Shown here: piece by piece, positions 1 through 64,000 of the stretch
Layout: each line of letters opens with the position of its first letter
Numbering within the stretch: the stretch's first letter is position 1
Assembly: GCA_964199315.1 (NCBI GenBank)
Contig: OZ116709.1
Coordinates: forward strand, 23,808,001-23,872,000
Length of the DNA stretch: 64,000 nt
Direction of reading: 5' to 3'
From: Orbicella franksi
Taxonomy: Eukaryota
Notes under the pieces: generated by a model
What the model was told of the DNA's origin: nothing
Databases searched by the model: none
The model's input: only the letters and a program-made list of their open reading frames with translations
Program-made: the position numbers and the translations under genes

Positions 1-1975
1 TATCTACTGGCATGACACGGCTGTGTCCTTATTGGCATATGATATAATTACACCACAACTGCTTCTGCCACGTAAAATCTACTTCGAGTTATTTCGCTTC
101 TTTTGCAAGGTGTAAACTACTGCAGGACTTTGTACACTTAATGTTGTTGAGGGGATTCAAGCTTGGTTTCTATACTTACACAACTTTTATTACCAATACA
201 CCCTTAGCAAACGCTAGCTTGGGTCGGAATCCACGTTGAAGGTAAATTCGAACTTTTCCTTCTTCAGGAAGTCAGCTTCTGGACAGTTAGAGTAGATCTT
301 CGCAGTGTGGCCGCCCTAAAATACGCGAGAGAAAGTTTGATAGAACCGCCATTGTTTCAGTCAACATGGCTTTCGACGTACGAAACTACTAGAAAATCGA
401 CTTAATTTGACGGAGAAAACGACTCACCTTCACCGCAGGCTCGCAGCAGACAACTCTTCCCTCTTTTAAACGCGGAATGGTGACTGTTTTACCTTGAAAT
501 CTTTACGAAAAATAGTGAAAACGGACAGACTCCCCAACATGAACACATTCACTTAGAACAAGACCGTGGCTCTGAGGGCGCTCGACAGACCATGTGAGAA
601 CTTCATGATGATTGGCTAGTTTTTTCTTGCACTTCTATTGCGTAAGCGGAGTAAATGGAACGAAAAAATAGGAATGAAAGGGAAACGTCCGAAGAGGGTC
701 ATGATTGTTTTACGATAGCTTTTGGGGTAGGGTAGCCCGGAGGAAGGGTGGTTTTCGAAAATTTCCAAATTACAGCATAAGAAAGAATACTAAAAGGACA
801 GTCAAGTTGTTCTTTCCCTTCTCCCGCTTCCTATGTTGAAGGTTTCTGTCTGGACAATAGACTATTTCGTTTGTTCTTCAGCCGTTCAAAATGTCAATCT
901 TTCCATCAATAAAAGGATTTTTGGATTTGTGCTTCTAGCAGACGTCACTGATGAGTAGTTGCAGTTTTCCATGCAAACAAGTAATTAAAAAAATTAGGTA
1001 ACTTAATCTTTAGAATTTTGTGATATTCTGCCCATCATGGTATACCAGTTGAATACCGTTACTCTCACTTTCGATGTACATGAATCCTGAACAAATGCGA
1101 TAGAAACTTCTCTGACGTCATAGCGCACTTATGTACAAAATAGTTGTACCCAGGCGGGTACCCAGGTATATTCTCTTCCAGGTGTATTTTGAAAATGCCT
1201 TAGATCTTTCAAGTCAAGCGCTAGTTTGAGGACATCAAACTATAGCGCCTCCAACAAATAATCTGATAAAATCATCAAAGCCTCCCTCTTCCTCCTACAT
1301 AAATTATGAACCGTACCCAGGTAGGACTGTTCAAGCTGTAAGATCTTTACCCTTTTATTAGGCAGTGTTGCCTACAAGTGGTTGGACTATGCAACAAACT
1401 GCAGTTGAACTGAAACACTTGCCTGACCCCGTGTTACCACTGCATCTTTGTTCGTTCAAAGACTCTTCAAACTTACACTCACCTGTCTTTATCACGGACC
1501 ATAACTTGACGATAGGAACACGAAAATACAGTCGAAAATGTTACCTACTACCATCTACTACGGAGTTTAGCGCTGACCATCTCAAAAAGTTTTCTTGTGG
1601 CAAAGATGTTTGTTATATTTTTACATGATGGTCTCTCTCTAGGACTTGCACCGGTATCCAGTCACTTCGCCCCATGGTCATTTCGCCCCCAGTCACCTCG
1701 CCCCAACCAAAAGTCACTTCGCCCCATAATCGAAGTAACTTCGCCCCATACAAGAGTCACTTCGCCCCATACAGAAGTTACTTCGCTCCATGATATAATT
1801 TAAGTGTATATATGCTTACAATATTGTCTCTATTTGCCTAACTGATGTTATAGTCGTCCCGATGTTGATGACATGTTTGTAACTGTTGGTTTCACTCGCC
1901 CCAATCTCTCTCTGTCCCCCACACCATGCCGATGTGTCTGCCGATGTCGCTGACGCTCTCGTCGGTAATTCGCGC

Positions 1976-2490
1976 TCGTTGATCGATGGCCGATCAAATT
2001 TCAAAACTGTAACCCTGTAGAGTATGGATTGCATGTAAAAACCTTTTTGTTAAACATGTTCGTAGTTAAAGGACTTAAAAAGCGACCGAGATCTTGGCGT
2101 AGTTAAAGTGCGATTGTCTCTAAGTATCTAAATCTCTTTGTTTGATTACGCGCGTTGTTTAGTGTTCACTTGTAGCACTCACATAGCAGCAAAGTCAAAC
2201 AAAGTCCGTTGATCGATCGATGGCCGATCGTATGTAAAAAATTTTGAAAACCATCCAACGACTTTTACCCTGTAAAGTGTCAACCGCCTGTAAAACCTTT
2301 TCTGTTATATTTGACCTTGGCGTAGTTAAAGAAATATTAAATCTAAATATCTTTGTTTGATTACGCGCGTTGTTTAGCATTTACTTGTAGCACTTACACA
2401 GCAACGAAGTCAAACAAAGTCCCTTGATCGATCGATGGCCGATCGTGTTTGAGAAACTTTGGAAACCATCAACGGCTTTACGCGCGTTGT
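1976..2490. repeat. Tandem duplication, ~215-230 bp unit, about 2.3 copies, inside the DNA element
   Basis: gatcgatggccgatc recurs at ~1981, ~2216 and ~2431. cttggcgtagttaaag, tttgtttgattacgcgcgttgtttag and gtcaaacaaagtcc each recur at the same period. Confidence 0.85.
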
Positions 2491-2685
2491 TTCAAGTGCT
2501 ACTGAAACGAAATTTTTGTATGTGAGATTTTGCTTATTAATAAAGATTCAACCATACTTGGAAACACTGCAGACTTTTTTTCCGCATACGGTTAGCGAAA
2601 ACTGCTTTTTCAGCCGTTCGAAGTTGGCTGTTTAAGCCCAAAATTGGCAGCCATCTTGGGGCGGCCAAAACAGCCTAGTGACGTC

Positions 2686-2760
2686 GGGTAACCCGAAAAC
2701 ACTGACCCCCGGTCCGTAGTGGGGGTCCGCGGACCGGGGGTCAGTGCTTTCGGGTTACCC
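2686..2760. mobile_element. 75-bp hairpin MITE with 10-bp target-site duplication (MULE-like TSD length)
   Basis: TIRs gggtaacccgaaaacactgacccc / ggggtcagtgctttcgggttaccc (1 mismatch), flanked by TAGTGACGTC at 2676-2685 and 2761-2770. Confidence 0.8.
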
Positions 2761-3781
2761 TAGTGACGTCACTGGTTGTATTACTCTCATGCCGCGCTGA
2801 AAATTTAGAGTGATTGTGGGAGAAGAGAATACTGTTCGAAGCCCCCAAAAAACATCTTAAGGACATCTCAAAGCTGTAAAGCAGACAATAACAGTAGCCT
2901 TAGACATGAAGAGCTGGAGAGTAGATCCTGGGGCTTTTTAGTCTATTTAATTGGATATTTGCAGGATATTTTATGTAAGCAAGCAAACGAGTGCGAGTTC
3001 TTAAATCGCAAAATTATCGGGACTCTTGGTGAAATTGGCGAAGTGACTGAGGGCGAAATGACCGTGGGGCGGAGTGACCGTAATTCCTTGCACCAGCTGT
3101 CTGCCTGTCAGTCACCGTAGTGAGGTTTCTTTTTCAGCGACCAAAGAAATGTGCTGCGGAAGTGTGGCTACGCGAAGACTAGAGATACAGAACAACATTT
3201 CACAAACGAGCGTAGTATAGCGCGTAAGTAAAATATTATTTTTATCACGAGAAAATGAAATTCATATCTTTAAGCCATGTAGTTGTCTTTTTATTGCGAA
3301 TCTTCACTGGCGGTTTGGAAGGTGGAAAACGTCATCAATATCCACACTAGGAGTGAGGACGTGCAAAATACGCCAATCGGGTCCCGAACGTGGAGCTGAA
3401 CGTGGTTTCGTATGAATTTTACGAGTGGTGTTTTCTTCCGCGGGCGGCAACAGCATAAGATCAGATGTCCTCTTAGGAAGGAGCTCATCAAAAGGGCAAC
3501 TTTCCCACATTGTTTGAGGGGACTCTAAATCGCGTGCAATTGTGTTGAAACGACAATAATGCCTTCAAGTATAAAAATACGCGGTCAACCTAGTTGTCAC
3601 AAGTTTTACACATATTAAATCGAGTAAGCGAGTGGGCTTGAAAAGAACTTTCCAGAACACTCAAACAAGCCCCTACGGATAATAAATGAATTAACTGCAA
3701 GGCCGTCGGGGAACGGTTCGCACGTACTCAAGGAATCATTAATAGCATCATTTCGAACAGAAAATTCTTTTAATAAAGCAC

Positions 3782-3787
3782 TTTATT
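3782..3787 (-). terminator. Probable polyadenylation signal of the KLF10/11 mRNA (3' UTR ~1.05 kb)
   Basis: AATAAA on the minus strand at the end of an AU-rich stretch running from the KLF stop (4832). Other signals could be used. Confidence 0.45.
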
Positions 3788-4831
3788 TACAACATTGCTG
3801 GGCATGAAGATGCGTTAAAAAAGTATAAATTATTTTCTTCATATTTACATAGGCAATGTCTTTAATAGTCAATGGAATATTCTCTTACTAAATGTGGGTT
3901 GCAAATAATTTATGTGTATGAAATTCGTCAGATATTCAAAATGATGAGCAGATAAACAGATTGCTACACTTCTCTGTGAAATCTTTTGTCTTAATTTTTT
4001 ATATTAATAACTATTGCAATATTAGTTTTCAGGTAGACTGCACCTTTGACGTAATATAAACAACAAAACAGTAAAACTACAAGAACTCCCAATTACAGAA
4101 TGTTACACAAATTTAACTACCTGTAGTGTTTCTTTGCAGGAAAATATGTATACGTGTAACGCCTATAATTTATATTAATCATTAAATTGTAAACTTAAAC
4201 ATTTTGAATGTTAAGCATAGCAAAAGGAAGTTAACTAGTAAGCTTATTTACACTTATTGCATTTGCCTTAATATTTTTTATCAATTTATAAGCACACATT
4301 GCTATCACAATAAGGCAGTATCAAGAAATACGGCCAAACTCTGAAGATAACTGAACATTGCACAACTGAATATGAACATTTATATTTACAATGAATAAAT
4401 TAACTCTTCTTTGGAACTTGTCAGAACACATCTCTCCAGAGCTCTAATCACACTTAAGCACAGGTCACTATTTTTAAGATTCACAGAAAAATGCAAAGAA
4501 TGGCTTCCAATAAGACATACACACACACAAAAAAATGAGGTCATGGTGGTTTCCTGGCTGGGGATCAGATTGGAAATAAAACTTTGACACTTTTTTTAGA
4601 TAAAACAGGACCAAAAAATTCTTTTTAACACTGTGAACTAGCCTTTGGGAAAGGCTGATGCAACATGTATTAATATTACACTAGCATTGTCCTTCATACT
4701 GGTCCGACACAGTTCATTTACTTGCTTGGTAGTAATGATATTGCATACTTCACCATGCCAATGCATTTGTCTATTTCCATAAGCTGGTGGCCCTTTCTGA
4801 AAGCTCTACTCTGAACTTCAGCATCAAGTTA

Positions 4832-6724
4832 CTATGAATTCCCCGACAGAGTTCCCGATGTGTGTGTTGTTGTACTCATACTTGACGGGGCTAACACCAT
4901 GCTTGGCAAAGAGTTGCTTGTGATCTGAATAGGCTGTGTGTTTATAACATTGCCACTGGAGACATTTAGAGATGTTGGCTGCATGTTTGTAGCCACCTGG
5001 TTCAATTTATTCATTTCCAATTGCCACCCTGGAACTTTTTTGACTGTCATATGTCTTCTTGCATGCTTGGTCAAATGATCTGACCTCATAAACCGCCGTC
5101 CACAGAGAGGGCAAGCAAAGCGCTTTTCTCCAGTGTGAGTTCGCCTGTGTCTCGCCAGCTCATCAGATCTTGCGAAACGCCTGTCACAGTTTTCCCACGT
5201 GCAAGGAAATGGTTTCTCTCCTAAAAAGATACATATAAAATTTATTAATGATTAATTTACAGATAAAATGCTACTGCTTTATTTCCTAAGGGGTTTAGGC
5301 CTGAAGTACCATAAACAAAAAATTTGAACTATGTGAACCACGAAGAAATTCAACACCAAATGAAGAAACAGTATTACATAAGAAACTCCAAGGACAAAAA
5401 ATAAACAAAAATTGAACAAAAATTGATGATAAAAGAAAGAAAGCAGAATCTTTCGATAAATTGCTAATTGATTTCCTTTATACACGAAAACAGTAATTTT
5501 TTGACTTATTTCTACACGCGCGAAGAGTTTTGCCCATCACGCAGCACGCGCTTTGTTTCACGTGATGTGTCAATTGTGGGTGTATGACAGGCACGACATA
5601 GGAGTGTACAGGGCTGGTCATGAAACCTGAATAAAGACAAAATCCCGCGATATCAGGAACGGCCCTGACAATTTACCTAGAACTAAAAAAGGATTTCACT
5701 AAATAAAGTTACTCTAACAGAAAAAGCCCAACTTTTAACATTATTCAAGTAAGAAAGATGCTTTTAGTAAATACCTGTATGTGTTCTCATGTGAGCTTTC
5801 AAGTGGGAACTTTTGAAGTAAGTTTTTCCACAGTTTTCAAACGAGCAAACATGATTTCTTCGGCGATTGGTCTGGCTCTTTGCACCTTCGCTTTCCTGTT
5901 GATTCTGGCCTTGAAGCTGAGGAAGAAGTCCTGCCTGAGTAACGATAAAATTTCTCTGCTGTAACTGGGAAATGTTGCTGACTCCCGCTGGAGTTCCGTT
6001 TGTGGTCACGGGGCAAAGTACAACTACAGCGCCGGCTGGCAGATTTCCTCCGCCGTTTGTGAGCAAAACTTGATTCACATTAACTCCTCCTTGAAAGACC
6101 TTTACAGGCAATCCAGACACTGTAGCTGATGGTGCAGTCGTGGTAGAAATCGCTCCCAAACACCCGCTCCCAGCAGTTGTACAAAGTCCACTGTTCCCAC
6201 GAGGAATTGGTTGCTCGACTGTCGTTTGAATCACTTTGTTATCGAACTGTGTGGGAAAAAAAACGAACTGAATAAACGACAAATACATCAAGAGAGAAAA
6301 AAATATCCTAACCTACACTGGGGCGAACGCAATCGCTTTTTTTTTAACTTCTCACCTTCTCTGGTTCATCCTCGACGGAAGTGGTACTACTCAGTGATGC
6401 GCTCGACGAATTTCTGCTAATAGAAGAAAGACCAGAGTCGGGGCTTGGAGTGTTTCTTTCTGCGTAAGGGGGCGACCACTGACTCATAGCGAGAAGTGAC
6501 TGCACAGCATCTAAGTCGACATTCTCTGTCGTTTCACTTTGACACTCACCATCCGAAAGCACAGAACTGGAGTCCTCCTGAAGTAAACGCAAAAGAGCGT
6601 AAATGATAAGCTTAAGTGAATGAAAACCTTCTGGGTTAAACACTCCTAAACCGATCTCACTTACTTCCATCTCTTTACACGACGACGAAGGCGTTGAAGG
6701 AGGAGACATAGGAAGAGCGTACAT
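4832..6724 (-). CDS. KLF10/11: Kruppel-like factor 10/11 (TIEG/cabut-type) C2H2 zinc-finger transcription factor, ~380 aa, 4 coding exons
   Basis: Exons 6665-6724, 6356-6577, 5775-6246 and 4832-5220 have GT-AG boundaries and join in frame (1143 nt). Three KLF/Sp fingers: [82 protein letters not shown]-terminal [12 protein letters not shown] resembles the Sin3-interaction motif of KLF10/11. Confidence 0.93.
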
Positions 6725-6849
6725 GACTCTATAATATTCGTGTAAAAACTCTGAGAACTATGGAGAGCGAAGGGATTTTTGTTATCGTTTTGTGTTGGTT
6801 GAACTTAGGTCAGCAATGAAGATCATGCAGTACAGAGGGCGTTGAAGGG

Positions 6850-7030
6850 GTTGGACCAATCACAATGTACTTCCGGTAAAATCAACCAATCAGAACGCTT
6901 TATTCATGTGAACGGCGCGTGAATCAAACTGTTTTCACGTGTAGTCAGAGGCTGAAAACGAACTTTGTCCCGCGAAACGGACAAGGTTTGTTTACGTTCC
7001 AGCCAAGGCCAAAATAGAGGCCACGTGATA
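6850..7030 (-). promoter_or_regulatory. Putative KLF10/11 proximal promoter: two CCAAT boxes, ETS site, ChoRE-like element, two CACGTG boxes
   Basis: CCAAT at 6856-6860 and 6886-6890; CCGGAAGT (minus strand) at 6869-6876; CATGTG-n5-CGCGTG at 6905-6921; CACGTG at 6936-6941 and 7022-7027. All lie 130-300 bp upstream of the ATG in a CpG-rich patch. Confidence 0.6.
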
Positions 7031-10000
7031 GAGAAATCAGCTTCGTTGGCCATTCGTGACAACAACAAACCGGATAATTCTCTTTTGGACCAAGGTCACG
7101 CACACGGACATCAAAGAAGCAACGGCAGCATTTTCATAACCACATTATTTTCTGAATTCGCTCTAATTGAAAATATCCCTTACATAACAAACTGGCATCA
7201 TACACGTACTGCTTCGCCGCGCCTCGCCGCACATCGCCTCGCCCACACACAGGCGTTGTTAAAATTGATTTTGGGCAAACCCTTCGCTGAGATCATATTC
7301 AATTTGCGGGAAAATGCGTTAACTCAAAAGAACAATACCAGATCTCAAGCTAAAAGTGAGTAAATTCCACCCGAAAGTAAAAAAAACGCAACGGAAGTGA
7401 AAATAGGTAGTTCTTTTTTCGGTTGCCGCCGTCTATTACTGGTTTTCCTACGGGTAACGTTTTAAACTGGACTTCTCTGATGAGTATTTTCACCTTGTTT
7501 TCAGAGGGCGCAATGTTCAAAGTTATCTCCTTTGCCAGTGCAGTCCATTTATATCCTAGCAATTTGAAAACTTCGCATTATATAAGACTTTTTCTTTCTT
7601 GTTCTCGATCACCTGGCGGATTGAAATTCAGTGTGGTGTCCTTTGTTTTATCGTAATGAGAAATCAGATGTTGATAACTCTTGAACACTACAGAACCAAT
7701 AACGTGCTTTAGGTCTGGAACTGTAAAATGGAGAAGAAAGCGTCTAGTTGAGAGGGTCACGTCGGCTTGGTTCGACGTTTTTATTGAGCGTGAACTCGCC
7801 ACATATGTGTAATTTTTTTCTTTTCTCTTATGCTCCTGTTTAAAGTTTGATTTCTAAACATTCCCTAAGAAGTCTAGAACGAAAACTGTCGGTCGATGTT
7901 ATTGATAATACTGTCATTATTATTTGTACTTCAGTCATAAATTTAGGTGCCTACTCCTAAAGTTTTTGACAGAAAAAACACGCAATTGAAGTCCATAACA
8001 TGATTTGTAAGCAGACTTCCCCAGTTTTCTCCGTTTCGATTGCGTTTCGACTGGTCGCTGCACGGAATAATAAGTTATTATTTTGTTTATGTTAATTTTT
8101 TGTCAATGACTATTTTGTTCTCACCGTCTGTTCGCGTACACGCGCAGTTCTACGAGTCGTGAAGCTTAGTCACGTTTCGCTCGCAAATTAAAGTTTGATG
8201 ACTTTTAACCGGGTTTAATAAGGTTAAATATAACCACGATTAAGATTCCCCGATAATAATTATGTTGCTTGATCAGGCGAGACTTCTCGTGTTAACTTAA
8301 ATTTGCTGCTGGTACTTGAAAATCACCTTATGTAAAAAATCTTTTGTTATAATCTGTCTGCAAATATTCCTGAACTCGCGAAACTTAAGTTGTTGACTAT
8401 CGTATGTATTCGCAAAAAGATATTGAAAGAGAGCTCTGTGCACAGCAAGCAGAAATACGTCCGGTTCATATATTGTCCAGTTATAACCTGTTCCCTTGAG
8501 ATTTGTGCAAGGAACAAAAACTTAAGCTTACCTCTGGATTAGAAAATTCCTGAAGGATAGAAGTTGGAATCAAGGCATGCGCATCAGAAAAAGTGATCTT
8601 TCGATTTGTTGCTCCCGTCTTGCTCTTATTTCGTTTCATACTCTTAACCTGATGCAGTTCTTCGTTATAGAAGCAATGTGCAATATTTTCCAACGGGAAG
8701 AGACTTGCTCCATGAACTGGCTTTCGTTTCCGCAGTGCTGTTTAAAATGTTCGGTCTGTGGGGGGAGGTGCGGGGGTGTATAGAAATATGAAGTTTGACT
8801 GACAGACGTTAATCAGAGTGTGGATCTAAAATAAACATTGTAATTTATTTGACTTGAATCTATGTTGCTGGCCTTTTTGTTCGAAGTAGACACTAATCCC
8901 GAATTACCTTAAGATCGCTTTGAACCGTCCGGCCGTCCCAGCTGACGCGGTGTCGGGGTCCCAGATTCCAACACAAAAGCGTGACTGTTCCCACTCCTTG
9001 CATTTATACTATCATCATTTACAATTCCTCTCACGGTTATCTGAATCCCAGGACTTTCTCTCTTTGACCATGAAAAATTCTGGTACAGAGAAATTCAGTC
9101 AAGAAGAGCACGACTGCAAATCTTTTGTTGAATAGTCCCTATTTAGAATATGGCTCCAGGGAGGGTTCTCCTCAATTTCGCTTGGTCGTTCTGGTGTTGA
9201 AAAAGATTCTAGACGTTAGTTTGGGTAGCGTGTGATCAAGCCTTCATTTCCTATGTCTCTCCTACGGAGAAGACGCTTCTCTCTCCGGACAAAATAAAAT
9301 AAAATAAGCATGATCCCAGGTTATGCCCGGTATTTGTGCCTGTGATCAGGCAGAAGTTGCCACGAGATGTTCGCAGCACGTGGCCGTCTATGATCCGGCA
9401 TTTTCGTGCCAGATAGGTTTACAGACGTTGCCTGTCACGCAAAATGGTCAAAACAAACTTACAACAAAGGATTTTTGGTACTTTTGATAAAGTTAGAACC
9501 CGTGTCAATTGGCTACCTATGACATCTACATGGTCCGTACAAGGTGGAAAGTGGACTCGGGTACCTGAATTTAATCCTAGCTGTAAAGGGAAACACTTGA
9601 GGACCTGCCAAATCATATGGGAACTTTGAATTCTGAAGCCCAGGTCGAGGTAAGTTCATGATTATGTAATCCGCTCAAGTGACACGTGAATTCCGAATCC
9701 GTGCGGTACAGTGATATTGTACCAGCAATTTACAATAGTTTCTTTTTCTTGCACTCTGTGTGTCTGCCAAGTTTTCATGCGGCCACTGAGGCTCGGGTCG
9801 AAGTTACCCCGTGATCCATTTCATACTACACGACTGATTACTTTATACTAGCGCTCATTTAAAAAAAGCCTTGTCACTGTGGTTTGATGCTATTTTCTCA
9901 AACATGTCGAACGTTTTTTTTTTCCTCGATGTTTTACAGCGCACCATTCTTGATGACCTCGATTGATCTGTAAGTTGTTCAGATAGTCGGTTGGACACAA

Positions 10001-10794
10001 CTACAATAGACCACTTTCGATATATTAAAATTCAGCATAGCAGTGAGGCTTGGAGGACACAAACAAAGGAAATCGAATGGCCATGTTTATTCATTTCTTT
10101 TGTTTGTGTCCTCTAGGACTCACCATCAAGCTGAATTTTAATACCGGTATCGAAAGTGGCCTATTTATGTTTCCGGAAGGTGCAAAATTTGTCGGCATTT
10201 CCTATACTGAAAAAAAAAAAGCAACAAAATAAAGAATTCAAAAAGAATGATTATATAATAACTCTTATTACAGACTGGATCATTGGATAATACAATTCAA
10301 GAGTTTTCCGATTGGCTTAGCCATCATGGTATATGAGCCACGCGTTAGTAGATTAATTTGACATGCAAACGAGACAAAATGATCAATAGTTTCCAAAATG
10401 GCTCCGAGGTTTTCTGTCCAAACTTTAAATTGCAAATTTCCTAGTGCCTCTAAATTCCTTGCAAAAAAATTGAGACGATTTTAATTTTGCACCAAAAAAG
10501 TGTCCGAAAATAAAACCTTTGTAAGCAAAGGTTTTTTAAAGCATAAACAAGTAAAACTTAGCGATAAGAAAGAACAACGTTTTGGTGACATCGTGACATC
10601 ATTTTCAAGTTCAAATGCAAAAAGATAAACTGTCAGAAGATTCGCTCAAGATTAGCACACCTCGTAATTACATATGCAGTGTCATGCAAAACCGTCCGAA
10701 ATATTTACAGTACAGTATAACACTTTGAAGTAGATCCAAAGCTCTTATCTTCCTTTATGTAGGGATCTATATATACAGCAAACTCGCGTCGCCG

Positions 10795-11690
10795 TTGTGT
10801 CTATCCCTCGTTTAGGTCGAGGATGATAGTCTTTATTGATCAGCGGTGTGTCCGCAGATGGCTTATGAGTCCAATTTTTGGCCGAAAGGCTCGGCCGCAT
10901 TCTGGGCAACTGGTATTGTGCGGGAGACCAGGCCATGTTTGTTGTTTGCGCTCTTTCCTATGCCTTCGTTTTTCTTCCAGCTCTTGACATCTTCTCGCTT
11001 CGAAAGCCTTGCAGTTCCGTCGCTGATAGTGGTTCTCCAGAGAAGCCTGTCCTTTGTTGTCTCCCCCCAAAGAGACTTTTAAATTAATTTTGCAATAACA
11101 CTAAGGAAACAATACTTACAATACAATTACGAACAGTACAATCTTTAGCCCACTTACAGCACTGTACTCTACTTACATTATATTGCTCTAATTATTTACA
11201 CTACTTAAATTACAATATCTACACGATACAGTAACAACAAGGGGCAAAGAAAAAAAAAAGGAGAAAAATATAATAGATAATTATCATTTCAGCTTGAGGT
11301 TGTACTATAGAAACAAACCAGACCAAAGGCGTGTGGTACATTATAGATAAAATGAGCTATGCACCTAACAGGATAGAGTTACAAAGAGTTACATTGATGC
11401 TACACTTCTTGAGGTTCGCTTTCAGCACATCTTTGAAGCGCTTCCTCTGGCCCTCTCTTGGACGCTTGCCTTCTACTTGTTCAAAGTAGAAGATCTGTTT
11501 AGGAAGACGTCGGTCTGGCATTTGTACTAGATGGCCGCTCCACCTGAGTTGACTGTTGATGATGCTAGCCTCGATGCGAGTTGTTTTCGCCTCTGATAAT
11601 ACGCTGACGTTGGTTCTTCTGTCTCAATGGCAGTCCCGGCGCACTTCAGGCGATATTGGATTTCATCCTGAAGCGAACTCTAGTACGTTG
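10795..11690 (-). mobile_element. 5'-truncated, decayed RTE-clade LINE (C-terminal part of the ORF), interrupted by an insertion
   Basis: Minus-strand translation gives RRTNVSVLSEAKTTRIEASIINSQLRWSGHLVQMPDRRLPKQIFYFEQVEGKRPREGQRKRFKDVLKANLKKC and FEARRCQELEEKRRHRKER...CPECGRAFRPKIGLISHLRTHR, typical RTE C-terminal motifs. Frameshifts are present. Confidence 0.85.
11075..11380. mobile_element. 306-bp insertion nested in the RTE fragment, with 7-bp TSD
   Basis: CAAAGAG flanks both sides (11068-11074, 11381-11387). Removing the insert and one TSD copy restores the frame KKCSINVTLWGETTKDRLLWRTTI. Confidence 0.75.
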
Positions 11691-12714
11691 AGACACTACT
11701 TGACATACGTAACAGCTTGATAAAACTTGTGTTATTATCTTGCCTGTGTATTCGTAAAACCTTGAGGGTGCAGTAAAACTATCATTTCACAGATGTTTTT
11801 TGAGTCTAATTCTTGTTTTGCAGTCGTAAATTTATTTTAGCTATTTTTCAGCAAAGTGGCCGAAATTTTGGTCCGAAATTTGTCCGAAATGAGAAAAAAG
11901 TGTCTGAAAATTAAAAGTCCGAAATAAAATGCCCGAAATTTTAACGTACGAAATATTTTTGCAAGTTATGTATCTGGTAAATTCCCATATGAGACTAAAT
12001 TCAAGGAAAACAAGATCAAATAGACTGAGAAGTTTGCAGAACGCCTGGGTGCAGTATAGTATTTTTTACTAACAAGTTCAATACATTAATAGTCTCACGG
12101 TGAAACTTAGAAAACCGTGAACAACAGAAAATTTATGTAATGTTATTGTGTAGCAAGGAAAAATACAATTACTTAAGGTAATTTTGTATCTGGTTTTGAT
12201 GTTTGCAAATGAATATATGAAAGATCATGTAATTGAACTGCGGAGAAAGATATAAAGACATGATCGATCATCGCAGTTATGCACACAACTTTAGCAGTTG
12301 TGAAATTAAAGCGTGTCCTGAACTTTATTGTGACTGGTCAGAACACAATTGACCTGTCAGAATCAAATCAAAGTGTTCACGGTTGTTTGAATAGCTCTTC
12401 ACATTACGAAGATTATACTAGTGTAATAGACCAATTTGATCTATTAAAATTCAGCCTAACACAATAGACCTTAGTAGGAAGCTCTGAGGAATAAACCCCA
12501 CAAACTCTGTAGTTATTCCTCAGAGCCTCGTACTGACGTCTATTGTTTTAGGCTGAATTTTAATATAAGAAATTGGTCTATTGGTTGATTCAAATTCCAA
12601 TGCAAAGCAATAGAGGTTCATTACGTTTAGGGTTACATAACGCACATAACCGTATAGATACAATACAGAATTACTGCGCATGCAGCACCAGGCTCCTTGA
12701 TCAAGTCAAACAGT

Positions 12715-12771
12715 CAACCTCGTTCCCAGGTCTTTCCCCTCTATGGGAAAACCCCTTGGGAACGAGGCTAG
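12715..12771. mobile_element. Mini-MITE of the caacctcgttcccagg...cctgggaacgaggttg family
   Basis: Inverted termini caacctcgttcccagg / ttgggaacgaggctag. A second family member lies at 57444-57517. Confidence 0.65.
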
Positions 12772-15700
12772 GCAAACAGTTCGTTTCAGTACAAGGACTG
12801 ATCACAGAGAAGACTAGATCGACTATTTCAGTATTAAATCAGTTGATCATGATTCTGAGAAATAGAATAATAATATCCTTCATTTATTTAAAATCAGTGT
12901 TACAGCCCTGCATGTTTGTGAGGTGGCAACTATATCTAACCATGCTGACTATTCTCTGGTGTAAATTAAAATTAAAATTTTAAATCTGACATCATTCCTT
13001 TTCACCAGGTACTGACTGTACAGAAAAACTATTGAAATTGTCTTCCTTAGTGTCGAAACATCATATAATTTAACTGAAATATTGAATCATTTTACATTTC
13101 GAGTCTGCAGTAGAAGTTTTTGAATCTGCTATTTCCGCCCTGACATGACTGTTCTCAGCGGGCATATTATTAATTGAGATCAATGTAACTGGTGTATTAA
13201 CTTAATTACTGGGTGCCAAGGTGAATCAGCTACCTAAAACAAATCCTACATGTTTTGAATTTGTGTTTAGTTGTATGGTCACAAAAAAGAGGTGTGTTTG
13301 AAAATTAGCTCTCGTGCGGACACCCTGTGGAGTCACACAGAAGTAAAACGTCGCTGGCGTTTCACAAAACAGTTTGCTTTTACGTTTGTCAGCATGAAAT
13401 GGCAGGTGCTATGTGAAAAGCACTTCTTATTGAAGTCGATTTGCTGCTTTCTCTCTGTTCAAACCTAAAGTCACTCAATTTTCTGGCCATTCGTTACAGG
13501 ACCTGACAGAAAGCATACCATGGCACTATACAACAGGCAAAAATCAATATCTTAGGTTAAGAAAAACAAAATAAATTATTGTTAATTGAGAGAAAAAGGA
13601 AAAACTCGAAGCAGTCGGTACGATGTTTTGGAATTACTTTCCGAGTCAGGCAATTAGAGTTAATTAGCAAGCTTTTTATTAGTAGCATCACCGTTTGCAG
13701 ACGAGTAAAAACGTCTGTAATTAATCTTAGTTCTTCCCCACAAATTTCTCATAAAAAGAAACATTTTTTGAAAGCAGAGTTCAAAGAGAGATTTGAAACG
13801 CGTTGTAACAACTTTTGCAAAACCTCTGCTAACAGATCTAATTAAAGCCAGGGCAGATGTCTATTGATGCAGGCAGGCCCAAGTTATTGAAACTTATTGA
13901 TACACTCTCGGTAAATTTTATGTGGGCTTAAAGAAACTAATGTCATTTTGTTAATTACATCGCAAACTTCGCTCATTTGGTCTTTTCCGGTTTGCTGCCA
14001 TGTTTGTGCTATTAAATCAACGCCATCGCAACTGAAAGATGTAAGGCCAGGACTGCAAAGAAAGGAAGAAAAATGAATCTTGGAAAACATCCATTGGTTT
14101 GTTCACCCGTGAGGTAAGGTGAGTTTAGTTAGTTGTACCTTCTCTTTTTTTGTTTGAACGCATGTTCTCTTATCATAACCATCGTGACAAGTTTGTCTTT
14201 CGGTTAACGTCGTTCAGTTGTGGCACATATTTTGGTGCAGTTGCTTGGCGAACGCCTCTCAACAGTCAGTTGGACCGGGCTGTTGTTATTCAGCCCAGCG
14301 AGCAAGTTGAGCGCGAGCAACTGAATATTTTTTTTATGTATTTGATGTTTTTCCATACACGATCCTTATAGATGAATATCTGTAACTGTGTGATTTGAAC
14401 TAGCCACAAGAAAAGGTATCTTTTGGGTTCGCTGAAAGGCAGAATATATAAATGACCAACTTCTTGCTTAAATTTTGCTAATTACCTTCGTAGGTGCAAT
14501 GTTCTAGATAACTTTCCTTGACAAAAACTTGACTTTATTCATATGAAACCAGTGTCCATTGATCGGGCTTGACCAGTTTTAACTTGTTTCGTTCGCCCGT
14601 TTGTATCAATTCAGTATGTACAACTTAATCTTTTGTTTTACGTACGCGCTGGCTTAAGTACAGCACCATGTCATTTTCAATACTTGAGGTCCCGTTTTGA
14701 GGTGAAGTTCGAGGCTGGTTGATAATCCTCAGAATAAAACGAATTGATGTGATATTCATACTATTATCCTTTGCCGTCATAAAATCTACTATGGTCGCAA
14801 ACTGTTGAAGAGCTCTCTAGCTGATAAATTTTGTAGCATTTTCGTCTGTAGCTATTGATTGTTTTTTAAGGCAAATGTGATTTCGTCCATCTCGGCACAT
14901 AGATTACAAAAAGCTTTGTCATGCATTTGTGCTTAACCAATTATGTTTTTTTTAGTTTTCAATTGTTCTGGTCGAAATAAAACCAGAGAGATTGTGTTGC
15001 TTAGGTCAGCAGGACTGTTTTGATTCTTATCAATAATGTTTTCTTTGATCAGAATGACTGGCGAAGCGAGTTTCAAGTCATGTAACTAGATGTGACGCTA
15101 AAAACATGACTATGAAAACTCATCTCGACTGATGAAAGTGGTTAGGCTATTGTGCCTCATTAATTAAATTGTGAAAATAATATTTTAAGGTTTTGCTCGT
15201 TCCCGTTCGATACAGTTTCTCGTTTTGTCTGCGAGGTGAAAGTAAGTTGGACCCCACCCAAGCCTTTAGTCTTTTTTGATCCTGTCAACTCGAACAAAGG
15301 GCTCTTGATAATCTTGGAACATTTAATGATTATAACATGTAGATCGTCTCCTGCACGAAACGGATTAGGAAGTTCATAAAATACCAGCCTGTGGTTCCAA
15401 AGCGGTCAAGTATAAAGTTGCCGACAAATTCATTTAAACAAACAAAAACTAAGCGTACCCAGGCATGGCAGGTGAACCAAGCGACACAGAATTGGAACAC
15501 AAATATTACAAACAGTATTTAATCTAGCAGTTCTTCGAGTAAATACTTGCTTGAATTGATTAGCTTTCAGTGGCATATCGAACAGAGAGGACTCGACAAC
15601 TCAGCGGATGAACGGAACAAGGAAATGAACTTTTCAGTTGGTTGGTTTTTAAGTAAATATGTCTAGAGTCATTCATGATTGAAACTTCGAAATGAACAGT

Positions 15701-18700
15701 TCGTCAATTTATCCAATTAAAGTTTCAACCAATGCCAGACCATTTCATCCCTAAGACCACAAGATCAATTGAGGTGAACTGCAGTTCTTAAGGATCCGAG
15801 TTTCCCAACTCAGAGCTGTTTTTTATCATTTTTGGTAAACTTAAATGTCTCAAGAGACATGCGCAATTTGAAACACTTTTGAAAAATTAGTCCTAGCAAG
15901 AAACCCTTGCATCAGAGAGTTGTCATACTTATTTTGTTAGCTAATTGTAAACGAAAGCCGAAAAATATAATGCAGTGTTTTTTTTTCACTTATAAGCTTT
16001 CCGCCTAGTTTGTGCCATTTAATAATCCTTGCATTGCAAGAGTCTTCTGTTATCTGAATTTCAACATACAACGCTAAAACTCCTGTACATGCATAAAGCA
16101 GCTTAACCAGGTTTTGCTTTTAAAAGTCCGCTAAACACAGTATTTGTCTAACTAAGTATTATATTTAGGGTCAGACATGATCGGTTTCCGCGCACTGTAA
16201 AATGTTAGTGTCCGTTATACTGACATCAGAAAGTTTTGAAAGAAAACTCAGATATTTTATGGTCCAAGACCTTGACATAAACCTTAACTAATTGAAAAAA
16301 AATAATTCTCCAAAGTAATAATCAAAGTGGATTCAATAAAGTTGCCCGAATACAGTTGGAATGTAATAAGATAAAGTTTATGGCCTTTCATTGAAATAGC
16401 AGGTTGTTAATTATGCAATTTATTTTGGAAAGGTTTGAAAAGTGTGAAAACGGCCGGTTCGTTGCGTAAGTTGAACTGGAGGGTGTGGCTGGGTTACTTA
16501 GTGATTCTACCACAAACTCAGTTGCTGAATATGGTTCGTAATAGTGAAACACAACATAAATACTATGAAAAAAGAGAAAAATAAACGGTCAACTGACCTA
16601 ACAAGATTGAAATGTGTTCAAACCAATAACATGGTTTCTGTCAAAGTCAATTAGTGTTTATACATGAAGCGAAATACAGTCGGTACCACCGCCTTAGAAG
16701 TTACAAACTATTGTTCATTATGAACTCGAGATTTAATTATCGAATGAATCTATCACTGTCAAGAATAGCCTAAAATAACTACTTTAATCTAGTAACTGCT
16801 TTACTGATTTAGACAACAAGTTAAAAATTTGCTGTATTTTACACTGCTTGCTTCTCAGACACAGTTGTGAACCATCTGCTCAATGACGCGTTCTTATCTA
16901 GAATTGTTTATTTTGTGATTATTGCGTTATTCCAATCATCTCATTTGACGCATAGATAACGGTTTAAAAGCAACATGTAAGAGATAAAAACTTTGTCTAG
17001 TTAATTTTCTTTTGCGCTGAAAATTAAACCTCAATGGTCGACGTTGAGATGGTTGGCCCACAGTTTGGGAACAGCCGCCTCCAAACGCGCGGTATTTATG
17101 TCAATTTTTTAAAGTTCTATAAAACGAAACGGAATTGAGATGGCACTTCGTATTACAATCTTAAACCAGCGGCGTTGTTTTTAGTGCGTGATACTTTGTC
17201 AAGTTTTTTTTTTTTGTTCTTGTTGTACTGAATTATGGGTTCTAAGAAGACAGGTGTTTCATTGTTTTAATATGAAAGGCAAACAGAATGATGTGATCGC
17301 AACCCGCCTCTTTGATTCAATTTGTAAGAAAAGCTGCAGAATTCAAATCCGGAATAAATATCCATTGAATAATATGTCCTTAGGTTTTCCGGAGTCATAT
17401 ATTAAACTCGTATATTGCTTTGGTGTTTGCTTATGCTCTGCAAATATAGTTTTTTGTTCCGAGGCGATGTCTGTGGGAAAACCGTAACTTAGTGAATTTC
17501 CCACTGGAAAATCCAACTTTCGCTTCATTATTTATTGTTACATGCGAATGTTTGTTTGTCAAGCAGGATAAAAGTTGCCAATCCTGTATTTGTGTCAGGC
17601 CTGGTGAAAATGAACTAAAGAAAGGAAATATGAATTTGCATTTTTGATCATGAAATAAAATCAAATAAATTGTCGCCTTTCAAAGCGGCGAGAAAATTAA
17701 CGGGTAGGGCTTTTGGATGGTTTTCGGGTTATTAAATTATCAGTTCTTTTGATCACGAAAATCTGCTTCATGTACCAGAGTCTGTAATATTTGGCACATT
17801 TACTTATGCGGTCTGATACAAAGACACTTGTTCGGCCTCCATGGAGTAATGATATCAATGATGGATTATTAGAATTATCTAGATTTTCCCAGTTGTAAAC
17901 CAAGACGAAAAGTGTGGTAAATTAACTAATAGACGCAATAGTCCTCCAAATACAAGCCCATCACATCCTCTAAAAGATAAGGAACAAAATAGAAACGGAG
18001 AAAATATTAATAATAAAAAAAAAACAAGATATTTCCATTCAATCAATTAGGGTTCTTCTTGGGAGTGAAAAGGACTGTGCACCTTAAAAGCAATGTGCTG
18101 TAATTTTCCGCCCAAACCGAGTCCGTAACGATTTCAAAGAGCTACATGAAATTACGGAGTAAAATATATTAGAAAGCCTGTATGAACTAAGTACAACATC
18201 GACTGACGCTGTATAGATAAAGCTTTAAAGAAACGAAATATTTTAATGACCAGTTTCTTTTGCACATTTCCAACTTTCATTGGTACTAGAGGACAGACAT
18301 CGAGTTTTGAGTTACTGAAATCTTATGGCGTGAAATCTTTCTAAAAGCCACATTCGACTTTATATTGTCGTCTAGAAAGGAAGTGAGGAGATTCAGTAAG
18401 ATCGTGAGGTTAAAATTAAATTTAAAAATAAATCTTAGCGCTCTACCACCGCCCAAAGATAAATATGATAAATGGGAAAAAACACGAGTATAGAGCCTGT
18501 TAACTGGAAGTATTTTAACCCGGTGAACTACATCAGGATAAAAATAGATTGCTTGTGCTCAGGCCATCTTCATTTTCATCGCGGCGAGAAAATCGCAGGT
18601 TAGCAATTACACAATTTTTATTCCGTCGCTTCCCTTATTTCAAAAGCCAACCCTGTTCAAAACCTTTTCCCATTATTTGACATTAACAATGATTTAATTT

Positions 18701-19972
18701 AGGGATGTTGAACGCTCAGTTATTTAACATACGCCAGGGGAAGAAAGTCGAGATCTGTTTGACAATGATACAATAATACGGCTTCGAAAACATGAAAGTT
18801 CCAAACATATACTTTCTTATGACTGTCGTGAAACATAACATATATAGCGCAGATATAACACACAGGGCTGATATCAGATAAATTCACGTGAGCAGACTCG
18901 TAATACTTATGGTTTTGCAAATGATCTGGTTGACGAACAACAACTTTAGTCTCATTGGTCACAGAAAATTGAACGAAAATTTTCGACCAATCACTGACAG
19001 AGCTCAACAAACGGCATTTCTCACGACAGTGATAAGAAAGCGCTCTTCACAAATTTATTCGAAATTCTTTTGTAATTGTCTTAATGTAGAAGCCATAATT
19101 TAATTATAACTCTAAATTAATTATTTGAAATTTAACTACAGCTGATGACGAAAACTAGCTAGAAAGGTTGTAAAAATACAGTATACTTGTAATAAACTTA
19201 AGTTTGCATTAATTTGAACTTAAAGTACGCTGCGCACGAGGCGTTTAACAGTTTTCGTTTTCTGCCATCATGATTATCAGTTTTTAAATGAACAAATTAT
19301 AGAAGTTTAAATCTTTTCCTGGGCCTTAGCATTGAGCATATAAGGGGAATGTGAGAAGGAAAGTAGAGCCAATACAGGTAATTTTCCAATTTTTTGTATC
19401 GTGTTGTAGATTCTACTCTGAACCTTAAACGAGACATAAAATACAATGTTAATGACGTAACGGCATGCACAATACAAGTTAAGGTTTTCGGTAGACTGTC
19501 ACTAAGAGTTCATGGCATCATATTTGTTTCGAATACACTAAATACACTGTTGAAAGTTAAACACTGGGCAGGGATGATATGCCATTACCATCAAACCTGG
19601 TGTAACCAAGTTAATGGCTGATGCGGCGCGGCTACCGTGGTGGCAGGCAACTGGTTCACTGCAATTAAAGATCTTGTTATGTTTGATTGCTGTGATCTGG
19701 TTGCCTCTATTACTAAAAGGTCTATGGCTTGTGTCACTCGTTCCTTCACTTAATGCCTGCACATTTTTAACAAATAATCTCCTCAATATTTTATTTTTGC
19801 ACAAGTCCGGCACAAATCTAAGGTGCGGTGAGCATACATGAGGGAAGTCCTTGAGTCTTATACAGCAAACTATTGCCTGACAGACATCACCAGTCCTTCA
19901 CAAGAATGACCATTTTATAATTTTCGGCTACGTTATCTTACATACTGTACTATTGGTACATAATGGCTGGTA

Positions 19973-21089
19973 TTTTTTTTTAACATTATTACTTTTTTAT
20001 TATTTTACAACAGTACTACAACTACTAATTACAGAAGTGATAACTATTTACAACAGTAATACAACTACTAACACTATTTACTCTTATTAACAATACGATG
20101 TAATTACACGTGCTACCTACTATACTAAAATTTGCATAATTTACTCTACAAAACAATACATTAATCCTTTTTAAGTTACGATACTAATACCATTACTGAT
20201 GCTTCTTACATTCATGTTATAACAATAGTAGTAAAACACTAATGACTGATTTTGCCACTGAGACTGATTATATAATGTAAATTGAATTAATTAATTTAAA
20301 TTTCCCATTTTTCAGCTTTCCATTGCAAAGATAGCGCTGACTTCAATTCAAGAAAATTGAAAGTTTTTTCCAACATTTTGCAATAATAATAATAATATTT
20401 TTCAGTTTGCACTACTAAAATCCCAAACTTCCGGGTGAGGTTTGGGCTTGTATTTGAGAGAAGATCATAGTCCTTAAATAGTAGCTGTATTTTAGATGGT
20501 GTAAAGTTAACTCTGTGCTCATTATTAAACCATGTAAGAACTTTTTGAAAGAAGTTTAGGCCAGCAGGACACTCCAGAAATGCATGTTCCAAATGTTCGG
20601 TGGAATAGATGCAAGGATTTGAAAAAAGTTTAAAAAATTTGCAGACATTTTGTACCTTCGATTAAATTCTTCAAAAGTAGGAAAATTACCATTTTCATTT
20701 AAAATATCTTGAATGTAATAAATTCCATTTTGGGTCCACCACTTCCAAAAAAGCGATTTGCCTTCAATGGTTATGTCTTGGTTATTCCAAAGAATAAGGT
20801 CACTTTCGTAGCTATCTTGGTTGACCTGGCGTAATTCCTTAAAGTAATCTAGCATTTCTAAGTAGAATAACGATACACTTTTGTCTAACTTCTTTGTATT
20901 GTAATTGCACTTGAGTAAGAAGTTGAGACCTCCATACTTTTCGAAAAAAGCAATTGGAATAGTTTTCCAAGCATCAGTAGAAGGGTTTTTTTTTTCTAAC
21001 AGTCTTCTGATCCAGCTTAAACGGAGCGCTTTAACTGTTGTGGCAAAATTTGGAAAATTAAGACCACCTTTTCTCATTTCTTGATAATG
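19973..21089 (-). mobile_element. 5'-truncated L1/Tx1-clade retrotransposon with poly(A) tail, 13-bp TSD and an internal deletion
   Basis: ORF2 C-terminal motifs KGGLNFPNFATTVKALRLSWIRRL, LWNNQDI, GIYYIQDI and EHAFLECP. T-run at 19973-19981 is poly(A) on the minus strand. ATAATGGCTGGTA occurs at 19960-19972 and 21090-21102. Confidence 0.88.
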
Positions 21090-21670
21090 ATAATGGCTGG
21101 TATGATATACTTACACAGTTTCATTTCATGAAAAAGAGAAATTCTTTTGGTTTAAAAGATTACCAACTCTTTTTTATCGAATCAAAGTATTAGTCATGCA
21201 TAAGTTTTCCTCTCGTGTGAACTTTACACTGTGTAGCAACCTAACTGACAAAAACAGTCAGAGGACTCAGTGCAGTGAACATCTGCTAAGGTCGGAAAAC
21301 CAAACGCTGCGCTTGAACTTGGCGAGAGGAATCGATGCCATCCCTGAAGAACTCGCATTGCAGCAAAGAAAGCTCCTGCGTTTCAAAGTTTCTTGAAGGC
21401 AATGACAGGGTACGTACCTTGTTTTTACATGAAACGAAAGCAGGCTGCGAAGAAGCACAGCTGTAACACAATGAGAAGTCAACAACAACGGCAAACGAGA
21501 ACCATGTCTTCTTCTGTCTGCCTAGTAAGCTCAGACAAACAGTGTAACACTTGATGAACTTTACCACGTGATTAGCAGAACCACGAAACATTACTGAACC
21601 CTTCTGCTAAGTCACGCGGTACTGGTCACGCCATCGAATTCTTGGTGTGAGCTGGTGTGAGTACTGTTAA

Positions 21671-24600
21671 TCACGTGCTAGTGCTATGATGGTGCACGAG
21701 CATTGTTCCTTCGGTTGCCGAGGACTTCTGATAAACTGATTGTACCGAGTTTATATCCTCTTTACGTGGACGACAGAAGCAGCATCTGAGAATGTTTTTG
21801 AATTCACGGTTGAACCTTTCGTTGAGGAAAATATAAAAGCACGGATTGATGGCACTATTGGCGTGTGACAAAAAGTAAAAACTGGTTTCCACGTGTCCGA
21901 AGGCAAGCAAAGCTTTATATGTGTCAGTGAAAAAGTATCCCAGTAAATGCATTATGTGAGTCGGCAGCCAACAAAGAGCAAACGTAACCACCACGATGAT
22001 GAGCATGCGCAATACCTTCCGCTTAGACGATTCATTCTGACGTTTTTGATGAGCGGTTGTGACTCCTGGAATCTCACGTGACCACAGGCGACGACCGATA
22101 AGAATGTACAACCCTGCGATGATAGCAAGAGGAATCAAATAGAGCACCACAAACGTGGTCATAAAATAGGCCCTAGCCACTTCATACTGTTTGCTACGGT
22201 CGCTCGACAGATAGTTCCAAACCATTCTGCAGTCCCAGCGGGAACCATCGGTTGCGGGCACGCTATCAAAGAGAACCAGGTACAGCGAGAAATACAGCGA
22301 TGATGAAATCCAAATCACGGACGTCACTAGTTTTGTGTTTCGAATGACGGGGACGTCGACAAATGGATGAAGAATCGCGAAGTAGCGGTCCAGCGAAATG
22401 AACACGAGTGTGATGATGCTGGCAGCGATGGAGAGAACCCCTGAGAAATTCACAAACTTACACGTGACTGACCCCAGCCCACCGGAAATCCAGGTCTGGC
22501 GAGCGTACAAAAATTTAACCTACAAGAACAGATAGGTGCATGGACATGTTAGTGAAGTCTGCCAACAATGAATCATGTCAGTGTTTTTCTAATAAAAATT
22601 AGATAAACCTGACAAAGTAGTGGCTATTAGACCGATTAAAAACAACTTTCAAGCTGCTCGACCTTTTCTTAATTCTGAGATGTCCTCTACCTTGCTAATA
22701 ACCCGACCGAAATCCCTACTTATTTTTACTCACTTCTTATCCTCACCTGTCCTACAGGACATCTAAGGCCATGATCGAAATACCATCCTCAGGCAAATTC
22801 TCGTTAGCGGGTAGACGCGGCGGCGCGGGAAAAAAATTACAGACAAATGTATGGAAAATTAGAAAAATTAACTGAGCGTCTTTTAGCCAAGCTACATCCT
22901 TCAAACTTGGTGAAAGCTATCTTCTACCTAGTTTTTCAACGTTACGATTCCCAAATTGTGTAAAATTCAATTTTGGAAAAAGTTATTTGCCATCGTAATC
23001 CCATACAAACACAGTAATTTCTGACCGCTTTGCCTACCAGTCAAGATGGTGTCGAAAACCGTGATAAGGTCTATTGAGCTTCTTAGCCTTTGGAATCATG
23101 TTTTCATATAACGAACCTGGCTAAAATTGTATCTTATGGCTAAACTTGACTGACATCTGTTACTCACCTCTGAAGGCATAATAAAAAGAGAAACAAGAAG
23201 ATCTCCAATGGCCATGTTAACAATCAGGAAGTTAAAGGTGCTCTTCATTCTCTTATGAGAGGCTACAATGTAGATGATGCACGCGTTACCAAAGAAACCG
23301 AAGATAAAGACAACGACATAGGCTATTGTCATCCACACAGTGGCGTTGTCATTAACTCTCGCTGTGACAGTTGATGCTGTAGAGTTTGCCCAACCTAACG
23401 ACAGACGTTAAACCAATCACCATTCAGTATAAATTAACAGTAGGCCTTCGCTATAGCTCACCTAGCTACAAGAATGCTTTCGAAACAAATCAGGAAGATT
23501 GTTTCGCCGAGGTTCAAGCAGCGTTAAAGAAGGGGAAATTGATTGGAAACTAAGACAGGGCAGGACAACTGAACGCTGAGAAGATTTTAAAAATCAAATC
23601 AATATTTCTAACCACCTGAGATTAGCAGCTGCACAGTAATTAACTAGCACACCTTCTTCGATGTTACTTTTCGCCCTGGCCGGTTTATTTTTAAAATAGT
23701 AAACTGAATTTAACATTGAGAACGTTGCTTGGAAATTGAGAATTTAAGAATATCAAACTTAGAAAACTGATTTGTCTCTCTTCCAGTGTGTTGTGGCTAG
23801 CACGAAACAACATTGTTCCGTTGAAATTAAACACCATAAACATTAGTTTTCCATCAATATAGTGGTCGGCGAGCTTTATTGCCTTGTTTTATTAACAAGA
23901 ATATCGGAAATGAGCTCGAGAAACTTTCACTCTCTAAAATATGTACAGGAGAAACTTTTTCCAATATGATAAGTAGTATCCAAAATAATAAGTAGATTTA
24001 ACAAAAACGTTTTTATTGAAACAGCCAGCGTGAATTCAAAGACAACTGGGATTGGAAACAATTTTTATCGGCAGCTGCTAAGAATGTTCCTAATGGACGT
24101 TTTTTCTTTTCTTCTTTGATGGAGAACACGACAAGATTTTTCATTTTACTCAAACCTATTAGCATTGCGAGGTATTCTATAGGAAAGCTCGGAAAGGTTT
24201 CAATTATTCAAGACTTGTCAGTTTTTTTAGCTTGGCTGTAATGAGTATTCACAGAAACATGACAGTCTCCGCTCGCTTAATTTGGGTATGGTAATGAAAT
24301 TAATTTTGTTTTAGTACCAAAAAAATTTATGGAAAAAATACACACAACTTATAGGGAGATACATCAATGTTTTTCAAATTCGTCAAGTTCTCGTTCTCTT
24401 AGACCGCACAAAATGACAAGGAACAACAAACTGAACAAAAATTCTGTAGTTTTATGTATAATTTGATCACCTCATGACAAAAGTGTAATTAAAATTTAAT
24501 TCACAGCGACACTGGCACAAATGGAGTTAGACAAACTCGACGCCTTGTATATTTTAAAGCAAACTAGAATTTTATCTGAAAAACATCAGAGGCAGTTTGC

Positions 24601-25059
24601 CTTAGGGGGACACTTGACTGTGATCTTATTTTCTTAGAGATAAAAAATGGAGTTTTAATTAATGTTAAAGGTTAAGTTGGGAATAAAAGACTGACTATCA
24701 ACCCAAAAGAGACGCAGCTACAAAGAGCTATTACACCACTTTAAAAACTGTTAAAACGATTTGTCTCAGAAAACATCGCTTTCGTCGACTGTTCCCTTCA
24801 GCTCTATGCGGAACGAACATCCGGGCACAGATTACTAAAACCGAACTGACTCATTTCAATCTTCAGATCCAATTTGGTGGAAATTGTGTACCAAGAACCA
24901 ATTCCTCTTGGATTTCGAATAACGTAGCTATTACAAAACTAAAACTAAGACATTGCTAAAAAATGTAGATTTTCGTGGAAAACATGAGAGGAGAAGTATA
25001 AACTCTGATGTAATCACATATAGGAGCGCACCTTCAGCTGATGTGTTGTTTGTTGCCAT
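21671..25059 (-). CDS. Class A (rhodopsin-like) GPCR, neuropeptide-receptor-like, ~367 aa, 3 coding exons
   Basis: Exons 25032-25059 (MATNNTSAE+G), 23168-23394 and 21671-22519 join in frame at GT-AG sites (phase 1, then phase 0). Motifs: GN in TM1, MAIGDL in TM2, CK at the top of TM3, DRY, CWLP, NSAINPCFY. N-terminal N-glycosylation sequons NNT, NST and NAT. Confidence 0.92.
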
Positions 25060-26810
25060 GATGATAACGTCTGGACCCTCTTACGCCTCTGATCTCGAAT
25101 TCTCGAACGTTTGATCAAAACTTCTTCAAGTGTTCTTCTCTTGTGGTTTGGATCTGAAAACAGAACAGTGGACGCGATGAATTACGCCATCAGTGGAAGA
25201 CAAATCTGTGCTTATTCACGACCATGCAGAACATACTATGGCAGATTAATGAGAGGTTTACCACCTTCATTAATAATTTCAGCAGCTGAACTAATTTAAG
25301 AGCGTGGGTTTTCCGTGATAAATGTTCCCCTCAGCAAACACGCTTGTCAGTTGCTCTTGACAGATTCACTGGCTGCTTTGTTGCTTGGTGCGTCTCCAGA
25401 CAACTGCAGTGTACGATACTGAAGCATCAGTTGGTCGCCGAGATAGCTTGAAGGCATATCAATTATTATTTGTGATAAAAAATGGCTTACATGGCTCAGA
25501 CAGAATAAATACGTTTGAAAATTAGCGAACGAAGACGAGTAGCCTGCAGAGAGGTAATTGAGAAAGACAGCTCGTCAAAGTACGCAATAAAATTCGTTTA
25601 ATTAATCGAAATAAAATTCAGACGTCTAAAAACTTTCGGAATAAAGAGACTGTTAGTGGGTAGCTGTCAAAAAGAAAAACCCAGCTAAAAATTTGAAGGA
25701 AAGAAACTTAGCAGTAAGTTTTCTGGTGTAATTAACTTGTGATTTATGCAAATTCGAAACCAAACAATAGCAAAGGGCAATTTAAAGAACGGAATAAAAA
25801 AAGATAGTCATTACTGCAGGGCCAGCGAGAGTAATTAGTAATGCAACGAAAGGATATCATATCACGCTCATTTATCAAAAGTAGATAGGACAATATGCAG
25901 TGATAAATCGCTGTTTTATAAGCACATGGTGAGCTGAAACTGACATGGTACATTATAAAGATACTATCTCTTCCGACATTGTCAAAATAGATGGAAAATT
26001 TAATTAAATTCGGGAGTCAATTTTTAAAAACACTGATATTTGTGATAGTCGTGGAGTTTGATGGCGTACCAATTTATTGTTAGTGGGAGTTTCTTAGTTC
26101 AACCCTTTTCTTGCAGCTGTCTTTTTTCCGAAGGGCTAAAACTGCTTAAAACTCAGCAGTTTGGTGGCATACATATTCATTTTAAACGGTAATGTGGGAA
26201 AAGATCTCGCGAACTCTACAGAGTGTACTGAAGTAGATAAATAATTTAAAACTATTCTCGTAGGCCTTCCAGTTTAAAATTTACAGCCAGACATCCCTAA
26301 TCGAGCAAAACACGAAACGCAAGGTTCATGTTTCGAACATCATTCTCTCGGTCTTATGATATGGAATTGAACGATACATTTGTACTGATTTGTGGCTGCC
26401 GGTTAGTAATGATGTGCGCAAAACTGGGGACACAAAGGACAGATTATTTACATCGATACAATTTAGATGTGACAGGTTGAAATTTACGGAGGCATGAGGC
26501 TGATTAGACAGCATATTGAAAACAATATTAACTTCGCAATAGACCTTTTTAGCTTGCGTGGTTTGTTGCCCCATTTCAGACCATGTGATGTCTCGTTTTC
26601 AACTTTTCAAGAAGTCGCCTGTATATGAATGAATAGTTTTTAGATGGATAAAAGAACAAATTCTCCAGAGATAATCACGTGGTCTGTAAGGAGTAAACAA
26701 ACCACCCAAGCTAAAAAAGGTCTATTGATTCACCGGTTCTGCTATTATTGTTACGCATTCTAATTTTTTAAAAAAAATACTAAACTAGTGAGTAGCACTC
26801 TGCAAACTAA

Positions 26811-27090
26811 GGCCACGTCTACACTACGCGGGAGAAATTTGAAAACACAGCTTTTTTTCTACGGTTGGGCCTACCTTCCCCACCAATGCGTCACGAAAAC
26901 GGAGCTTTTTGAAAACGCTCTTCAAACCAGAGGAACTTGAAAACGCCGGCTTTGCGTTTTACTGGGGACGGAAAACATTTTGAAAACGGGACTTTTCAAA
27001 AACGATGACGTCACGATAACCGTGTGATTCCCGGATGAGTTTTCCTCAACTGATGTTTTTAAATTTCTCCGGCGTAGTGTGGACGGAGCC
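26811..27090. mobile_element. PIF/Harbinger-like MITE (~280 bp)
   Basis: TIRs ggccacgtctacactacgcgggagaaatttgaaaac / gtttttaaatttctccggcgtagtgtggacggagcc. Preceded by TAA; the right TSD is not preserved. Confidence 0.7.
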
Positions 27091-30000
27091 GAGTTGTTGT
27101 ACTTGTTTATTCTCTGATGCGTTTCGCCTAACCATAGTAGACTTCTTTAAAGAGTTTCACAAACATACACTAAACGCCTGTATTTAAACCTTACTAGTTG
27201 CTATTTCGAGGAACACAAATCACAAAGGTTTGGCCGGATGTACGAAAGGGAACAGGCGAGACTGTGAAGTGTTTACATAAGGCGTGATAAAGTTCTCACT
27301 CGGTTACTGCTTGCACAATCCTCTGTTCTACCACGAGGAAGTCCAAGCCAGGTTAACTCCGTCTCAAAAATCCAGTTGACAAACAGAAGGAATAGTCAAA
27401 CACAGACTTGTCGAAAGAAAAACGCAATCAAAAAACATATGGTTTATGGCATTGAAACGGTGATAATTGCGCATGCAAATATCAAAAGCGTTTTTTCAAA
27501 GTGTAGATTTTAGCGAAAATTTTAATAATTGTGTGAAGTTCGCACTCAACCTTTCTGCAGGGTCTTAATATTTTATACGAGACAATCAAATGAGGGTCAC
27601 AAAAACAGGAAAATTAGACGCGACTAAACTATCGCACCATGAATTGTTTTGGTTTACAGGGTCGGTTGTGAGTAAGATGCCTTTGACTGTGGCGGCGGGA
27701 ACAATAACAAACGTTTAAGGATAAATTTTCACCTTTGTGACGGACGTTTTAGCTGTGATCAGATCACTGTGTTAAGCTGGTACATTTATGCTCGGCTGTG
27801 TTCGGTGTGTTGTCTACTCGATCTGCTCTTTCAATCCGCCGCGGCCAGGTGTTATTTTTTCATCGTCACTTTGCAAATTCCCTCCCTCTAAACTAATGGT
27901 TTTTATCTGCAGCCAATGACCACCAAATGCAGGCGGAATCGAAGAAATCACTGTTAATTGGATAGAGAGCCTGGCACACTAAAACAAATTAACCTTAATC
28001 CTTTTATAGGGTTTACTTATTTTCTTTTTTTCATTGACAGGGATAAATAAAATCGCAGTCGGAGTAGGGCTCCTTATCTGAAGTCTGATCGGGGATGTCT
28101 CACCAACAGCCAGCCCTGTTTTACATCATTTGCTGACACTGGAGACTCAGTTTAATCTGCTTGGAGAATCTATGACGGAAAACTCACTCTGAGATCTCCA
28201 CGAGAGAGCATTTCATCGCCGATTTACAATGTACAAGTGATTCGGCTACAAATGTACTATTTATAACGGTCTGATCCCTCTGAACATTGCACGCACCCGG
28301 CTCAGCAGCTCAGATCATAAGCATCGTGTTAGATCTGGCTGCACCCAAGGGAGTTAAGTAGATACCGCCCCCTTAAACGTTTCCATTGATTGTCTACATC
28401 AGAATGCTGCTGTTACCGCGGTCTAAGAATATCAACCATGACTAACTAATTACAATTTAGAAACAGAATACATTCACGGCGAGCTATGACCAGGTACAAA
28501 ATGTTAAAAGCAACAAACGTCGCTAACCTGTGGCAAAGTATTTCCCAAAGTCAAAAGTTGGACCAGCCAGTTATTGCTAAAACCCGTTTCATTCATGTCA
28601 GGCGTTATCTCGATAATTTTTTAACCGGGTGTTTTATCACAAAAGGATTGAGAAATCCTCGATTTATTCAATCATTATTATGATATTCACGACTGACGCT
28701 TTTAGGAGAAGGCTAGAAGTCAAGTTTGGCTTTATAAATGGCATAATGACCTTCACGAGGGGTAAAATTTCACTGAGTAAATCTCAAACGCAATACAACC
28801 CGAGCGAAAGTCAGTCCAACGGTTCATCCTCTAGCAGTGTAAACGTCGATAACGGAAAGAAAACACTTTAAATATAATCTTAACATGAGGACTCTGCCGT
28901 TAAACTGTGAAGAATAAACAAATAAACATTAAACTGTGTTTACACATAGCCGCGCTGCATTACCTATCAGTGATGTTTTAAATCTCTGAAGACTTCCCCG
29001 GTTGCTTTGCAGATTAGGAATCACCCTTAGCCAGGAACAACTGCTTGGTTTTGTCGAATCTAAGAGCGTGATTGTAACGTGTATCTAGTCCCAACAGTTG
29101 CACAGAACGGAGACACTTTGCCCTCTAATCCGTCGAAAGGAGAAGTGGGAACTGTCAAGAGATTACGAACACGTCATTTTTGCGTCACCAGCAACACATG
29201 TTCCTAATATCCCTCTCTTAATTGTTCCTTTAAAAAATCATCATCAGGTAAACTGTGGAGTCATACAGAGTAGAAGAAAGACTGCCGTGCTACTTAAAAT
29301 CGGACAGAGATAAGACCAATCATTGAAACTTTCCTGCCCACGCTCACATTAAAATACCTCCAAATTTCATAACATCACCTGACAATATCTGATCTATGGA
29401 ATGTTATATGATTTGCCGACTTCAGTGTTCCTTGATAAGATTCTGGGGGGTGCAGTCGCAGTTATTTTCGGAGGACATGCTGCTTGTTAGTCGAAATAGT
29501 TTCTCTGTTTTCTACATCGTTAATGATAATTGTAAGGCAAATAAAATAAAAATATGGTACCGTCATAAAGGATTGCTCCATATTACACTAAAAGGACTAA
29601 AAAGGTAAGATCTTCAACGCGAGCACGGTATTCAAAGTAAAAAGGTTGCAACGCCATGGCCTTAAACATTTCCTCCTGGAAACAAAACCGGATCGTACTT
29701 CAGCTCAACTCAAATCTCCTTGGATAAAGCACTCGACATTTTGATTGAACTTTCTAAAAGTATCATCGAAGATAGTGTAAAGGTATTTAGCCCCTTGTAA
29801 ATCCTCTGTTCTTTTCGTTCCACTGCTTGTTTTGCCGACATACTGTCGGGTCGGAGTGCTTGAAGAGGAGTGGGAGAGAATACAGATCAGAATGCTTACC
29901 CCGAAAATTCTCCTGTCTGTCAGCCCCGGCAGTCTAAACTTAAATGCAAGAACCCACATTTGTTATTCGGTGTCACGACTTAGTCTTAATCCTAAAAGCG

Positions 30001-31329
30001 GAATTGAAACCGGGAAGACCATCTCGACAGTGAGCAATTGACTTGTAACTGATAGTAAGGTCAACGATATATGTAATACTGAATAAGGATAAACGTCCAA
30101 CTGAAGAGGATAATTGTATGAAAAGTAGATCGACATGCAATTTCTCCTTACAGCTCAATGCACTGTTACTCAGGCAAGTGACGAAAGTCATCAGTAGCCC
30201 GGGAGATATTGCCTTTAAACATCTCTTTGAGTAAGTTGGTGGTGTTGGTGGGCCGGAAGAGTATTGACTCGAGCGTAGGAAGGAAGCTGTTAGCTCTCCA
30301 GGTCATGATAACGAACTGCTTGTAGTTGGAAAATTCATCAGTGAGCCAAATGTATCCTAGCTATCAGCAATTTGAATTGATCAATCTTAAGAAGGATTCG
30401 AGAAATTTCATGGGCATCCAAAGGTCAAGTATAATGGATTAGGAAAATCAATTAAAAACACGAAAGGACAAAAGACATCTAGAGTTCAGTAAGGAGCACC
30501 ATCGACTATTTTTTGTTAAATGAAAAACCTCGCCGGCTTTGAGGTTACTGTAGTTCATATAAGTTTACTTCCAATGTTGAAGACATACCAGAAAGATAAT
30601 TTGTGCAAGTTCTGAGGATTTCTAAGGACACGTGGAAGATGAAATGAAACAGACATGCATGGCAGTATGCTGCGTTCAAAGTGAATAAATCTCGTATTTA
30701 ACCTGATGACTGAAATAGCCAAGCCAAAATGAATTTAGCAAATTTCCGAAAGTCAACAGGATCATAAGCATTACGCCATGCGAACGAGATCATGGAAAAT
30801 GAAAGAATAGTCCAAGTACAAATTAATGAAACATTGATTTGGGGAGTGGGCATTCTTCTGTGTCTTCTGTTTTCAGAGCAAAGTGATTACACATAGCTCA
30901 AAGTGTTCACTTTGAGGATTATCTTGACGAGTAGCCAAATTATACTTAAATTACACTTGTGTGAAGTGTGATAAGGGTCTGTTGATCTCACATGACATAT
31001 CTCAAATACTTCTTATTTGACTGTGCTAAAAACTGTGACAAAATTTCGCTTTGACTAACTCCAGAGCGTGTGGTACTGCTGTTAGAGAGTTGGGCTTCTT
31101 TTTTAGTTAGTAAAGGGGTTAGGGGTTAGATACATGCAGGTATCACCTAACCCAACAGTAATAAGTCTGTTAACCGCAATTAACAAGAATTTGATTATGC
31201 ATTGGCTAAAAGTCCTAAAATTCTGGAAATAATAACCTCAGGTAATGGAAAGCTAAATGCTTAGAAACTGTGTCCTTAGAAACTGTGCAGGAATCAGTCT
31301 GGCTCACTTTCTTTTTATATGTTATTCAA

Positions 31330-31542
31330 CGATAATAATAATAATATAATGATAATAACGGTTTATTGGCAGAGTTTCCAGGGGAAAGGCCGTTTCTTCA
31401 GCAGCTAACTTAGGGTCCATTACCAGCCGCTGTTTCGGGAAGTGAGCCCGCGCTTACCCATGGAAGAGTTTCTTCTTGGGAAGGAACGAGACCGGAGCCG
31501 AACAAGTAGCGGAAAATTTCTAACCACTGCTACGGAGACTGG
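31330..31542 (-). mobile_element. tRNA-derived SINE with (ATT)n tail
   Basis: The minus strand begins with A-box-like TAGCAGTGGTTAG and B-box-like GTTCGGCTCC, and ends in a TAT/ATT microsatellite (aataataat at ~31330-31358). Confidence 0.55.
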
Positions 31543-34304
31543 AGTTACGCTTAAAACATGCTTGAGGTTAAACACTACTAAGATCTTAAAAGACTAATGC
31601 GCGCGACTGATAAAAGAGTTACAACACATTCTTGAAGATATTTTCGAGTTGTACTAAAAAGCCCGTCTCTGTTCTTCAACTAATGAACCATAAAATAGAC
31701 CTTCTCAGACGTCAGAGTGTGCTATAAAGCATTCGTATCTTGAACTTATTTACTGTAAAAGGCATTCCAGCGGGACTTCCATAAAAATAAACTTTGAGAA
31801 AAGTTCTATAAATGCACTTTAGGTTATGTTTCGTTATCTTGAACTTATTTCAAGCGCACGTGTTGTCGGAGCATGTATAGACAAAAAAACAAAACAAAAA
31901 AAAAAAAAACAGAGAATATGTCGAAGATCTAAAAGCTTGCACGCAATCGAAAATTACTTTTACTTTGTAGACTTTTCTTTATCTCACTCTTTGCATTATC
32001 TTTCCTTCAGAAAACAGTTTTTCATTATAGCTTCGGTGTATATTTTAAAAACACTTTGGAGTGTTTGCGTGCCATAAAAAATAAGATAAGAACGTTATCT
32101 CTGTATTAAGTTAATCCTTACTTTCCTGTGTGTCTGATGAAGCTCCGGGTCACCATGCACATAAGTCGACAATACAGAAATACAGGTATAGCTTTTTTTT
32201 TAATTTTTCTGGAGTTGCGATAGTCGATGGATGAAAATAGTCACTGTTTCAGACAAATCGCCATCAAGTAGAATGCGATTGACTCAATTCAAGAAAAAGA
32301 ACTAAAGAAGTGTTCCACTGAGATAAGTGATCAGGCGGAACTGAAATCGGTTTGAAGGTCATTGGTATTTTAATTAAGATCAGATTGGCTTTCAAACGCT
32401 TCGTTTCAAAATTCGACATAAATTGTGTACCCCCAAAAATTCCAAGCTAGAACGCGACCCTCAGCAGGTTATAATGGTCAAGTGACAAAAACTATTGGCT
32501 GGTATCGCTAGTGTTTGGCTCTCAATAGAGTGACAAGTATATATTGCGTTTAATGATGAACATATTCAGTTTCAAAGTAGTTACGATGGATTGAGAGCCG
32601 TGGTTAACAGATAAATAGATAATGGCTTATACTACTCTCTAGTTCTAGGAGTAACCTTTACAGGTAGCTGTTCTCGATTGTTACAGTTGACTACGATTTA
32701 AGTGTATTGAAATAATAGATCGATGGAGAGACAGCGCGGAGAATACTGCACGGTCACTACTGACAGAGGTTTGTACTTGCGCAGTCAAGTCCCAGGCCCG
32801 AGAACTAAAGTGTGTCTAAACTAAATCAAACTCACCAGAAACCTTAAGAACATTATCTACGAAAAAAGCGCTTTATTTGAGGAGATAGAGTTTTTCTTTT
32901 CAAGTTACGCACATAAAAAACATCAGATGCTAAGAAGATCTCTGCTTCATAAGCGATAAACCAGATAACATGTACTGACAACTATCTGCGAAAACTTGTG
33001 CCAATGGAAAAACAAATAAAGACCAAGAAACTCACCGTCTTGAAAGTATGTGTTTTTTAGAAAGTGATTAAATTTTGACTGACTCAACTCACGGTGTCGA
33101 CGACTTTGTAGCTGGGATGTCTCGGTGCTGTTTGGCAACAAGATAAAGCCTAGAGGTTAGAATAAGGGTCGTGGCGTTTACGAAAGACGATATCGCAAAT
33201 GTCAGAGTTGCTCTTGGAAACTCCCTTAAGAATGCTACAACAATGAAAAGCCCATTATTGAATTGATGTTTTCTGCCAAAGCCTGCCACTCTAAAATCAA
33301 CAGCATTCCTGAGAAGAGTACTCCAGTCTCCCTGGAGTTTTATTCCCTGTTCTCAAGCGCTTCTAAGTCTGTCACCGAAACTCAACTAACATGATTTTTG
33401 CAGTCTGGGGGTGAAATTGATAAGTTCGGCTTTCCATCACTTGAAGTTACTTTCGGTTATCATATCGGCTTAGAAGTGTTCTACCGGAAAATGAGTGATT
33501 GGTTGCATTAGAGAGCAATTTGCTTATTTGCACAATTACGAGTTAAAACGCCGTTCTTTGTCTTTGTGGTCATAGAAGGACGAAGAAAATAATTCGATCA
33601 CACAATCCTCAGTGAATTCGATTTGAACTGGAACACCTCATATTTGAACGAGCTTCGTTGGCTTTAGACGTCTAGCTTCCCAGCACGTCAACTCCTCATG
33701 TATTTCTTCCTAATAAAGCTTATAATAGGTTATGTAAGCAGCTTTTGTGTGTACGCATTTGGTTTAATATATTAAATAAGCAGAGAATTAAAAGCATTCT
33801 TTAATAAGATATTACACACACTTCACGCTCAGTTCTGTGTGCAGTGTCCGTTTCAGTGCATAAGTTGTCCCCGACTGATTGACAACACTAATAAAATAGA
33901 GATGAAAGAGGACGACAACAAAAGATCAATTTGTCAAGATTCGTCTGATGGACTGGAAAGGAAACAAATCTCCACCATTCTTTTCCGACGTGACATTATG
34001 AAGGAATCACTTTAACCCTGCGAACTTACGGTATGAATCGTTTTTGTTCATGTTTTTGCTGGGTTTATTCGCATTAACAGTAACAGGTCTTACAAGCCTA
34101 AGAACATTGCCCCATCATGTCGCTCTGAGAGAGCTGATGCTAACATTTTTAGGTGATTGTATTCAGCTAGCTAACAATACATGACAAAGTGTTTTGAATA
34201 CCTTCACTTCCCAAAAACCACAGGATATTGTAAAGAAATCACAAACACTTCCAATTCTGACACAAAAAGAAATTCAAACAATTAGCGAATAACTATCATT
34301 TGAG

Positions 34305-34500
34305 GGGGCGTGTTAAAGACACGAAATGACGAAATGACGAAATGACGAAATGGCACCACGGTTAGCCCAAATAGCACTCAGGTTAGCCTAAATATCACTC
34401 ACTCGACAGCGGTTTACTCTCAATAATTGAAAGAGTAACCCCTACGGACACCCGTATTCCACATTGACTTGCCATTTCGTCATTTCGTGTTGCACGCCCC
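34305..34500. mobile_element. MITE (~196 bp) with ACGAAATG subterminal repeats and 7-bp TSD
   Basis: TIRs ggggcgtg..acacgaaatgacgaaatg / catttcgtcatttcgtgttgcacgcccc. ATTTGAG lies on both sides (34298-34304, 34501-34507). Confidence 0.8.
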
Positions 34501-37500
34501 ATTTGAGGAATACAATCTTGAACCACTCGGGGCTATGCACTTAGAAACTGTATGTATAGATTGCAACAAAGTCTGCCGCTGTACATCGATAAACGAAATG
34601 AATACCATAGAATATTATTCTTACAATTTTTACGGTTAATGACAATGTATTGCTGAAGTAGCTCTAAACACAATCTGCGGTGCGGCACCAAACTCGGCTA
34701 CAGTAGAAATTCCAATGTTGAATGAACTAACTGGAAGACAAAGGAGAAGCCGAGAACAGTGGACGGGATTCTTGCTCCATTAATAGTCTATAAGTGGATG
34801 AACTCAAATAAGACGTTGCTCTAATTAGAGAAAAAATAAATTCAAAAGAGAATTTTTAATGAGGTGCAAAATGTTATCTAAAATCATCACTGTTGCAACC
34901 CTTTTTTGATTAGACTGAAGAGCATTTATGTGTATGTTATTTCGTCTTTGTCGATTTAATTGCATTTTACTCTTATTCTTTGGCATTTGTTGTTTATTTC
35001 TATTATATCTACTTTCTCTTTGATTCATGCTTGACTGAATGCCTGGCCGTTTTATTTTCATAATTCAACTTATCGATTTTCTGTCATGTTCAGTTCGTTT
35101 TGTCATAGTGTCAGTATGCCACCGGATACGTAATAAGTGTTATTTACAAAAAAGGAAACAAAGAGGGAAAAGGACGTTTGTGATTTTCCCAGCTGACGAT
35201 GAAAAGCTGCAGTACATACTGAACTGAAAACTTAAAACAAATTGAAGATGGAAAAACGTAATTTTTACGGACGAAGAGTTAAGATTCGAATGCTAGGCTG
35301 AGACATTTTAAAGCAAGTAATATTACTTTAGTGTTGACTTACTATAAACAGCAAAGCAACCAATCCACTATCCCCTGCTGAGCTAGGAATCTGGATTTCA
35401 AGTGCAGGCCACTTACTTATGCGAAGGATTACCACAATGTTTTCCCTTAAATCTTCATTATAGCACTTGTCAAGCAACTCCTCATCAGTATTTAACAGAG
35501 TGTTGAAAAATAAACATCCTTTCCTTTTCAAACAGGAAAACGTGCTGTCTTTGTGCAAATTTTGTATTTTTTCCGCGCAGCCTTGAGGGGTCGGTTTTAT
35601 GTATGCGCAGTTTAGTTGGGTGTTTTGCTGGTTGAGTGCTCTTGTTTTCAAAACAAACCGAACACAAAAGATTGATCTTAACTTTTCTCCTGTGAAAACA
35701 AACAATACGATTTTGGTTCTTTCTATTCAATAAAGTATGATTTCAGCACTGACATTTCATGTTACCTTATATCCAAATCGCTAGCAATTATCGGGGAATC
35801 TTTATCTGCCCTTAGGAAGCGTTACTTTAAGAGTTGCTTTGTTCGGTACAGTGAGCTTTAATCAGCAACGAAGTGAGCTATTAATGATCTCTTATATATA
35901 CCGTTAGCTCCTAAACATCAAGATAACATCACTTAATAGTAGGATATTCCTTAAATATTAAGAATGAGTTGAGATAAAAGTTTTCACGCCTAATAAATTA
36001 ATGCCAGAATTGAAATTGTTGTGATGATCAGATCGTGATCAGATAACTCATTCATTGGGAGCTGCACTGAACAACATCTGTTCCTCGCGCACGCCGATTT
36101 TCGCTGATTTTTGCCTTTATTTTCTCAACTTTAATGAAAACAATAACTATTATAGCAGGACGTTTCTCTAGCACTCCTTGAAACAAACAAATATTTAAAA
36201 ATGTTGATGAAAACAGCTCTGAAGGCTATAGTCAAGAGAAGTGACATCAACACTTGTTTTTCAGAACCAGTGGTTTCTCTCAGCATGTGGACTTCAGTGG
36301 GTAGCATTCTAAATAAAACTCTGTTGAATTTTGTCTGATTAAACTTGCTGATACGTGAAGCCAATTTGTCATTTTCTAACGTCTGCTTACGATAAATATG
36401 AATTCATAAATCTCTGCAGAATAATAATCTTTCCGCTTGATGTAAAGTTTTTCTAGAGGACGTGGCTAAACTTATTACAAGGAAATAATCATGACCCGGC
36501 CAAAATCAACTCAATGTTTCTGTGTTGATGCAACTTATTCGCAATGCGTTTGACTTACCAGTCAAGATGTCTGCCAGAACACTGCCTCACCTGGGAGACA
36601 TTAGTCCGCTTTAAAATGTATGACGAGCAAGGTATAACAGAACAGAACAAAGCAGTAAACATTGCACACTCTACTACACATGGGCAATTTACGCCAAAGG
36701 GCATCATTTCGTTTAAAACTTACCGAAAACTGTTAGCTGTTTTTCTTTGCTAGTTTCTGTTCCCGAACTGGTTTAATAGCGTGTTAGTCATGAGTTTTAA
36801 GAAAGAACCGAAGATAAATTGGCGAAGCGAAAATAAACGAATTAATGTAATGAAATGTGGATTGAGGAAATTAACGCGCCCGATATGAATTATTGAAAAG
36901 TCATATGCATTAGTCGTCAGCTCAGGCTAATGGCTTTTCAGCAGAATTCAAAATTAAACCAATTTTTTTAAAGCGGGCTACAGTAAATGTGTTTGGTTCC
37001 AAAATGAAAAGAGGTGTATATAAATCAACACAAGGACGCAAGAAAAATAAAAAGGTGATTGCAAACTTTGACAGATCAATCGTCATGCAAGACTGTAATT
37101 AAAAGTTGGAGCGAAGACACTGATGGCCTTGTGAATCGACTCTTAATGTAAGTGATAAACTCTTTAGAAAGCCCATCCATCAAACCTGTTTTTATTGACG
37201 GCGAAGAAGGTTTTTAAAGTTCTATTTGTTCAATTTGTAAATAATAAGCACCCACGAATTATGACAAAATTTGGGAAGCTGTTGACCATGTTAGTTGCTT
37301 GTGACATCGTAACTTTGACTAGACTGCATGAGCCGAAGTGTTTTATATATAGAAATTCAATTATATCGACATTCTTGAACCAGAAGAGAAAATTTGGGCC
37401 CCGTCCTGATATTCCAGGATTTAGATGTGAGCAGGTTCAATCTTGAAAGCTTAAGGGAGATATTACAGCAGTAAAAGAGGAAAAACTTAAGCAAATGTCA

Positions 37501-37650
37501 ACATTTCCCACGTTGCTCTTACCTGCTTAGATCCGAGAGGCTTGTGGCTTGCTGTCTCTCAGCTGATCACTGTCACGGTTTCCCGCGCCTTTTGTCTGAT
37601 TATTGTCTTGAGAATGAGGCTAGAGGAGGAAAGGACTGGGCAACCGTGCC

Positions 37651-37719
37651 ATGGCGGAAATGCGAAGTAATGAGGTTATCTGCCGAAGTAACGAGAAGCG
37701 ACTTAAGTATTTGAAATGA
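37651..37719 (+). promoter_or_regulatory. 22-codon upstream ORF in strong Kozak context (or alternative first coding exon) of the SLC2A gene
   Basis: GCCATGG start; MAEMRSNEVICRSNEKRLKYLK*, ending 80 nt before the main ATG (37800). It contains phase-1 GTAAT/GTAAC donor-like sites. Confidence 0.4.
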
Positions 37720-37799
37720 ACTCACTGAAATTCAGTCAAAGATCCAACTTAATGCGGAGATGACGTAGATTTCTCACCGGCCCCATATTAAAAGAAGCG

Positions 37800-58960: not shown

Positions 58961-60301
58961 TTCTGTCTTGGCTTGAGAAGGACAATCTGAAAGAGGACAT
59001 CAAATCGCATCATGATTGGTACACATCATGAATAACCATGCATGTAACACCGAAGAGAACGCACATTACTTAAAGAGAACACTTTTTCATATTTCTTGTA
59101 CACAAAGAAGGTTTTGGTCGTTTTGGTCGCTTAGTTTCCGTCGGCGGGTTCCTAAGCAAGTGAACCGAGTCACTTGTTAATTAGGACTAAGGCTGAGCCG
59201 GTAAGTGAGAAAACTTGACGCTCACATGTCAACATACAAAGCAGTTGAGAGAATTAAACAACACAGATTATAGCATCCTTGGTGAAACAGTTTGAAGCCA
59301 ATGTTGATTATGTGTCGTCTCCCTGATCTCTATGCTCCAATAGGTAGATCGATAGTACAGAGAGTGGAAACCTTTTTTCGCTAAAAATAGAGATGAAAAC
59401 AATTCCCCGCATCAGCTGGCAGGACTGTGGGGTCTTTAACTTATACATTCTAGATAATGTCAAAGCTCAGATAAAAAAAAATACTGGATTTAATTTCAGT
59501 TACTTTCAGTTTCTATTCAAATCAAGAATAACTGACCCTTAACCGGGACACTTGCTTAGTCGAGACAGCAAGATTCCTATGGCGTGAAATTATTAGTGCT
59601 TTGTCTCCAGTTGGCCGGTGATAACTAGCTTACATCTCCGAGCAAAAACGAATTTTCGGTAGCTTATGTTATTGCTGGTTTCAGGTGACTAGTATTTCTA
59701 TAAAAGATCATTAGGGGGTTGAGATGAATCGGTATCTTTAACGTTCACACAAGAAACCGGTTGCCATTTAAATTCACTCATCCGGTTAAGATTTTAAAGT
59801 TTTTTCTCCTTACTTTCAGCTTACGAGTAAAACCTGCCAATAAACATATAAAGAAAATTCTAAACGAAAGGTCATGAACTCGATTTCATTATAAAGAACA
59901 TGTTTTTATACCAATAATAGCGAATAGAACAAAGATCTCCACTAACTAGTGCTAAAACTCGACTGCAGTTCTCAGTTTCGTTGAAGCGAAGAAAACCTTT
60001 TGATAGTTCTATTTTACTTAAGACTAAAAGAAACCAAATCAAATGTTTCTGAACATACCTCTAGATGATTATGAGTTGAGAAACCCGCTGACAAAAACGC
60101 ATTTTGCAGGAGAATTTAAGCCATATTGGCCGCTACCCAGAAGGGTTAACGCTTCGGACGAACAAGTCTGGTGATAAACTAATTAAGTATGGAAAATGAG
60201 ATCATCAAATTATTATTGGTGATTATCGAGAAGTCGAGAATAAAGCGAATCATTGATCCGTATGTTAGGGTACTGAGAATCTCTTACGGCAGAGTTCGAT
60301 C

Positions 60302-60470
60302 CCCGGCGGGGGAGGGTACTCCCTTATATGGGCTATATAATGCTATGTGCGGCCCCAAAGGGTAGGGTTTTTCAGCCGTTTTGGTCATAAACAGGGTAGG
60401 AAAAATCGCAGATTTTGGTCATAAATAGGGTACGGGTTTTGGGAAGTGGGCCGCACACCCCCAACCAGCT
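60302..60470. mobile_element. Partial MITE (cccgg...gggtactccc family)
   Basis: Left terminus resembles the element at 53928-54279; internal ttttggtcataaa(c/t)agggta duplication. Confidence 0.5.
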
Positions 60471-60533
60471 GAAAAGGACCTAGGGCCTCGGATGCAATAG
60501 TTGTTTACCAAAAGACTGTCGTATATAAGTATA

Positions 60534-60749
60534 CCGTATTTTCTTGATTAAACGCCCCAGGCGTTTATTTATTCGAGCCTGGAGTTTATGAGAGTTTTTA
60601 TTCAATGTTTTTAGAGCTTTAAAATATCTTATAATTATACCTAAAGCTTACTATACCTCGAATATAGATTCCTTGACGGTATTATTTACGAATCTACGTG
60701 GGAGACCCGGCTTTTATTCGAGACCCGGCGTTTAATCGAGAAAATATGG
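60534..60749. mobile_element. Tc1/mariner-type MITE (216 bp)
   Basis: TA|ccgtattttcttgattaaacgcc ... ggcgtttaatcgagaaaatatgg|TA. Confidence 0.8.
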
Positions 60750-60751
60750 TA

Positions 60752-61167
60752 AACATTTCAAAATAAAAATGAGCGATAGAAATTTTACATAACGTTTCGA
60801 TGTCGTCATGACATCATTATTAAGTGACAAGAAAATAACGGTTCAACAGTGTTATATATGTGGTGAGAGGCGTGATTGTTCATTAACATATTTGTTTTTT
60901 AACATGTTTGATTTACGAAATGCTGTTTATTAGAAAGAAGAAACCTACCCTGAACACGCAATCGGATTCCGTCCGCGCGAAACTATTTGTTTAAACAAAT
61001 GTGTTAATGAACAATCACGCCTCTCACCGCATATATAACACTGTTGAACCGTTATTTTCTTGTCACTTGATAATGATGTCACGACGACATCGAAACGTTG
61101 TGTAAAATTTCTATCGCTCATTTTTATTTTGAAATGTTTATCGAAATTTAATCTCAGTAAAATACGG
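60752..61167. repeat. Long inverted repeat / foldback element (arms ~145 bp, spacer ~90 bp)
   Basis: 60752-60896 (aacatttcaaaataaaaatgagcgatagaaatttt...gaggcgtgattgttcattaaca) is the reverse complement of ~60991-61139 with few mismatches. The right end aaaatacgg|TA resembles a Tc1 terminus. Confidence 0.9.
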
Positions 61168-62033
61168 TAAGACAAAAGTAATATTAAAATTCCCAAACAA
61201 CTGAAATTATGAAATCTTAAGTATACTTCTCATCTCAGTTTGCCGCCACATAAAAATCAAGGTGTAATGAAGAGTAACTAACAATAGTTATCAGCAATTT
61301 AGATCATCATTCCGTATTTGATTAGGCATGTTTATGAGTTAAGCAGACTTTTACTAGAGAGGGACGCATTATTTTGCCTACTGCAGTCAAAAATGGCCAA
61401 ACATTGCTTCCGGTTCGCAGGCCAGAAACCAGATCTCCAAAGGTCAAGTGCCAAAGAAAGTGAAAACTTGGTAAGAGAAAAGAATTGGCGAGGTAAATAG
61501 ATTTTTAGTATCGACGCAAACGAAACAGTGGAACATAGTTGCTGTTTTCGCCCGACATTTTAGTAAGTTCCACATAACAGTGAGAGCTGGTGGAGTTGTC
61601 GTTCCAGTAGCGTAAATTGTCCATATAAATTGTACCAGCTAAACTGATTCGGCAAGGTGAGAAATCCTTCCAGCTGCGCTATTAGAACTGCGACAGTCTC
61701 GTTTATGAAATCAAATCACAACAAGTTTATTGAACAAATACATGTTTAATTCTTTTTTAGCGTGTTATGTCAATCAAAAATGATCGATCAATTAAATGTA
61801 CAAATCATCTTTCAAAAAACTAGAATCATTTTACAGAGTAAATCTGAAAGACTAGGGTACTGAGCAGGTCTACATTAACTGACTCTTAGACCTGGTGTCG
61901 AGAGATACGCGGCACGGCATTTGATTGGTTGAAATATAAAGTCTACTTATAATGGTTTCATTTTGCTCTACACTCCGTCGTCTCTCTCTCCGGTGTATGA
62001 AATGCAGACTACAAGAAATCAATAACTGTTCTT

Positions 62034-63941
62034 TTAGTGCTTCTTTGGTTTGGTGACCTTCTGTAGCTGTGTGGCTGCCTGGCTTAGCTCCTCCGCCGGG
62101 TTGATATCTTGAGGAATGGGAGCCTGGGACACAGTTCCGGCAACGTTCTTCTGGATTTGACCTTGACCTTGACCTTGATGTTGCCCCTGAACTTGACCTA
62201 GTGCAGCTCCTACAGCCTTTCCGTTTCCTACAAGACGACTCACTAAGGAGGCAATAGCTTTGGGAGGTAAGGAAGCTGCCATCTGAGCTACAGACGCGTC
62301 AAGCTTTGCAGGGGCGGCCTTGGGTGCTGACTGTGGCTGTTTCTGGGAAGATGCATCTTTAGCTGCTGGTGCATTGTTTACAGCCTTGACCACTGCTGGG
62401 GCCTGGGGTGGTTGCTGAGCGGAACCTGGTGCTGGTTTTGAGTTGCTGTCAGATTTACTTACTCCCTTAGTTCCACTGTCAGCAGCAGTCTTTGCTTTGC
62501 CTGCGGCGGACACAGCACCTTCATTATTAACTTTATCTGCTTGGTTTCCTTTGCTTGGTGGTTTTTTCTGTGGTTCATCTCCATGTTCTTGTTTGACTTC
62601 GTCGTTGAACTGAGTAGAATCTGATTTTTCATGCGAGAACTTCGGTCCCTGAAATTCCTCTTCCCCCTCGTTCTCCATACTCTGATAACCCGGCATGGCC
62701 GGACGTCTGCCATTAATCTTTTCATAATTTGGCATATCAGTATTTTCACCATTCATGTTGTTCATCTCGACAGACCGGAAGTTGCTGTAGTCGGAATCAT
62801 GGATGGTGTACTCTGGCCACGAGTTTGCGTCATACAAGTACGCATTGGGATCGTAGCCGCCAGGTGAAGCCTGCGAGGGGTCAGTGGACGTCTCCTTTGG
62901 AGCATGAGCAGCACTGCTACTACTGATTTTGGCTTTGATAGCAGGATTCGCTCCTGGTGGCATTCCATTGGGTAAAGCAGCCATGTTTGAGATTTTTAAG
63001 GCTGAATCGTCATCAATCCCTTGGTCTGCCAGCAGAGCTCAAAAACAGGAAAAAGAGAAATAAATGAGGTTTTGGTTTATAACCATGTAGCATGTTAGAT
63101 ACGTGAGGGATGGGTCACCTTAAATTTATTTTTGTCGTATAATTAATTAAAGGCCATAGGAGTAGAAATCTGAAGGCAAAGATCGCCACCTTCCCGTCGA
63201 CGAGAGTTCAAAAATAAAGCTGTGCGAGCGGTCATACCGTATCTTTGTCGTTTAAAGTGCTGGGTTGATTGCAACATAAAAAACCGACTGAAATACTACT
63301 ATCAGCTTAACTGAACCCTAAGGCAGTGTCGTTCACGGCACCGGCGAGCGTTCACTTGTACATTTCTAGAGTTAGAATGAGTTTTGCTATTAGGCATGTC
63401 CCTTTACCATTACACGAAATAAATGACGGCTTTGAGAGTGCATCGTTACTGGTGGCTAGGCAGGGCTGTCGGTTTTGTGACAAAAGTTGTTTACCATTTA
63501 CACGGAGACGGAAAAACCGGCTCGCCAACGGTTTGTGCAAATAGTAAGCAAAATTGCATAATGGCCTTAAGTTGCGTTCGGGCGAGTTCGAAATTCAACC
63601 TAATCCTAATTCAAAAATGGCAGTGAAGAGTTGCAAATGATAGGCACATTTTCCACTCGGAAATTTCGGTTGGAAATTTTGGACTACCTTTCAAGGCGTA
63701 CCGCTTTTTTCGGAAATTTCCCGGTCGGTCTAGCCAAAATTGTCTTACCATTTACTTTCTGATCAAGATTTTCCGGAATAAACAACCACAATTTCAGCAA
63801 AAGTTATTGTGTTCTAGATTGTAATTTATTGACTACCTGTCTCGGCTGCCATTTCGTTGTTAATATACTGCTTGTTATAGTTCTGAAGTTGGTTCAGCTC
63901 TTCTGCCTCGCTGGGTTGTAAACTCTCTGGGTTTTGCATTA
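62034..63941 (-). CDS. 3' part (last two visible exons) of an uncharacterised low-complexity acidic then Ala/Pro/Gln/Lys-rich protein; 5' end outside the window
   Basis: Internal exon 63837-63941 (TTTTACAG acceptor, G|GTAGTC donor, 105 nt, phase 1-1: MQNPESLQPSEAEELNQLQNYNKQYINNEMAAET) splices in frame to exon 62034-63037 (long pyrimidine tract, ~334 open codons, TAA). AATAAA lies at 61724-61729. Confidence 0.8.
63486..63787. mobile_element. MITE (~300 bp) of the ggttgtttaccatttac family, in the intron of the low-complexity gene
   Basis: Termini gttgtttaccatttac / gaataaacaacc. The right half matches 48410-48571. Confidence 0.65.
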
Positions 63942-64000
63942 CTGTAAAATGAGAACTGCGATATAATTACGAGACTCTAAAAGCCGGCAGCCACTACGGG

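Follow-up and report, generated by a model that had tools for sequence, protein, structure and literature searches.

Among the closest described systems is the promoter of TXNIP (and of ARRDC4), in which a tandem carbohydrate response element (ChoRE) and two CCAAT boxes are bound by MondoA/ChREBP-MLX and by NF-Y (PMC2791861). The ChoREs of TXNIP need the two CCAAT boxes, and NF-Y occupancy is required for MLX to be recruited (PMC2791861). By textbook account, the Mondo-Mlx heterotetramer recognises the two half-sites of a ChoRE in a fixed phase, and in the validated element of the lipogenic gene FAS the half-sites are CATGTG at the start and GGCGTG at the end (CATGTG-N5-GGCGTG). An earlier note on a coral locus had proposed such an element at a KLF10/11 promoter, on the premise that rodent Klf10 and Drosophila cabut are targets of this pathway, and the premise holds in the literature: the induction of Klf10 is lost in mice with a hepatocyte Chrebp knockout, the human KLF10 promoter is occupied by MondoA at a level about 30-fold below that of TXNIP, and Drosophila cabut is strongly Mlx-dependent. 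Bombyx cabut is a Mondo-Mlx target as well. Mondo and Mlx exist in cnidarians and in Trichoplax, and cnidarian Mondo carries the glucose-sensing regions. Our literature searches found no report of a cnidarian ChoRE or of the regulation of a cnidarian KLF10/11 gene.

The stretch analysed here, hereafter the window, comprises 64,000 nucleotides of the genome of the coral Orbicella franksi. A pattern search returned CATGTG-AACGG-CGCGTG at 6905-6921 as the sole match to CAYGNG-N5-CNCRTG in the whole 64-kb window. This bipartite, E-box-like element of the ChoRE type, identified from the letters of the window and from its recurrence at the same place in orthologous promoters, was assigned to neither strand; it consists of the hexamer CATGTG nearer to the gene (6905-6910), the spacer AACGG (6911-6915) and the hexamer CGCGTG farther from the gene (6916-6921). 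The search pattern CAYGNGNNNNNCNCRTG is its own reverse complement, so every site was counted once. The chance of a match per position was 3.8e-6 at equal base frequencies and 2.3e-6 by shuffles. Shuffled windows are expected to contain 0.15 matches each, and at least one match was found in 14 of 100 shuffles, which makes a window-wide hit unremarkable on its own. Within the 400 nt upstream of the KLF ATG, a match was obtained in 19 of 20,000 dinucleotide shuffles (~0.001).

To the side of the gene, the element is followed by two CCAAT boxes that are inverted with respect to the gene, box 1 at 6886-6890 (plus strand, 14 nt from the element) and box 2 at 6856-6860 (plus strand, 25 nt from box 1), both of them putative NF-Y sites. 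As at TXNIP, two CCAAT boxes thereby adjoin the ChoRE-type element within the proximal promoter. An ETS core, CTTCCGG, lies between the CCAAT boxes (6870-6876, plus strand), and a GC box that reads ACGCCC on the gene strand is located just downstream of CCAAT box 2 (6835-6842, minus strand). On the other side, a canonical E-box CACGTG is found 14 nt beyond the element (6936-6941) and a second one at 7022-7027, neither assigned to a strand. The earlier note had been right about the match at all defined positions, about the order of magnitude of the chance per position (which it put at about 1e-6), about the improbability of such a hit in a promoter and about the presence of two CCAAT boxes and an ETS site; its distance of about 180 bp from the KLF ATG corresponds to 180 nt, with the ATG at 6724 on the minus strand.

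The gene structure was established from poly(A) RNA-seq reads, taken from runs that bear no condition labels and placed on positions 4000-9500 of the window, which gave three introns from spliced reads (6578-6664, 6247-6355 and 5220-5773). The proximal exon 1, on the minus strand as are all exons of the gene, spans 6665-6800 with an approximate 5' end, and encodes 20 residues from the ATG at 6724-6722. It is joined to exon 2 across junction 6577|6665, which was covered by 70 spliced reads in run X23. The long open reading frame 6344-6724, which had earlier been taken as exon 1, was thus found to contain an intron of 87 nt that is in frame and bounded by GT..AG (6578-6664, minus strand; joint 6576/6664, cut +1). 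The predicted products P0131, P0001 and P0132 read through this intron and are therefore not real protein segments. Exon 2 (6356-6577), supported by translation and spliced reads, contains a Sin3-interaction-type motif of 12 residues; exon 3 (5774-6246), supported by translation, Pfam and reads, carries zinc finger 1 at its end; and the last exon (4000-5219) carries zinc fingers 2-3, a 17-residue tail, the stop at 4832-4834 and a 3' UTR, which extends past position 4000, the edge of the stretch on which reads were placed. The three C-terminal C2H2 fingers (Pfam), the Sin3-interaction-type motif and the KKxPxWQxExxKLN tail are those of KLF10/11 (TIEG) proteins. The closest full-length relative is Acropora palmata KLF11, to which the exon-2 region is 71% identical, and the relatives of that protein are named KLF11 or KLF10 in Nematostella, Dendronephthya, Porites, Orbicella and vertebrates. 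Judged by these features, the downstream gene is a KLF10/11 orthologue.

The spliced reads place the true exon 1 between 6665 and about 6760-6800. Above 6760-6800 the poly(A) read depth drops to about zero, and one contig from RNA run X15 terminates near 6799, within a block that is conserved in Nematostella, which together place the proximal start site at about 6760-6800 and the element about 105-160 nt upstream of it. The block, TGCATGATC ... CTGAYCTAAGTTCAA on the gene strand (6797-6829, minus strand), is invariant in corals and common to Nematostella and the divergent hexacoral L036, and lies at the likely proximal start site. With a start at the 6800 end of the range, the CCAAT boxes would be located at about -60 and -90. 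The gene also has an alternative distal first exon (8532 to about 8772, minus strand; ATG 8639), which is spliced to 6577, accounts for 22 of the 92 exon-2 junction reads in X23 and is represented by an X15 contig at 8531-8772. Its N-terminus, MKRNKSK..., resembles that of Acropora palmata isoform X1. The KLF gene is therefore a gene with two promoters and two N-termini, and in the distal transcripts the element is sequence of intron 1. Further alternative distal first exons were observed at 8908-9190 and beyond 9463. A divergent plus-strand gene near 7000 (ORF 6965-7363) was considered and rejected, since it had no Pfam hit and no poly(A) reads at 6944-8415; no plus-strand transcript was found over that interval in the poly(A) RNA-seq.

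Elsewhere in the window, an ORF for a rhodopsin-type GPCR was observed at 21674-22510 on the minus strand. A short ORF with one C2H2-finger-like stretch (CPECGRAFRPKIGLISHLRTH) lies at 10840-11070, also on the minus strand, without obvious gene context, and may be a remnant of a repeat or transposon.

To compare promoters independently of the motif, we performed searches with the exon-1/2 peptide and with the full-length KLF11 protein, and then looked up the encoding contigs. These loci came from stony corals (L001, L002 and L005, on Logan and ENA contigs), the sea anemone Nematostella vectensis (L003), the octocoral Dendronephthya gigantea (L004), the amphioxus Branchiostoma lanceolatum (L006), the hemichordate Ptychodera flava (L007) and mouse (Klf11, L008). 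Vertebrate KLF10 was in neither list of homologues, and mouse Klf11 was compared in its place. On the gene strand, the window, L001 and L002 all read CACGCG-CCGTT-CACATG, followed by 14 nt to the first ATTGG and 25 to the second. The same distances were found in L005 (CACGCG-CCGTC-CACATG) and in Nematostella (CACGAA-GTGTT-CACATG). The distances are 16 and 25 nt in Dendronephthya (CACGCG-TTATT-CACATG), 14 and 37 nt in amphioxus (CATGCG-GCGGT-CACATG), and 23 and 27 nt in Ptychodera (CATGCC-GACAT-CACATG). The strict consensus is present at the same place of the promoter in all four corals, in Dendronephthya and in amphioxus. Nematostella and Ptychodera are one mismatch off, at position 1 of the second hexamer (CATGTG-AACAC-TTCGTG and CATGTG-ATGTC-GGCATG in the orientation of the window), and annelid loci, which were found by a pattern scan described below, are also one mismatch off. 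With the hexacoral L036 included, both hexamers conform to CAYGNG and CNCRTG in the window, L001, L002, L005, L036, L004 and L006, and the spacing is exactly 5 nt in all eight loci found independently of the pattern. Three other scleractinians and one further hexacoral have the same two hexamers and the same spacing as the window. The conservation of both hexamers and of the 5-nt spacer, which the earlier note had named as the decisive comparison, was thus found from corals to amphioxus, with a single mismatch in Nematostella, Ptychodera and the annelids, and the pre-bilaterian age that it had proposed was borne out for the element by its presence in anthozoans, amphioxus, Ptychodera and annelids.

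The order of parts is shared as well. On the gene strand it runs CAYGNN, 5 nt, CACATG, 14-23 nt, ATTGG, 25-37 nt, ATTGG, GC/CACCC box and start site, and the ATG follows CACATG by 166-223 nt across the orthologues. The 14-nt gap between element and CCAAT box is kept in corals, Nematostella, amphioxus and annelids, and that of 25 nt between the CCAAT boxes recurs in every anthozoan and in mouse Klf11. The CCAAT pair itself is kept in every orthologue, mouse Klf11 included, and a GC/CACCC box follows the second ATTGG in every orthologue, reading ACGCCC in corals and Nematostella, CCGCCC in Dendronephthya and amphioxus, CACACCC in Ptychodera and GCACCCACGC in annelids. In mouse Klf11 (L008 5704-5738), the two inverted CCAAT boxes with the anthozoan 25-nt gap are followed by GC boxes; the hexamer pair was not found in this promoter, which has only isolated CACGCG and CACGTG hexamers. 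Other parts have a narrower distribution. The ETS motif (CCGGAA/CCGGAT) occurs only in hexacorals, with none in Dendronephthya, amphioxus or Ptychodera. The E-box at 6936-6941 is conserved in hexacorals (with a 15-nt gap in Nematostella) and absent in Dendronephthya, and the E-box at 7022-7027 is kept in four scleractinians, with a similarly placed CACGTG in Nematostella.

Within scleractinian promoters, 55% of the columns are invariant, so that conservation among corals only is weak evidence. The true footprint comes from the comparisons across classes and phyla, since at those distances nothing but the boxes can be aligned. Across the lineages compared, the spacer length, the CAYG core and the CACATG core are invariant; the first four spacer positions vary among lineages, and the fifth, which adjoins CACATG, is T in 7 of 8. 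A fixed spacer length and fixed cores combined with variable spacer letters are the hallmark of a bipartite site whose helical phase is fixed. The probability of a strict match arising in the 400 nt upstream of the ATG was 0.0014 in Dendronephthya and 0.0024 in amphioxus by shuffles, and these figures precede the further condition that both matches sit 14-16 nt from the CCAAT pair. On this sequence conservation, the element is a cis-element that certainly is under constraint and predates the split of cnidarians and bilaterians, and that it is functional and selected is beyond reasonable doubt. The module is shown to drive the proximal promoter, which is the major one in this coral, and to be held by purifying selection in Cnidaria and Bilateria alike.

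Several further features of these loci were recorded. In amphioxus (L006 1-4365) and Ptychodera (L007 1-4750), KLF10 has an ornithine decarboxylase gene as its divergent neighbour on the upstream side; the vertebrate pairs KLF11-ODC1 and KLF10-AZIN1 are presumably linked likewise, and no ODC neighbour of the KLF gene was found within 13 kb in the coral window. The stony coral L005 contains two more strict ChoRE-consensus matches, CACGTGAAATCCCCGTG and CACGGGTGTTCCACGTG (8317-8333 and 8357-8373), which are 23 nt apart, lie 4.3 kb downstream of the KLF ATG and have no counterpart in the window. One strict match, CATGTGCCAAGCACGTG, is located inside the amphioxus KLF10 gene (L006 10358-10374).

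To broaden the sampling, JGI metagenome contigs were scanned with the composite pattern CCAATCA-N21-36-CCAAT-N12-24-CATGTGA-N6-CRTG. The scan returned 36 loci, 28 of which carried a coral-type or an annelid-type module. The 66-nt coral-type module was present in 11 of the 36 loci, with exon 1 (MYALP...) about 130 nt downstream where the peptide search matched, and contributed the new spacers CTTTT and, in the divergent hexacoral L036 (exon 1 MSSLPLSPPSSP), CGGCT. The annelid-type module, CACGCT-NNGAT-CACATG-14-ATTGG-27-ATTGG followed by the GCACCCACGC box, was found at 17 loci with 11 distinct sequences, and the longer contigs of this type have a KLF zinc-finger gene about 2.3-5 kb downstream on the same strand. 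The DNA of this type occurs in runs labelled annelid metagenome. The annelid contigs yielded neither a Sin3-interaction-type motif nor an exon 1 of the form M..LPLSPP, and the gene is called only KLF10/11-like, by its zinc fingers and an R3-like motif (GAAIIVVNC). Of the 28 module loci, 13 had a confirmed match to KLF coding sequence: tblastn gave 11 of them, and the exon-1 peptide added 2. L012, together with 68-nt-type loci among L010-L043, showed the same promoter grammar with a third upstream CCAAT box. The remaining 8 of the 36 loci had neither module type: L017, L027 and L033 share one 79-nt sequence, and the others gave Pfam hits to aldehyde dehydrogenase/amino-acid kinase, amidohydrolase and aminotransferase. 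These eight are probably chance matches, of which about 6 are expected by a rough estimate that assumes a collection of about 5e11 bases. Because the pattern itself served to select the scan loci, the fact that they do not vary at its positions is no proof that the hexamers are invariant. The scan does show that the composite pattern is almost specific to KLF promoters and that it is present in a protostome lineage too.

As to the factor that reads the element, we lean, with modest confidence, towards a Mondo/Mlx site, that is, a carbohydrate response element. A second CAYG core is kept at exactly 5-nt spacing despite randomised spacers and flanks, which argues for a complex that recognises a pair of half-sites held in constant phase. 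The ChREBP ChIP-seq motif CABGTG-nnCnG-nGnSTG is matched by the coral site at each of its specified positions, and the derived consensus of that motif has CGG-CGCGTG in common with the site. In the mechanism that we propose, a Mondo-Mlx heterotetramer would bind both hexamers at their fixed 5-nt spacing, NF-Y on the two CCAAT boxes would help to recruit it, as at the vertebrate TXNIP promoter, and KLF10/11 transcription would rise with intracellular hexose phosphates. The GC/CACCC box could add Sp/KLF input or autoregulation, and the two upstream CACGTG boxes, found only in hexacorals, could add clock, Myc/Max or USF input.

Some observations argue against Mondo/Mlx. Nematostella, Ptychodera and the annelids deviate from the strict consensus at one position; the variable hexamer has CATG rather than CGTG in amphioxus and Ptychodera; the invariant half is CACATG rather than the high-affinity CACGTG, with a T flank in 7 of 8 lineages; mouse Klf11 retains the CCAAT pair without the hexamer pair; and the occupancy of MondoA at human KLF10 is weak. 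The next most probable reading, which we consider rather doubtful, is that this ancient promoter element is used by other bHLH or bHLH-Zip factors in cooperation with NF-Y. Candidates would be USF, MiT/TFE, Myc/Max/Mnt, SREBP, Hes/Hey (class C CACGCG) and CLOCK:CYCLE, and the outcome would be constitutive, nutrient-kinase, clock or growth control instead of sugar sensing. The invariant half reads TCACATG, and MiT/TFE prefers a T flank of this kind; a T-flanked CACATG would suit MiT/TFE or USF as well. CACGCG is a class C site for Hairy-type repressors. The FAS promoter also has USF and SREBP sites, and USF presumably binds a CATGTG box there. Klf10 and cabut are described in the literature as clock-regulated too, two canonical CACGTG boxes lie just upstream of the element in hexacorals, and the persistence of the mouse Klf11 CCAAT boxes without the pair fits such factors. 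However, a single-dimer factor leaves unexplained the second CAYG core at exactly 5-nt spacing, a core that chance would place at a fixed position with a probability of 1/128 in each independent lineage, and the tandem E-boxes of CLOCK:BMAL1 are spaced by 6-7 nt, not 5. NF-Y is often paired with USF/MAX E-boxes, but at a reported distance of 10-12 bp, as against at least 14 nt here (PMC4889920).

Much less probable is the reading in which AhR:ARNT or HIF:ARNT uses the CGCGTG half as the core (GCGTG / RCGTG) of a xenobiotic or hypoxia response element. GCGCGTG does fit the KNGCGTG form of the XRE, GCGTG is retained in corals, Dendronephthya and annelids, and an AhR-KLF10 transcriptional axis has been reported in Anopheles, in a paper whose main text contains neither 'XRE' nor 'E-box'. 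We rate this explanation low because Nematostella (TTCGTG), amphioxus (CGCATG) and Ptychodera (GGCATG) keep the pair and its spacing without a GCGTG core, and it leaves the invariant CACATG half unexplained. A functionless chance match, carried along by the slow divergence of the whole coral promoter, could draw on the 14 of 100 matching window shuffles and on the 55% of invariant scleractinian columns, but is refuted, and has a negligible probability, given per-promoter chances of 0.001-0.0024 and the same position of the element in octocoral, sea anemone, amphioxus and hemichordate promoters that are otherwise unalignable outside the boxes.

If the Mondo/Mlx reading is extended to all lineages, the module would be the ancestral eumetazoan KLF10/11 promoter, a direct Mondo/Mlx and NF-Y target kept at the sequence level through more than 600 million years of cnidarian, annelid, hemichordate and cephalochordate evolution, and in photosymbiotic corals it would couple symbiont-derived sugar to a Sin3-recruiting repressor. 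We put this forward tentatively, as a possibility that falls somewhat short of a favoured conclusion. The idea that the link could read out symbiont-derived glucose in a coral gains no specific support, as the same module is found in Nematostella, Dendronephthya, amphioxus and Ptychodera. We take these four to be non-photosymbiotic, and the presence of the module in such species indicates an inherited general feature and no adaptation to symbiosis. The module could still report symbiont-derived sugar in corals, and as a short, defined element whose hexamers and spacing lend themselves to mutation in reporters it would offer those who study corals and sea anemones a read-out of host sugar status and therefore of the symbiont carbon supply. 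Promoter modules conserved at the sequence level between cnidarians and bilaterians are rare, and if the ancestral reading is true, this one would be among the very few cis-regulatory modules that can be aligned between Cnidaria and Bilateria. It would mark the Mondo/Mlx to KLF10/11/cabut edge of the sugar-sensing network, an edge known only in flies, moths and mammals, and if binding is confirmed, both the edge and its NF-Y dependence would date to the eumetazoan ancestor. Whatever factor binds, the module provides a clean test case for a promoter grammar of spacing and order that has survived in randomised surroundings.

Compared with the described systems, the type of element and the regulatory edge were already known; the novelty lies in how deeply the whole module is conserved at the level of sequence. 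Rodent and human KLF10 and Drosophila and Bombyx cabut belong to the orthologous gene family and show the same regulatory edge as proposed here; the likeness drawn here is one of gene family and edge, and the mouse paralogue Klf11 is without the pair. Half-sites of the form CATGTG-N5-NNCGTG are common to the coral site, the ChoREs of lipogenic genes (FAS CATGTGCCACAGGCGTG, ACC) and the ChREBP ChIP-seq motif, whereas the FAS ChoRE belongs to a distal enhancer at about -7 kb and the coral module is proximal to the core promoter and tied to putative NF-Y boxes. The NF-Y / USF-MAX modules likewise pair a CCAAT box with an E-box near the start site and include double CCAAT boxes, but they have a single CACGTG at 10-12 bp, in contrast to the two non-canonical hexamers at a distance of at least 14 nt in the coral (PMC4889920). 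The promoter of TXNIP (and ARRDC4) resembles the coral promoter in having 5-nt-spaced pairs of E-box-like hexamers within ~200 bp of the start site, adjoining two NF-Y boxes, and ChoRE-b of TXNIP contains the CACGCG hexamer (PMC2791861). TXNIP, which is reported to be vertebrate-specific, differs in having two ChoREs that flank the CCAAT boxes and, in addition, a FOXO site (PMC2791861), whereas the KLF10/11 module has a single pair, with two inverted CCAAT boxes and a GC box downstream of it, and extends from Cnidaria to chordates.
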